From assembly GCA_963737155.1 (NCBI GenBank), contig CAVTRN010000001.1, positions 416,001 through 480,000 of the forward strand: 64,000 nt of DNA, in the 5' to 3' direction. A program made the position numbers and the translations under genes. This document shows, piece after piece, positions 1 through 64,000 of this stretch; position 1 is the stretch's first letter; every line of letters begins with the position of its first letter. Source of the DNA: Nitrospirota bacterium. Lineage in GTDB: Bacteria; Nitrospirota; UBA9217. The notes under the pieces are model-generated. The model did no database searches. It was not told where the DNA came from and saw nothing but the letters and a program-made list of their open reading frames with translations.

Positions 1-170
1 CAAAGTGCGAGTCCTTTCCAAAAGATGGACCATATTAAAAGAAAAAGCAAGTAGGGTGCAAGGACATGAAACCAAGGCATCGTTCTGAGGTTAGCCCAAT
101 TATGAAAAATTAACATTAATCATCACCTCAATTGTATTCTATCGTGGAATACTCCGTATTTCAATCGTTC

Positions 171-767
171 TTAAAACCTGACTCCATCCATAAAAGCTCT
201 CGTATCTTGTCCAATAATCTGTGTATAAATCAAAGTTTTGGTAATGTCCCTATGCCCAAGCCATTCCCTTAATACGGTAACGGGAACGCCTTGAATAATG
301 CAGTTCACGGCGAAGGTGTGCCGCCAGGTGTGCGGGTGCGCCCGTTCGTCATCTACCCCTGATAGGTGACAAGCGTATTTCACGTAATTATATGCCGTCT
401 TTCTTGACATCTGAAACAGGTTGTCATCCCGCTTCAGCCCTTTGACGTTCAGCCACAATGCTAGCTCCCCGATAAAGCCGTTCTGCAGCGGGAGAACCCT
501 AATATGACCCTTCCGTTTCAACGTGGTCACTCTCAGGGCTTTCCCGATAAGGTCAATATCGGAACCAACCGTGATTGCTAATGCCTCTGATATCCGTAGC
601 CCTGTATTCCAAAGGAACAAGCTCAGGAAATATGAATCATAGTCCTGACCTTTGAGGTAGTCTGACAATATCATCCTTGCCTCATCAGCCGTGAAGTATT
701 TCGGAAGGCTCTTGTTGAATATCCGTGCTACTCCTCTATTCCCAATAACCGCTGGAAGTGTTTGCAT
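171..767 (-). CDS. Small tyrosine recombinase (Xer/ResD-like catalytic domain)
   Basis: GLRISE (R), TLKRK (K), HTWRH (HxxR), LGH, and Tyr in TLIY all present. Confidence 0.92.
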   Translation of the reverse strand: MQTLPAVIGNRGVARIFNKSLPKYFTADEARMILSDYLKGQDYDSYFLSLFLWNTGLRISEALAITVGSDIDLIGKALRVTTLKRKGHIRVLPLQNGFIGELALWLNVKGLKRDDNLFQMSRKTAYNYVKYACHLSGVDDERAHPHTWRHTFAVNCIIQGVPVTVLREWLGHRDITKTLIYTQIIGQDTRAFMDGVRF

Positions 768-867
768 GTGCTTACCCCTTTCGCATGCCTTTTGTGTAAG
801 TTTGGCTCTTAAAAAAGAGCCGTTTGTCTGGTTTCTGACGGCTTTTATAAAGACTTAGGGCTGCTAT

Positions 868-894
868 TTACCCAAAATGCTTCCTTTTGAGTAA
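868..894. other. Putative recombinase core site or operator (10-bp arms, 7-bp spacer)
   Basis: TTACCCAAAA-tgcttcc-TTTTGAGTAA, 9/10 inverted match, upstream of the tyrosine recombinase. Confidence 0.5.
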
Positions 895-919
895 GAGAAA
901 AAAGGCACAAAAAAGAGTA

Positions 920-1519
920 TCAGAGCATCCCCCCGACCTGTACCGACATCATAGTGCTCTCTACCTGACCTTTCTGATAATCCTTTATCACCCTGAAGCA
1001 CGTTGACTTGGGCACCTTCGTGAATTTTGCCACATCACGCACCGACATTTCCTGTCTGTGGGCATCAAGGATGCTCTGAACTTTCTCAGGGTCAATCGGT
1101 TTCCGACCTAAAACCACATTCCGCATTCGGGCAAGCTCTAACCCCATACGGATTTTGCTACTTGTCAGTGCTTTCTGAAATCCCGTCAGGGCATCTATCA
1201 GGCTCCCCGCCGTTGAATTCATGTCAAGCCCGTCACTCAGAGATATGAAGCCGATACCCAAGCCTCTAAGCTTGTCCAATACCATTAAAACCTGCTTCAA
1301 GGAATTGCCCACGGTCAGTAAGCTGTGAACGATAACCACGGATAAATCGCCGTTCTTGGCATCCCGCAATAGGTTGCTCAGGACGGGCTGCCCCTTGCTC
1401 TTGGATTCTACGTACTCGATGATTTTCCAATCCTGGGCTTTGGCATAATCCCGTAGCTCTTGCATGTTGTCATTCTCGATATACGGACAGGAACGGTGAT
1501 AAATGGCGACCTTACTCAT
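920..1519 (-). CDS. Serine resolvase/invertase-family protein with C-terminal HTH, catalytic residues degenerate
   Basis: Resolvase pattern (LRGLGIGFISL, IRMGLELAR..LGRKP, SVRDVAK..VPKST), but YxRVS reads YHRSC and LDRLGR reads LLTVGN; start placed at ATG 1519. Confidence 0.85.
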   Translation of the reverse strand: MSKVAIYHRSCPYIENDNMQELRDYAKAQDWKIIEYVESKSKGQPVLSNLLRDAKNGDLSVVIVHSLLTVGNSLKQVLMVLDKLRGLGIGFISLSDGLDMNSTAGSLIDALTGFQKALTSSKIRMGLELARMRNVVLGRKPIDPEKVQSILDAHRQEMSVRDVAKFTKVPKSTCFRVIKDYQKGQVESTMMSVQVGGML

Positions 1520-1856
1520 GGGTTTTCTCCTTCTGTCCTTCCTCCGCAAGTACCTTTTCAACGAGGTCAAGGAATTTGGTGAGCATTTTCTTGCCATCAA
1601 CCCTCTTTAACTGTGCTTTCGATGGGTCAAGGTGAACCCTCTTGCCCGTTTTTTCGGCTTTTGTCTTCCCCTCTTTTGAGAAATCTATCTTCATCGCTGC
1701 CGCTGACTTGGGATTAATGCCGAGCACTAAACCTATTTGCCGTTCCGTGTATCCGCGAGCAACGAGAACAAGGCAGATATCACGCCGCTTGCACCCCAAT
1801 TCCTCTTGCTTTTGAAGAAATGCATTAAGTTCTTTCCTAACATTTGACGGTTCCAT
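1512..1856 (-). CDS. Hypothetical protein with HTH-like motif
   Basis: LVARGYTERQIGLVLGINPKS; overlaps neighbouring ORF. Confidence 0.6.
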   Translation of the reverse strand: MEPSNVRKELNAFLQKQEELGCKRRDICLVLVARGYTERQIGLVLGINPKSAAAMKIDFSKEGKTKAEKTGKRVHLDPSKAQLKRVDGKKMLTKFLDLVEKVLAEEGQKEKTHE

Positions 1857-1857
1857 G

Positions 1858-2061
1858 TTATGACCCTCCCTTTTTCAAAACTACAATTTTCCCGTCTTTG
1901 ACATCCCGCTTAAATTTCAGTAGCTCTTTTCCCGTGGGCATCTCAATAATGATGTATTCCTCAAGGATTACCCATCCCCGCTCTCGGCAATACTCGGCAA
2001 GCGGGGTCATCTCAATATAACCATCAATACCTTTGACGATAGCAACCCTCTTTTTCTTCAT
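1858..2061 (-). CDS. Small protein resembling a truncated resolvase N-terminus
   Basis: RVAI...LAEYCRERGWVILEEY...RDVKDGK parallels KVAI...LRDYAKAQDWKIIEY...RDAKNG of 920-1519; ATGA overlap with upstream gene. Confidence 0.55.
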   Translation of the reverse strand: MKKKRVAIVKGIDGYIEMTPLAEYCRERGWVILEEYIIIEMPTGKELLKFKRDVKDGKIVVLKKGGS

Positions 2062-2360
2062 ATCCATCCCTTCCCGCCGCACTTCGGGCAATTGACCTCC
2101 GTATAAGCAGGAACGTTGCCGTGCGGTCCAAGGCCAACGGTAAACTCCACTTTTGTACCTCTCCCACCGCAAGCAGGGCAAGTATCCCCGCAATAGGTGG
2201 ATGGGTCTTGATTTTCTCCGACCTTTATTATCGTCCAGAAGATAATCAAAAGAAGTCCTGCAATCCAAGCCGCTACATTTGCGGCATCATAGTACCCACA
2301 TGCCCCAAAAATAATACCTAATAACCCAACGACCATCATTGGAATAGAGAGGTATATCAT
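2058..2360 (-). CDS. Two-TM membrane protein with DnaJ-type Zn finger
   Basis: Two hydrophobic helices then CPACGGRG and CPKCGGKG. Confidence 0.7.
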   Translation of the reverse strand: MIYLSIPMMVVGLLGIIFGACGYYDAANVAAWIAGLLLIIFWTIIKVGENQDPSTYCGDTCPACGGRGTKVEFTVGLGPHGNVPAYTEVNCPKCGGKGWI

Positions 2361-2375
2361 AGAAGACCTCCATGT

Positions 2376-3065
2376 TCATATCTTGGCAGATACAGCCTTG
2401 GGAACCTCATCTTCAATCCAATAAACCCGCCGATTAACTACATCAAAAGCGGACAATTTCCCGAAAAAGCAAGCCCCCGTATCGACACAAATGACCTTAC
2501 CATAGTTGGCAACCTCGTGATGCACTGTGTGACCGCAGACAACAATCCCATCACCATCCCAATCCAAATCCCTATTATGCAATAGGTCTTTTATCGGAAC
2601 ATTGCGAATATCTTTTGTGCCGCGAGGTACGCCTCCGTGGACAAAGATATAGTTATGGTACAAATGATAGACATCAAGGCTCTCGATATACGGCAGCAGT
2701 AACTTAATCGCGTTTTCGACTCCACCGAAACTTCTTAGGGTCTCACTCCCGCCCCATGATAAAATCCACTCCAGGGGGTCACGCATGTCAGACATCGTGC
2801 CTACATCCTTCGTACATTTCAGGCTCTCGTAGGCTTTTTGTTCGTGGTTGCCGAGCAATAGCACCACGGATTCTGGATATTTCTTTCGTAGGTCATCAAG
2901 GTACAGAATACACGCCATGCTGTCAGGACCGCGGTCAATGACATCCCCAAGCTGAATAAGCTTGTCCTCGGCGGGATTGAAGCGGATTACCTTTTCAATC
3001 AGGTTCACCAGCATCTTTCGGCAGCCGTGGACATCACCCAAAACTAAGACCCGTGAATAGTGCAT
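2376..3065 (-). CDS. Calcineurin-like metallophosphoesterase (PPP family, lambda NinI/PrpA-like)
   Basis: GDVHG, GDVIDRG, GNHE, HGG, GHT, DTG motifs. Confidence 0.93.
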   Translation of the reverse strand: MHYSRVLVLGDVHGCRKMLVNLIEKVIRFNPAEDKLIQLGDVIDRGPDSMACILYLDDLRKKYPESVVLLLGNHEQKAYESLKCTKDVGTMSDMRDPLEWILSWGGSETLRSFGGVENAIKLLLPYIESLDVYHLYHNYIFVHGGVPRGTKDIRNVPIKDLLHNRDLDWDGDGIVVCGHTVHHEVANYGKVICVDTGACFFGKLSAFDVVNRRVYWIEDEVPKAVSAKI

Positions 3066-3080
3066 TATATTCCCTTCTGA

Positions 3081-3287
3081 TTAAATATTCGGATATGGAT
3101 ATCGCGGACGGAGGAAGCTTGCCATCGCATCTACTGTTCCATCTGGATTCAACCCGAACTCGCATGTCTTGCAATCTCCATCGAAGCACTGACGACATTT
3201 TTCATACTTCTTCATTGTATCTGGGTGAATGGTTACTCCTACTCTTATCTCGTCTACATGCTCATCTATTTCTTTACGCTTGCTCAT
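3081..3287 (-). CDS. Small Cys-rich hypothetical protein
   Basis: CRQC..DCKTC; AGGAGG RBS upstream. Confidence 0.55.
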   Translation of the reverse strand: MSKRKEIDEHVDEIRVGVTIHPDTMKKYEKCRQCFDGDCKTCEFGLNPDGTVDAMASFLRPRYPYPNI

Positions 3288-3402
3288 GCTCTCCTCCTAA
3301 TCACAATAGGATAGACTTCTATACTTGCTATGGACCCTTTTGTGCAACTTCAGCGGGTGTGCCAATAACCCTTAGCTGTCTTGAAATATTCTTATCCCAT
3401 GA

Positions 3403-3645
3403 TTACCCTCCCATTTCGCAATTACCCGTCCTGATTCTGATATGCCGCCGTATGTTCTCAGGCAGTTTTTCAAAGGCTACCTCGTAACCAAGCCCTTCTG
3501 TTTTCACAAAAGCTTCTGACCACTGTGAGAACCCTTGGGGACTATCAGGGTTATGGGATAATCCCAGAACTGCATTATCAGCAAAAATTACCGTGAATTG
3601 GTCAAAAGTTTTGCCGCCGTTGTCATATATGGCTTTAATTTTCAT
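3403..3645 (-). CDS. Small phage/mobile-element hypothetical protein
   Basis: IYDNGGKTFDQFTV...PQGFSQ...LP; start ATG 3645 overlaps ardC end. Confidence 0.65.
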   Translation of the reverse strand: MKIKAIYDNGGKTFDQFTVIFADNAVLGLSHNPDSPQGFSQWSEAFVKTEGLGYEVAFEKLPENIRRHIRIRTGNCEMGG

Positions 3646-4480
3646 GGTTCTCCTGCTTTCTGCCCAGGATAAAATCAACTGCTTTCTGTGCATGGCTTGC
3701 TGCTATGATAATCAAACGCTTATCGTTCTTCAGCTTCCGAAGCCAATTCTGTATGTATCCCGCCTGATTCTCGATGGTCACGTTGCTGATTCCCGTATGG
3801 CTGCACAGGAAAGAAGCCCCAAGCTCTGCTATCAGTTCTTCTTTTGAATAGGTCTCACTGCCAAAAGCATGGGGTTCACTAATTGATACCCTGTTCAGTC
3901 TGTCCTTATGACCAGTTGAATGCACGGTTTCATGGAACAGCGTACCGTAATAGCTCTCGATGCTTTGAAAACTATCCTTACGTGGCATCCTGATAATGTC
4001 CTGTCCTGGGCTGTAGGATGCTTGATTCCCTCCGTGCTGAATCATAGGTCTTTGCGGCATCCCGCTCATGACGGATTCGCACTCCGCAATAGGGTTGAAT
4101 TTGAATTCAATCTTTTCCGTTTCGGGAATAGCAATACCTTCTATCTGTTCCAAATTGAAAACCGTGTGGTATCGGAGAAGCGGGAACATCTCTTCTTCAC
4201 CATTCGTGTCTGCTTTTCCCTTAACCATGCTCCAGAAAACTACGGGCAATCCTTTTTCTCCCCTTTTTACATGACCGCCGAGCATTTGGGCTTGATTAAA
4301 GGTCAACCAATACGGGCTTTTGAATCCCGTATGGGAAAGCATCAGGACGTTCACGCCTCGGTATTCCTTCCTGCTGACAAGGTTGACAGGATTATGGACA
4401 TCCCAAGGGCGGTTCCACGGGATTTGTCCGTGCTCAAGCATTTCAATTATCCGATTGGTGATGATTTCATAGACCTTCAT
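3635..4480 (-). CDS. ardC: ArdC-like antirestriction ssDNA-binding protein with zincin metalloprotease-like domain
   Basis: PWNRPW, YRGVN, WLTFNQA, VFNLEQ, HETVHSTGH, YSKEELIAE. Confidence 0.93.
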   Translation of the reverse strand: MKVYEIITNRIIEMLEHGQIPWNRPWDVHNPVNLVSRKEYRGVNVLMLSHTGFKSPYWLTFNQAQMLGGHVKRGEKGLPVVFWSMVKGKADTNGEEEMFPLLRYHTVFNLEQIEGIAIPETEKIEFKFNPIAECESVMSGMPQRPMIQHGGNQASYSPGQDIIRMPRKDSFQSIESYYGTLFHETVHSTGHKDRLNRVSISEPHAFGSETYSKEELIAELGASFLCSHTGISNVTIENQAGYIQNWLRKLKNDKRLIIIAASHAQKAVDFILGRKQENHEN

Positions 4481-5085
4481 GTGCTCTCCGCCTTTATAAC
4501 ATCAAATCCAAAAAGTGCTTTTCACCCTTTATCCATGCCGGTTTTGTCACTTGCCAGGTCCAGTATAACTCCACCTGAATGAGGTGCCAAGGGGTGCCCA
4601 AGAAAAAGTGCGTTTTTGGCTGGTTTTTATCACTTTTTTTGACCTATGTAGCTCAGGAGGTCATCGAGCTAGGATTGACCTATTGTGAATTTGCTTGCGC
4701 GGGTGGATACTGTTTCTGGGGATGGTTGTGCTGCAGATTTTCGGCGGAGAGGGCAGAATACATCCGCTGACATTCGATTCTTTCTGCTACAAAAACCCTG
4801 TCGAGTTTAGTTCTGTCAGGATAGAGAAGGGAAAGAGGGCTTAGTAGGCATATCAGGGATGAGAGCGGGTATTACGTCACAATCATAATGCGGAAAGGGG
4901 CTGTCTTATTGGGGGAAATATGATATTTAGAGTTATTATTTTTCCAGAACTTTTGCTAGTCGGAATACACAGTAAAAAAGCGCCTCGCAAGAAGTGCGTA
5001 ACCTTCTTTATAAGCAACGAAATCTGCGGTTTTTTTAAAGGGGATTGGTGTAAGCTGAATTTTGGCGGTTATTTTCTATTCTGTT

Positions 5086-5150
5086 ATCTCATTTTCCCAA
5101 CTACCACAAACAATATCATACCGAGAACACCAATTACCAATACAGCAGCC
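5086..5150. repeat. 65-bp direct repeat, copy 1
   Basis: 63/65 identical to 6445-6509. Confidence 0.95.
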
Positions 5151-5200
5151 TTTCTTTTTATAAATCAAACTCCACTCAACAAACCACAAAGAATAGCAAG

Positions 5201-5992
5201 TTAAAATAATCCTTCTAATATCTCTTTGCGGCTGGCGAATATATACCTCTTAGCTGAACTTGTTGTTATATGATTAATCTTATTTACCCATTCAGGTGCA
5301 ACAGACACGACTCTCTTACTCAGTCCATCAACACTCTCAGTTGAGCGTATAAATGCTATTTTCTTTGACAGTGGAATCATTACCATGTTTTCGATTGGAT
5401 TGTCTATGGTAATAAACTCTGCATTTTCTTGAGCTATATAAAAAAACCACTCACCTTCGTTTATAAGTAAGTTGAACATAGTTCGTGCAGTTGTATACAT
5501 TGTCCACATTGCCCATTTTTGAACATAAGTATCAGTTGGTTTTATTTTGATAAAATGTCTTAGGTTTTCTTCACCTCGTTCCCGTAAAGCATTATTAAGA
5601 AGCCCATTGCCCACAAACGATAATAGCTCATGGGACTTCTCAGTGAAGCTATCAACTTTGCTCAAGTTTCGTGCATACAGCCAAGATAAGAACCAAATAA
5701 TATCAACAAAATCATTCTCAGTCAGTTTCCCAACCTTACCATTCTCGATGGCTCTTATGTTTACACCATATTTTGCTTCTAGGTCATTTAAATAATTTTC
5801 AATATAATCATCTTTTCCCCCGTTGTGGGTTACAGTATAAATATGTTTCTTCTTCGCAATTTTCTCGGGATTAATGTTCGGTCGAATTTCTTCTTTTTCG
5901 ATATCATACAGATATAATTTCCCTGCTTTATCACAGAATCTTCTAAGATATACTATGGGCAAATAATGTTGTCCTTGAGGTTTAGCGTCCAT
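5201..5992 (-). CDS. DUF4238-family protein
   Basis: QHYLPIVYLRRF N-terminus, EFITIDNP, MIPLSKK. Confidence 0.8.
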   Translation of the reverse strand: MDAKPQGQHYLPIVYLRRFCDKAGKLYLYDIEKEEIRPNINPEKIAKKKHIYTVTHNGGKDDYIENYLNDLEAKYGVNIRAIENGKVGKLTENDFVDIIWFLSWLYARNLSKVDSFTEKSHELLSFVGNGLLNNALRERGEENLRHFIKIKPTDTYVQKWAMWTMYTTARTMFNLLINEGEWFFYIAQENAEFITIDNPIENMVMIPLSKKIAFIRSTESVDGLSKRVVSVAPEWVNKINHITTSSAKRYIFASRKEILEGLF

Positions 5993-6446
5993 TCACCCAC
6001 TCGCATTCAGAAACGGTGCCTGCTCCAGTCCCAACGCCAAGCCTAATAAACAAAGCGTAGGCGTACCCTAATTCGTGGCGATAAGCGCCCATCTTTAAAA
6101 TATCCTTTTTTTTCTTCTCAGGATTTGAGTCCTTTTTTAACTCAATTGCGAGCAAATTAGTTTTCGTCATGCGCACGTGGACAATAATATCGGGGTATAC
6201 CTCGTCTGGGCCCTCACTCCATGTAACCGTCTTCGGCGCTTTTCCCATTCGGTTGTATTCCACATCTACGTGGTAGTCTGAGAAATGAGGCTGTAGATAT
6301 TGGGCAATCTTTGCTGCAATAGCCTGCTCGGATGCATTGATAGCGAGAAGCTGTAAATCTTGTTCAAAAAGCCGATTAATACTGTCCAGCACTGCCGCAC
6401 CTACAGCGGGTTCTTTGCAGGTTATCAGTATCTCTTCATAGTTCAT
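5982..6446 (-). CDS. Putative PD-(D/E)XK nuclease-fold protein
   Basis: SEQ...VDVEYNR...YPDIIVH...LAIELKK. Confidence 0.65.
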   Translation of the reverse strand: MNYEEILITCKEPAVGAAVLDSINRLFEQDLQLLAINASEQAIAAKIAQYLQPHFSDYHVDVEYNRMGKAPKTVTWSEGPDEVYPDIIVHVRMTKTNLLAIELKKDSNPEKKKKDILKMGAYRHELGYAYALFIRLGVGTGAGTVSECEWVNGR

Positions 6447-6509
6447 CTCATTTTCCAAACTACCACAAACAATATCATACCGAGAACACCAATTAGCAAT
6501 ACAGCAGCC
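6445..6509. repeat. 65-bp direct repeat, copy 2
   Basis: 63/65 identical to 5086-5150. Confidence 0.95.
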
Positions 6510-6704
6510 AAATCTTCAACACTTCTTCTTCGCTTTCCTTGACCTGTGAGAAGCCTTCATGATATGTCTTACTGTCAGCCGCGCCGCTAGCGAGAGAACC
6601 ACGATAAGCACCATGAAAAAAATGATGGTGTGCTTGCCGCGTTGTGCAGTATCAACTGTTTTGAGAAGCATCATCAATAATTTACGTAAATTGAACTTAA
6701 CTTA

Positions 6705-7874
6705 CTAATCCCCTCGCCGACCATTTTTTTTAATAAAGTTACCAGGACCAGACAGGGCATTTGGATTATCTAATTCATAAACACAATCAAGATATTTTTT
6801 TACTTCTTCCCAGGGTTTATGCAGTAGGTAATATTTCTTTAATACCATCCCTACGTCAGCCACGGTAGGTCTGTTCTTTGATAAATTTATTGAAAGCGCA
6901 TCTTGAGAATCTTCTTTTGCGTGAATATCTCTATTCTGATGAGCATATGAATAAAATTCTATAATTTTTCCTGGTTTTCTATATTCTGGTACGTCTGAGC
7001 ATTTTTCACCGCTAGCTCTAGCCCTATTCACATGAGACCTTGAAAAGCTATCCTCGACTAAATGCAAAAGTGAGCCGAAAACCACGTTGTGGAAATCCTC
7101 ATCCGCATCAAACGTATTATCATCAGGAATAAATAAATTTTGAGCTGTCCATTCTTTGGTAAAGATTTTATCTATGCCATTGATACCTGTTTTTCGTACT
7201 TCAGTACCTCTATCAATAACACCTGTAGCTACTTTATAAGTATACTCAGCCCACATCATAACTTTATCTCTCGTATCTTTAGCCAACTCGTTATCGCGCG
7301 ATGCCATCGAGTGAAGAAATTGCATATCTCCAAAGTGAACGCGATAAAGTAAGGCTTTTCCTGATTGAGCATCATAGTATTTATTTTCTTCAGAGGCACC
7401 TTTTTCAGCATCATACAAAAGAAGTAACCAGCATTCTGGCGCATATGGTGCTTTTATAACTTGACCTACATATGTCTTGCATAGATTGTCTCTGGTAGAT
7501 GTCAATTCAAATGGAGGATTGTCATTCCACTGCACACCGGCAATGACCGCAGGCGGAGCTAAATTATTTTTAACAGCATCATTTTTGTTAGCCGCTATAA
7601 CTGAGCATTTATCATCATCATATTTATTATCCTGGCACCCGTATATAATATTTGTTATGCGCTCATGCACCGGATGAGTAAATTCATTTAGTATCCATTC
7701 AATCGTGGAAGGCGACAGCGGTAAGTTATGAGGTGATTTTAGGTAAATAACATCGCCGCTTTCATCACCTTTTGGGCTGATTTCAAAACTGTAAACTGGC
7801 AGCGCAGAAACCATAATAATCATAAAGATAAATAAGATTAATTTTCTTTTGAAATAATTCGGAACCATAGCCAT
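6705..7874 (-). CDS. Secreted protein with probable Zn-dependent phospholipase C/Het-C-like metal site
   Basis: Signal peptide; HPVHERIT, GVQWND, HFGDMQFLHSM, LHLVEDSFSRSH. Confidence 0.55.
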   Translation of the reverse strand: MAMVPNYFKRKLILFIFMIIMVSALPVYSFEISPKGDESGDVIYLKSPHNLPLSPSTIEWILNEFTHPVHERITNIIYGCQDNKYDDDKCSVIAANKNDAVKNNLAPPAVIAGVQWNDNPPFELTSTRDNLCKTYVGQVIKAPYAPECWLLLLYDAEKGASEENKYYDAQSGKALLYRVHFGDMQFLHSMASRDNELAKDTRDKVMMWAEYTYKVATGVIDRGTEVRKTGINGIDKIFTKEWTAQNLFIPDDNTFDADEDFHNVVFGSLLHLVEDSFSRSHVNRARASGEKCSDVPEYRKPGKIIEFYSYAHQNRDIHAKEDSQDALSINLSKNRPTVADVGMVLKKYYLLHKPWEEVKKYLDCVYELDNPNALSGPGNFIKKNGRRGD

Positions 7875-7971
7875 CCCCCCATTTTTTATGAAATGTTAAT
7901 TTATATTTATCCTTCTTGAACGTTGTTTCTTAAACGTAGCTTGAAATTAAATTCGTAAATCACATACGCTC

Positions 7972-8001
7972 TTGACTTATTATCCTAATTTGGGATATTA
8001 T
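7972..8001 (+). promoter_or_regulatory. Methylase promoter with C-protein operator in the spacer
   Basis: TTGACT-18-TATTAT; operator TATCCTAATTTGGGATA at 7981-7997. Confidence 0.7.
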
Positions 8002-8031
8002 GTCCAAATTAAATCCCTGCGTTATCGTGAA

Positions 8032-8895
8032 ATGAAAAAAACATTAATCAAATTCCCCCAACAGCAAATATTCAAGTCTACAAAAACTCCGTTAAAACTG
8101 GCGTATTCATCGAAATTGGGTGCTCTGTTTGCGGACGATTGCTTGGAAATCCTCAGAGCAATTAAAGACAATCAGATTGACACCATTTTTGCAGACCCAC
8201 CATTTAACCTCGGCAAGATTTACGGAAAAAGCACAAATGACAGTCTTACCGAAAAAGAGTATCTAAAATGGTGCAAGGAATGGATAACAGAATGCGTTAG
8301 GATTCTCAAGCCAGGAGGAGCACTGTTTATTTATAACTTGCCAAGGTGGAACATCTACTTCGGCAACTATTTAAACGATTTGAAGATGCAATTCAGACAT
8401 TGGATTGCAATCGAAATCAATTCGACTTTTCCCATTAAAGGAAGACTCTATCCGTGCCATTATAGTCTTCTCTACTATACCAAGGGGAAACCGACAACAT
8501 ATCACAATATCAGAACACCCATCCTAACGTGCCGTCATTGCAAAGGGGAAATTAAAGATTACGGTGGTTATCGTAAGGACATGAATCCTAAAGGCGTTAA
8601 TCTCAAAGATGTATGGACTGATATACCTCCCGTAAGGCATAGAAAGTTTAAATCCAAAAATCGAAATGCTAATGCCTTGTCTACAAAATTGATAGAACGT
8701 GTTGTTGAACTTAGTACCAATCCTGGTGACTTGGTGTTAGACCCATTTGGTGGTAGTGGAACTACGTTTGCTGTTTGTGAGTATAAAAAACGTAAATGGA
8801 TAGGTATCGAGATTGACTATGCCGATGATATAATCCATCGTCTACAATCAGGTAAAATTCATCCCCATAAAAACGATGACTACGTTGAACGATAG
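8032..8895 (+). CDS. Beta-class N4-C/N6-A DNA methyltransferase of the BamHI-like RM system
   Basis: FADPPF before VLDPFGGSGTT; convergent with the endonuclease; start placed at ATG 8032. Confidence 0.92.
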   Translation: MKKTLIKFPQQQIFKSTKTPLKLAYSSKLGALFADDCLEILRAIKDNQIDTIFADPPFNLGKIYGKSTNDSLTEKEYLKWCKEWITECVRILKPGGALFIYNLPRWNIYFGNYLNDLKMQFRHWIAIEINSTFPIKGRLYPCHYSLLYYTKGKPTTYHNIRTPILTCRHCKGEIKDYGGYRKDMNPKGVNLKDVWTDIPPVRHRKFKSKNRNANALSTKLIERVVELSTNPGDLVLDPFGGSGTTFAVCEYKKRKWIGIEIDYADDIIHRLQSGKIHPHKNDDYVER

Positions 8896-9504
8896 CTACT
8901 CGATGGCTCTACCGTCTGTTCCCTTCGGGATTTTAGGAACATCTAAACTCGTACCGTCATGTTCAACCACGACAATTTCGAGGACACCATTCTTGCAATT
9001 GATGCTTTTCCAAAAATCAAGGTAAGGCACCAGCTCTTCCCAGTTGCCAATTCTATCCGTAAGAAATACCTTGAACTCGTTTGATGGAACAACTAACGTA
9101 CCGCTTATCAAGGCTCCCTTCATAAGCCCTAAACACATCTTATTCAAAGCCCTGTGACTCGATGATATGTTACCAGTTTCCCATTCTAAGGCTGATACGC
9201 CGTCATCGCTATAAAGCACAGCATCTAACTTCCCCGGCTTCTTTCTTGTTGCTATATCGAGAGGCCTTTCTGGTTTCCATCCTTCTCTTTCAAGAAACTC
9301 AATAAGCCCTTTCTTGATAGGAACTACGCCATTACCCTTACCTCTTTTTTTCCCGCTTTCGGGATAAATCAAAAACGTTCCGCTGCCTACGGGCCAATCT
9401 ATACGCTTAATAGCATCGTGAAGAAGCTTCCTCGTTTCCTCCCAATGTTTAGACTTGGGATAGCCACCAGAACTTATTAGTGTTTCAACGTGGACAATTT
9501 TCAT
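8896..9504 (-). CDS. BamHI-family type II restriction endonuclease
   Basis: NGVVPIK, EWETGNISSSHRALNK, LTDRIGNWEEL, VPKIPKGTDG match R.BamHI motifs as recalled. Confidence 0.9.
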   Translation of the reverse strand: MKIVHVETLISSGGYPKSKHWEETRKLLHDAIKRIDWPVGSGTFLIYPESGKKRGKGNGVVPIKKGLIEFLEREGWKPERPLDIATRKKPGKLDAVLYSDDGVSALEWETGNISSSHRALNKMCLGLMKGALISGTLVVPSNEFKVFLTDRIGNWEELVPYLDFWKSINCKNGVLEIVVVEHDGTSLDVPKIPKGTDGRAIE

Positions 9505-9508
9505 TTAG

Positions 9509-9745
9509 TCACTTTGAATTAAGGCTTTGTATGATTTTGATAGGGTCAGCTTTGATTGCTTTCGATATTTCAAGAAACTCTATAACGTCTATTCTTCTTT
9601 CTCCAGTTTCATACTTAGACACAAACGACTGAGGCTTTTTAAGCCTTGACGCTAAATCTGTCTGGGTTATGCCCTCATTTTTCCTCAATTCGATAAGAAG
9701 TGAGATTAGTTTGCCATATTCACTATTATGGATAGTCTTCTTCAT
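9509..9745 (-). CDS. RM controller (C) protein, XRE HTH
   Basis: ITQTDLASRLKKPQSFVSKYETGERR; directly upstream of the REase; start placed at ATG 9745. Confidence 0.88.
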   Translation of the reverse strand: MKKTIHNSEYGKLISLLIELRKNEGITQTDLASRLKKPQSFVSKYETGERRIDVIEFLEISKAIKADPIKIIQSLNSK

Positions 9746-9758
9746 ATCTGGTATATAA

Positions 9759-9792
9759 TAACCCAATTCAGGATATATCCCAACTTGGGATA
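9759..9792 (-). promoter_or_regulatory. Tandem C-box operators
   Basis: Minus strand TATCCCAAGTTGGGATA abutting TATCCTGAATTGGGTTA, 13 bp before the C start. Confidence 0.75.
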
Positions 9793-9933
9793 TTGATGAC
9801 AATAGAAGCATCCAGGGGCGGCATATCAGGTCGGGCAGATATCGGAAAGGTGGATTTATAATTAGGTGATGTAGGTGAATGATGGATGTGGCGGGAGGCT
9901 ACTAGAGAAATGAAGCGAGGTAGTTAAAAATTC

Positions 9934-10376
9934 TTACCTACATGAGTAATTTGCTACAAACCACCCTCCCACTGTAGCAAATAAAATAGCCATTAAAACC
10001 ATGACAATTTCTGGACCAGTGCAATACGGGTAATCATGCCCTCGCTCTTTGTAAATATAACGCCCTTTTGCTGACAATAGTCTGTAATGAGCGGTCATGG
10101 AAATGGGGTGAAATGCAATCAAGATAAAAGCCACTGCAAGCATCACTCTGGCTGGCTTATTAAAATAACCATTGTTGAGTGGCACTACCACGCACAGCAC
10201 AACCACGCACAGCATACTTACAACATAATAACGTCAGGGATAGGAAACCACGTTTTTCTTCCAGCATCACCCACAGTAATCTCTCGATTTATGCGCCATC
10301 CAAATGCTACGAATTGGAGCGCAACAATCATAGAAACTAGTGTATTAACATTCAAAGCTGGGTCAATAGTCTGCAT
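9934..10376 (-). pseudogene. Membrane protein split by a 1-nt deletion
   Basis: ATG 10376 ORF (MQTIDPALN...FGWRINREI) stops at 10218; one added base near 10225 joins it to 9934-10215. Confidence 0.6.
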
Positions 10377-10468
10377 GTCAGAGCTCCCTATCTAATCTCA
10401 CCCCGTATTTTACGGGCGGCTTCCCATGACCATCTCTCAAGGGTGTTTATGTCAAGATTTGCTGGCAT

Positions 10469-12382
10469 TTAATCCTCTATTTCAGAATCAATACTTGAAT
10501 CGATGGGTTCATCACCATGCTTCTTCATTCCTTCTTTCAATATGTTCAAAAAGGTTGAATTACGCCTCTCTGCATCCTTCAGGAACGCATCAAAAGAAAG
10601 GATATAAATACCTGCAAGAACGCTTGGTTTGCCCTCATCGATGATGATGCTTTGTTCTTTATAAAACACTTGGTCTGCCGAAAATAGTTCAGTATATCCA
10701 TCTTCTTTCAGCGAAATCCGAAACTCCTTATCAATGTCTACGATGCCATAAAACCATATGCGCTGTATCTTATCTGGAAAGTATTGAAGAAGCTTTCTTG
10801 CTCTTTGTCTCAGTTGGCTGACCACTTCCTCCTTCTTTGCTAATCCCAAGCCAAGCTTTTTCAATTCCACGATTACAACATCCACTTTTGTGGTGGTTGC
10901 CGGGTCATTAGAAAAAATGAGTGCTATATCGGGTCGGGAGGCATCCCTTTCGACTGACTCTGTCTCCAATGAAATTCCTGTAATCAGCTTGGTCATCTCT
11001 TCATTACTCAGAATTGAAGAGTAAGTCATATATTTATCATCGAGCAGCCAAGCATTATTTGTGTAGATGTCATCCATAAAGCTCGATTTGTGAAAAGACC
11101 GCTGCATAGGAACGATAATTTTGTGAATATCTGCTTCCAAACTATTAGGGTTAATTTCATTCAGTTTGCCAATTATCTTTGTTCGGTAAAGAACATACTC
11201 CATCAGCAGACGTGCTGATAGCTCAAGAGATTTTTCATATTGCTTCTCGCTTAACGTATCGGAATCCAATATTTCCTTCTGAGCATTGAAAAATCTCTTC
11301 TGTGCTGTCTCAAGCGATTTATTTTGATTTATCAATCCGGCTGTTTCTTTTTCAAAATATCCCTGCAAATGTGGATATCTATTTGAAAGTGTCTCCGTTA
11401 CAGTGTCATTGCGCTTTTTAATAAACGGAATTTTATCACTCAGTATTCTGCCAACGTTTTTAACGTAGAGCCTTTTAAGTGCTCTCATGTCCGTATCTTC
11501 TAACTCCAACTTGTCTCTTGAAGAATTAACCTTACCGTTAAAGAAATCGGAATACAGTAGAAATATTATTTCAAATCCAATTGGAATGTTGTCGATAGGA
11601 ACAAATTGAAGAGGTATCGTTCTTCCCTCGGCACATACCGCCGTTATCAAGGATTTAGATTTATAGTCCTGCCGAATGCTATAGTGCATATCCATTTTCT
11701 GGAACATATCCAAGCCTTCAGCATCAAATTCGGTCATTTCAAATTCGGGGAGGTCTTCAATTGATATTACCTGTGTGTCGCTATAAAAATCATATTCACG
11801 ATTCTCTTGTGCAGTTCGCAGTGCAATAGAAATATTTAAGTCTGATTTTTTGATTTTAAGGTTGTGTAGAACGGGGAAAAATTCTATTTCGAGGGACCTC
11901 TTGATTGAAGACGGTTTTAGATATTCGTAACTTTTAATAGATTTTTTGGAGTAACCAAAAAATGACAAAATTGTTGAGTTTGTCTTGCTCTCAATATCAA
12001 CAAGCTTATCCTTAACCTTGAAGCTGCTCGAAAACGTGAACGTCCTGCGCTTGCCGTCAAAATCACTCTTTACTTCTATCCGATTAAAATAATGCAAATA
12101 TACAAGGCGACCAATTCCTTTGTGGTTGGGGTCTTCAATTTCGAGAAGTTTTGTAAACTTATTAAAGTTACGACTAATAAATCCTTCCCCATTATCTTCT
12201 ATTTCAATTTGCAGTGTCTCAGGCTCGTTGTAGTCAGCAATATTAATTCTGATATCTATTCTGGTTGCCCTGGCATCAATGGCGTTTGCAACAGCCTCAT
12301 AGTAGACCATCTCTAAAGATGGATTTGCGTAGAAGTGTTTAACGGCATTTGCTACGTTAATTTCCATAGCTCTAATCCTCAA
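10469..12382 (-). CDS. GHKL (HATPase/MORC-like) ATPase fused to a C-terminal PD-(D/E)XK-like nuclease
   Basis: EAVANAIDA, DNGEG, KGIGR; C-terminal RPDIAL...VVIVELKK. Confidence 0.8.
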   Translation of the reverse strand: MRIRAMEINVANAVKHFYANPSLEMVYYEAVANAIDARATRIDIRINIADYNEPETLQIEIEDNGEGFISRNFNKFTKLLEIEDPNHKGIGRLVYLHYFNRIEVKSDFDGKRRTFTFSSSFKVKDKLVDIESKTNSTILSFFGYSKKSIKSYEYLKPSSIKRSLEIEFFPVLHNLKIKKSDLNISIALRTAQENREYDFYSDTQVISIEDLPEFEMTEFDAEGLDMFQKMDMHYSIRQDYKSKSLITAVCAEGRTIPLQFVPIDNIPIGFEIIFLLYSDFFNGKVNSSRDKLELEDTDMRALKRLYVKNVGRILSDKIPFIKKRNDTVTETLSNRYPHLQGYFEKETAGLINQNKSLETAQKRFFNAQKEILDSDTLSEKQYEKSLELSARLLMEYVLYRTKIIGKLNEINPNSLEADIHKIIVPMQRSFHKSSFMDDIYTNNAWLLDDKYMTYSSILSNEEMTKLITGISLETESVERDASRPDIALIFSNDPATTTKVDVVIVELKKLGLGLAKKEEVVSQLRQRARKLLQYFPDKIQRIWFYGIVDIDKEFRISLKEDGYTELFSADQVFYKEQSIIIDEGKPSVLAGIYILSFDAFLKDAERRNSTFLNILKEGMKKHGDEPIDSSIDSEIED

Positions 12383-12434
12383 GGAGTCAATTGCAGTTTC
12401 AAGAAAATGACGTCTCTATGTCACGCCTGAATCA

Positions 12435-13025
12435 TCATCGACTCGTATAGTAGAAAACTACATCATTAGCAATTTTACGTCCTGATGCAATCTTTATCTG
12501 GCTTTTTGGCAATTCTAAAGCACCTGCCAACTGGTTTTTCTTCTCGTCAATCCACGGGCTACCATTTCTATTAGTCTGATGCTGATAGAATACCAAGACA
12601 TCCGCCGGCTTTAAAGCATTGAAGACCATTTTTGCCTCCCTGTTCAGGACATGCTCAAATTTAGGATTCTTCGACTCTAAACCAGTATCAGGGTCTAGGA
12701 ATACGATGCATCTGTCCTGATTGAACCGCTGGATAAACTCAATTGCTTCGTTATGGTAAGCATTCCTGTCTTTACCAAATGGAGAATCAAAGACATCCAC
12801 TTTTACCTTTGACCTCATCTGTTTAATATTCTGTATATCTCGAAAGAAACCAGTAACGTCATTGGGGATGCTAACATCCTTCTCATCAATCGAAACCTTA
12901 TCGAAAAACGATGGCCGGTAATATGCAATCTGGATAATCCGCTTGGCATCGTACTGTTCCGCAAGATGGAACAGCACTGACCACTTTACTAAGTCACGAT
13001 TGTCAGCAAACCAGATATCCCTCAT
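12435..13025 (-). CDS. Conserved hypothetical protein (FLDPDTG motif; possibly methyltransferase-like fold)
   Basis: DNRDLVKW, CIVFLDPDTGL, LVFYQH. Confidence 0.55.
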   Translation of the reverse strand: MRDIWFADNRDLVKWSVLFHLAEQYDAKRIIQIAYYRPSFFDKVSIDEKDVSIPNDVTGFFRDIQNIKQMRSKVKVDVFDSPFGKDRNAYHNEAIEFIQRFNQDRCIVFLDPDTGLESKNPKFEHVLNREAKMVFNALKPADVLVFYQHQTNRNGSPWIDEKKNQLAGALELPKSQIKIASGRKIANDVVFYYTSR

Positions 13026-13157
13026 AATTTAACTGATTATATCCCAAAGTCATCATTGAGGAAACAAAATACAGATATTTATGGGCAGGCTGAAAATGCT
13101 TAATAGGGGGATAGACTCAAAAAATCGGCGCAACCCTTGAGGAATCGAGGTAGTTGG

Positions 13158-13899
13158 TCACTGGCGGACACGGCATATCTCGCCATACTTCTTAAAGTTT
13201 TCCATATGCTCTTCTGACGACAGATGAGCATTAGGTTGTGGTATAACTGTGTAACGATTGCCCACCGTTTCCTTAACATCCGCCCCTATCAGTCTATCAA
13301 TCCCCTTCCCAATGCATATTACATGCTCTGGACGGGCTTCCTCAATAACACCCGCCGTATAATACTCCCATGACTTCCTTATGACTGATGACATGATTTT
13401 ATGTTTAGGTTTTTCCCCATCATTGTATAGAGCTACTATGCTGGCATCCACTAACCATATGCCCATTTGCTTCAGGCTCAAGAGGAGGTCTACCTTGTTC
13501 TTCACTCTTTGCTCATAGGGAGTCACGGATAAAACCGGGCTGAAATCCTTTATATCTGTAACAGAATGTAAGCAGCTATAAAATATCTTCCAGAACTGGG
13601 GTGTCCCGTCTCGCTTAGGATGCTTACTACTGCCAGTCAGTTCCTTTTCTCCGTAGGCAAGACAATATACAAATTTTGCATAATCAGTGGGGTATCCGGG
13701 GAGCTGGGCTATCTTAGAAACGGGGATACTTCTATCAGATGGGGTGGTAAATACATGGGACTCTGCCAATAGGATAATTCTCACCTTATCAGGCTTCCAA
13801 TATCGGCGGTATCTTTCTACCAGTTCAACAGATTCGTATGGTTCAATACCATCACTGAGTATTTCCTGAAGTTGATTGTAACAGTCGTGGAGTCTGTTC
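13158..13899 (-). CDS. Uracil-DNA-glycosylase-superfamily protein, separated from its native start by IS256
   Basis: ILLAESH, GIWLVDAS, VICIGKG, IPQPNA; native ATG lies at 15432-15434 across the IS. Confidence 0.65.
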
Positions 13900-15422
13900 G
13901 ACGAGGTCAAGCTTTTAGTTGAAATTATCTGAGTGGCCCGTTCCCTTCGGCTAAAGTATTTTTATCGGTTCAACGGTGTAAATCATCGCTGTTTATAAAA
14001 TCGGATTCGTAGGATCGCCATATGTGAGTTTTCTGAGGCCGAGCCATACCTAACCATCCCCCTTTACGCAGCCTCTTTGACTGTTAGGTCATTTAATTCT
14101 TCCGCTTCGATCCGTTTCATCACGTCCGCGATGAAGGCGTGGCCCTTGATCTTTCTGAATCCTTGTTCAGCATATAAGAGGACAGAAGCGAGCCAGCGCT
14201 GCATCATCTTGCTGTCGCGGTAGCGCTTTATATTGCCTTCTGCTTTTCTCACCGTGGAAAACATGCTCTCGATAGGATTGGTAGAATGCAACGTCTTCCT
14301 CAAGAGAGCGGGGACCTTCAATCGATGAAGGGTGAGAATGTCTTCTATCGCTTCCATGAGCGAATCAGCCGCCGACTCATTAATGCCCCGAAGCCATTTC
14401 TCCATGTCCAGAAGCATCTGACGAGCGTCCGCGTAATTATTCTGCTCCAGGGCTGTCCGGAACCTCCAGTGTGCGCCTTTCCGGTATTTCTTCGGCAAAT
14501 GATGCTGTATATTCCGGTCCTTGTGGATCGTGCACCGCTGATGGATGAGTTTCTTACCGAAGCGATCCCGGAGTGCCTTGATTACGCCCTTGCCGCCATC
14601 GGTAACCCAGATGATTCGTCGTGAAAGTATCAGACCTCGCCGCTCTATATCAGAAAACAGCTCTTCACACAGTTCATGGTTCTCCGTCGCCCCCTGCCAG
14701 AACCCCAATGTCTGCTTCTTTCCGGCAATATCAAGCCCCAGCGCCACGATGAATGCCTCTCCGCCGCGGTGAACAGTGTCTAAAAAGACCGCAAAGGGAA
14801 CGAATGACGTGAGTGACCGTTCCTTAAACTCCTGAAGCTGTTTTGCTGTTGCCGCGACGATATGGCTCGATACCGTGCTGGCGGACACTCCAAATGCTCG
14901 TGCCGTATCTACAACTGTCTCCGCATACTTCCGGCATGATATGCCCCGAAGCACCTTTCCAAGCAATTCTTCTGCGAAGACTTCCGGTTTTTTCATCTTC
15001 TGATAGCTCTGCAGTACAATCTCACCCGCCGGACCTCGAAGCCGAGGGTGGGTCACCGGGATCTTCTGATCTCCGATATAGACGGAACCGCCCTGGCTAG
15101 CCCACTTCCGCAGATCGGGACTGTTAGGCTGGTAGTCGGGGCCGGCAATCTCCTCCCGCTCGATGTACATGATCGTCTCTGCCATCATTCTGCCCATTTC
15201 CTTCATGCATTCATCAAAACCCTGTTTCCCTTTTGCGAAGACACAATACATCTGTTCGATGATCTCCCGCCTTCCGTATGCCTCTTCAATTCCTCGTATT
15301 GCCTTTTTTCTCTTCCTTGTGGTATCCTTCATTGAGTGGCTCCTTTCTTTTTTCTCTCTCTACCGTGGATTATGCCACGGGGGAGCCACTCTTTTCAATT
15401 TCAACTAAAAACAGTATAACCT
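13900..15422 (-). mobile_element. IS256-family insertion sequence
   Basis: Flanked by direct repeat GAGTCTGTTC (13890-13899, 15423-15432); subterminal inverted TTTTAGTTGAAATT. Confidence 0.9.
14064..15332 (-). CDS. IS256-family transposase
   Basis: VFLD, VTDGGKG, QRCTIHK, STNPIES. Confidence 0.95.
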   Translation of the reverse strand: MKDTTRKRKKAIRGIEEAYGRREIIEQMYCVFAKGKQGFDECMKEMGRMMAETIMYIEREEIAGPDYQPNSPDLRKWASQGGSVYIGDQKIPVTHPRLRGPAGEIVLQSYQKMKKPEVFAEELLGKVLRGISCRKYAETVVDTARAFGVSASTVSSHIVAATAKQLQEFKERSLTSFVPFAVFLDTVHRGGEAFIVALGLDIAGKKQTLGFWQGATENHELCEELFSDIERRGLILSRRIIWVTDGGKGVIKALRDRFGKKLIHQRCTIHKDRNIQHHLPKKYRKGAHWRFRTALEQNNYADARQMLLDMEKWLRGINESAADSLMEAIEDILTLHRLKVPALLRKTLHSTNPIESMFSTVRKAEGNIKRYRDSKMMQRWLASVLLYAEQGFRKIKGHAFIADVMKRIEAEELNDLTVKEAA

Positions 15423-15521
15423 GAGTCTGTTCATTATGTTTCCGTAGTTTCCTTCGGGAATCATTCATCACTGTGGTCATCCACATAAAACCATTCCTTA
15501 AAGAAAGCGTTTTTCTTTGAG

Positions 15522-16562
15522 TTACTGGATATCTGTGGTATGAATCAACTTATCCTCATAAATCTCAACTCTATTTCTCCCTAATTTTTTCGCACTCGTT
15601 TTAGCTTGATTTGCATATTTTTCAATTTCTCTTTCAGTATAAACACATTCCTTGTGAACATAATATAAACCAATTGACACAGTTAGAGGAATTGTGATAC
15701 CTGGAACATTCATTTGTGATAATTTTAGCTGAAATTCCTCTAAATAATCTTTTGAAAGTTTAAGTGACATGTTCGGAATAATCATCATATATTCGTCACC
15801 GCCAAAACGATAAGCGTAGCCGTGTGAATAAATGTGGCTTTCAAGCTCTCGCATGAATCTCGGAAGCAAAACTCGGTCAACAGTCGGCTCCCCATATTTA
15901 GTGTTAAAACTTTTGAAGTTGTCAATGTCTAAGTAAGCCACAGAAAGACCCACATTGCGAGAGTTGCACTTTTGACGGTAGTAATTTAAGTCGGAATAAA
16001 AAAGACGAGGAGAAATTAGTATGTGAAATTTTTCATCGTATTCTCTGCTTTCCAACTTCCACTTAAGGTCGTCCTCGATTTTTTCTATATATTCAGTTGA
16101 TATGTAGGCTGAGAGAGGAGGCAATTCTGTTGGTTTTGTGGAAATAAACCATTCTTCTTTAGTAAACTATTCGATAGCCTGCAGTCGTTTTTCTAATTGT
16201 TCTATAATATTTAAATCGGAAGTTTTCCCAAGCGGTTCTACCAGTTGATTTGCCATATCTTGTCGCTTATGAAGAATAGCCCTACAAAGCAGAGCTAATA
16301 AGTCATCATCAAGAGAAATGCTTGTTTTTGCCATGCTTCTTGTCCCTTTAATCCGCATTCTGGTCCCTATGTTAGTGTTAGTAAATATTCCAATTAACTG
16401 CTGTAGATTTGTGTCGATTTGAGATAATTCTTGTGGAATAACACCACTAAATTCCTTCGTTAAAACGTTTATCAGTGTCTTTAGGACGTGATTTTTTAGT
16501 TCCTCAACGTACTGTCTTAAATTGTGTGCATCATCTAAGAGTAATTTGAAACTGGTAGTCAA
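15522..16562 (-). pseudogene. GGDEF-domain protein interrupted by one in-frame TAG
   Basis: 16167-16562 and 15522-16124 are in frame with only TAG 16167-16169 between them; DIDNFK...YRFGGDEY. Confidence 0.8.
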
Positions 16563-16691
16563 TGGATTCTCCTATCTACCTCGTATTCTGCCTGTCAGTT
16601 AACTTTCAACCTCAGAGCTGCGAACGAGAGCGGTCTGCAGAATAAAGTATATTATCGTTAATATTCATTGTCAGCGTGAGTGAGCCAGAAC

Positions 16692-17270
16692 TTACCACAA
16701 TAAAGTTCGATGGATTAGCATTTGGACAAAAGATTCAGCAATACTTTGAAGTTGCGAATCCTGAGTATCTGAATCTCCAGTAGTGGGATTTTGTGCAACT
16801 AGTCTTTCATCCCAAGGAAGTTGGGATATATCAGCATTTTCGTTTGGATTTGCTTCGATAGAATTGCTAAAAAATATTCCACATACATTGAAATATTTTT
16901 TATGAGCATGAATTATTATTTGTTCCACATCATCGTGATTTAAATGAGATGAAAATGTATTAAAATCTGCCTGTTGTAAATGATTTTCAAAATAATTACT
17001 TACTGACTCATAATCAGGCCTTTCTTGATAACTTCTATTTCCAATGGAAAATGTTGCTATTTTTCTTATCAGGGAAGAATGGGTTATTTCAAACACAAGA
17101 TTACAATCGAGGCGGATGTCCCGATTATCATCGGACAAGAGCTTGATTATCTTCTTTTGTAGGCTTGTTTTTCCCGTGTTATCATTCCCAATAAATACAA
17201 ATAACCATCTAGATTTTAGAGACATTATTAACCTCATTCTGGATGTCTCGAAAGAATCCAGTATTTTCAT
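16692..17270 (-). CDS. Small P-loop NTPase/kinase-like protein
   Basis: FVFIGNDNTGKTS Walker A. Confidence 0.65.
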   Translation of the reverse strand: MKILDSFETSRMRLIMSLKSRWLFVFIGNDNTGKTSLQKKIIKLLSDDNRDIRLDCNLVFEITHSSLIRKIATFSIGNRSYQERPDYESVSNYFENHLQQADFNTFSSHLNHDDVEQIIIHAHKKYFNVCGIFFSNSIEANPNENADISQLPWDERLVAQNPTTGDSDTQDSQLQSIAESFVQMLIHRTLLW

Positions 17271-17329
17271 CGGGAATACTAACTACCTTATCATCAAATG
17301 AAATTTTATCAAATTTTGATTTATTCTAA

Positions 17330-17470
17330 TATGCTATCTGGATAATCCGCTTAGCATCGTGCTGTTCTGCGAAATGTAACAGCACTAACCAATTTACTAA
17401 GTCACGAGTATCCGCAAATCAGTTGTCCTACATAGCGGCTCGATTATATACCAAATGACTGGCCGAGGAA
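17330..17470 (-). pseudogene. Degenerate copy of the promoter and first ~30 codons of 12435-13025
   Basis: Aligns to ~12925-13065 (tggataatccgctt.gcatcgt.ctgttc...tttactaagtcacga...gattatat). Confidence 0.8.
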
Positions 17471-17651
17471 AGAGAATAACTTTTTTGCACGGATAACAAG
17501 GGACGGGCAACGTAAGAGCTGTTTACTTCGCTGAGGCCAGTCACGAATGGTTCATGACGCGGACACCATTACCCTATCACGGTCGGGCTGAGGGCGAACG
17601 TCATCTCTGATTATAGTTAGTAACAAAAAAGAAGGCTTAGAAAATCAACCG

Positions 17652-18722
17652 CTAATCATATAGTGCTTTAAATACATTGAATCGCTTAATTTTCTTCATG
17701 AACGGGTCAGGTTGCAAGTATTCTTTTTCGTAATTATCAATCTGGGCTATAAGCTGAGTTAATTTATCGTCTAAAAAATTGGGGTCCTTCAATGATTTTG
17801 CATTCACTAACCCTTCTCTGAAAGCGTCGAGAAAGGACCTTAAAGCATCATTGTATTCAGTCCGAAATTGATTGACCGATGACTCCAATATGGGATACCT
17901 TGTTGATAAATTGTAGCCTGCTTTTACATTTTGCAAATTGACCACTCTGGAGTATTCATCGTAACTATTTTCATCATTAATCTTTAATAATGCTGCCAAT
18001 TGTTGTGTATAGGGCATACCTGTATCTTCTGGCTTAAAGCCTAAAGAAGTTGACAATTGTGTATCGTAACCTTTTACAGTTTTTCCTAAAGCATCACTTA
18101 GCTTGCTAAGAATTGTTTGATGGGCGAGATATTGATTTCTTGCTTCTATCATTTTGTCATAGACAGAAATATATGGAGCTAACAATTTTTTAAAATTATC
18201 AATATTATTTTGCTGTATAGGAAGAGCGGTGTCTATTGTATCTTTCTTAAGTGGGCCCTCACTTTTTAAAGTTGCATCAGAAAATCCTGCGACTGATTGA
18301 ACTATAGAACTTACTGCACTCGTAATTGGATTAGCTTTGACAAGTGAATCAACGACTGGATTGGTGAGTAGTTCGCCTATAATAGTTTTCAACCTACTAG
18401 TGGCTTTGGGTTTATCCTCAACAGTGAAGCTCTGGTTTGCAAACTTAGTTACTACATCGGTAAACTTGAAGCCAAGAACATCACTCGTCGGATTTGCTGC
18501 TTCTGTCAGTGCTGTAAAAAGTTCAGTGAGTTCTTGTTGCTGGATTAAAGCATTGTAATTTGCCTCAAGAACAGGCGTTTTTTGAACTGCATTATAAATC
18601 ACTACAGACATATCATTGTATTTATCTTTTATCATGCTTAATCTATCTGCTTTCAGCGATTCGACTTCTTTTGAGAGAGATTGCAAATCTGCATCTGTTG
18701 CTGCATCAAATTTTTTTACCAT
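17652..18722 (-). CDS. Hypothetical alpha-helical protein, 356 aa
   Basis: Long ORF with AAGGAGG RBS; no motif recognised. Confidence 0.75.
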   Translation of the reverse strand: MVKKFDAATDADLQSLSKEVESLKADRLSMIKDKYNDMSVVIYNAVQKTPVLEANYNALIQQQELTELFTALTEAANPTSDVLGFKFTDVVTKFANQSFTVEDKPKATSRLKTIIGELLTNPVVDSLVKANPITSAVSSIVQSVAGFSDATLKSEGPLKKDTIDTALPIQQNNIDNFKKLLAPYISVYDKMIEARNQYLAHQTILSKLSDALGKTVKGYDTQLSTSLGFKPEDTGMPYTQQLAALLKINDENSYDEYSRVVNLQNVKAGYNLSTRYPILESSVNQFRTEYNDALRSFLDAFREGLVNAKSLKDPNFLDDKLTQLIAQIDNYEKEYLQPDPFMKKIKRFNVFKALYD

Positions 18723-19212
18723 TTTCCCTCCCTTATTTAGTTTAAATAAACGTCTTGTTTAGTTTATTTGAATGAAATGATTAATAAACTGACTGTTTCG
18801 ATTTCTGTCTTAGCTGAAGCGATTTAGGAAATGGATATATTTTTCAATACACATTCAGCTGTGATTTGAAAATAATATTTGATTTTGAAATAGAGCCGTA
18901 TAATGAAGATTAGGAGTATTTTATTTAGCCACATCCAGAAAGTAAAGTCAATGGTTTTTTGGAGACAATTATTACCTTATTTGGAATATAGAGCCTGTTA
19001 AATAATGTTCTCAAAACAGTCTAAGGCAAACAATCCCTGACTTTTTAAATCCCGCTCTCAGCTCCTCGCCCTTCTGAAAAAAGAACTCATCTTCCAGTGC
19101 CCATTACATCCCGTTTGCAAAGAACAAGCTCTCGGTTGTGGATGTGGATTAGCTGATGAAGAAGCGTAAATATCTGTAGCATAGGCTTGTTTGCTATCTT
19201 TACTTGTAATAT

Positions 19213-19803
19213 CTATTTATTATATAAGCCGTCCGCACGGTTATACAATGGATTTTTAAATTTGTCGTAAACTTTTGCCCATGTCAATCTGGCATCAAAA
19301 ACATCTAATACGGATGATTTTGGCTTATTCCTTTCAGACCACCTTTTATGTCTGTCAAAATATTCTTTTGATGCTAACGCAACATATTTAACATCAATAT
19401 GCCCTCCCGTGAGCTTTTTTATTTCTGCCCGGTCAGTATCAAAACTCTTTATCTGATTCTTCTTGAATCCTTGTTGAACTTTAGCTTCGATAACGATAAT
19501 CACAGAAGATGAAAATAGACATAAATCAAATGTCCTTTTCAGCATACTTTTCGATAGACTACCATGATATGGCTCATTTGCATTCCTCTGCTTTGATAAG
19601 TCTCGAAAAAAACAAACCTCATACCCGACATCCCATTCGCCGTTCTTCGTAACTGGCGTAGAGAGAGGAGACCACTCAACTGCATCAATTAGCCAATGTG
19701 CAAATTCTGTCTTGCTATCGCGCACTTCAAAATAAAGAGACGCGCAGTAAAACCGTTCTTCTCTCGAAATATCATCCCAAGGCTTATTGTTAAAATAATT
19801 CAT
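19213..19803 (-). CDS. Putative PD-(D/E)XK nuclease
   Basis: REERFYC...RTFDLCL...IVIEAK; start placed at ATG 19803. Confidence 0.65.
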   Translation of the reverse strand: MNYFNNKPWDDISREERFYCASLYFEVRDSKTEFAHWLIDAVEWSPLSTPVTKNGEWDVGYEVCFFRDLSKQRNANEPYHGSLSKSMLKRTFDLCLFSSSVIIVIEAKVQQGFKKNQIKSFDTDRAEIKKLTGGHIDVKYVALASKEYFDRHKRWSERNKPKSSVLDVFDARLTWAKVYDKFKNPLYNRADGLYNK

Positions 19804-19939
19804 AATGTTTTCTGATTCACAGCCATTGACAATGCTTTTATTTAACCCACAAAAACATATAGCTGTTTTGCCCTTTCCGCTCATAAATAATGAGAGCCAG
19901 CTTCCTGAATTGATTGAAACAGGAATATTTTTCTTATCT

Positions 19940-20245
19940 CTAATGAACCCTACCCACAAATGCAATGCTTGACATTATGCTCATGGAGGCAATACCAGCA
20001 AAAAACACAAGAAGGCTCAACTTGTTTGATGGAGATACCTTTCCCGTTCTGTATAAGACATATCCAATGACCAGATTGAATAAACCCCACAGAACATTGA
20101 TTGTTGGCGATGACAACCCTTTGCCCGGTGGATTGGCAAAAGGGGTCGGAAAACTATTTCCGGAAATGCCCTGCACGAAATGAGGAACCGTATTGGCTAA
20201 AAAGGCACCCGCGAAAAAACAAGCAATATAATGATACCATTTCAT
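19940..20245 (-). CDS. Small membrane protein
   Basis: Three hydrophobic segments, PHFVQGISG..FPTPFA.PPG; AGGAGG RBS. Confidence 0.75.
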   Translation of the reverse strand: MKWYHYIACFFAGAFLANTVPHFVQGISGNSFPTPFANPPGKGLSSPTINVLWGLFNLVIGYVLYRTGKVSPSNKLSLLVFFAGIASMSIMSSIAFVGRVH

Positions 20246-20364
20246 AGCAACCTCCTGCAGAAACACAATTAGTTAACAACCATACAGCTCAAAGCAGTCT
20301 GCCTCTTCCTATTGTCAATTTGCCGCACTGCCATTGATAAGGTATTCCTGCTGCCAGCCAAGAC

Positions 20365-21402
20365 TCAAGGGTTTTTATTTGCTAAATGATGACGTAAAGC
20401 GTTCCGTGCTTTAAAAGATTCCTTGCAACGATTGACTTTCATGGTCTTGATATCAAGGTAGGACAAAAGAGGTTGAAGCATCTTGCCTGCCTCATCGGTT
20501 TCGAGCATGATTTCTCGTGGATAGCTGTTATTGTTTGCTATGATTTGAAGAAGATATTCAACAAACGGTTGATGATATGAATCGGGTTTAGCCGCATGAG
20601 TGCCAAGAACCATGCCACTCTGTGTTTCTACAATAAGAAGCATCATGGGGTAGTAGGGCCTCTCTCCCTGTTCCTGAATAGGCATATTTTCGAGAGAATA
20701 CGTAAACTCCCACGTTGTCCTTGTCTTCTCCGCATTGGACTTAATCCGCATGATGCCGACTTCGTCAATCTGAGCTGGTGCAACAGCTTTCTGGCGAATC
20801 GGTTCGGGTAGCAGCCATTCATCAACCCAAACATGAGAACCGCTTATTGTATCACTCATCCTGACAAGATATTTAGGACGCTTGGAGCGGATAATATCGG
20901 GGTTATCCTTGAACCGCATACTGACATCCAACACTTGCTCTATTGCCATAGACAGATAATCCGCTTCATCGCCCGAAATGAACCAAGGCACGTATCCTGG
21001 GGTCATGTCGCGGATTACTGGATACTGTTTTGCCCCTTTCAGAGTAATTCCCAGCTCTTCAATGACTTGGATATCCTCATCATAGAGTTCAGATTTGTTG
21101 TCATAGGTAATGCTCAAGCATTTCTGGGAAAGAAACAACATGAAATCCTCTTCAGAAAATTCGGCATGGTCCGGCATATTCTTATAGCTTTCCAAACCAT
21201 CTGTACCCATATATATGATAAATCCTAGCAGTTGACCAAGATTGCCGATGATGCAGCAGTAGCCAACTTCACCTGTTTTCGGATTTTCAATGCCAAACAC
21301 ATCGTCTTCGGTCATCCATTCCCAGCAAGCAGCCTTTCTGAATCTGATGCAGGCATCATAAAGAGTTTTCCATTGAGCCAATGTCGGCTGTGTCACAGTC
21401 AT
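20365..21402 (-). CDS. Conserved hypothetical protein (DUF7309/DUF6930-like as recalled)
   Basis: W..LY...F...W.WM..D.F...GEVGYC.I.G, PGYVPW, RPYYP. Confidence 0.55.
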   Translation of the reverse strand: MTVTQPTLAQWKTLYDACIRFRKAACWEWMTEDDVFGIENPKTGEVGYCCIIGNLGQLLGFIIYMGTDGLESYKNMPDHAEFSEEDFMLFLSQKCLSITYDNKSELYDEDIQVIEELGITLKGAKQYPVIRDMTPGYVPWFISGDEADYLSMAIEQVLDVSMRFKDNPDIIRSKRPKYLVRMSDTISGSHVWVDEWLLPEPIRQKAVAPAQIDEVGIMRIKSNAEKTRTTWEFTYSLENMPIQEQGERPYYPMMLLIVETQSGMVLGTHAAKPDSYHQPFVEYLLQIIANNNSYPREIMLETDEAGKMLQPLLSYLDIKTMKVNRCKESFKARNALRHHLANKNP

Positions 21403-21433
21403 GACATTCCTTTCCCTTTAGAGAGCATTATCC

Positions 21434-21991
21434 TCAGTTCATAACCAAGTAACTTAATGCCGTCTGCCTCTTCCGATTAACCACCTGCTTTACCGCCATT
21501 GAGAGTACCTTCCTGCTGCCGGCTTGGGACTTGCTGAAGCACAATTTTTTTAAGATTCCATAAACTTTTGAATATATGCCAGAAGCACCAGATTCCCGTT
21601 GACCAGCAACATTAAGAACTTGGGGCTTGATTATATTTAGCCATTCAGTTATTTCCTCCACAGCGTCTTCAACGGATACTTTTTTAAGATTAATATGGAG
21701 ATATGGTTTCCCGTACTCCTTTGCAAAATCAATAGTCTTTTTTGTCCCGCCAGTTAATGTACCATACGTGAATGCAAGTGTAGCATCTGCATCTACTACG
21801 TTCTTTCTTGTACGAGCAATATACTCCCCCTCCTCCAATTCTGTCAGGTGAGGATACTTTTCTGAATCAATAGGACCATCTTCGGCAAGTCTGCCCTTTG
21901 GGATAGAACCGCCGTAATCCATCCCCAGCTCAATCGCTACATCCAAGGCTGCTCTGTCTGCACCAGTCTGTCCACCCGAAATGATTTTCAC
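21434..21991 (-). CDS. SLOG-family 'putative molybdenum carrier' (circularly permuted YpsA-like) protein
   Basis: KIISGGQTGADRAALD, RT..NV..DAT, GGT..T, LNVAG.RES. Confidence 0.88.
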   Translation of the reverse strand: MKIISGGQTGADRAALDVAIELGMDYGGSIPKGRLAEDGPIDSEKYPHLTELEEGEYIARTRKNVVDADATLAFTYGTLTGGTKKTIDFAKEYGKPYLHINLKKVSVEDAVEEITEWLNIIKPQVLNVAGQRESGASGIYSKVYGILKKLCFSKSQAGSRKVLSMAVKQVVNRKRQTALSYLVMN

Positions 21992-22620
21992 TGTTGAACT
22001 TTCTCATATTTATAATAAAGATGTTGAAAAAGTTTTGCCTGCCAATATGTAGCAAGTAATGAAATAACAGAAAAAGCAAAAAATAAAACTTTATATACAG
22101 ACCATAAACCCACTATTAATTTGAGTCCAGTCATCATGACATGGAGATAAAATAGGATTAGAAAAGCTCCTGATAGTTTCTTAAAATAAGGCATCTCCTC
22201 ATTCTTTATTGTCCTAAAAACATAGAACAGCAAAAACGTAGTTGCCATCGGCACCACTTTATATTTATCATATAATCCATCGAATGTATAAGGCATGTTC
22301 AACAAAATAAATCCCGCGATTCCCATTAGCATATTTATCGAAATAATGGCATGCAATCTATCATTGCCAATGATGCGAGAATATTTTATATAGCCCAGGG
22401 AAAGATAGAGCGATACAATCAATGCAATAAATCCTCCAATTCCATTTCCAACGATTTGCAAAACCAGATTGTTCAATATGTCAATTTTAAATACATAGAC
22501 TGCTATGCTAAATGAAATCCCCAAGGCAATGCTGGCAAAATAAAGAACGTAGCAATACTGAAACTTAACAAACCTTGCCACTTGATAGGTTCTTTGCTTT
22601 AAAGAATCAAGTACGTTCAT
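21988..22620 (-). CDS. Multi-TM hypothetical membrane protein
   Basis: About six hydrophobic segments; overlaps the SLOG gene start. Confidence 0.7.
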   Translation of the reverse strand: MNVLDSLKQRTYQVARFVKFQYCYVLYFASIALGISFSIAVYVFKIDILNNLVLQIVGNGIGGFIALIVSLYLSLGYIKYSRIIGNDRLHAIISINMLMGIAGFILLNMPYTFDGLYDKYKVVPMATTFLLFYVFRTIKNEEMPYFKKLSGAFLILFYLHVMMTGLKLIVGLWSVYKVLFFAFSVISLLATYWQAKLFQHLYYKYEKVQQ

Positions 22621-22686
22621 GGTTTTCCTCGTTGGTAATCAGGTAACCTAGTGCTTAAAATCGAATATGCCACCAGTGTCTCTGGC

Positions 22687-23013
22687 TTAATGCATAATTT
22701 CACCAGTAGACCTCATATCCCAGATTGTCCCCTGCCAGTTGTTGATTATCCCTCGGTCTCCACACTTGAGACACTCCCAATAGATTTCATCTGTATCCGG
22801 ATGTACATAACCAGTGATTTCCCCTAAACACGGCTTCCTCTTTGGTTTCCGTCTGCAATATACTTGATGCTCTGGAGGATATTCTATCTCAGAAGCCATG
22901 ACAATGATTGCCGCGAAGTATTCTGCGAGCTTCGCCGCTGCAATCGGCCCAGTTATCATCTCTCCCTTTTCATCCAGAAAATGGGTGATATCAGTAATCC
23001 AGGTGTCTGCCAT
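22687..23013 (-). CDS. Small Zn-binding hypothetical protein
   Basis: CRRKPKRKPC...WECLKCGDRG; start placed at ATG 23013. Confidence 0.7.
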   Translation of the reverse strand: MADTWITDITHFLDEKGEMITGPIAAAKLAEYFAAIIVMASEIEYPPEHQVYCRRKPKRKPCLGEITGYVHPDTDEIYWECLKCGDRGIINNWQGTIWDMRSTGEIMH

Positions 23014-23697
23014 TATTGTTTTCCCTTTTGGATGCGGGTCAGTATTCTTATTGACATCTTTGGCTACCAGATTATACCGCAGAACCACCTTATCATGGAA
23101 GCAGGATTCCTTATTATATGGTCATGATGGTAGAGGAACGGGGACGGAATTATTGCGCGGGAAGGTTCATGCCAAGAACTGACCCATAAGAAGGAGAAAA
23201 AGCTCAGGGTGGTCAATTTTCGGTTATCAAAGCCAGATATTGTAGTAGCAACCGGTAGCTGCGGTTGGTTCCTATAATGAAGAGATTGTATAGTAGAGGT
23301 CTATTATGTGGAAGATGGCTTGCTGTGAGTTTACCCGGATAATACAAAAGCACACCAAACTGCGGTGTGCTCTCTACTCTACTACCCTCTGCCACTGCTC
23401 ACCCGTGAACGCCTCCCGCTACCGTTCAATCGATGAATCTTTCATTCTCGGCAGAAGAGTTTCAGCCATACTGCAGCCTATTGGCTGCTTGTCTGCCCTG
23501 AGTGTGTTCTGGAACTGTGCCAGTCTTTAGCTTCGGGGCGTTTCTTATGTGGGCTGATTCGCGGGTGCTTATTCATTCCGAATAATCAGGCGGCGTATCT
23601 GACATTAAGTTCACCCCCGTCCTGTGCTACATTGCTTCTGTTTCTCATAGTATAGCACTGAATGGGATATATGGGGCGGGGGGTCAAAATTTGACGC

Positions 23698-24037
23698 TGA
23701 TTCCGGTTCAGTTGTTCAAATTAGGGTCGGAGAGGTCAGTCAGGGGACAGTGGTCTGCAAACGGCTTTGGGGTCACCGGGGCAGAATGCAGAACCCCGAT
23801 TTGGGCATTCCGGGTATCCCCCAAGGCGGTTGTGCCGCCGGGTGTCCGGGAAACCCCCGGTGACCATTCAAAAGCCCTATAAAACGGTATTGGGGGCATG
23901 GGCGGGGGCGGGATTTGGGTCGGTGATGACGCCGAATCGGAATCACCGGGGAATGCCACTCACCGGCTCAAATCCTGGCATGGATTCCGAGACAATCCAA
24001 ACAACTGCCGCACCCTTTCCGTAGAACAGTTCTACGG
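23698..24037. other. GC-rich nested inverted-repeat (highly foldable) non-coding block
   Basis: 23698-23709 pairs with 23934-23945; 23771-23781 pairs with 23855-23865; palindrome at 24019-24037. Confidence 0.6.
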
Positions 24038-24097
24038 GCATCTGAGGCTATTCAGGCTAGCTGTTTGAGGTGGTTCTGCTGATGTATTACAATCCCA

Positions 24098-24137
24098 GAA
24101 AAACTTAAACCCCGGCAGAAGTAATCTACCGAGGTTT
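24098..24137 (-). terminator. Intrinsic terminator
   Basis: AAACCTCGGTAGA-ttact-TCTGCCGGGGTTT (13 bp, two U.G pairs possible only on minus strand) followed by AAGTTTTT. Confidence 0.7.
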
Positions 24138-24946
24138 TACATGGTCATAATTTGATATGGTCTTAACGTTATTGTTATGGGTTAACAGTATTCATTCTCA
24201 AGCTATTAACTTCACTCAACCTTATTAAATCTTCTGTTGAGCTACTTCTTTTGTTATCGTGAACATCTTGTTTAGAGGTATTCATAACTTCGTAAGAGCA
24301 GGTTCTCTTACTATACACCCACCATCCTATCAGTATCTCAAAGCCTTTTGAAGTATGCTTCAAGTTACCTGCCCGATAGGGTAGGTAATACTTCGGAGAA
24401 TGAGAAAAGCGAGGAGCTTTTAGGGTTCTGGTTGTTTCAGTAGTTCTAGTTGTAGAAGCTCTTCTGCTTGTTCTTGATTCTGTTCTTGTCCTTGTATTTG
24501 AATTTGTCTTAACTTGGTTATCAGCTTAACTTGTACTTGTTATATTAGTTATTATTGTTTTAGTAGTTGTTGTTTGTCTTATACGGGAATTAGTATGATT
24601 TTAAATTTTAATAGTCTTAACGTTATCAGTTTTGTTGTTTCTTTTTGTTGGGGGATTTACTTTTTGCTTCCGCGCTTGAGCAGTCCTACGATTATGACTT
24701 GCATTTTTATATCAGCTTAACTTAAATTCTTTTTCTTCAATGGGCTTAACTTGTTTTTGGGCATAACTTTTAGTCGTTCATCTTTAGGTGGGCTTAACTT
24801 CGTGCGTTCAGTTACTTTACTGGTATCCGCACTACTCTTCTTGTCATAATCATTACCGTCCCGGCTACATAGAAACCTGTAGATGGGCAAACCACTGTAC
24901 GTGTCCGTGGACACTACACGCCATAGGTGATGCTACTGCTATTCAA

Positions 24947-24960
24947 TTGTCAAAGAACTC
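24947..24960 (-). promoter_or_regulatory. boxA-like Nus antitermination element
   Basis: GAGTTCTTTGACAA versus consensus GYTCTTTAANA, ~25 nt after the predicted TSS. Confidence 0.65.
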
Positions 24961-24984
24961 GGTGCTGCTCAACTTCTTAATTAT

Positions 24985-25019
24985 GGCTGCATTTTACCAG
25001 AATTTTAAAAGGCAGTCAA
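24985..25019 (-). promoter_or_regulatory. Strong sigma70 promoter
   Basis: TTGACT-17-TAAAAT with extended TG and GC-rich discriminator GCAGCC. Confidence 0.8.
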
Positions 25020-25099
25020 ATTGGGACCGCCGAAATCGAAAAAAAGTTGAGTCAAAATCAAAAATAACGCGCCTACGGGGGTTTCACGGAAAAATATTT

Positions 25100-25279
25100 T
25101 TATTTCCCGGCCGCTCTCATGCCACCGGGGAGCATCTCCCTGATTCCTGGCGTTGGATTGTCAATGACCTCGGAGAGCCGCATACGGATAACAGATGATA
25201 GACTCAGCCTCAACCTCTGTGCTTCCTGAGATAAGTAAAGGAAATCGGCGGCGGTCAATCTTACGGTTACTGTTTTCAT
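25100..25279 (-). CDS. Ribbon-helix-helix (CopG/Arc-like) protein
   Basis: MKTVTVRL...LSQEA...SLSSVIR; GAGGAG RBS. Confidence 0.7.
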   Translation of the reverse strand: MKTVTVRLTAADFLYLSQEAQRLRLSLSSVIRMRLSEVIDNPTPGIREMLPGGMRAAGK

Positions 25280-25451
25280 CTTCGGGCTCCTCATGTAAAA
25301 ACATCACTTGCTTATAAATACTACTGAGGCGGAACGGTTTGGGAAGAATATTTCCGCCCTCATAATATATACTCACGAGGATAAACCATAATAAACAAAT
25401 ATCTCCTGCGGTCAAAAAAGGGCTATTGTAAACCGTTAATGGTCAGGTTAA

Positions 25452-26822
25452 TTAGAAATCATTGATACCTTTCCCGGTTAAACGTTTTATTTTTCTCCAA
25501 AAACTTGTGTATTGACTTTTTGGCAAACCTTCCTCTAAAAGCACTGACTTTATGTCTTTTCCACTTCTTTTAATTTGTTCTATTCTTGACTCTAATAAAA
25601 TGACTAACATTTTTTGACCATATGAGAAAATGTCCTTTAATTTCTCTTTTTCAATAGTTCCTGCAAACATAGAGAGTGATTGCAGGAAAGCATTGGTCGA
25701 ACTCTGGAATGAATCAGAAGTCACTGTCCATAAATCATCGGTTAAAATTTCGGTTCTGCCTGCAATTTTTGCTTTGATGATGGCTCTAATGAGTATTGAT
25801 TCAAGTTCTCTATAGTTCCCTGTATACTTCAATTGCAGAAGGTGAGAAATCGCACCCTCTGATAGGCTTATATTTTCAGAAGACTTTAACTTTTTGCGCG
25901 CCTGCTTGACTGAATTTTTTAATACCATGTCAGGAAGAACTTTTAACCTATCATTTAAGTTCGGTAAATAAATAGGATAGTAAAATCTATATCGCAAATC
26001 GGGAAGCATTTCATCTTTTTCAATGTGTGTCGGCTGAACAGCCGTAATAAATCGAATGTCAATATCCTCTGGTTCTGATTTTCCCAGCTGTTTGAACTTT
26101 TTCTCTTCAATGACTTTCAGCATTTTAGCTTGAACGTGCAGAGACGCTTTACCAATTTCATCTAAGAAGAGAGTGCCGCCATTAGCTCCTCGCAGCATGG
26201 GAACTAATTCTTCTTTATTATGGAAGCCAGGATAATTCGGTATTACTCCGAATAATTCAGCTTCTAATAAATCTTCCGGCATCGCGGCACAATTAATAGA
26301 AAACCAAGGTTTACTTCTGCGATTGCTCATACTATGCAGAGCGCGCGCCAATAGTCCCTTACTTGTCCCCGTTTCCCCAAATATGATAATTGATATGTCT
26401 TCTTTAGCTACCTCATAAAATTCCCGCAGATAATGCTTATCAACAGCACCTACTTTAAGGTCATATCTATCAGATATGTCCATCATAACAATGTCTGGGA
26501 TTTGTTCCAACATCATCGCCACGGCAGGAATTAAAAAATTAAATCGTACATCCTTCTCAAAATCCTTATAAAAAATATTCTCGAACATTACTCGAGCTTC
26601 CTCCAAGTCATCCTGTTCGATGGCACTATTGAGATAATATAATGCGTTTGCTATGTAGGATTTCCTTTCTCCCAAGGAAGCAATTATATTTGTTCGCAAT
26701 TCTTCAGATTTGCCGCTAATCACCTTCAGGTCTTTGGGAATAACTCTCTTTATTAGCTCGTATGCAGTTTCCTGGGACATTATTTCCTCCAATAGCCTTA
26801 ATTGATTATCATAAATAACCAT
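25452..26822 (-). CDS. Sigma54-activator-like AAA+ regulator with non-canonical motifs
   Basis: GETGTSK, INCAA, EAELFG, GGTLFLDEIG, GNYREL; GAFTGA replaced by VIPNYPGFH. Confidence 0.88.
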   Translation of the reverse strand: MVIYDNQLRLLEEIMSQETAYELIKRVIPKDLKVISGKSEELRTNIIASLGERKSYIANALYYLNSAIEQDDLEEARVMFENIFYKDFEKDVRFNFLIPAVAMMLEQIPDIVMMDISDRYDLKVGAVDKHYLREFYEVAKEDISIIIFGETGTSKGLLARALHSMSNRRSKPWFSINCAAMPEDLLEAELFGVIPNYPGFHNKEELVPMLRGANGGTLFLDEIGKASLHVQAKMLKVIEEKKFKQLGKSEPEDIDIRFITAVQPTHIEKDEMLPDLRYRFYYPIYLPNLNDRLKVLPDMVLKNSVKQARKKLKSSENISLSEGAISHLLQLKYTGNYRELESILIRAIIKAKIAGRTEILTDDLWTVTSDSFQSSTNAFLQSLSMFAGTIEKEKLKDIFSYGQKMLVILLESRIEQIKRSGKDIKSVLLEEGLPKSQYTSFWRKIKRLTGKGINDF

Positions 26823-26852
26823 TTAAGTCTATCACAACCTCTAAAAAGTATC

Positions 26853-26910
26853 AATATAAACTATAAGTTGTTGTTTATATTACTTTATTTACTTTGGCAT
26901 TCAGTATGCA
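26853..26910 (+). promoter_or_regulatory. Sigma54 -24/-12 promoter with adjacent 9-bp inverted repeat
   Basis: TGGCATTCAGTATGCA (GG-N10-GC, 26895-26910); AATATAAAC-N11-GTTTATATT (26853-26881). Confidence 0.6.
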
Positions 26911-26955
26911 ATATAGTCGATTATTAATGTCAACGGATATGAAAGGGAATTAATC

Positions 26956-27267
26956 ATGAAACTTTTGCGTACTGGTATGGCAATTTCATTTCGATTACCC
27001 GCATATAGTAACAAGCATAAGTTCCGCCCTCTTTCAACGGGGCTTATCCTTGCCGATTACTACACAGTGAACGGCGGCACTCATATTTTCAAAATCCAAA
27101 CAGAGAAAGGCATTATCCATATGAATGGTGCGTCACTTTACCCTGACGCTCAGGTTCTTAAATCAAAGATAGGATTTACGATACGTGACCTCATTGGTGT
27201 CAACAACTCGAACAAAATTTCGAACAAAATAATATCACTGTGCAAGCAAGATAAACCCCCACCATAG
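26956..27267 (+). CDS. Hypothetical protein
   Basis: First ORF after the sigma54 motif, AAGGGA RBS. Confidence 0.55.
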   Translation: MKLLRTGMAISFRLPAYSNKHKFRPLSTGLILADYYTVNGGTHIFKIQTEKGIIHMNGASLYPDAQVLKSKIGFTIRDLIGVNNSNKISNKIISLCKQDKPPP

Positions 27268-27310
27268 TAGCCAAATATGCAAAACCAAAGGTGGTTCAAC
27301 ACAACATAGC

Positions 27311-27871
27311 ATGACGCGCACCCAAAACTCAGAAAGGATTATCCAAATGAGTACCCATATCAAAGTATTGTTTACTGACAGGTATAAAGCACCTGTATTC
27401 ACAACCATAGCTGCTTCTGAAATCGCGTTCCAATATGTTCGTGAGGGTAAATTAGAAATTACTCTACTTAAAGAACATATTATCGAGGTGCTTTGCAATC
27501 CCCAAGATAAGGTGAATGCACCGTTATCTATCGCAATTGCCAAGTTCATTCCTGATAATTTGGCAATTATCAACCATTCTTTTGAGAATACTAGAATTCC
27601 TGAGTTTTATATAACGCCTCTTGCGGTGCTTGGTAAATATTTTATTGTCGCTCTCCGTGAGCCTCTAAACGACAACACTTGGGAACGCATTGATTATGCG
27701 AGAAACGTTTTTCGAGGATTGAATCACGCTGAGGAATCAATTTTAAATTCCTTGCTGAAAGTTTTTTACAAGGAACGTTTAGTGTGGGTAAACGCTCTTT
27801 TCAGGCAATTAACGAGCGTAGGCAATGCCTGTGGCATAGAAATTAAGCGTGTTTCCAATAATCCAGAGTAG
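27311..27871 (+). CDS. Hypothetical protein
   Basis: 186-aa ORF; likely start near 27347 after AAAGGA. Confidence 0.6.
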   Translation: MTRTQNSERIIQMSTHIKVLFTDRYKAPVFTTIAASEIAFQYVREGKLEITLLKEHIIEVLCNPQDKVNAPLSIAIAKFIPDNLAIINHSFENTRIPEFYITPLAVLGKYFIVALREPLNDNTWERIDYARNVFRGLNHAEESILNSLLKVFYKERLVWVNALFRQLTSVGNACGIEIKRVSNNPE

Positions 27872-27941
27872 CTAATTTCACACATATTTAAGTAGAGGCT
27901 CAATGCCCCTGCCCTATCTTAACAATAGAAAGGATATAACA

Positions 27942-28145
27942 ATGATTAAAATTAAGCGGAAACGTGTCGGCGAGTCCGACAAGTATGATTCAGGTTCAAA
28001 ACCATTCTCTGTGCATTTTTCAGACGGCACCATTATGAGCTTGGTTGAAGAGAAAGATTTAGCAAGCTTCACCAAAGAACAAGAGAGCAAAGGTTGTACT
28101 GTCATTAATTTATTCGACCTCGTGAATAAACAAAGGTGGCATTAA
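27942..28145 (+). CDS. Small hypothetical protein
   Basis: AAAGGA RBS before ATG 27942. Confidence 0.55.
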   Translation: MIKIKRKRVGESDKYDSGSKPFSVHFSDGTIMSLVEEKDLASFTKEQESKGCTVINLFDLVNKQRWH

Positions 28146-28161
28146 GAAAGAGGGTGATAAA

Positions 28162-28190
28162 GAGAGCCGGTCACAGGCTGACCGGCTCTC
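28162..28190. terminator. Strong intergenic hairpin
   Basis: GAGAGCCGGTCA-caggc-TGACCGGCTCTC. Confidence 0.55.
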
Positions 28191-28281
28191 AGAAAACAAT
28201 GACAATCCCGTCAATCGCGTAATCGGTGAAAGCTGAGGAACAAATCTATTAACCATTGTTTATCTAAATGAGGTGATATCT

Positions 28282-28713
28282 ATGTACGAGAACGAGATTC
28301 ATTTAAGCAAGCGTGAGTTAAGGAAACGTTTCGAGAAAGAAATCCAAGAGAACGGGCAACAGTATCTCGAAACCATTCTTACGCAAGTTGAGGAAATCAT
28401 TGACGAGATTCAACACGTTCTCATCAGTGACATTACTCTCGAAAATTACCATGACGATTTTCTTATGCATGCCGCTTTCAAACTTGAGTGCTATATCGAG
28501 AACCTCGAATCGTCAGAATCCGAACAGGATATCGATATAGTTTCTGACCTTGAAAACATAGTTGCTTATCTCAAGAAACTCGCTGACGCATATGTTGATA
28601 TGTATAACGCTGTTGACGACCTTGAGAACGATAACATTGCGGGATTGATTCAAACTCTCAAGAAAAGTGGCAATGCTTATCTCGAAAGAAAGGAGGTAAA
28701 TTCTTATGAATAA
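28282..28713 (+). CDS. Highly acidic helical hypothetical protein
   Basis: GAGGTG RBS; roughly 33 D/E versus 13 K/R by hand count. Confidence 0.7.
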   Translation: MYENEIHLSKRELRKRFEKEIQENGQQYLETILTQVEEIIDEIQHVLISDITLENYHDDFLMHAAFKLECYIENLESSESEQDIDIVSDLENIVAYLKKLADAYVDMYNAVDDLENDNIAGLIQTLKKSGNAYLERKEVNSYE

Positions 28714-28857
28714 GAGAATCGCTGTAAAAAAGGCTGGGCTACAGATAGTGACGATATGTTGAAAGCGGAATTAATAGCTTTAGCAAAGTCAGGCGCACCG
28801 CGACCCAAAGATAATTCACGCTTGGGCAAAGCACTATTGAGATTTACAACAAAATAA
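28706..28857 (+). CDS. Small single-repeat paralogue of 28920-29381 requiring a -1 shift at A_AAA_AAG
   Basis: AAGGAGG RBS; -1 frame reads KAELIALAKSGAPRPKDNSRLGKALLRFTTK. Confidence 0.55.
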
Positions 28858-28864
28858 TCTTACT

Positions 28865-28897
28865 CCCCCGCCATTAGGCGGGGGGATTCTTTAATTC
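28865..28897 (+). terminator. Hairpin terminator, copy 1
   Basis: CCCCCGCC-atta-GGCGGGGG-gattctttaattc, repeated at 29389. Confidence 0.75.
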
Positions 28898-28919
28898 TTA
28901 TAAAAAGGAGAATACGGTA

Positions 28920-29381
28920 ATGAAAAAGCATCCGACTCGGAAGGAATTGGTAAAACTCTTAGGCGACAGTTTCGATGCAAGCACCTTCAGGTGTGAGGAA
29001 TTTGTGTTAAATACGAAAGGCAATTGGGAGTATCAGTTTAATGAAAAAGCCCTGATGAGGGAGTTGAAGGCTTTGCATGATTCGGGAGCACCGAAACCTA
29101 AGCCAAATACCCGTTTGGGTAATGCATTAGCAACACTTATGGGAAGCGGGAAGAGAAAGCACATGACAAAGCAGGAATTATCAAGACTCATTTTGTACGG
29201 CTTTGACGCAAGTACATTTAGGCGTGAGGATTTTGTTTTAGATACAAAGGGTAACTGGGAATATAAGCCTGATGAAAAAGCTCAAAAACGAGAGCTGCTT
29301 GCCTTGGCAAAGTCAGGCGCACCGAGACCCAAGCCGAATACTCGATTGGGCATTGCATTCGCAAGATTTACCACAAAATAG
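28920..29381 (+). CDS. Hypothetical protein with two ~77-aa internal repeats
   Basis: FDASTFR.E.FVL.TKGNWEY...SGAP.PKPNTRLG occurs twice. Confidence 0.85.
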   Translation: MKKHPTRKELVKLLGDSFDASTFRCEEFVLNTKGNWEYQFNEKALMRELKALHDSGAPKPKPNTRLGNALATLMGSGKRKHMTKQELSRLILYGFDASTFRREDFVLDTKGNWEYKPDEKAQKRELLALAKSGAPRPKPNTRLGIAFARFTTK

Positions 29382-29388
29382 TTTTAAT

Positions 29389-29421
29389 CCCCCGCCATTA
29401 GGCGGGGGGATTCTTTAATTC
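29389..29421 (+). terminator. Hairpin terminator, copy 2
   Basis: Same sequence as 28865-28897. Confidence 0.75.
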
Positions 29422-29441
29422 CTAAAGGAAAGGATAATACA

Positions 29442-29825
29442 ATGACAGTGAAAACAGTCGTGGCTCAGGAAAACCAGATAGTAGAAAGGAAGGAAATCAT
29501 GAAACGGGTAAAAAGTTTGATGGAACTGACAGGACAAGAATCAGGTGTCGTCATTTATAACGGCGAAGAGCGGAACACCTTAATCTGCAACTGGTCTCAT
29601 GTGGAGGGGCTGCCTAAAGTATTTGGGCCTTGGGAGTGGATAATGGGTATGGGGGAGGATATCCCCGCAGTAAAAGGGGAATACATATCAGCCGAGGATG
29701 TGGCTGATATGCTCGACAACATTAACCTAATCTATGACGCCAACAATGATATACAGAATGTTCGTGCGGGAATACTGTACCGCTTGCCCCACGCCATAGT
29801 GATTGCCCCTGAAGGTTGGAACTGA
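29442..29825 (+). CDS. Hypothetical protein
   Basis: ORF with AAAGGA RBS. Confidence 0.65.
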   Translation: MTVKTVVAQENQIVERKEIMKRVKSLMELTGQESGVVIYNGEERNTLICNWSHVEGLPKVFGPWEWIMGMGEDIPAVKGEYISAEDVADMLDNINLIYDANNDIQNVRAGILYRLPHAIVIAPEGWN

Positions 29826-29976
29826 ATTCGTGCTGTCAATGATTCTTTAAGCTATATCTACACCCCGTTACAATGACGGGCAATCTATCAAAAGAAAGGA
29901 AAAACGATTATGAATCTGCTGCGCAGTGACGCTATAGGCCTAGGCTTGTCACAAATTTACTCAGAACATATCAACG

Positions 29977-31110
29977 GTGAGCGATATGGTCCGAGTAAAA
30001 ACAAACAAAATATACAACGGTGATTCTGTGCAGGTTCTAAAAAAAATCCCAGATGAATCAATCGACCTCATTGCCACAGACCCTCCCTATGCGATTTCCT
30101 TCATGGGTCATGCATGGGACAAGGCACTACCTTCTGTTGATATTTTAAAAGAATGCCGGAGGGTAATGAAACCTGGTGCCTTCATGTTCGTTTTTTCAAG
30201 CGCACGCGCAGATTGTCTTTCCAGAATGACGGCACGCATTGAGGAAGCAGGTTTTGTTGTTTCATTTACCCCTTTGTTTTGGGCATATTTGAACGGATTC
30301 CCGAAAGCTCAAAATATCGCAGCAGTGGTAGATAAGCGCAATGGTATTACGCAAGATAAGGATGCTGACCGAACTGAAAAAACATATGTCACACCGGAAG
30401 CTAAAAGACTCGCTGGTAGTTATGCCGGGTATCAGCCAAAACCAGCATTAGAAGTAATCATTGTTGCAATGAAACCTCTTTCCGAGAAAACGTATGTAGA
30501 ACAAGCTCTAAAAAATGGGAAGGGCATTTCCTGGCTCGATGATTGCCGTATTCCCCTATCTCAGCATGAAGGTGAGGATAGGTTTCCTTCAAATATAATC
30601 GTATCTGATGGGGCTTTGGGGAATTATTCACAATATTATACTCTCAACAATTGGTATCAGGCTAAATTGAAAGAGCTTCCGCTTGATGTGCAGGAAACAT
30701 TTCCTTTTTTGTTTGTTAAAAAGCCAGGGAAAAAAGAGAAAAACAAAGGGTTCACAGAATATACCGCAGGAAGCACTTACAATAAAAAATGTCGCCTTTG
30801 CGGAAAGTGGTCATTGAAACAGAAGCACTCCGATATATATACCTGCAGATGTGAAAAGCCTGAATGGGAAGAACCCAAGGGAAACACACATCCTACAGTT
30901 AAACCTATTGACCTCTTCTGTTATCTGATTACGTTGGGTAGCCGAGAAAACGATATTGTCTTGGACCCTTTTTGTGGCAGCGGGAGTTCCTGCATTGCGG
31001 CAAAAATTTTAAACCGCACATATATCGGCATTGAATTAAACAAAAAATATTGCGAAATTGCAGAAACAAGAATTAATGCGTATGCAGCGGCGGAGAATCA
31101 GTCAAAGTAG
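29977..31110 (+). CDS. Orphan beta-class DNA methyltransferase (phage type)
   Basis: TDPPY, HPTVKP, VLDPFCGSGS, GIELN; inserted CxxC...CxC. Confidence 0.92.
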   Translation: MSDMVRVKTNKIYNGDSVQVLKKIPDESIDLIATDPPYAISFMGHAWDKALPSVDILKECRRVMKPGAFMFVFSSARADCLSRMTARIEEAGFVVSFTPLFWAYLNGFPKAQNIAAVVDKRNGITQDKDADRTEKTYVTPEAKRLAGSYAGYQPKPALEVIIVAMKPLSEKTYVEQALKNGKGISWLDDCRIPLSQHEGEDRFPSNIIVSDGALGNYSQYYTLNNWYQAKLKELPLDVQETFPFLFVKKPGKKEKNKGFTEYTAGSTYNKKCRLCGKWSLKQKHSDIYTCRCEKPEWEEPKGNTHPTVKPIDLFCYLITLGSRENDIVLDPFCGSGSSCIAAKILNRTYIGIELNKKYCEIAETRINAYAAAENQSK

Positions 31111-31447
31111 CATCATGATTGGGTAGCAGTCAATATCTGTTGACAGGGCGTGAGCTGCAATGCCACGCCAAGTCAAAGTTCAAAATACAATTTGCCTATC
31201 TCAAGATGGGCAGTAGAATGGGGGCTGAGTCATATGCAATCTCAAGACAACAAGCTGAAATATTGCGGATGTGAATAAAAAGAATTTAAGTGAACCACTA
31301 TCTCCAATATCTACACAGAACGAGTTAGCTGCAAAAGGGCATCGGCAAACCGAATCTGCCACAAATCCCGTTCATCCCACCAACCATAAAATAACCCTTG
31401 TTTCCGGGCAAAAGGTCCTTTATACTCCCGGTCCCCAAGGGCTATGT

Positions 31448-32646
31448 ATGAACGGAAAAGTCAAAACACGTGAAAAGTGTGCGCAGTGCGGTGGTAAGTT
31501 TCAAACCATCGAAGGTGTGGATATTCTATGTCCAAGCTGTAACACCCGTCCAAAAACTTTTTTTATATTCCTATATTGGCAAGGTGCAAAAGCTCGTATA
31601 TCCCGTGACCGTGATGGCCACATGCTTGATAGTTACAAAAGGGCGCAAAGGCTCCTTGAACGTATCCGCTATGAGATAGACGCAAAAACCTTCCATGTTC
31701 AAGATTATCTGCCAAAGGAAATCGACCAAAATCGTGGAAACGTTCTTTTCCCCAAGTGGTTAAACATCCTAAAGAGCAAAGGCAATGCTTTGTCCTACAC
31801 ACGAAAGATTGAACAGTACATCAATGACCATTTCATCCCCCATTTCGGGAAAATGATTGTTACTGATATCATAACAAGCCACATTGAGGATTTCAGACTG
31901 TATCTGAGTATGGAATATAGAATTCAGCGGACAGGGGGAAGCTTGCTCCGGCTACCATTAAGAAAGTAATGGATGCCCTCAAGGAATATTTCCATTGGCT
32001 GAAGAACAGAGAGACTATCATGCGTATCCCGTACTTTGCCCCTGTTGATGTTCCAGAACCTGTCATCGAAGTTATGGACCTCGATGACAGGGAAAAGGTA
32101 TTGAAGGCAGTCACATCACCGTATCTGAAGAATATTCTCAGTTTTATGAAATTTCACCCTGTTCGTCCGTCAGAAGCATGTGCACTTGACGTTAGCCACT
32201 TCGATTTAAAGGCAAGGATTGTTTACATAGAACGCTCATTGGACTCTGACTTCTCCTTGAAGCCTCGTAAAAGTAAACGGGCATACGAGATTCCATTATC
32301 ACCGGAGTGGGATGCCTCTTGTTTGAAAAGTAGGTTTGGGAAGGAAATTGCCTTTCCAAACAAATATGGCAAACGCTACAACAACAATACAACCAATGGG
32401 GCGTGGAAAGCTGCCTGTAAAAGGGCCGGAGTGCCCTATTTAAGCCTCTATCCGTCCATGAGGCATACCACGGCTACAAGTTACGCCGACAGGAACATTC
32501 CAGAGGAACAAATCGAGGATATGCTTGGGCAAGAAACACGGGGAATGTCGAGGAAGTATGTTCAGAAATCAGTGGAAAGGTTGCGCTATATCGTGGGCGA
32601 TGGTGCACAAGTGGTGCACATCAATGAGAGAAAAAATTCTAAATAG
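31448..32646 (+). pseudogene. int: Tyrosine integrase with N-terminal Zn ribbon, frameshifted at a G5 run
   Basis: CAQC..CPSC; VRPSEA, PRK, YPSMRH, LGQ, RKY; one extra G at 31934-31938 gives RTGGKLAPATIKKVMDAL. Confidence 0.88.
32601..32620 (+). repeat. Tandem TGGTGCACA, probable integrase arm-type sites
   Basis: Two copies 11 bp apart, ~50 bp from the tRNA 3' end. Confidence 0.55.
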
Positions 32647-32666
32647 CTAATTTTATTGAGAAAAGA

Positions 32667-32751
32667 TGGTGCCGAAGGGGGGACTCGAACCCCCATGGGT
32701 TGCCCCACACGCCCCTCAAACGTGCGTGTCTACCAATTCCACCACTTCGGC
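32667..32751 (-). tRNA. tRNA-Leu (GAG)
   Basis: GCCGAAG...TTGAGGG anticodon loop, long variable arm, GGTTCGAGTCC, ends ACCA. Confidence 0.97.
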
Positions 32752-32855
32752 ACTTGTGAAAACTTCATCTACAGAATTCACCGAGAGTAACGGAAAGGAG
32801 CTGCGCAACGCTGCTTTGTTTCCGGCTACCTTCGATGCATACCGCAGCGATTGTG

Positions 32856-33824
32856 TTATTTTTCCATTGCGGGCTGTTTCGCATGTAACGGCGTGAGCCA
32901 ATCCACATGCCGGCTGTCTCGGCCATGGACCACGTCAAAGAAAGCAGCCTGGAGTTCCTTCGTTATCGGACCCGGCTTGCCGCTTCCGATCGTCCGGTTG
33001 TCAACTTCGCGGATCGGGGTAATCTCCGCCGCCGTGCCGCTGAAAAAAGCCTCGTCGGCAATATAGAGTTCGTCCCGTGTGAACCGCTCCTCCACAAGCC
33101 GCATGCCTCGTTCTGAGGCGAGCTGCATGATCGTGTCCCGCGTAATGCCCTCGAGTATCGCGGTGAGAGGCGGTGTTTTGATCACACCCTTACGTACGAT
33201 GAATACATTTTCTCCGCTGCCCTCGGCAACATAGCCGTCCGTATCGAGCAGCATGGCTTCATCGTAGCCGTCTTTAACCGCTTCCCGTTTAGCAAGGAGT
33301 GAGTTCGCGTAATTTGCCGTGGTCTTTGACCGAACCAAGGTGGCGTTTACATGAGGCCGTATGAACGAGGATATCTTTACGCGAATCCCGTTTTTGAGTC
33401 CATCCTCGCCGAGGTAGCTGCCCCAGGGCCAGACTGCGATTGCAATCTGGATGGGATTTTCCTTGGGATAGACACCCATAGCTCCATAACCGATATAGAC
33501 CAGCGGCCTGATATAACAGGCATCGATCTTGTTAACACGAATTGTTTCAAGTATCGCTTCGCTTATGTCCTCGCGTGTAAAAGACATTTCCATCTGAAGG
33601 ATGTGGGCAGAATCAAAGAGCCGATCCACGTGCTCCCGGAGCCGGAATACCGTGGAACCGGAGTCGGCCTTATAACAACGGATGCCCTCGAAAGCGCCGG
33701 TGCCGTAATGGAGTGAATGGATCAGAATATGCACCTTCGCATCGTCCCACTTGACGAAAGACCCATTCATCCATATTTTTTCCGTGGCTTGAAGCATAGG
33801 CGTCATATATAACAGCCTGTTCAT
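32856..33824 (-). CDS. ilvE: Branched-chain amino acid aminotransferase
   Basis: LHYGTGAFEG, YIRP, EGSGENVF, ILEGITR, GTAAEITP. Confidence 0.96.
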   Translation of the reverse strand: MNRLLYMTPMLQATEKIWMNGSFVKWDDAKVHILIHSLHYGTGAFEGIRCYKADSGSTVFRLREHVDRLFDSAHILQMEMSFTREDISEAILETIRVNKIDACYIRPLVYIGYGAMGVYPKENPIQIAIAVWPWGSYLGEDGLKNGIRVKISSFIRPHVNATLVRSKTTANYANSLLAKREAVKDGYDEAMLLDTDGYVAEGSGENVFIVRKGVIKTPPLTAILEGITRDTIMQLASERGMRLVEERFTRDELYIADEAFFSGTAAEITPIREVDNRTIGSGKPGPITKELQAAFFDVVHGRDSRHVDWLTPLHAKQPAMEK

Positions 33825-34148
33825 AAATTGTCAATCGTTTTTTTGCCGCGCGGGCGCCGACGGAAATTGTACTGCCACGCATTGCGACTGAGGGGCGCCG
33901 AATCGTTGTCCGGTAAATCTGTTAAGAAGGGTACGCCTCCTTTGTTTCGTCGCCGGGCCTTCATATCAAAAAAAGCTCCCTTTCATTGATAAAAGAACGT
34001 ACCGGCAAGGGAGAATTTATCGTTTCTTATTACCAAGGAGCAAACGTTATTATACGACTATTGTAAATCATCCATGCGGGCATTGTGGAGGATTGAGAAC
34101 TGTTCATAAATTACTTGTATAATATTGCATTTTGTATATACTATTTAC

Positions 34149-34715
34149 ATGAAATTAAGCGTATGGGCAAAACAGCAGGGGATAACTTATCAAGCGGCAT
34201 GGAAATGGTGGAAAGCTGGCAAGTTGCCAGTTGAAGCTGAGCAGATGCCGACTGGTACAATAATCATTAAGGAGCAGAAAACCGTTCAGGGGACCGTTGC
34301 TCTTTATGCCCGTGTATCCAGTCATGACCAAAAAAAAGACCTTGATGCACAGCTGGGGAGACTTTCAGCTTTTGCTACGAATAAGGGCTGGTCAGTTTCA
34401 AAAGCGGTAACAGAGATGGGTTCTGACCTTAATGGTCACCGGCCCAAGCTCATGAAATTGCTCTCTGATCCTGGCGTCAGTATTATTGTTGTTGAGCATC
34501 GCGACAGGCTTATGCAGTTTGGTTCAGAATACGTGGAGTCTTCGCTTCGAGCTCAGGGTCGACAACTTGTTATCGTTGACCAGTCTGAACTCAAGGATGA
34601 TCTGGTGCAGGACATGATAGAAGTGTTGACTTTATTCTGTGCCAGACTCTACGGCCGCAAGTCAGCATCAAACAGAGCGAAGAAGGCTATTCAGGCTATG
34701 AAAGATGGCGAGTAA
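34149..34715 (+). CDS. tnpA: IS607-family serine transposase TnpA (no tnpB follows)
   Basis: N-terminal MerR-like HTH, YARVSS, VVEHRDRL, FCARLYG. Confidence 0.92.
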   Translation: MKLSVWAKQQGITYQAAWKWWKAGKLPVEAEQMPTGTIIIKEQKTVQGTVALYARVSSHDQKKDLDAQLGRLSAFATNKGWSVSKAVTEMGSDLNGHRPKLMKLLSDPGVSIIVVEHRDRLMQFGSEYVESSLRAQGRQLVIVDQSELKDDLVQDMIEVLTLFCARLYGRKSASNRAKKAIQAMKDGE

Positions 34716-35181
34716 CAAGAAGGCCATTGTGCGGGTGCGAACGCCAAGTTTTTCTCCTCCTTGTATGTAAGTCCGTCTTCCACGCGCTTGAATCTCTTTT
34801 TCTCAGGGCGTCAGCAGAAATTGCTCGCCCGTAACTTCATCCTCGGAACTCCTCCGCAAGCGTTCTCTTGATGCCGACAAAAGCCGGTGTCTTGTGTGCC
34901 AACTCCGAGAATGTTGATATTGATCGTAATCGCGCCGATGCTGTCGTGGCGGACCATGAGGATCTTTTCTCTGTTTCCAAAAGGTGCGTTTTTTCCTCTG
35001 CAATCTGCTATTCGTAGAGCCTTACATTTCCCTCCTCTGATCGCTTTAGGTCCGTAAGTCAATTCAGGTTGCTGCTTGCACGCATCGCTGACCAGTCAAT
35101 CAATGGGAAATGCTTTTTCATTTGACACTATTGCTGTCCAGCGCTAAACTAAATCAAGATCGCCTAACGAGGAGGCTTCCC

Positions 35182-35643
35182 ATGCAACTGAATACCATCC
35201 TGTTCCCGACTGATTTTTCTCAGGGCGCACACGCCGCTATGGATCATGCGCTATCGCTTGCAGCGGATTACCATGCGAAACTTATTTTACTGTATGTTGT
35301 TCAGGATATCAGCATAGCAGAATGGTACATTCCGTCATCGCTGTCAGTCGCAGACCTCATAGAGGACATGCAGAAAAGCGCCTGGCGTGAAATGGATAAA
35401 TGGGGAACTGAAGCCGCGGCCAGAGTCAAGGATGTCGAGAAGACTGTCGTCCGGGGAGTGCCTTTTGTCGAGATTGTGAAGATAGCAAAAGAGAAGTACG
35501 CAGATTTGATTGTGATTGGTACCCACGGCAGGACTGGCATCGACCATATTTTGTTCGGAAGCACCGCGGAAAAGGTGGTTCGCAAAGCGTCCTGCCCGGT
35601 GCTTACCGTGCGAATTGCGGGAAAAGAATTCAAGATGCCGTAG
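35182..35643 (+). CDS. Universal stress protein
   Basis: ILFPTDFS, DLIVIGTHGRTG, GSTAEKVVR..CPVL. Confidence 0.95.
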   Translation: MQLNTILFPTDFSQGAHAAMDHALSLAADYHAKLILLYVVQDISIAEWYIPSSLSVADLIEDMQKSAWREMDKWGTEAAARVKDVEKTVVRGVPFVEIVKIAKEKYADLIVIGTHGRTGIDHILFGSTAEKVVRKASCPVLTVRIAGKEFKMP

Positions 35644-35670
35644 TAAACACCGCCCAAACCATGAAAACAT

Positions 35671-35704
35671 AAAAGGACAGGCGAAAAAGCGCCTGTCCTT
35701 TTTA
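35671..35704. terminator. Bidirectional intrinsic terminator
   Basis: AAAAGGACAGGCG-aaaaag-CGCCTGTCCTTTTT between convergent genes. Confidence 0.9.
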
Positions 35705-35729
35705 TGTCCAGAGAAAGAAGAGATGTCGG

Positions 35730-36155
35730 TTACTGACCCAAAAGCGTCGTGAACGTGTCGTGATGCCCTTCTTCTTCCGAAAGAATTTCCTCGAAGAGAA
35801 GGCGTGTGGTCTCGTCACCCTCCGAGGCAGCCTGCTTGATGATGTCCTTATAAAGTGTGATTGCTTCTTCCTCGGCCTTGACATCGGCCTTTAACATCTG
35901 GACCGCGTCGCCGCCCACGGCAATGGGCGCCGGTTTAGTGGTCGGATTCACATCAAAATAAAACAGTCTCTCGGCGATTTTCTCTGCGTGCTTCATCTCA
36001 TCCATGGCCACTTTCTCGAACACATCCATGAGCGACGCCGAATTCATGCCTTTTACCATGATATGATGCCACATATACTGGACTATTGCCTGGAGTTCCC
36101 CGGCAATCGCCTGGTTCATCATTTCCGTCAGTTTGGGACTTGCTTTCTGAACCAT
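35730..36155 (-). CDS. Bacterioferritin-like ferritin-superfamily protein
   Basis: EL.AI.QY..H, DEMKHAE, EEEAI..Y, EEEGH. Confidence 0.88.
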   Translation of the reverse strand: MVQKASPKLTEMMNQAIAGELQAIVQYMWHHIMVKGMNSASLMDVFEKVAMDEMKHAEKIAERLFYFDVNPTTKPAPIAVGGDAVQMLKADVKAEEEAITLYKDIIKQAASEGDETTRLLFEEILSEEEGHHDTFTTLLGQ

Positions 36156-36422
36156 AGAGTGTACCTCCTTCGTGTTTGTCAATTATGTTTTTTCTTGATT
36201 GGAATTCCGGCCCGTCAGAAAGCGCCATATTAAGAATATTCGAACTATGCCGTTTATAACTCTTTCAAATAACAGGATGATGCGTTGCTGATTCTCGCAC
36301 GGGCAAAACGTCAAACTTGCATCCATGGTTAAACTTGTAATACTATAGCACAGGAACAGTCCCGTTTCAACCGACCAATCTGTTCTACCTCCTGAAATAG
36401 TGCAGCGGAAATGTACGTTCTG

Positions 36423-37540
36423 CTATGGGCGAGCTTTGCCGTCTCGCTCGGCCCGTTCGACAATGCAGGCTATGCCGCCTTCGCGCAATCCCGGACGGTA
36501 GCAGCCATTGCAGGAAATGCAGCGAGCGCGAGACGTATCGCCCGCCTGCCAGCGATTAACAAGCCCTGGTTCACGGATAAAGGGGCGTGCCAATGAAATA
36601 TAGTCGGACTCTTCCTTCTCGATGACTTCCCGCGCACGAGCAAATGTTCGGAATCCTCCCACCACCATCGTCAAACAGGCAACCACACTTTTGATCCGTA
36701 CCGCAAGCGGAAGGTTGTATGCTTCCTGCTCGACCGTGTCGATCTTCCTGCGGACTGGCGTGCGGTCCCCTGACGCAGGGGTGCCGCCGCTCACCTCGAT
36801 TGCGTCAATGCCTTCGCGATCGAGCGCGGCGGCAACCTTGACCGCATCTTCAATGGAAAATCCATTCTCGATAAAATCCGACCCGTTCAGTTTGACCAGA
36901 ACCGGGAAATCTGGTCCGACAGCATTTCTCGCACTCCTATAAACTTCGAGCAGAAATCGCATGCGGTTTTCGATGCTTCCACCGTAGGCATCGGCACGAT
37001 GATTCGTACGCGGTGAAAGAAACTGGTTAATCAGATACCCGTGCGCCGCATGGAGTTGAATGGCATCGAACCCCCAGTCCTTTGCCCGCCGCGCGCTCTC
37101 GCCGAAGGCAGCCGTAACCTCTAGAATGTCTGCCAAGCTCATTTCTGAAGGAACGGCGGAGTATTCCGTTTCCACCGCCGCTGAAGGAGCAATAAGCCTG
37201 GTTCCGGCAGGTAATCTCGCTTGACCGCCGGTATGCACAAGCTGCACGCACAGCCTTCCGCCTTCGTTATGTACGGCAGTACTGAGCGCCCGCATGTCTG
37301 CGGCGAAATCAGCGCCCTGAACCCCCATGATCCGCGGGTCTGCTTTCCGTCAGGCCGCACGAACGCGTACCCAGTGATTATGAGGCTGACACCGCCTTTG
37401 GCAAGCTGTTTATAGCAGTCCACAAGCCTCCGGCCCGGCCGGCCCTGCTCATCGCACATTCCTTCCCAGGTAGCCGATCGCACGAAGCGGTTCCTGAGTT
37501 CCATGCCCTTTATGTTTGTCGTGTCAAAAAGACTTTTCAT
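36423..37540 (-). pseudogene. NADH:flavin oxidoreductase (old yellow enzyme family), frameshifted near 37336
   Basis: NRFVRSAT in 37139-37540; QLHAAHGYL, NHRADAYGG, CISCNGC in 36423-37328. Confidence 0.88.
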
Positions 37541-37687
37541 TTATCACCTTAAACTCTTGGCATTCATCTCTGTGCACGTCAAAGCGGAATCCGTAGTTAT
37601 CCGTTAACTCCCAATTTCCTGTTGCCTTACCGGTTTTCTTCAAATATAATGTTACGACACTTAATCATGCAAGGAGTATAACACGCT

Positions 37688-39628
37688 ATGGGGAAAAATC
37701 TTGTTTACAAGATTTTAGAATCACATCTCGTTGAAGGCAAGTTGGAGCCGGGAACCGAGATTTCAATAAAAATCGACCAGACCCTCACGCAGGATGCAAC
37801 TGGCACTATGGCTTACCTCCAGTTCGAGGCCATGGATGTTCCTCGAGTTAAGACCGAGATTTCGGTGAGCTATGTTGATCACAACACACTCCAAGACGGC
37901 TTTGAGAATGCTGATGACCATCGCTATCTTATGACCGTTGCATCTAAATACGGCATTCATTACTCGAAAGCCGGAAACGGCATCTGCCACCAGGTGCACC
38001 TCGAACGGTTCGGCAGGCCGGGGAAGACGCTTCTCGGCTCTGATTCCCACACGCCCACGAGCGGCGGGATCGGCATGATCGCGATCGGCGCTGGGGGCCT
38101 TGATGTCGCCGTTGCCATGGGCGGCGGATCATTTTACCTCACCTGTCCCAAAGTCGTCAAGATAAACCTAGCGGGTAAACTGCGGCCGTGGATCTCGGCC
38201 AAGGATGTGATACTCGCTATTCTTAAAATTCTAACAACGAAGGGGAATGTGGGCACCATCATCGAATACGCCGGCGACGGCGTGAAGACTCTGTCGGTTC
38301 CTGAGCGGGCCACGATCACAAATATGGGCGCCGAACTCGGCGCTACAACCTCCGTTTTTCCCAGCGACGAGATTACCAAAACATTCATGCAGGCACAGCG
38401 CCGAGGTTCCGAATGGACGCCGCTTTCAGCGGACCCGGATGCGAGCTATGACAAAGAGATCGACCTCGATCTCGGCTCCGTAGAACCCCTCATGGCCAAG
38501 CCGCATTCGCCAGATAATATCGGGACCGTGAAGGAGCTTGCGGGAACAAAGGTGGACCAGGTCATGGTCGGCTCCTGCACTAACTCGTCCTACCGCGATC
38601 TGATGATCGTTGCGGCGATGCTGAAGGGAAATCGTGTGTTTCCCGACGTCAGTTTAGGAGTGGCGCCTGGATCGCGCCAGGTGCTCGAAATGATAGCTAA
38701 GAACGGGGCGCTTGCCGACATCATCGCATCGGGAGCGCGGGTACTTGAATCCACCTGCGGGTTCTGCATCGGGGCAGGCCAAGCACCAAAGACTGACGCA
38801 GTCTCGATCCGGACAAGTAACCGTAACTTCGAAGGCCGCTCGGGCACAAAAAGCGCACGGGTCTATCTTGCAAGCCCTGAATCCGCAGTCGCCGCGGCAA
38901 TTCACGGCGGAATCATGGACCCGCGTGATCTGGGCATCCCCTATCCTGCAATCACGATGCCGGAGCAGTTCTGGATCGATGATTCAATGATCCTTCCCCC
39001 GGCAAAGGACCCATTATCGGTTTCGATCTATCGCGGCCCGAATATCGGAAACCCGCCGGCTGCAGAACCACTTCCGGATACAATCAGGGGAGTCGTTACA
39101 ATCAAGGTCGGCGATAAGGTTACAACAGACCATATCATGCCAGCGGGATCACGATTAAAATACCGCTCGAATATTGCGAAGTATGCGGAATTCGTATTCG
39201 AAGGTGTTGACGTAGCGTTTTCGAAAAATGCACGAGAAAACAAAAAAGCGGGGATTCACAATATCATCATTGCCGGCGCAAGCTATGGTCAGGGATCGAG
39301 CCGGGAACATGCGGCCATATGTCCCATGTATCTCGGTGTCAAAGCCGTAATTGCCAAGTCCTTCGAACGCATCCACGCAGCGAACCTCATTAATTTCGGA
39401 ATCCTGCCGCTGACCTTTGCGAATGAAGCGGATTATGACGCCATCTGTAAGAATGACGGTATCGAGATACTGGACATCAAGAAAACGCTCGAAAGCGGTG
39501 CGAATCTCTTGCTAAGGGACGCCGCAAACGAAAAATCAATTGAACTCAAATACTCACTGAGTCCACGCCAACGCAACATCCTGCTTGCAGGAGGGATGCT
39601 GAACTATACGAGGGCTCAAGCCAAATAA
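37688..39628 (+). CDS. Aconitate hydratase (compact Aquifex/archaeal type)
   Basis: TQDATGT, DHN, GICHQ, DSHT, GSCTN, CGFCIG, NRNFEGR, GSSREHAA. Confidence 0.93.
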   Translation: MGKNLVYKILESHLVEGKLEPGTEISIKIDQTLTQDATGTMAYLQFEAMDVPRVKTEISVSYVDHNTLQDGFENADDHRYLMTVASKYGIHYSKAGNGICHQVHLERFGRPGKTLLGSDSHTPTSGGIGMIAIGAGGLDVAVAMGGGSFYLTCPKVVKINLAGKLRPWISAKDVILAILKILTTKGNVGTIIEYAGDGVKTLSVPERATITNMGAELGATTSVFPSDEITKTFMQAQRRGSEWTPLSADPDASYDKEIDLDLGSVEPLMAKPHSPDNIGTVKELAGTKVDQVMVGSCTNSSYRDLMIVAAMLKGNRVFPDVSLGVAPGSRQVLEMIAKNGALADIIASGARVLESTCGFCIGAGQAPKTDAVSIRTSNRNFEGRSGTKSARVYLASPESAVAAAIHGGIMDPRDLGIPYPAITMPEQFWIDDSMILPPAKDPLSVSIYRGPNIGNPPAAEPLPDTIRGVVTIKVGDKVTTDHIMPAGSRLKYRSNIAKYAEFVFEGVDVAFSKNARENKKAGIHNIIIAGASYGQGSSREHAAICPMYLGVKAVIAKSFERIHAANLINFGILPLTFANEADYDAICKNDGIEILDIKKTLESGANLLLRDAANEKSIELKYSLSPRQRNILLAGGMLNYTRAQAK

Positions 39629-39902
39629 TGTCTCTCCGGTTTGCACCACGAAGAATCAAGTAGGCCGCGCCTCGCAGCCCACCCTACATGCCGTTCAGCA
39701 GTGGTAGATCGTGCAAGGATACTTCATTTCACGACGACGCCCTTGCGCTTGGCTAACCCTTCGCCTTCATCAGGCTGGGTTGATAACTTGCACCTTTCAA
39801 GCTTTTGAACATGCCCGGCGCACCAATAAAAACCCCACACTCGTTGAGTGCAGGGTCTTGTCGCTCGTTAAACAACAAATTTTCGCCGGGATAGAAGCAG
39901 CG

Positions 39903-40928
39903 CTACACTTTTACGTCTCTTAGATACTTGGCTGCGTCTTCCGGTGGTGTAGGATTGATATAAAAGCCGGAACCCCATTCGAACCCCGCAACCCGGGTCA
40001 GCCGCGGCATAATCTCGAGGTGCCAGTGAAAATCGTCGTTCAGGGTGTGCCAATGGCCCCGGCGTGGTACGCGGTTCGGCGCGGTGTACAGCATGAAGTT
40101 ATAGGGCGGACGATTAAGCACTTTCCCGAGCTTCTGCAGCGTGTGGCGTAGCGTTCGGGCAAAGTCCATTATCTCCTCTTTGGTCACATCGACATAGGAG
40201 CAGAGGTGCTTCTTAGGGTAGATCCATATCTCAAAGGGAAAGCGCGGCGCGAATGGCACCATGACCAGGAAGTGACGGGTCTCCTCGACCACGCGCTCGG
40301 GAGTGGAGAGCTCCTGTCTGATCACGTCGCAGAAGATGCACCGTTCTTTATAATCGAAGTACGCTTTTGCTCCGTCGAGTTTTTCCTTTACAAACTTGGG
40401 GATGACCGGCGTCGCAATAAGCTGGGAATGGGGATGGTTTAGGGCCGAACCGGCGATCCAACCCTGGTTCTTGAAAACAAGCACATAGCGAAGCCGGCTG
40501 TCGCGCTCGAGATCGAGTATGCGGTCGCGGTAGGACCAGAGCACTTTTTCAACTTGGCTATCCGGCAAGTCCTCAAGCCTGGCTGCGTGCTCAGGGCTTT
40601 CAATAATAATCTCGTGGGCACCGATGCCGTTCATCCAGTCATAAATGCCGGCACCCTCGCGCTCGAGAGTGCCTTCGATATGAAGAACGGGAAATTTGCT
40701 GGGAATCACCCGGACCCACCAGCCGGCAGAATTCGATAGGGTATTCTCAGGCCGGAACGATGCGATCTCCGGAGGTGTTTTTGCTTCGTTTCCTCCGCAG
40801 AAAGGACACTCCGACGATTTTACCTCATCGGGCGGCTCTTCAAAACTGTAGTCTTCGGGTCTTTTCGGACGCTCGGTGGATACTATGATCCACCGGCCCA
40901 CGATGGGGTCCTTGCGCAAACGTGTCAT
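39903..40928 (-). CDS. galT: Galactose-1-phosphate uridylyltransferase
   Basis: CPFC, HPHSQ, CIFC, HWHLEI. Confidence 0.93.
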   Translation of the reverse strand: MTRLRKDPIVGRWIIVSTERPKRPEDYSFEEPPDEVKSSECPFCGGNEAKTPPEIASFRPENTLSNSAGWWVRVIPSKFPVLHIEGTLEREGAGIYDWMNGIGAHEIIIESPEHAARLEDLPDSQVEKVLWSYRDRILDLERDSRLRYVLVFKNQGWIAGSALNHPHSQLIATPVIPKFVKEKLDGAKAYFDYKERCIFCDVIRQELSTPERVVEETRHFLVMVPFAPRFPFEIWIYPKKHLCSYVDVTKEEIMDFARTLRHTLQKLGKVLNRPPYNFMLYTAPNRVPRRGHWHTLNDDFHWHLEIMPRLTRVAGFEWGSGFYINPTPPEDAAKYLRDVKV

Positions 40929-40929
40929 C

Positions 40930-41307
40930 TCAGTTACCAGACCTCGCCTTTTGCTCCGTCAGCACCTTGTGAACAATCCTTTTCAGCTCTTTAATGCGAA
41001 TGGGTTTATTGATATATTCGGCAGCGCCAAGGCTCATTGCCTTGAGATAGCTTTCTACCTCGCCGTAGGCCGTGACCATGATCACGTCAGTTTTGGAGCC
41101 GATTTTCCGGATCTCCTGAAGGAGCTGAAGGCCGTCCATTACAGGCATCTTGATATCCGTGATCACAAGGTTAAAGGGTTGGTTTTTAAAGAGCGCCAGC
41201 GCGTCTTCGCCGCTTTGGGCGAGGGCCACTTCATAACCTTCGTCGGTCAATATTGTGTTGAACAGCTCGCGCGCGCCTTCTTCATCGTCAACTACAAGAA
41301 TTTTCAT
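40930..41307 (-). CDS. Single-domain response regulator
   Basis: ILVVDDE, TDIKMP, TAY, KP. Confidence 0.93.
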   Translation of the reverse strand: MKILVVDDEEGARELFNTILTDEGYEVALAQSGEDALALFKNQPFNLVITDIKMPVMDGLQLLQEIRKIGSKTDVIMVTAYGEVESYLKAMSLGAAEYINKPIRIKELKRIVHKVLTEQKARSGN

Positions 41308-41612
41308 CAGCTCTCCTAAAATCCTGAAAACGGCAATTGAAAATCAAATCTATCATTGAAAAGCAATACATTATAACCGGTTATGGCAACTGCGGAGCAG
41401 TTTACATTGTCGCCCGATGGGTTTGGTGAAAAATTGAAGCATCTAATTGATTTTATGAGAAAACAGGCGTTGGCCGCTTTTTTTAGGCAAATACATAGTA
41501 TGTCAAAAATAACATAAAACAACGTAATCGTCAAGGTTGCGGCAAGAAACTGATTTTAGCGGGGAATTGGCATTCGACCAGGGAGGTTGAAACGTTAATC
41601 CTTCTAAAATTT

Positions 41613-42377
41613 TCATCGATTTATTTCATATAGGAACAGCAAACCATCGAGCGTTAAGTGAGACCGTATCTCTTCGATGCTCTTCGTTTCCGGAGATACC
41701 AGTTCGGCAAGCCCGCCTGTCGCGATAACTTTGGCATTTGGAGACAACTCTTTCTTCATCCGTTCAACAATACCGTCCACCAAGCCGGCATAGCCATAAA
41801 TGATACCCGACTGCATGGCGCTGATCGTATCAACGCCGATCACCCTCTCGGGCTTAAGCAGCTCCACGCGCGGGAGCTTCGACGCGCGCTGGAACAACGC
41901 CTCGGCGGATATTTTTATCCCCGGGCAGATTGCCCCGCCTATGTACTCTCCGCTCTTCGTCACTGCGCAAAATGTCGTGGCCGTGCCGAAGTCAACGATT
42001 ATGATCGGGCCGCCGAAGAGCTTGTAGGCAGCAGCGGCATTCACGATCCTGTCCGCCCCGACCTCCTTAGGATTATCAGAGCGGATGGTTATGCCCGTTT
42101 TGAGTTCGTGCGTAACGATCACGGGGTCGATGTGGAAATACTTGCGCGACATCTCGCTCATCACGGACAACAGCGGCGGAACGACGGTCGAAATGATCAC
42201 TCCTGTTATCCGGTTGAAATCGAGCTTGGCAAAGTTGAAGAGGTCACTGAAGATCATCGCATACTCATCAGGCGTGATCTGCGTATTGGTTCCGACGCGC
42301 CAGTTAGCGACGAGCGTTTTCCCGTCGAATACGCCGAGGACCACATTCGTATTGCCAATATCTATGGCGAGAAGCAT
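41613..42377 (-). CDS. coaX: Type III pantothenate kinase
   Basis: IDIGNT, GADR, VDFGTATT, IATGG. Confidence 0.96.
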   Translation of the reverse strand: MLLAIDIGNTNVVLGVFDGKTLVANWRVGTNTQITPDEYAMIFSDLFNFAKLDFNRITGVIISTVVPPLLSVMSEMSRKYFHIDPVIVTHELKTGITIRSDNPKEVGADRIVNAAAAYKLFGGPIIIVDFGTATTFCAVTKSGEYIGGAICPGIKISAEALFQRASKLPRVELLKPERVIGVDTISAMQSGIIYGYAGLVDGIVERMKKELSPNAKVIATGGLAELVSPETKSIEEIRSHLTLDGLLFLYEINR

Positions 42378-42442
42378 GATTCCTCCTGGCAACAAAAAAA
42401 TTAAGTAGAAGCAAAAAGCAAGAGAGTGTCAGCACTTCCTTG

Positions 42443-43426
42443 CTAGATGCCTCTTGCCACTTTCCGTAGACTCACGTCCCCCGCCGAAACGAAACGGATA
42501 CTGCCGTCATCGAGCCTGATGATGAGCCTACCATCCTCGTCAATACCCTGGGCCAGCCCTTCCAGCGTCTCACCGACACCGACCACACGAATCTGGCTCC
42601 CCACGGTCATGTTGAGCTTTTGCCATTCCTGCAGCACCTCCGGCGAATTTGCAAGAAACACTTGGTACCAGCGCTCGAGGCTTCGAAGGTGTTCCTGAAG
42701 GAGCAATGTCCTGTTTATCCTGTCTCCTGCTTCCGCGGCAAGCGATGTGCTGAAAACGCTGACTTCTGGTGGAAGTGTCTCCGGGGCCATATTCACGTTG
42801 ACGCCGATGCCGAGCACAATGTGACGGATCTGGTCTTGCTCAGCGCTCATCTCCGTAAGCAGGCCGCTCACTTTTTTACCGGATATCAGAATGTCATTCG
42901 GCCACTTGATTACAGCGGCTACTTGGCAGACTGTCCTGATCGCCGAGGCAACAGCGACGGCCCCCATCATCGTGATAAGCGGTGCTTTATACACGGGTAT
43001 CATCGGACGCAAGATGACGCTGAGGTAAAGGTTCCCTTTTGGTGAAATCCACGTTCTTCCAAGCCTGCCCTTGCCGCCGGACTGCGTTTCAGCGACCACC
43101 ACCGTTCCTTCAGGCGATCCCTTCGACGCCAGCTCCATGGCAAGAATGTTCGTGGAATCAACCTTGGGAAGAAGAACCAATTCTCTACCCATTTTTTTTG
43201 TCTTCAGCCCCTGCTTTATGTCACGCTCCCGGAGAATGTCGGGAACAGAGGTAATGCGGTACCCCTGTGATGGGACTGCTTCAATCACGAATCCGTCGCG
43301 TTCGAGCGATTTTATATGCTTCCACACCATGGTGCGGGAGATGCCGATCTTTCTCGCGAGTTCTTCACCGGACAGGAACCCGGACCGGGCAGACCGAAGA
43401 AGGTTCAGGATTTTATTTTTGGCCAT
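42443..43426 (-). CDS. birA: Bifunctional biotin ligase/repressor
   Basis: SGEELA..ISRTMVWK, GKGRLGR.W, KWPND. Confidence 0.96.
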   Translation of the reverse strand: MAKNKILNLLRSARSGFLSGEELARKIGISRTMVWKHIKSLERDGFVIEAVPSQGYRITSVPDILRERDIKQGLKTKKMGRELVLLPKVDSTNILAMELASKGSPEGTVVVAETQSGGKGRLGRTWISPKGNLYLSVILRPMIPVYKAPLITMMGAVAVASAIRTVCQVAAVIKWPNDILISGKKVSGLLTEMSAEQDQIRHIVLGIGVNVNMAPETLPPEVSVFSTSLAAEAGDRINRTLLLQEHLRSLERWYQVFLANSPEVLQEWQKLNMTVGSQIRVVGVGETLEGLAQGIDEDGRLIIRLDDGSIRFVSAGDVSLRKVARGI

Positions 43427-43543
43427 AGAAATAGGGGGCAAAGGTCATCGAACAAGGAATTTAAAACTGGAACAAGTGATGGCGACGCTCTGTATGTTGT
43501 GACTCCAGTCGACCATTGCCTAAACCCCTGCCCTCTGAACCGC

Positions 43544-44365
43544 TTATTGTATTTTCATGCTGATGTCCACAGACGGCGCCGAGTGAGTCAGGCTGCCTGA
43601 AGAGATGAAATCAACTCCAGTTTCCGCAATTTGCCGGATGGTCTCAAGCGTGACATTACCAGACGCTTCAACGAGGGCGCACCCGGCAATCATTTTCACG
43701 GCATCCCGCATCACTTCTATCGGCATGTTATCGAGCATGATAACGTCTGCGTTTACAGCCAATGCCTCGCGCACGTCATCGAGTGTTTTGGTTTCAACTT
43801 CGATCTTCAGCAGATGGTGAGCGATCTTCCTTGCTCCTTCGACAGCCCTGGCGATACCGCCCGCCGCCTTGATATGATTGTCCTTAATCAGCACACCGTC
43901 GAAGAGTCCGAAACGATGGTTCTTCCCGCCGCCGACGCGTATCGCATATTTTTCGAGTTGTCTCAACCCCGGAAGCGTTTTTCGCGTGTCCAGCACACCG
44001 ACCTTTAACCCTCTGCACTTGTCGACATACTTCGCCGTCAGTGTGGCAATACCGGATAGATGCTGAAGTAGGTTCAGCGCCACCCGCTCGCCCGCGAGAA
44101 GAGCCCTCGTACTGCCGGACAGCTTTGCGATCTCCGTGCCTGCGTTTATCCTGCCGCCATCCATCGCAAAAACCGTAACTTGGATATCAGGATCTAGATG
44201 ATGAAACACCGCGCGGCTGACATCCAGTCCAGCCAGGACAAGGTCCTGCTTTGCGAGCATAACGGCTACGGAGACTGACTCTGCCCGAATGGTTGCTTCG
44301 GAGGTAATATCCCCGGGGCCAATGTCTTCGGCAAGTGCCAGTTCTATGAGTTTTCTTATATTCAT
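43544..44365 (-). CDS. nadC: Quinolinate phosphoribosyltransferase
   Basis: DTRKT, NHR.GL, IKDNH, MLDN, EASG. Confidence 0.96.
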   Translation of the reverse strand: MNIRKLIELALAEDIGPGDITSEATIRAESVSVAVMLAKQDLVLAGLDVSRAVFHHLDPDIQVTVFAMDGGRINAGTEIAKLSGSTRALLAGERVALNLLQHLSGIATLTAKYVDKCRGLKVGVLDTRKTLPGLRQLEKYAIRVGGGKNHRFGLFDGVLIKDNHIKAAGGIARAVEGARKIAHHLLKIEVETKTLDDVREALAVNADVIMLDNMPIEVMRDAVKMIAGCALVEASGNVTLETIRQIAETGVDFISSGSLTHSAPSVDISMKIQ

Positions 44366-44385
44366 TTTTTATAGGATGACTAAAG

Positions 44386-47097
44386 TTACCCGAGCATCTT
44401 CAGGCTCTGCTCAAGCTTATCGCGCTTAGCCTTGAACTCTTTAAGTTTAGCAGTATCCTTTTCAACTACTTCTTTCGGCGCTTTATCCACAAAATTCCTG
44501 TTTGAAAGCTTATTGGAGAACACTTCAATATCTTTGGAGATCTTTGCGATTTCTTTCTGAAGCCGGTCGCGTTCCTGGGCGAAGTCGATGATGCCTTCGA
44601 GTGATACATATACCTCCGCGTCCTTGATCACCCCCATTGTCGCCGTTTTCGGCTTTTTCTCGCCTTCCCCTATTCGCAAATCAGACAACCGCGCAAGCGT
44701 CTTTACATAACCGGCAACCTTTTCGAGATGGTCTGCGATGTCCTTGCTCGCAACGTTTACGATGGCTTTTATCTGCATCGAGGGCGCTATATTCATCTCG
44801 CCGCGAATATTGCGGATAGCCATGATCAGATCCATTACCATTTGCATGTCCTGTTCGATCCCGGCATCAATCAGTTTTTCCGCCGCTGCTGGATATAAGG
44901 CGATCATGATCGATTCACATTTAACCCCTGCCCCCTGCTCTTTGACAGCCTCGGGCAGGTTCTGCCAGATTTCTTCGGTAATGAACGGCATGAAGGGATG
45001 CAGGAGACGAAGTTCAGTCTCCAGTACATGGGCAAGCACAGTCTGGGCAGCCTTTCGTTCCGCGGATCCCTTATCAGCATTGAGTGATGGCTTGGACAAC
45101 TCGAGATACCAGTCGCAGTACTCGTGCCAGATGAAATGATACAAGCTCGACGCCGCGTCGTTGAAGCGATAATCCGTGAGCGCTGCACACACCTCTTTTG
45201 TCACCGAGTTCAGGCGAGAGAGAATCCATTTATCGGCAAGCGACGTCTCCTTCGTTATGAGCTGCCCATTCGGCGCAAAGTCCTCCTCGATGTTCATGAA
45301 AACAAACCTGCTAGCGTTCCAGATTTTGTTCGCGAAGTTACGGTAGCCCTCGATGCGCTCCGTGGACATCTTTATGTCCCTGCCCTGGGCCGCAAACGCC
45401 GCAAGTGTGAACCGGAAAGCGTCGGTTCCATACTGATCGATCATGACTAGCGGGTCTATGACATTGCCCTTGGACTTGCTCATTTTTTGGCCTTCAGCAT
45501 CACGCACGAGCGCGTGAATGTAAACGTCTTTGAAGGGTACTTCATTCCTGAAGTGGAGGCCCATCATGATCATGCGCGCGACCCAGAAAAAGATGATGTC
45601 GAAGCTCGTGACCAGAACGGTCGTGGGATAATAAACCGCAAGCTCCTTGGTCTGATCGGGCCAGCCGAGAGTTGAAAATGGCCAGAGAGCCGATGAGAAC
45701 CACGTATCGAGCACATCCGTTTCCTGATGCAGGTGACCGCTCCCACATTTTATGCACGCATCAGCATCGGTACGGCTGACCGTAATCGTCCCGCACTCGT
45801 CACAGTACCACGCGGGGATTCGATGGCCCCACCAGATCTGGCGGGAAATGCACCAGTCCTTGATGTTTCTCATCCATTCGAAATAGGTGTTCTCCCACCC
45901 CTTGGGAACGAACTGCACCCTCCCCTCTTCCACGGCCCTGACCGCTGGCTCGGCAAGCGGCCTCGTATTGACGAACCATTGCGGTGATAGATAAGGTTCG
46001 ACCACGGACCTGCAGCGATAGCACTTGCCCAGGGAATGGGTGTGTTCTTCGGTCTTGACCAGGAAACCACGGGTCTGCAGAAGCTCGACAACGACGCCGC
46101 GCGCTTTTTTTGCGGGTTTTCCCTCAACTAGTTTCTGCACATCGGAAAGCACATCGGGGATATCGTGAAGGATCTCCGCCTTGTCATCGAGCATCTTGAT
46201 GCGCGGGAGGTTGGGCAATTGCCGCTGACCCGCTTCGTAGTCGTTGAAATCATGGGCCGGGGTCACCTTTACGGCACCAGTGCCGAATTCCAGATCGACG
46301 AGGACAGAATCGCCGATGATCGGGATGCGGCGCGTCGTGAGCGGTAAATCAACGGTTTTACCGATAAGGTCTTTGTACCGGGGGTCGAGCGGATGGACGG
46401 CAACGGCCGTATCGCCGAACATCGTTTCGGGCCGCGTCGTCGCAACGGTCAGGCGGATGTTGTGGTCGTGGCTTAGCGGATAGGAAATGTGGTACAACTT
46501 GCCCCTCTCGTCCTCATGTTCCACCTCGATGTCCGACAGCGCGGTGTGGCAACGGGGGCACCAGTTGATCAACCGCTCACCTCGATAAATGAGCCCTTCT
46601 TCATAGAGCGTTACGAAGACCTCCCGCACTGCGCGCGAGAGACCATCGTCCATGGTGAACCGCTCCCGCTGCCAGTCGCAGGATGCCCCCATGCGCTTAA
46701 GCTGATTGATGATCCTGCTGCCATACTCTTTTTTCCACTCCCAGACCTTTTCAATGAATTTTTCCCGGCCAAAAACGTGTCGGTCGATGTTCTCCTTTGC
46801 AAGTTGCCGTTCCACAACATTCTGCGTGGCAATGCCTGCGTGGTCCGTGCCTGGCACCCAAAGCGTGTTCCTTCCTGACATGCGCATCCAGCGAATGAGA
46901 ACATCCTGAAGCGTCGAATTCAGCGCATGGCCGATATGGAGCGATCCGGTGACATTCGGCGGAGGAATCACGATCGAGAATGCCCTGCCACCGGCGTCGG
47001 GATCTGCATGAAAGTAATTCTTCTCGGACCAAAAGCTATACCACTTCCGCTCCACGGCTTTCGGTTCATAAACTTTGGGCAATTCCCGTGATGGCAT
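44386..47097 (-). CDS. valS: Valine-tRNA ligase
   Basis: PPPNVTGSLHIGH, DWCISRQ, KMSKS, C-terminal coiled coil. Confidence 0.98.
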   Translation of the reverse strand: MPSRELPKVYEPKAVERKWYSFWSEKNYFHADPDAGGRAFSIVIPPPNVTGSLHIGHALNSTLQDVLIRWMRMSGRNTLWVPGTDHAGIATQNVVERQLAKENIDRHVFGREKFIEKVWEWKKEYGSRIINQLKRMGASCDWQRERFTMDDGLSRAVREVFVTLYEEGLIYRGERLINWCPRCHTALSDIEVEHEDERGKLYHISYPLSHDHNIRLTVATTRPETMFGDTAVAVHPLDPRYKDLIGKTVDLPLTTRRIPIIGDSVLVDLEFGTGAVKVTPAHDFNDYEAGQRQLPNLPRIKMLDDKAEILHDIPDVLSDVQKLVEGKPAKKARGVVVELLQTRGFLVKTEEHTHSLGKCYRCRSVVEPYLSPQWFVNTRPLAEPAVRAVEEGRVQFVPKGWENTYFEWMRNIKDWCISRQIWWGHRIPAWYCDECGTITVSRTDADACIKCGSGHLHQETDVLDTWFSSALWPFSTLGWPDQTKELAVYYPTTVLVTSFDIIFFWVARMIMMGLHFRNEVPFKDVYIHALVRDAEGQKMSKSKGNVIDPLVMIDQYGTDAFRFTLAAFAAQGRDIKMSTERIEGYRNFANKIWNASRFVFMNIEEDFAPNGQLITKETSLADKWILSRLNSVTKEVCAALTDYRFNDAASSLYHFIWHEYCDWYLELSKPSLNADKGSAERKAAQTVLAHVLETELRLLHPFMPFITEEIWQNLPEAVKEQGAGVKCESIMIALYPAAAEKLIDAGIEQDMQMVMDLIMAIRNIRGEMNIAPSMQIKAIVNVASKDIADHLEKVAGYVKTLARLSDLRIGEGEKKPKTATMGVIKDAEVYVSLEGIIDFAQERDRLQKEIAKISKDIEVFSNKLSNRNFVDKAPKEVVEKDTAKLKEFKAKRDKLEQSLKMLG

Positions 47098-47203
47098 TGA
47101 AAATGCTCTCCTTAATAAAAAGCGCTCGCTTGGAATAAAAAGAGGGGAACAAGTCCCCTCGGCAATACATCCCGAATTCTCCGAATCCAACAGTCCTGTT
47201 GTT

Positions 47204-48577
47204 TTATGTTTCAGCCTTGAGGCGTTCGATCTCTTCTTTTATCAAATGCTCCGCCAGTTGAGGGATCACTTCCCAGGACACCTGCTCAATTACTTCTTTT
47301 GCCATCTCGCGGGCAATCTGTGAAAGAACCGATTCAAGCCCTCTTCTGACCGTTTCATTGGAGATTTTCGGTATTGGCGGGGGCGGCAGGTTTTTGAATA
47401 CGTCCAACGCCATCTTGTTGATCGTTGCTTCCGCCATTTTCCTGAGTTCGCTCTCCGGCAGTGTCGAAGGTTTGGGAATAGCCGTCTTTTCTAGCGTCTC
47501 ATTCACGAATTTTAGGACATTCTCCTCCACCAAACAACGCAGCATCTCTTCGAGAGCTTGAGGTAGCTTTTTCTCAAATACATTTTTAATCATGTTCGCC
47601 GCCGCTTCTTCAATCACGCTCCGCACCACTTCGTCGGAGATTTTTGGCGGCTGGACCGGCGGCATCTGGGCAAACACGTCCTTTGCCATCTTCGTAATGA
47701 TATCTTCCGCCATTTTCCTCAGTTCATCAGCGGACAACGTTGAAGAGACGGCTATGGTCTCAGTCGGCATCGCCGGATGCGACGAGACCGGCGGCATGGA
47801 GACATCTTCCGTCGCTGGCGTCGCCATCGCTGCCTCAAATGATCCGTTGGGAATGGCCTCCGGTGCGGTCTCCACGGTCTGGTCCGTCAGTCCCAGACCA
47901 GCCGGCATCTCATCAAGTGCCTTATCATTACCGACAGGCAAGGCCGCTACTATTTTCCGGCCAAGCGGCTCCATCACCTCTTCCACATCCGGCTCCACCT
48001 CATACACCGTCTCCGCCTCGGGGATTGCCGGAGCTGCGGCCTTTTTGAATTCTGATTCGGTGGGCGCCTCCTGAATAATATCAAATATATCTGTATACGC
48101 TTTCTGAACCGGATTAGCTGCCTGCAACGCTGCATCGGAGAAATATGCGGCCGGCGCCGAGGGTTGCGGACCAGCGGCCGGCTTCTCAACCTCAGCAAGC
48201 TTCGGCGGTGCCGCGGCAAGAGCTTTTTTCACTTTGCCGATCAACTCCTGCGATTCAAAGGGCTTGGCGATATTGTCGATGATGCCTGCGTGCCTTCCTT
48301 TGGTTGAATCATAAACATCATCCCTGCTCATCATGAGAATGACGGGCGTTTGTGCAAGTAACGGCGTCTGCTTCAGCCGTTCGGAAAATGCATATCCGTC
48401 AAGACGCGGCAAGTCCACATCGGCAAGAATGACGTCGGGAATCACGCGGGCCGCCTCACTCAAGGCCTCGTCCCCGTCGCTTACGCTTGTGACTTCGTAG
48501 TCGCGTCCGGAAAAAAGCATTTCCACCACCCTCTGAATGGTGATGCTCTTATCAGCCAGCAAAATCTTAACAGGCAT
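47204..48577 (-). CDS. RomR-like response regulator (REC, Pro-rich linker, helical C-terminus)
   Basis: REC N-terminus; C-terminal WEVIPQLAEHLIKEEIERL; internal duplicated ELRKMAE...PKIS block. Confidence 0.75.
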   Translation of the reverse strand: MPVKILLADKSITIQRVVEMLFSGRDYEVTSVSDGDEALSEAARVIPDVILADVDLPRLDGYAFSERLKQTPLLAQTPVILMMSRDDVYDSTKGRHAGIIDNIAKPFESQELIGKVKKALAAAPPKLAEVEKPAAGPQPSAPAAYFSDAALQAANPVQKAYTDIFDIIQEAPTESEFKKAAAPAIPEAETVYEVEPDVEEVMEPLGRKIVAALPVGNDKALDEMPAGLGLTDQTVETAPEAIPNGSFEAAMATPATEDVSMPPVSSHPAMPTETIAVSSTLSADELRKMAEDIITKMAKDVFAQMPPVQPPKISDEVVRSVIEEAAANMIKNVFEKKLPQALEEMLRCLVEENVLKFVNETLEKTAIPKPSTLPESELRKMAEATINKMALDVFKNLPPPPIPKISNETVRRGLESVLSQIAREMAKEVIEQVSWEVIPQLAEHLIKEEIERLKAET

Positions 48578-48758
48578 GGAACACCCTTTCAAAATCAATG
48601 ATCATGACTTGCTTACCACTATCGAATTCGAGACCTTATACATAATTGAGAATCGACTGATTTCGAATTCACGGGAGAATCGGTTGGTTCCTCATAGCTC
48701 TGTCCCTCTTATGATAATATCAGAAATCGATTCCCTTCGTCCATAGTTGTTTTTGGCG

Positions 48759-51437
48759 TCATGTTCGGCCGACGTACATAACGCCGGTCAGCAGTTTATT
48801 GAGCGCACCCAGCAATTCCTTCTCCTCAAAAGGCTTTACGAGGTAGTCCCGGGCGCCCATCTCCGTGGCTTTCTGTCGATGCTTGTCGCCAGCACGCGAG
48901 GTCAGCACAATGACGGGGATATGCGCGAGGTCGGGATTCTTTTTCATCTCGGCCATGAGGTCGTATCCATGCATAACGGGCATTTCAAGATCGGTGATGA
49001 CGATGTCGAATTTGACCCTGCCCATGATATTAAGGGCTTCCATGCCGTCAGACGCCACCTCCACTTCATAGCCGGTGCGATCGAGGAAGCGTTGCACGTA
49101 TTTTCTTATGCTGATGGAATCATCAACTACAAGGAGTCTGGGCTTCCGGTTCGAGATCGCCTGCGTGATGGGAATTTCACGCGACGACATGTCGACGTGG
49201 GCCTTGGCTGCAATCAGGCCCTCTTCACCGAAAAGAGATGCGATGTTGATGATGAGGCGTACATTGCCTTCGCCGGAAATCGTTGCACCGGAAAAAAGCT
49301 TGATACCCTTTAAATAATCGCCAAGAGATTTCACGACGATCTCTTCCCGACCGAGGATCTCCTCCACCATAAGCGCGATCCGCTTCTCGGCCATGCCGAG
49401 AATCAGCGTCGGGTGGCGGAAGGAGTCGTCTTTTTTCGGGAACTTGCTTACACCCAGCAAATCATTCAACTTGAGAAGCCTTATCATCGAACCGCGCAGG
49501 CTAACCATCTCGTTACCGGCCGCCCGCTGAATGTCCTTGTACGCAAATCGCGTCGTTTCCTCGACAAGATTCATCGGAACGGCAATTTCCTGGTCCTTTA
49601 ACTTCACGATCAATGCCTGGGCAGTGGCGAGTGTAAGCGGAAGCCGGATTACGAACTTGGTTCCCACATCCACTGCGGTCTTGATCTCGATCCTCCCGTT
49701 GATCCTGGCGAGGTTGTTGGAAACAACATCCATGCCTACGCCACGGCCCGAAACCTTGGTGATCTTCGATGCCGTGGAAAAGCCCGGACGGAAGATCAGG
49801 TTGATGGCCTCCAGGTCCGTCAGGGACTGCGCCTCAGCCTGGCTCATGAAACCCTTGTCAACAGCGGTCTTTCTAAGCGCTGCGATATCCATACCGCGGC
49901 CGTCGTCATCGATCTGGACAATGATGCTATTTCCTTCGTGCCGGGCGTTCAGTATCAGCGTACCAGTCGGCTCTTTCCCGAGGGCTCTTCGCTCCGTAAC
50001 GGTTTCAATGCCGTGGGATACGGCATTTCTGATCATGTGCATAAGCGGATCGGTAATGATCTCGAAAATCGTCTTGTCAATCTTTGTCTCGCCGCCCAAA
50101 AACACCATATTGACTTCCTTACCCTCTTCGCGGGCAAGATCGCGGACGGGCCGCTGAAACATCTGGTAAAGCTTGTCCATCTCGACCATGCGAGCCTGGG
50201 TGATCTCGTCCTTCAGGTTAGTGGTAATGGTCGAAATTCGCGCAGTGTCAAGTTCGAAGGAATCAAAAAAACCGGCAAGCTCCGTCATAATTTCGTTTGT
50301 ATCATTCGTGATTTCCGTCAGCTTACGCGATAATAGGTTGAAGTCGTCATAGCGATCAAACTCGAGTTCAAAAAAGTCGTCGAATTGCACGGCAACATTC
50401 TGCTGCTGAGGCGTGACATCAGCCATCACCGTGTATTCGTATTTTTGCTCGAACTTTTTGATCTCGTGGAGCAACCGGTTCTGGCTGAAATCAAGTTCCT
50501 CCCGAAGCGTTTTAATCAAGTCAACCTGACGCGCAAGCCGGTTGCGGTTAACAACCATCTCTCCCACCAGGTTCATGAGATTGTCGAGCCGCTCGATATT
50601 GACACGAATAAACTGATTTTCACGGTCCGGCGCATCCGTGGCACGGCGTCCGATGCCGCGTTTTTCATGGATACCGATATTTTTAGCCTCGTCGATCTCC
50701 TGTTGGAGTGGACGTCCCGGCGCCGTCTGAGGCCGGGACCCGGCAAGGGAGTCAGCCGCTGGCTTCGGTCCGGGAGAGGAGGTCAGTGCGGGAGGCATTT
50801 TCGCTGCTGCCGGCACTGACAGGGCAGCTGGCGTTGCAGGAGGGTACGACACCGGCGCTTTCTGGACAGCAGGCGGTGGAAGAGGTGGTATTGCCGATGT
50901 AGCCTTTTCAATGTCTCTGTCAAAGATTTTTTCCCACGCAATATCCATGTCGTCATTACGATCCTGCAGACCCTTGTGGGCTTCAGGAGGCTGAAGCGTC
51001 CCGCTTTTATCAACATGCTGCTTCGCTATCGTCATTTCCCGGGAAGCGGCAACTATGTCCTTATAGGCTTGTCCTACGGATTCGACTACCAGAGGATCCT
51101 CGGGCTCACTGGCTGCCACGCCGTCCACCATGACCTTGACGGCGTCGACACTGTCAAAGAGAAAATTCAAGGTCTCTTTACAAATGGCAATCGAGCCATC
51201 GCGAAACATGCTGAGCATGTCCTCAGCATTGTGGGCCACGCTGCTGACCCCTTGGTATCCCATCATGGCTGCTGATCCCTTCAGCGTGTGCGCAGCGCGA
51301 AAAAGCTCATCAATCATGCTGGTATCAGCTGGGTCCTTTTCGAGAGACAGAAGGCCCCTGTTCAGGTTTTGAAGATGCTCACCCGCCTCAATCAGGAAAA
51401 ACTCTATGATGCTAGATTTGTCCAACGGATCATTCAT
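48759..51437 (-). CDS. cheA: Hybrid CheA (ChpA/PilL-like; Hpt-dimer-HATPase-CheW-REC)
   Basis: AHTLKG, HMIRNAVSHG, SGRGVGMD, C-terminal receiver. Confidence 0.95.
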   Translation of the reverse strand: MNDPLDKSSIIEFFLIEAGEHLQNLNRGLLSLEKDPADTSMIDELFRAAHTLKGSAAMMGYQGVSSVAHNAEDMLSMFRDGSIAICKETLNFLFDSVDAVKVMVDGVAASEPEDPLVVESVGQAYKDIVAASREMTIAKQHVDKSGTLQPPEAHKGLQDRNDDMDIAWEKIFDRDIEKATSAIPPLPPPAVQKAPVSYPPATPAALSVPAAAKMPPALTSSPGPKPAADSLAGSRPQTAPGRPLQQEIDEAKNIGIHEKRGIGRRATDAPDRENQFIRVNIERLDNLMNLVGEMVVNRNRLARQVDLIKTLREELDFSQNRLLHEIKKFEQKYEYTVMADVTPQQQNVAVQFDDFFELEFDRYDDFNLLSRKLTEITNDTNEIMTELAGFFDSFELDTARISTITTNLKDEITQARMVEMDKLYQMFQRPVRDLAREEGKEVNMVFLGGETKIDKTIFEIITDPLMHMIRNAVSHGIETVTERRALGKEPTGTLILNARHEGNSIIVQIDDDGRGMDIAALRKTAVDKGFMSQAEAQSLTDLEAINLIFRPGFSTASKITKVSGRGVGMDVVSNNLARINGRIEIKTAVDVGTKFVIRLPLTLATAQALIVKLKDQEIAVPMNLVEETTRFAYKDIQRAAGNEMVSLRGSMIRLLKLNDLLGVSKFPKKDDSFRHPTLILGMAEKRIALMVEEILGREEIVVKSLGDYLKGIKLFSGATISGEGNVRLIINIASLFGEEGLIAAKAHVDMSSREIPITQAISNRKPRLLVVDDSISIRKYVQRFLDRTGYEVEVASDGMEALNIMGRVKFDIVITDLEMPVMHGYDLMAEMKKNPDLAHIPVIVLTSRAGDKHRQKATEMGARDYLVKPFEEKELLGALNKLLTGVMYVGRT

Positions 51438-51442
51438 ATGCG

Positions 51443-53299
51443 CTATTCGACCAGGCCAAGTTTAATTTCCTCATCACTCGTGGTAACTTGCTCCGTAACC
51501 GGTTGATAGCTATCAAGCGAAGAGAGCGGTATTTCCCTGCCCGCGCCGTCCTGCCCGATCTTGAATCTCCCGATGGCGTCGGTCAGTCGCCTGGTGAGAC
51601 CCGCCAGGTTATTTATTGTCTGCACAGTCCCCTGTACGCCGCTGGTCGTATCCTGTGTCAATTGAGAAATATTTTCCATGGTATGCGCGACGCTTTCCGT
51701 CGACTTCACCTGATCGGCCGCCGCCCTCGTGATGTCACTCATGAGGGTCGATGTCTGTTTCACGATCTGTTCGATCTCGCGGAGCGCGGCGCCTGCCTGA
51801 TCGGCAAGTTTAGTACCTTCCTCCACCTCACGGGTGCCTTCCTCCATAACCTTCACGGCTTCGCTTGTTTCGGCCTGGATGCTCTTGATCAGGCCTGTAA
51901 TGTCCTTCGTGGCGCGGGCCGCGCGCTCAGCGAGTTTCCTCACTTCATCAGCAACCACGGCGAAACCCCTGCCCTGTTCACCCGCGCGGGCCGCCTCGAT
52001 AGCTGCATTCAGCGCAAGAAGGTTCGTCTGTGTCGCGATTTCGTTGATTACTTCGATGATGGCGCCGATTTCCAGGGAGCGTTCGCCGAGGCCCTTGATT
52101 TTTTTCCCGGTTGACTGCACGGTGACGCGGATGCGCTGCATGCCCTTGATCGTTTCGGACACGGCCATCCCGCCCTTGATAGCCGCTTGAGTGGCTTTGA
52201 CCGATGTCTGCGTTGCCGCTTCGGCGTTTTCAGCCATACGCAGGGTCGTTAGGGACATGGCGTTCACAGCGTCCGATGCATTTCGGATCTGTAATGCCTG
52301 CTGTTCAGCGCCCACCCTCATACGCTCCGCGGACCGGAGGATATCACCGGTGGATCGCTGAATTTGAGTGGCCACATTGCTGGCATGCGTGACGAGAGTA
52401 GTCAAACCAGCAATCATAAGGTTGAATGCGTCCGCCACGGACCCGAGGGCGTCGGCGGTCACTTCTGCTTTGATTGTGAGGTCGCCCTCCGCTGCAGTGC
52501 TCACAATCGAGAGAAGGTTCATGACCTGGTGCTGCATCTTGTCCCGGTCCGTCTCGGTCTGGACTAGGCCCTGAAGACGCTCGATCATTCGGTTCAGTGT
52601 GTCGCCCAACTGGCCAAGTTCGTCTCCGGTTTTCACGGCCACCTTTTTCGATAGCTCACCACGTCCGAGAGCTTCAGCGACCCGCATCAGGTCCTTAACC
52701 GGGGCGATGATTATAGCGGTAATGACCATGGTGACGACTGACAGGATAATGAGTGCCACGATGCCCACGCCCATGATGTTCATGAGGAGGTTCCTGGTAT
52801 TGGTCTTGATCAGCGTCACGTTAAGGCCCACATGGACGGAGCCGAGGATCCCGCCGCCTATAGGCGCGGTAATATCTATGACCTCGATTGTGCTGTCCTT
52901 AAGGTTTATCTGCGCAGGCTGCTCTCCGTAGGGAACGCCCGGTTTAAGAATGATGTTCTGAAGTTCCACGGGAAGGACGTTTCCTTCGAAAGTAGACGCG
53001 AGGACTTTCCCCCTGCTGTCGCGAATGAAGCAGTAAGCGATATCCGGCCGGCCGGCAGCCTCCCCCGCTATAAGTTGGAGAGCATTCTGGTCCTGCGCCT
53101 GGGCCGGCCCCACGGCCTTGGCTCCGAGATCCTCCGCCACGATCAATGCCTTATTGACCGCCTCCTCCCTCATCGTGTTCTGAATCTGGATGTAGATAAA
53201 ACCGAGAATGCCTGCTCCGAAAAGCGCCGACATGCCGATAATCATGAGCACGATCTTTGTTCTTATACTCATCCGGTAGAAAGGGTTGATGTTTTTCAT
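51443..53299 (-). CDS. Methyl-accepting chemotaxis protein (PilJ-like)
   Basis: Two TM, HAMP domains, [31 protein letters not shown]. Confidence 0.95.
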
Positions 53300-53385
53300 C
53301 GTTTTACTCCTTGAGGAAAGAAGCTTCTGACTTTCCCCCCCGAGACTTGCCGCAGCTACGGAACCAGACCGCAGAGATCCGATGT

Positions 53386-53880
53386 TCAAGTCAGCATAAT
53401 CTCATCAATAACTCGCTCTATATCCAGAAGTGCCACAACACCCGTATCTCGCTGAACAACTCCCTGCAAGAAACGGGTACGGCTCTTGACGGTCTTCTGG
53501 ATTCCCGTTTCGGGCGGGAGTGGCCGGATATGGCTTGTGGGAATGGAGATTATGGTTGACACGTTATCAACGATAAAGCCGAGCATCATGGACCCCCTCT
53601 TAACGATCGCAATCTGTCCGGGAACTGAACGCTGCGGGAGGGAAAGCGCTGGGCGGATATCGATGATCGGCACAATGTTCCCCCGCAGGTTGATGACTCC
53701 TAGCACGTGCGATGGGGTAGTCGGGACGGGAAAAATTTTCTGAGAGGTGATGATTTCTATTAACGCTTCGACCGGAATTGCAAACGTGTCATCGCTTATA
53801 CTGAAGAGGCATATTTGTACGTTCTCATCCGGCAGAACACCTATCGCATCCGCGGTGACGTCGTTATTAATTACGGCCAA
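53386..53880 (-). CDS. cheW: CheW adaptor (PilI-like)
   Basis: [20 protein letters not shown]. Confidence 0.93.
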
Positions 53881-53898
53881 ACGGGTCCCCTCCCGGAA

Positions 53899-54258
53899 TT
53901 AGATATATTTCTTGACCGCCTTCAGCAGATCTTCAGGCTTAAAGGGCTTAGTCAGATACTCATCGGCACCCTGCTTCATCCCCCAAAACTTGTCACTCTC
54001 CTGGTCCTTGGAAGTGACCATGATGACCGCAATATTCTTCAGCCGATCGTCGCTCTTGATGTCCCTGCAGACCTGGAAGCCATTTTTTTTGGGCATGATC
54101 ACGTCAAGGATGACCAGATCTATCTTCTCTGATTTCAGTTTGGCTTCCGCAGCTTCTCCATCCATGACTGTCAGGAGAGTATGGCCGGTCGGCTGTAGCG
54201 TCTGCCGAAGGATCTCAAGCTCCGCCAGGCTGTCATCGGCTATGAGTATTTTGGCCAT
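53899..54258 (-). CDS. CheY-like response regulator (PilH-like)
   Basis: DVIMP..NGFQVCR, SKDQESDKFWGMKQGA. Confidence 0.9.
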   Translation of the reverse strand: MAKILIADDSLAELEILRQTLQPTGHTLLTVMDGEAAEAKLKSEKIDLVILDVIMPKKNGFQVCRDIKSDDRLKNIAVIMVTSKDQESDKFWGMKQGADEYLTKPFKPEDLLKAVKKYI

Positions 54259-54366
54259 CCTAGTCTCCTTATTCCCTTGAACAATTTGGTAAAAAATAAC
54301 ATATTTCCCTGGTACTGTCAAGTTTGCGTTTTTCCGCATCGTGGCCGCATCTTGCGCCTGAACGTA

Positions 54367-55641
54367 TTATATTTTTATACGAATAAGGTTCACCGAGAGA
54401 AGAATAAACATGCTCTTGACTACGTCGAACTCATCCATATGAAGCAAATCAATGATATTTTGGATGGTACGCCGACCGTCGACGCAAGAGAACACCCTGA
54501 GATCGAAATCACTCATGCCGCGCTTTGCAAGTTCATCGGCGTTTCCAATCATGGGATCGAACACGATATCAAAATGAGGGATCTTCCGCTGGACCAGGCT
54601 CCACTCATCTGCCCGGCGCGCGCCCTCCAGCAAGAGATCATCAACCCTAAACTGAGCAGTACCGGCAAAAACAGGTGGAACCGCCTTTTCAAAGAAGAAC
54701 TCACCTTCCTCCCAGGCCATGACTTTAAAGATTGCCGACTCCGTATGCCGGCGATGGCAATCGGTGAATGTCCTTGCACTGACGATGTTTTCCTGCACAA
54801 GAACCCTGTCAATCGGCTGCGATGTCATGTCGATAATGCTTAGAACGTGTTCAATGCTGTCCTCTTCGAGACCACAGGCGCGTTTGAGCAAAACCTCCAC
54901 AGCGGACCTTGGCCCCCTGCATCCTGATGACGCTAGGACAACGGCTCCGTCTTTGAAATATACTTCTACGGCATCACCAAGCCGGCCGACAACCAGCCTG
55001 CCAGTCTGGCGCTGAAGTCCGAGCATCTGCAGCACTTCCACTATCCGCACGCTCGCCAGATTGCCCCGGATACCCGCGTTCTTCGAAGCCTCTGAATGGC
55101 CCATCTCTTTTTTTATAAGTTCGGGCAGTGTCTTCTTGACAAATTCATCAAGCACCTGCTCGACAATGGACCGCACCATGGCTTCCATCTCTTCTGCCGC
55201 AGGTGATACCGCTCGCGGCAGGGGCGATGGCCGAAATTCCCGCTCAGGGACCGCTGGGGGCGCCGATTGTTGCCTATCAATTACTTCCCGGATTTTGGCG
55301 AGCAGTTCTTCGGGATGAAAGGGTTTGGTGAAGTATTCTGCAATGCCCAGAACATCAACAAATTTGCTGCCGACCTTGTCGCCCTTCGAGGTGACGAGAA
55401 TGATCGGCGTATTCTTGAAATCGGGATCCTCTTTCAATGTCTTGCAGACCTGGAAGCCGTTCATTTTCGGCATGATGAAGTCCACGAGGATGACAGCGGG
55501 ACGCTCTGACCGTGCCTTGGCAATTCCTTCTTCGCCATCAGACGCGAGAACGACCTGATAGCCTTGAGATGACAGGATCGTCTCAATGAGCCGCTGCACC
55601 GTCGGACTGTCGTCAATATCGAGGATTTTTTCTCCCGCCAT
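54367..55641 (-). CDS. Response regulator with DUF4388 (PatA/PilG-like) domain
   Basis: N-terminal REC; GNLAS..EVLQML...TGRL, WEEGEFFF, LLLEGARRADE. Confidence 0.85.
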   Translation of the reverse strand: MAGEKILDIDDSPTVQRLIETILSSQGYQVVLASDGEEGIAKARSERPAVILVDFIMPKMNGFQVCKTLKEDPDFKNTPIILVTSKGDKVGSKFVDVLGIAEYFTKPFHPEELLAKIREVIDRQQSAPPAVPEREFRPSPLPRAVSPAAEEMEAMVRSIVEQVLDEFVKKTLPELIKKEMGHSEASKNAGIRGNLASVRIVEVLQMLGLQRQTGRLVVGRLGDAVEVYFKDGAVVLASSGCRGPRSAVEVLLKRACGLEEDSIEHVLSIIDMTSQPIDRVLVQENIVSARTFTDCHRRHTESAIFKVMAWEEGEFFFEKAVPPVFAGTAQFRVDDLLLEGARRADEWSLVQRKIPHFDIVFDPMIGNADELAKRGMSDFDLRVFSCVDGRRTIQNIIDLLHMDEFDVVKSMFILLSVNLIRIKI

Positions 55642-55945
55642 CAATACCCCCAAGTTTAAACCTATTAATACTATCTTGGGTAAATACTATTGTCAACAGC
55701 TTAAGCGTTCCGCAGATTTTCCATTCGCAGCAGCTATCGCAGAATTGTCTCCGATGCGCCAGTCAAAGCAGCCTAATACCCTGATTATTTACCGAAATCG
55801 TCCGTGGATATCTGGAAAAATTTTTGAGCATAAAATTGTAATCCAGATCACAGAACTTTATCCGGATTATTTATATAATCGTCCAGTTTTGGATCGGGTT
55901 TTCAAGCGGTCTTTACAATTTTCCTGATTTAAAACCTGTAATTCT

Positions 55946-56037
55946 TCTCTGCTCAGAGCAAACCTGGGAAAACCCAGGGACGCAAAGCAACGGGACTAAT
56001 GAGTCAATCGACTCGATGTCCGCCGAGCCGCCAGAGA
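55946..56037 (+). ncRNA. GEMM-I cyclic-dinucleotide riboswitch, A20 (cGAMP-type) variant, copy 1
   Basis: P1 TCTCTG/CAGAGA, GCAAACC..GG-GACGCAAAGC, GGGACTAA receptor, GCC 3' end; A at 55957. Confidence 0.9.
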
Positions 56038-56083
56038 TAACGATGACGATGTAATGGCGCTTTTGACAGCGGAGGGAAACAAC

Positions 56084-57823
56084 ATGTTAAGAAAAAGCGG
56101 AGTATTGTTCATTTTGCTGGTGTCTGTGCAATTCATCATCTTGTCTGGATGCGGAGGGGGAAGTGGTGGCAGTTTAACGAGTGTGCAAAGTGGAACGTCG
56201 GCTCAGCTTGTGGCCATATCAATAACGCCGACAAATCCATCAATAGCGCAAAATACCGACCTGCAGTTTGTTGCCACCGGCCTCTACTCGGATAATACGA
56301 CACGGGATCTGACAACGACCGCAACCTGGTCAACGTCAGATCCGGTAAATGCCCCGTTTACGGGAATCGGATGTGTGCATGGCAAAAATACTGGCATGTG
56401 GACAATTTCCGCGACTGCAGGAAATGTTTCGGATGCAACTACGTTGACGGTAACGGCGGCAACACTGGTGTCCATAACGGTCACGCCGGTTAATCCGAGC
56501 ATGGCAATAGGGACAACTCAGCAGTTTGCTGCGACGGGAACGTTCTCCGATAACACCACGCAGGACTTGACGACGTCAGTAGCCTGGTCTTCGTCGGCAT
56601 CGTCTGTAGCGGCAGTCAGTAATACGGCAAGTTCAATGGGACTGGTCACTCCCGTAGCCGCAGGAACAACAACGATCACGGCGACATCAGGCGCAGTGTC
56701 GGCATCTACTCAGCTGACGGTAACACCCGCAACACTTGTTTCAATAAACGTTACGCCGACCAATCCGAGTATACCAACAGGGGCAACACAGCAGTTCGTT
56801 GCAACAGGAACATTCTCCGACAACACCACACAGAACCTGACGGCGTCAGTAGCCTGGTCTTCGTCGGCATCGTCTGTAGCGAATATTAGTAATACAGCGG
56901 GTTCAAACGGACTGGCCACCCCGGTTGCCGCAGGAACGACAACGATCACGGCGACATCAGGCGCAGTGTCAGCATCTACTCAGCTGACGGTAACACCTGC
57001 AACGCTCGTTTCCCTTGCAATAACGCCGGCCAATCCAAGCATCGCGCTAGGAACCAACGAGCAATTCAGTGCCACCGGGACGTATTCCGACGGTTCGACG
57101 CAAAACCTGACAACGTCCGTGACGTGGGGTTCATCGACAACATCTGTCGCGGCCATCAGCAACGCCGCGGGTTCAAAAGGACTGGCCACTCCGGTAGCCT
57201 ATGGCATGGTAACGATCACGGCGACGTCAGGGAGTATATCGGGATCAACCAAATTGACGGTATCTACGGCAACATTGGTTTCAATTGCAATAACCCCTCT
57301 TACTTCTTCTTTCCCGACAGGGTCAACGCAGCAGTTTACAGCTACCGGCACGTACTCAAACAACACAACGCAGAACCTGACCGCCTTGGCTACCTGGAGT
57401 ACCTCCAAGGCAGGTGTTGCAACGGTCAGCAACGCAGCAGGCTCGAAAGGACTTGCCACTGCCGTTGCTGCCGGTTCGGCCGTAATTTCATCTTCCTTCG
57501 GAGGCGCTTCAGCAACTGCCTCACTGACAATTACGGCAGCACAGTCTGCACCGTCTACGGTTAGCGTGACACTTAGCTGGGCGGCCCCAACATCGTATTC
57601 AAATGGAACTACGTTGGTTACCGCAGATATAGCATCGTACAAGATATATTACGGAACCACATCCGGAGTATATACGCAGGTCGTCAGTGTTCCAAGTCCC
57701 GGGACCACCACAGTTAGCCAGACATTAAACTTGGCGCCCGGGACTTATTACTTTGTCGTCTCGGATGTGGATACATCAGGCGTGGAAAGTAATTATTCCA
57801 ACCAAATGTCGGGAACAATTTAA
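56084..57823 (+). CDS. Lipoprotein with ~5 bacterial Ig-like (Big_2, Lig-like) repeats and a C-terminal Fn3-like domain
   Basis: Lipobox ILSGC; repeated LVSI.VTP.NPS...QF.ATGT.SD..TQ.LT..W.S; LSWAAP..Y.IYYG..ES..SN. Confidence 0.9.
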   Translation: MLRKSGVLFILLVSVQFIILSGCGGGSGGSLTSVQSGTSAQLVAISITPTNPSIAQNTDLQFVATGLYSDNTTRDLTTTATWSTSDPVNAPFTGIGCVHGKNTGMWTISATAGNVSDATTLTVTAATLVSITVTPVNPSMAIGTTQQFAATGTFSDNTTQDLTTSVAWSSSASSVAAVSNTASSMGLVTPVAAGTTTITATSGAVSASTQLTVTPATLVSINVTPTNPSIPTGATQQFVATGTFSDNTTQNLTASVAWSSSASSVANISNTAGSNGLATPVAAGTTTITATSGAVSASTQLTVTPATLVSLAITPANPSIALGTNEQFSATGTYSDGSTQNLTTSVTWGSSTTSVAAISNAAGSKGLATPVAYGMVTITATSGSISGSTKLTVSTATLVSIAITPLTSSFPTGSTQQFTATGTYSNNTTQNLTALATWSTSKAGVATVSNAAGSKGLATAVAAGSAVISSSFGGASATASLTITAAQSAPSTVSVTLSWAAPTSYSNGTTLVTADIASYKIYYGTTSGVYTQVVSVPSPGTTTVSQTLNLAPGTYYFVVSDVDTSGVESNYSNQMSGTI

Positions 57824-57831
57824 CTGGAATG

Positions 57832-57867
57832 CTCGTCTCCCTCCCCCACAAGGGAGAGGGAGACGAG
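57832..57867. repeat. GC-rich intergenic hairpin (REP-like or terminator)
   Basis: CTCGTCTCCCTCCCCC-acaa-GGGAGAGGGAGACGAG. Confidence 0.55.
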
Positions 57868-59686
57868 CGAAAATACGGCAGCAGGACAGCTGCAAACAAT
57901 ACCAGTTGCTCATTATGGCATGAGTTCTCTTCCCTGAACTTTGCATCGCAGTAGATCCCCGCCTTCCTTACAGGCATAGTTCTCTTTACGTGTTTCGAAG
58001 CGAAAAAATTGAATGGAACCTGTCTCTCTTCCGCGGCTGACAGCGCGAGGATGTGACCGACTCTCCCTGGGCGAATTCATTGCCTTCGAGCTTGAAGTCT
58101 AACCCATCTTCCGCAGTAAAAAATTCAAAGTTCCAATAAATCAGTTTCTTAGCTCGCACAATTGGCAAAAGTCGGCACTACATTTTCAACTATCTTCGGT
58201 CTGTTCGGTAACGGCAGCTTGAGTCTCTGAAGAAGCGGCTGTAGGTCCTTCGGCGCCTTGCTCACCACCCGAAGTCTGATTGTCTTATCGCGTGTTGGCA
58301 ACAACACGTCGAGCGATTTTACAATACGCAGTTCTTCGATTAGTTTCCTTGGCGCGCTTCCGATGCCGGAACAGGACATCCAGTGCGAGAGCATCCGCCA
58401 CATGGCGAGTGAGAGGAAACACACAAGGATGTGCGCCTGGGTGCGATCTTTCTTCTGATGGAAGATTGGTCGCATACCAAGATCGCTTTTGCTTATGCGA
58501 AAAGCATCCTCCACCTGCGTCAGCTCGATATAGGTCTTCCACAGCTCCTGCGGATCGCGTTCGGGCCAGTTCGTACGCAAGAGATAGCTGCCGCTTGTTT
58601 TGAGCGCCCAGTTGTATCGTTCTTCGTTTTTGGTGATTGTGATGCTTAGGCGTGTGTCTTTGCCGCTTCCTGTCTCAGAGACCAGGACTTCGTACAATGA
58701 TGCCGCACGGCTATTCCGTTCGAGAAGCCTGCCGATTCTTCGTTCTACCTTCTGCTTATCCCGGAGTTTGCCCGCGCTGGCCTGATTCTGCATTTTTGTA
58801 AGGCCTTCTTCCAACCGGGTGATGAACCGGTTCAGAATCGCTTCTTCCTTCTCTTTGCGTCCTTTTGAACGGCACAGAAGGAACGTTTCTTCGCTGCCGT
58901 CAGGTGACGGGCAGAGCTTGATCTCCACATCGGGCCGGACTGTTTGCCAGTTCTCCATAAGCAACTCACGCTCGAATTTCTTAAGCATGGCCTTGGGCGT
59001 GCCGACCAGATATCGGGCTCCCTGCTCGCGCATATATTCGAGATTCTCTTCACTCACCATGCCGCGATCCATCACCCATATGCGCTCGGCCTTGCCGTAT
59101 TTCGTTGCCATTGTCTCGACCATCTCTTCTACGGTAGTCACATCGGTCCGGTTCCCATCGAAGACTTCAAAGGCCAACGGCAGTCCCTCTTTGCTCGCCA
59201 CAAGCCCGATGGTAACCTGGACACAATCAGGCCGGCCGTCTCGACTGTATCCGCGCTTTGCTTGCGAGTTCCCCGTCATGGCCCCTTCAAAATATGTCGA
59301 CGTGATGTCGTAAAAGAGAAAATCGAACCGTGTCCCGAATAGTTCTCCGTACCGCTGCTGCAGATGCCTGCATAGGGCCTCCTTGTGGGGCAGCAGGGCA
59401 TCAAGTGCCCGGTAGAGCCGGTCATCGTTGATCTTCTCTTTGGGCACGCCCAACAGATCATCCAGTGCAGTTGTGCCATACCAGAAGTCGGCCACTTGGA
59501 GATCCGAGGATGGTGCGCAGAATCGTGCCAGAGCCAAAATGCAGGCCATGATCGACCACGGTACTTCTTCTCTTCCAACCTTGATATGCTCTTCACAAAA
59601 TTCCGAAAGCCTGAGTCTCCTCCACAGCGCAAGTGCAAGATAGACATCACCAAAGGAGCGCAGGCGATCAACTTGCACTCCTTTAA

Positions 59687-61548
59687 CGGATGTTCCGCCC
59701 TCGATATTCAGAAAATCATTTATCTTGCAGCAGGTTAGGCCTTTTTTTGTCCTAAATATGTAGCCACTAAAATATTCTTATTAATTATAATTATATTGAC
59801 AAATTGCTTTAATTATGATATTTAAGTAACCACTATGTACGTCGACTCCTCTACCGTGAAGCAGGGAAACAAATCCTACACCCGCTATCTTCTCCGGGAG
59901 TGCTATCGAGAAAACGGCAAGGTCAAGCACCGCACGATTGCAAATCTGAGTTCCTGCTCCGATGCAGAGGTTGCCGCAATCAAGCTCGCCTTGCGCCATA
60001 AAGAACAACTTGCCTCTCTCCTTTCCGACAAGATGACTGTGACTCAAAAGCAAGGGCTTTCGTTCGGCGCGGTATGGCTTGTTTATTCGATTGCTCGCGA
60101 ATTGGGGATCGTAGAGGCCATGGGAACAACCAGGGAAGGCAAACTGGCGCTGTGGCAGGTGATTGCGAGAGTCATCGATCAGGGATCGCGGCTGTCAGCG
60201 GTGCGATTGGCCGGGGCTCACGCGGCGTGCGATATTTTGAGCGTGGAGAAGTTCGATGAGAACGATTTATACGACAATCTCGACTGGCTTGCCGAACGTC
60301 AGGCAACGATCGAAGATCGTCTTTTTCGAAAACTGCATGGAGACGGGAAACCGGGGCTGTTTTTGTACGATGTGACCAGTTCGTATTTGGAAGGGACGGA
60401 GAACGAGTTGTCGGCTTTCGGCTACAACCGGGACGGCAAGAAGGGCAAGCTGCAGATCGTGATTGGGTTGTTATGCGATAACGAAGGTACACCGCTGTCT
60501 GTGGAGGTGTTTACCGGCAATACCCAGGATCCCAAGACTGTTGGACCGCAGATTAAGAAGGTCGCGGAGCGGTTCGGGGCGAAGGATGTGACGTTTGTGG
60601 GCGATCGAGGGATGATCAAGAGCGGTCAAATTGAAGCGCTGCATGCGGAACCCTACGGGTTTCATTACATCACGGCTATTACCAAGCCGCAGATCGAAAA
60701 TCTTCTTGCGCGTAATATCATTCAGATGAACCTGTTCGATCAAGCGCTTGCGGAGGTCACGACAGATGAGGGGACGCGATATATACTGAGACGCAATCCC
60801 GTGAGAGCTGAGGAAATGAAGGCATCCCGGGAGGATAAGCTCGCATCAGCCCGTAAGATGGTTGACGAGCGGAACCGCTATCTTGAGGAACATCCCAAAG
60901 CGAAGGTCGCAATTGCGCTTCGCGCAATAAGTGAACGAATGGAACGGCTCAAGATATCCGATTGGGCGAAGGCTTCGGCAACAGACAGGGTACTGTCGAT
61001 AACCGTAAACGCCGATGCGCTCGGGGAAGCGGAAAAGTTTGACGGTTGCTATGTGCTGAAGACCGACCTTCCGGTGGAATCCGCAAGCAAAGAAACGATT
61101 CATGATCGGTATAAGGATCTAACCTTGGTAGAATCCGCTTTCCGTACCAGTAAGACAGCGGAATTGGAGGTCCGGCCCATTCATGTGCGGCTCGCGACAC
61201 GGACGCGTGGCCATGTATTCGTGGTCATGATGGCGTATCGGGTTGTGAAGGAGCTGTCCAGGCGATGGAGGCAGTTGGACACAACGGTGCAAGAAGGACT
61301 CGATGAGCTTTCAACCTTATGCGCCGTGGAGGTTAGTGTGAATGGATCGGTCCGCTATAATCGCATACCGGAACCGCGGGAATCGATCGGAAAATTGTTG
61401 AACGCAGCCGGAGTACGATTGCCGGAGATATTTCCCAGCACAGGAGTAAAAGTAACCACTAAGAAGAAGTTGCCTTCAAGAAGAAAATAGACTGTTTTTA
61501 CAAAATGATGAAATGTTCAAACGCGCCTTTTATTAGGGGGAACATCCG
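59687..61548 (+). mobile_element. IS1634-family element (inner, apparently intact)
   Basis: TIR CGGATGTTCC(G/C)CC; TSD CTTTAA at 59681-59686 and 61549-61554. Confidence 0.93.
59835..61490 (+). CDS. IS1634-family transposase
   Basis: YDVTSSY, FGYNRDGK, GDRG, VESAFR..K, RPI. Confidence 0.95.
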   Translation: MYVDSSTVKQGNKSYTRYLLRECYRENGKVKHRTIANLSSCSDAEVAAIKLALRHKEQLASLLSDKMTVTQKQGLSFGAVWLVYSIARELGIVEAMGTTREGKLALWQVIARVIDQGSRLSAVRLAGAHAACDILSVEKFDENDLYDNLDWLAERQATIEDRLFRKLHGDGKPGLFLYDVTSSYLEGTENELSAFGYNRDGKKGKLQIVIGLLCDNEGTPLSVEVFTGNTQDPKTVGPQIKKVAERFGAKDVTFVGDRGMIKSGQIEALHAEPYGFHYITAITKPQIENLLARNIIQMNLFDQALAEVTTDEGTRYILRRNPVRAEEMKASREDKLASARKMVDERNRYLEEHPKAKVAIALRAISERMERLKISDWAKASATDRVLSITVNADALGEAEKFDGCYVLKTDLPVESASKETIHDRYKDLTLVESAFRTSKTAELEVRPIHVRLATRTRGHVFVVMMAYRVVKELSRRWRQLDTTVQEGLDELSTLCAVEVSVNGSVRYNRIPEPRESIGKLLNAAGVRLPEIFPSTGVKVTTKKKLPSRRK

Positions 61549-62605
61549 CTTTAACATTGACGGTCGCCCACGACGGGATATCATCGTTTTCGTCAAATAG
61601 CGAAAGAGACGGTGCTGGTTTCCCGTCTAGGATTCGCCCGATCTCTCCCCATCCCACTCGCTCTTCCCGATCGAGGCCGGGTAGCTTGCCGATGGTAGCG
61701 ACGGTGGTCTGGCGCGGCCCCTTGGCAGTACGAATAGATTCTACAAGTGCCCACGACTCGTATTCAGTTCCATTTTTTTTACGACGGCGTCGACGCAAGT
61801 ACATCTACCTTGTTCTCCTCTGCTCGCATTATCGCTGAAAAGAACGAGGGAGGCAAGAGGGTGGTCGGCACTACACGCGGTTTTCAAAGATCACCATTAA
61901 AAAAATCAATAAGTTGGTTGCTCAAACCGGCTCAAAATAGTTTAAAAGATGATCAAACTGCGGAAGATGGGCTAATTCCTCAACCGTCTTTTGAACTGCG
62001 TTCCATATCCTCATCTTGTCTACAGCCCAGCCGAACATTCATTTTACCGATTTTCTCCATCACCCGAAAGGACCCGGGCTGCCCGTAAGGTCAATTTACG
62101 GTATGGTCCAGGAGGGATCCTCTTCTCAGGCTCGATTCCGAGCAGCTTCCGGATTGTATAAAAACTTATGATTGCATTTCTTTCAGAACACCTGTAGCTG
62201 CTTTAACGTCCGCCATCCAATGATAATGGGGATTTCCTATCCTTACAGTTTTTTGTCTTCCCTATGAACCCTTCATCATTATCGCAAGTACATTCAAACG
62301 GTTTTTCCTTTAGACTCATTGCATATTCGCCAAAACCTGCAAGCACCTCCTGAAAATAGTCAGTCAGCAATTGAGGCAAAAACTTGCCAGGGGCTGCAAT
62401 GATAGTAGAAAGATTGCTATTCTCCAAAAAAAATCAAACTGACGATCAAAGTCGATGACGATACTGAGGTAATTCCCCTATTGCCCTCAATGTTTTATGG
62501 TTTATTTCTCTAAAACTATTATTACCATAAAATGAGGGGCAATCTATTGTTACGCCATGCCTCAAGTCTCTCTTTTTCTACTCTACCCAAATTAGCAATA
62601 AATTT

Positions 62606-62669
62606 GTAATCCATATCACAGACGTTTGCCCGGATTGGTAACCCACATCACAGACGTTTGCCCGGATTG
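62606..62669 (+). repeat. 32-bp tandem duplication in the promoter region
   Basis: GTAA(T/C)CCA(T/C)ATCACAGACGTTTGCCCGGATTG twice; single diverged copy at ~55838-55869. Confidence 0.9.
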
Positions 62670-62744
62670 CTTATATGATTGCTTCAACAAGGGATAGGTT
62701 TTCAAGCGTTCTTTGCATTTTTCTTATTTAAAGCCTGTAATTCC

Positions 62745-62836
62745 TCTCTGCTCAGAGCAAACCTGGGAAAACCCAGGGACGCAGAGCAACGGGACTAATG
62801 AGTCACTTGACTCGATGTCCGCCGAGCCGCCAGAGA
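62745..62836 (+). ncRNA. GEMM-I riboswitch, A20 (cGAMP-type) variant, copy 2
   Basis: Near-identical to 55946-56037; A at 62756. Confidence 0.9.
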
Positions 62837-62882
62837 TAACGATGATGGTATATTGGCGCATTTGACAGAGGAGGGAAATAAC

Positions 62883-64000
62883 ATGTTAAAAAGAAGCGGG
62901 GCATTGTTAATTTTACTGGTATCTGTCCTATCAATTATCTTGTTTGGATGTGGAGGAGGAAGTGATAGTTTAACTGGTGCGGGAAGTGCAACGCAGCCTC
63001 AGATTGTGGCCATATCATTAACGCCGACAAGCCCGCAAATAGCGCAAGATACCGACCAGCAGTTCACCGCCGTGGCCCGCTACTCAGATAATACGGCACG
63101 GGATATCACATCGACCGCAACCTGGACAACGTCGGATTCGGTACATGCCCCGATTACAGGAGCCGGACGCGTGCATGGCAAGGGTCCTGGCAGGGCAACA
63201 GTTTCCGTTACAGTAGGAGGTTCTGGGGGAGGGACTACGTTGACGGTAACGTCGGCAACATTGGTGTCCGTGGCGGTCACGCCGATTAATCCGAGCATGG
63301 CAGCAGGGACAACTCAGCAGTTCGTGGCGACGGGAACGTTCTCCGATAACACCACGCAGGACTTGACGACTGAGGTAGTCTGGAATTCATCGACATCGTC
63401 TGTAGCGGGCATCAGTAATACAGCGAGTTCAATGGGACTGGCCAACCTCGAAACCGCAGGCTCGACAGTGATCACAGCGACATCGGGCACACTGTCGGGA
63501 TCTACTGCGCTAGTAGTAACGCCTGCAACGCTTGTTTCACTGGATGTTACGCCGACCAATCCGAGTGTAGCAGCAGGGTCAACTCAACAGTTCGTTGCAA
63601 CAGGAACATTCTCTAACGGCACCACACAAAACCTGACGACGTCAGTAGCCTGGACTTCGTCGGCATCGTCTGTAGCAGGTATCAGTAATACCGCGGGTTC
63701 AAACGGGCTGGTCACGCTGGTAGCCGCAGGCTCGACAACGATCACGGCGACATCGGGCGCAGTGACGGCATCTACTACGCTGACGGTAACGCCGGCAACG
63801 CTCGTTTCCCTGGCAATAACGCCGTCCAATCCAAGCGTCGCGCTGGGGACAAACCAGCAATTTACTGCCACCGGGACGTACTCCGATGGTTCGACGCAAA
63901 ACCTGACAACGACCGGGATATGGGTTTCATCGGCGACATCTGTCGCAGAAATCAGCAACGCCGCGGGTTCAAACGGGCTGGTCACCCCGATAGCCGCAGG
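62883..64000 (+). CDS. Second Ig-like repeat lipoprotein (partial, runs off window)
   Basis: ATG 62883 MLKRSG...LFGCGGG; Big_2 repeats paralogous to 56084-57823; absent from ORF track, consistent with no stop in the window. Confidence 0.9.
   Translation, partial: MLKRSGALLILLVSVLSIILFGCGGGSDSLTGAGSATQPQIVAISLTPTSPQIAQDTDQQFTAVARYSDNTARDITSTATWTTSDSVHAPITGAGRVHGKGPGRATVSVTVGGSGGGTTLTVTSATLVSVAVTPINPSMAAGTTQQFVATGTFSDNTTQDLTTEVVWNSSTSSVAGISNTASSMGLANLETAGSTVITATSGTLSGSTALVVTPATLVSLDVTPTNPSVAAGSTQQFVATGTFSNGTTQNLTTSVAWTSSASSVAGISNTAGSNGLVTLVAAGSTTITATSGAVTASTTLTVTPATLVSLAITPSNPSVALGTNQQFTATGTYSDGSTQNLTTTGIWVSSATSVAEISNAAGSNGLVTPIAA

Follow-up and report, generated by a model that had tools for sequence, protein, structure and literature searches.

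An island-borne locus in a Nitrospirota genome with a predicted boxA-led, untranslated RNA of about 880 nt and an oriented GTTAAG array

The window analysed here, a 64,000-nt stretch of a Nitrospirota genome, contains an island whose minus strand presents, in this order and all intact, a promoter, a boxA, an ORF-free body of ~880 nt and a terminator (Table 1). The first-pass annotation had described a long stretch without a credible ORF, and indeed no ORF longer than 65 aa occurs on the minus strand between 24100 and 24990, where the two longest lie at 24717-24914 (GTG start) and 24175-24363 (TTG start). A decayed gene was rejected: queried against plasmids by tblastn, the two longest stop-to-stop frames (116 and 71 aa) found nothing. 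The small RHH protein encoded upstream has only sub-threshold matches, to Pfam DUF6290 (E 0.0035), NCBIfam BrnA (E 0.023) and RelB (E 0.17); no relatives were found in metagenome contigs, and a word-index search returned only the protein itself among the candidates scored. A neighbouring AAA+ protein resembles bacterial enhancer-binding proteins (bEBP-like), with a degenerate C-terminal HTH and without GAFTGA, and belongs to a subfamily (alignment A1) of 11 genome and 80 metagenome loci. Downstream of this gene at nine full-length or near-full-length loci (L002-L005, L010, L155, L156, L158 and L159, three of which end within ~200 nt of the gene) there is no RHH gene, boxA or A-rich array, and no array lies upstream of three paralogues of a downstream 108-aa gene. 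Beyond the terminator, the adjacent module contains a 10-codon uORF (23605-23573, MSDTPPDYSE) and its own terminator (23370-23341), and is kept in another genus (G031, L142) at 76% identity over 126 aligned columns, with a matching terminator and a synonymous CCG/CCA change within the shared MSDTPP codons. The island looks decayed, since two separate ORFs (31271-31969 and 31969-32646) now make up its integrase; at 14064-15332 it has taken up an IS256-type transposase, and nearby a GC-rich block of ~0.9 kb has the look of an insertion. Integrase arm sites or an island end were rejected, the tRNA-Leu 3' end having no repeat of at least 12 nt elsewhere in the window.

Table 1. Positions of the features at the locus within the window
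Feature	Position	Strand	Details
Orphan ribbon-helix-helix (RHH) protein gene	25100..25279	minus	59 aa from ATG at 25279, GAGGAG ahead
Predicted sigma-70-type promoter TTGACT-17-TAAAAT	24991..25019	minus	TG extended -10; 10/12 matches; predicted start near 24984
boxA GTTCTTTGACAA (24947-24958) with 3' extension TTGAATAGC	24938..24958	minus	12-mer equals host rrn spacer boxA; 21-mer exact in 5 viral contigs
A-rich (41-54% A), G-poor (6-20% G) core	24435..24835	minus	C mostly >= G; predicted mostly unpaired
Array of 7 exact GTTAAG and 4 variants (GTTATG x2, GTTAAT, GTTAAC)	24162..24802	minus	all in one orientation, along transcription
Sole locally stable stretch	24281..24480		more stable on the plus strand; holds imperfect palindrome TTACCTNCCC-N4-GGGNAGGTAA (24365-24388)
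Intrinsic terminator	24107..24137	minus	13-bp stem (6 G-C, two U.G), 5-nt loop, tail AAGTTTTTCT
Adjacent separate module, outside the unit	23331..23676	minus	extended -10 (TGCTATACT), SD, uORF, terminator

The signals that frame the body are those first described. The promoter has the reported GC-rich discriminator, read directly from the sequence as GCAGCC. Between 22500 and 25600 there are 13 promoter-like sites, where shuffles give 6.2 +/- 2.6, and just two of them, this one included, score 10/12; the predicted start is placed from the promoter's position. A sigma-54 promoter for the RNA was rejected, with no TGG-N9-TGC site upstream of it, and the sole good sigma-54-like site in this part of the island (TGGCAT-N5-ATGC, 26895-26909) lies on the plus strand in a divergent intergenic region. 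At the other end, the 13-bp minus-strand terminator is present as claimed and is the single terminator-like site found by a 3.1-kb scan, on the same strand as the promoter and at the end of the ORF-free stretch, in a region where such sites are not enriched (shuffles give 3.3 +/- 1.8).

What had been noted as a boxA-like site after the promoter proved to be identical in 12 of 12 positions to the host's own 16S-23S spacer boxA (C1:1123070). It begins ~27 nt past the predicted start, and the bases that follow are similar at both sites, the host spacer continuing with CTGAATAAGCA; by our own reading of the sequence, the host 16S leader has a variant boxA, GGTCTTTGAAAAC. Ten of 11 positions fit GYTCTTTAANA, with G for A at position 8, although this consensus is gamma-proteobacterial and, according to its source, may differ in other groups (PMC5725501). 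The G at position 8 also occurs in the host's own rrn boxA. Across the genome the 12-mer has seven matches, against none for the reversed control and ~0.6 expected by calculation, but the enrichment is weaker than the raw count because two matches are paralogous leaders of IS-like transposase genes (by our own reading) and others fall in probable coding sequence. The host encodes Hfq, Rho and NusB, and the sequence ahead of the boxA contains no boxB-like hairpin.

The exact 21-mer, boxA plus its 9-nt extension, recurs in phages. By our own reading, promoter-like -35/-10 elements stand just upstream in three of the five viral contigs, and an ORF begins 45-170 nt downstream in four; in one (L237) the 21-mer is set in a tRNA array, ahead of the array. 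A 19-mer scan placed a variant ahead of a second phage tRNA array (L307) and gave 96 phage occurrences, with a median ORF-free run of 27 nt across the 91 not cut by a contig end. The boxA contains TTGACA, and in a 9-contig phage family, of which one member (L278) was read, this TTGACA reads as a -35 element 18 nt from TATGAT, so not every 19-mer match is a boxA.

Within the body, all seven GTTAAG copies and the GTTATG variants at 24283 and 24762 were confirmed at the plus-strand positions where they had first been seen. The extended motif is AAGTTAAG[C/A], with a core of 8-12 nt, and its reading frame varies between copies in the sequence. Spacing is irregular and without helical phasing (17, 29, 31, 48, 91 and 100 nt, up to ~225), and the first copy lies ~186 nt into the predicted transcript. 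None of 5000 first-order Markov simulations reaches seven copies, and the cluster is unique in the 4.8-Mb genome, where the next-best same-strand cluster within 700 nt has three. Around the cores, repeat families D1-D4 are longer, diverged duplications whose segments have drifted to 65-80% identity; that the hexamer cores stay exact while their flanks diverged suggests selection on the core. TRF found no regular tandem array of the motif, just a low-score 15-nt x 2.9 repeat. The pattern AAGTTAAGC-N10-40-AAGTTAAGC matched two of 401 same-phylum genomes, this one (G000) and an unrelated repeat in G330. A three-copy AAGTTAAG scan of viral contigs kept 118 loci, the top-ranked arrays being mostly tandem repeats of regular period, in many cases a multiple of three; a phage family of six contigs shares the same AAGTTAAG spacing pattern, and the one member read (L063) has seven forward and four reverse AAGTTAAG within ~270 nt, directly ahead of the gene for a terminase small subunit. 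Two other identities for the motif were set aside. Integron attC sites have the core consensus GTTRRRY, which GTTAAGC fits, but the locus is without inverse cores and its spacing is far too short; a link of the motif's UUA to tRNA-Leu(UAA) was rejected because the adjacent tRNA is Leu(GAG).

The body did not bear out the structured RNA first proposed for it. Folded whole, the 885-nt RNA has a z-score of -1.31, a stability matched by 2 of 20 shuffles; the plus strand scores -0.72, and the two end pieces of the RNA score +0.17 (5', 315 nt) and -1.60 (3', 301 nt). The 9-bp pairing of 24843-24851 with 24690-24698 is present, yet the long-range helices claimed are at chance level, since ~1.5 9-bp pairings and ~6 8-bp helices are expected in 885 nt. 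Stability over 24361-24480 is greater on the plus strand (z -5.13, against -3.86 on the minus), and the hairpin at 24365-24388 pairs better there, as had been observed, with a G.U pair in place of an A.C mismatch. The A-rich core has a predicted unpaired probability of 0.52-0.71, and AAnAAnAA motifs number 11 in the whole RNA against 3.8 +/- 2.3, a count reached by 12 of 1000 shuffles. Extreme A>T and C>G strand bias is seen between promoter/boxA and terminator, and only there.

Searches for relatives left the locus alone. Its DNA is single-copy in its own genome, a search of 61 relatives returned just G000 itself, and a distant-mode search of plasmids and phages returned no match. In the same class, a 2.7-kb query matched 6 of 64 genomes, G000 included, and inside 24100-25100 nothing beyond G000 matched except a 50-nt low-complexity stretch of G064 (E 8.5e-4). 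The view that the RNA fits no known class held against Rfam, whose covariance models gave no gathering-score match in the region and, at E up to 10, just MIR5020 (E 1.5) and His_leader (E 6.2). An antisense target was rejected: boxA look-alikes aside, the longest complementarity in the rest of the genome is one 17-nt match (E 0.21).

We tentatively read the minus-strand unit from ~24984 to ~24105 as a self-contained, island-borne RNA of ~880 nt that is predicted to be untranslated and to act as a multi-site decoy, a reading that we hold to be a real possibility, though somewhat short of an even chance. The first proposal survives in its promoter, boxA and terminator, in the lack of ORFs between them and in the oriented GTTAAG array, and is not supported in its GOLLD/ROOL-like structured body. 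From the signals and their statistics we infer transcription, Nus loading and the RNA ends and, most conjecturally of all, the decoy function, which is a guess because no relatives turned up in any collection searched. In this mechanism a strong sigma-70 promoter would fire, the rrn-type boxA at ~+27 would recruit NusB/NusE and other Nus factors, and RNA polymerase would then resist Rho across a body that is untranslated, rich in A and C, poor in G and for the most part unpaired, and onto which Rho should load readily, until the intrinsic terminator ended most transcripts. Released in trans, the RNA could serve as a decoy by offering seven exact and four variant single-orientation AAGUUAAG sites to a sequence-specific binder, and Hfq might in addition be bound at its distal face by the AAN-repeat tracts, on the model of CsrB/RsmZ and CrcZ. 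A more specific version, in which an abundant, Rho-shielded decoy of ~0.9 kb and of an undescribed kind, an unstructured, A/C-rich and G-poor scaffold with 7-11 oriented AAGUUAAG sites, soaks up a host or phage RNA-binding factor and so tunes silencing or defence for the island, seems doubtful; its candidate targets would be a sequence-specific protein, Hfq via the AAN tracts or Rho via the rut-like body. Several observations count against a decoy: the motif copies show no predicted preference for unpaired positions (10 of 11 have a lower unpaired probability than their +/-30-nt surroundings), no candidate binder for the GTTAAG sites was found, the sole segment with local stability is more stable on the plus strand, the island looks decayed, and no homologue turned up in any collection searched, hence no conservation or covariation support.

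Rather than acting in RNA, the GTTAAG copies could be DNA sites of 8-12 bp for a protein of the element, such as the adjacent RHH protein or the bEBP-like AAA+ protein, with transcription incidental or regulatory; we give a low probability to such an operator or roadblock array, origin- or centromere-like locus, or packaging signal. The RHH gene lies directly upstream, and one RHH dimer is enough to recognise an asymmetric 6-bp motif at irregular spacing, as PutA does with GTTGCA, while mycobacteriophage L5 offers one-orientation 'stoperator' sites as a parallel. A DNA-level or bidirectional feature would also suit the palindrome at 24365-24388 and the stability bias towards the plus strand. 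In the phage contig L063, AAGTTAAG serves as a DNA array near a terminase gene, although this array, having been found by a search for the motif itself, offers a precedent without speaking for homology. Against this, all 11 copies point along transcription, neither the RHH promoter nor that of the RNA contains one, and the region upstream of the RHH gene has a different inverted repeat (25315-25334/25352-25371). An iteron origin or centromere, for which one expects regularly phased repeats of 17-22 bp, or contiguous short boxes, beside rep or par genes, is further at odds with the short core, the irregular, unphased spacing, unlike that of iterons or centromere arrays, and the lack of any Rep, ParA, relaxase or terminase nearby in Pfam, PHROGs and NCBIfam searches. 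DNA sites would also leave the promoter, boxA and terminator that frame the array unexplained.

Those framing signals are themselves open to two further interpretations. The promoter and boxA might form a nut-like leader for processive antitermination into ~23 kb of co-oriented island genes, through Rho-sensitive AT-rich DNA and partly through terminators, the 880 nt then being a long leader and not the product. From 23088 down to 171 the ORFs lie almost without exception on the minus strand, the phage 21-mer is mostly followed by a nearby protein-coding ORF, and an rrn antitermination complex with SuhB suppresses both intrinsic and Rho-dependent termination in vitro (PMC6614801). We nevertheless regard this leader as unlikely, since the first credible downstream ORF (ATG at 23013) is ~1.9 kb from the boxA and has its own TATAAT promoter near 23070, two intrinsic terminators (24137-24107 and 23370-23341) and the separate conserved promoter-uORF module intervene, the phage 19-mer has a median ORF-free run of 27 nt and not 880, and the oriented motif array would go unexplained. 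Alternatively, a phage-like early promoter-boxA module may have been stranded in a decaying island, the A-rich stretch consisting of non-functional local duplications and the terminator being fortuitous. The split integrase, the IS256-type insertion and the inserted-looking GC-rich block are consistent with such a relic, as are the singleton status of the locus in every collection searched, the array growth by segment duplication seen in D1-D4 and the lack of enrichment of terminator-like sites. The relic is nonetheless improbable in our view: seven cores have stayed exact despite diverged flanks, promoter, boxA and terminator are intact and in order on one strand, and the A>T, C>G bias is confined to the stretch between these signals.

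The predicted decoy unit shares features with several known systems and departs from each. Phage tRNA arrays, CRISPR arrays and rRNA are long untranslated transcripts, and rRNA operons and CRISPR arrays are boxA-protected; here too a boxA stands soon after the predicted promoter, ahead of what is predicted to be a long untranslated RNA, but the body holds no rRNA, tRNA or CRISPR repeats. With lambdoid nut and phage early-leader boxA modules the locus has in common the exact 21-nt boxA and extension of five phage contigs, whereas there an ORF follows within 45-170 nt and here none does for 1.9 kb, with no boxB-like hairpin ahead. Like CsrB/RsmZ and CrcZ, the locus would yield an untranslated RNA with many copies of a short motif and variable linkers; in CsrB/RsmZ, however, the motif is GGA, whereas here it is AAGUUAAG and does not lie in predicted hairpin loops, and neither CrcZ nor CsrB matches the locus through Rfam. 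CrcZ, a 407-nt RNA with six A-rich Hfq sites (PMC4063720), shares the A-rich AAnAAnAA tracts. It is, however, about half the length of the 880-nt RNA and is transcribed from a sigma-54/CbrB-dependent promoter, in contrast to the sigma-70-type promoter without an upstream TGG-N9-TGC at this locus. Type III toxin-antitoxin (ToxI-like) loci also have promoter, repeated RNA and terminator in order, and the island is likewise defence-rich, yet ToxI-like arrays have regular units of ~36 nt where this one has short, irregularly spaced cores, and here the terminator gives way to ~1 kb of further non-coding sequence. No ToxN/AbiQ-type gene was found among the downstream proteins (PADLOC, Pfam), and a type III antitoxin array was rejected on the absence of regular tandem repeats (TRF) and of a ToxN-like match. 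GOLLD and ROOL, to which the locus had first been likened, are also large non-coding loci in mobile elements but are structured; the locus has no Rfam match to them and no excess folding energy, and its A-rich core is predicted to be open.

Known boxA/Nus protection forms a short list, comprising rRNA, CRISPR arrays, suhB-type leaders and phage nut sites, and if the transcript predicted here is real it would extend such protection to a mobile-element non-coding RNA. It would also supply a test bed for how foreign DNA escapes Rho, and a clean one, as a single kilobase takes in the predicted promoter, boxA, rut-like body and terminator, while the oriented AAGUUAAG array would point to an undescribed RNA- or DNA-binding specificity. 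The 21-nt boxA module in the five phage contigs, for its part, may generalise better than the orphan locus itself.

Our best description of the minus-strand unit from ~24984 to ~24105 is a candidate boxA-led untranslated RNA, an orphan that bears an oriented array of one motif. The promoter proposed in the first-pass annotation (TTGACT-17-TAAAAT with an upstream TG) scored 10/12 in our promoter scan, and the proposed boxA, GTTCTTTGACAA, lies on the same strand and begins ~27 nt past the predicted start site. The host genome has a single 16S gene, and the same 12-mer follows a hairpin in the 16S-23S spacer of that single rrn operon, continuing downstream into CTGAATAAGCA rather than the TTGAATAGCA of the island copy. 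Genome-wide it occurs seven times versus none for the reversed control; because the seven include two paralogous leaders of IS-like transposase genes, as well as copies within probable coding sequence, the rrn copy is the clean comparison. The body contains no minus-strand ORF longer than 65 aa, in agreement with its description as ORF-free. The proposed terminator is present and closes the unit. A scan of 3.1 kb turned up no other terminator-like site, but shuffles yield 3.3 of them, so its presence is not statistically notable.

The interpretation of the locus as a large structured ncRNA is not supported; the observation that led to it is largely real. No structure was detectable in the 885-nt RNA (folding z -1.31; complement -0.72; 5' 315 nt +0.17; 3' 301 nt -1.60), and the two long-range helices assigned to it are, by calculation, of the size expected by chance for an RNA this long. 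Sliding-window folding found a stable segment only at 24281-24480, which is stabler on the plus strand than on the minus because the palindrome at 24365-24388 has G.U on the former and A.C on the latter. The middle 400 nt of the body are 41-54% A, with G down to 6%, and are predicted to be mostly unpaired. The seven exact minus-strand GTTAAG copies (24162 to 24798) were recovered as annotated; seven copies were reached in 0 of 5000 Markov simulations, the whole 64-kb window holds 17 on that strand, and the runner-up same-strand cluster genome-wide has three. Alignment with four variant sites gives AAGTTAAG[C/A]YNA, all array copies are in the transcript orientation, and three subtypes repeat as exact 12-14-mers within longer duplicated segments that are merely 65-80% identical. 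The only other genomic place with two AAGTTAAG copies near each other is a small intergenic cluster, AAGTTAAGTTATAAGTTAAGTCG...GGTTAAG.

Searches of the host genome, 60 relatives and another 63 genomes from the class, along with plasmids and phages, gave no DNA homologue within 24100-25100 beyond a 50-nt low-complexity match in one class genome (E 8.5e-4). Rfam covariance models assigned the region to no family; at E up to 10, only MIR5020 (E 1.5) and His_leader (E 6.2) appeared. The two-copy motif pattern matched two of the 401 genomes searched in the phylum, one of them through an unrelated repeat. The RHH protein had no detectable relative in metagenome contigs or by word-index search; the AAA+ subfamily is present in metagenomes, with downstream DNA that varies by locus.

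The boxA module recurs in phages. The 21-mer comprising boxA and its extension TTGAATAGC is exact in five viral contigs, three of which read as having promoter-like -35/-10 hexamers upstream; four have an ORF beginning 45-170 nt further on, and in the fifth (L237) the 21-mer lies within a tRNA array. An rrn-type boxA within or heading a tRNA gene array in two phage contigs (L237, L307) fits Nus-dependent protection of tRNA transcripts from Rho. A looser 19-mer has matches in at least 120 contigs; across 96 analysed occurrences (loci L235-L330), the 91 without contig-end cut-off have a median ORF-free run of 27 nt past the motif, reaching at least 500 nt in 13, of which nine belong to one prophage family. 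In L278, the sole member of that family read, the motif-internal TTGACA is legible as a -35 located 18 nt from TATGAT, so the 19-mer by itself is ambiguous. No suitably spaced -10 hexamer follows the internal TTGACA of the island copy on inspection, and the promoter scan reported no promoter there; the boxA reading holds for this copy.

RNA that is rich in A and C, poor in G, unpaired and untranslated is a textbook Rho substrate, and boxA has reportedly been described upstream of CRISPR arrays in primary work. The host encodes NusB, Rho and Hfq. As the parsimonious reading we favour, tentatively and at somewhat less than an even chance, an untranslated transcript that would be protected from Rho through boxA and may act as a multi-site decoy. 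Published work describes boxA/Nus complexes that block Rho on rRNA (PMC4807359; PMC6614801) and AAN tracts in CrcZ that bind Hfq (PMC4063720). The decoy is favoured because motif cores are kept while flanks drift, because every copy follows the transcript, and because the RNA is enriched in AAN tracts resembling the Hfq-binding ones of CrcZ. Counting against it, the motifs have no preferential exposure in the predicted ensemble, and the binder remains only hypothetical. Among known kinds, we place the candidate with untranslated RNAs under boxA protection and with decoy RNAs that carry multiple sites.

That the GTTAAG copies are instead a DNA site array is unlikely. The RHH gene adjoins the unit, and a GC-rich phage family (L063, L031, L039, L068, L072 and L112) has one spacing pattern of AAGTTAAG copies in common. 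In L063, the member read, 11 of them (7 forward, 4 reverse) sit immediately ahead of the small terminase gene, likely a packaging-recognition array that, having been found via the motif search, is precedent only for the DNA-array reading. The copies here, however, have a single orientation and irregular spacing and are missing at both promoters, and no rep, par or terminase genes were found. It is also doubtful that the boxA module acts in the manner of a nut site, as leader of the island's co-oriented genes: its phage contexts would suit such a role, and the SuhB-containing rrn complex lowers intrinsic termination too (PMC6614801), but the next ORF is 1.9 kb on, with two intervening terminators and an independent promoter ahead of it. 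A relic within a decaying island, to which the split integrase and the singleton status of the locus would point, appears improbable given intact signals in the correct order and exact motif cores.

Coordinates of the unit's terminator and of neighbouring and compared features
Feature	Location	Strand	Remark
Terminator	24137-24107	-	
RHH protein	25100-25279	-	59 aa
AAA+ protein	25452-26822	-	sigma-54-activator type, 456 aa
Sigma-54-like element	26895-26909	+	TGGCATTCAGTATGC
Six small ORFs	26956-29825	+	
tRNA-Leu(GAG)	32667-32751	-	
GGDEF/Cas10-palm-like small protein	15522-16124	-	200 aa
YpsA-SLOG protein	21434-21991	-	circularly permuted
BamHI-type restriction enzyme	island		
DNA methylases	island		two
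ArdC	island		
IS256-type transposase	island		
uORF module	23331-23676	-	also L142:1501-1878
GC-rich block	23073-24082		outer-edge matches at L144
c-di-GMP-I riboswitch	55947-56035	+	65.6 bits
c-di-GMP-I riboswitch	62746-62834	+	59.9 bits
Second motif cluster	G000:C2:38841-38869		host genome
Phage motif array	L063:1050-1330		
Phage tRNA array with boxA	L237:6265-7919		
Phage tRNA array with boxA	L307:1-796		

The window covers C1:416001-480000 of the host genome (G000). The island, a lower-GC stretch from window position 1 to ~32670 (34-52% per kb, mostly 35-45%), adjoins tRNA-Leu(GAG), beside which a tyrosine integrase is broken into two ORFs, and it contains defence and mobile-element genes. 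The GGDEF/Cas10-palm-like and YpsA-SLOG proteins are encoded in one co-oriented gene string and could form a nucleotide-signalling defence pair. Upstream of the RNA unit lie two minus-strand genes, for the AAA+ protein and then the RHH protein. As read from its sequence, the AAA+ protein lacks the GAFTGA loop and has ELFGVIPNYPGFHNKEE there, where the subfamily consensus is YPG. With an N-terminal domain of its own and a degenerate Fis-like C-terminus, it forms its own subfamily at 35-42% identity. Its relatives number ~60, with identities of 30-42%, and several homologues are located at contig ends. The sigma-54-like element lies in the divergent intergenic region, and the six small ORFs downstream of it had no significant match in Pfam, PHROGs or NCBIfam. 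Outside the island, both c-di-GMP-I riboswitches are upstream of plus-strand ORFs.

The small conserved uORF module comprises an extended -10 (TGCTATACT), a Shine-Dalgarno sequence (GGGGGTG/GGAGGTG), a 10-codon uORF and a terminator, and the 331-nt stretch has a folding z of -2.76. The peptide is MSDTPPDYSE here versus MSDTPPERSK in G031, another genome compared, with a synonymous CCG/CCA change; the G031 copy has a DUF4143 AAA ATPase gene on one side and a Fic-domain gene on the other, and one possible role for the module is that of an attenuator with a PP-stalling leader peptide. The GC-rich block (~50% GC, ~0.9 kb) has the inverted repeat CAGCAGAACCACC / GGTGGTTCTGCGG at its borders. In G009, from the same genus, just 26 nt separate the matches to its two outer edges, which lie ahead of an unrelated gene, so the block was apparently inserted into a promoter-leader cassette that is shared.
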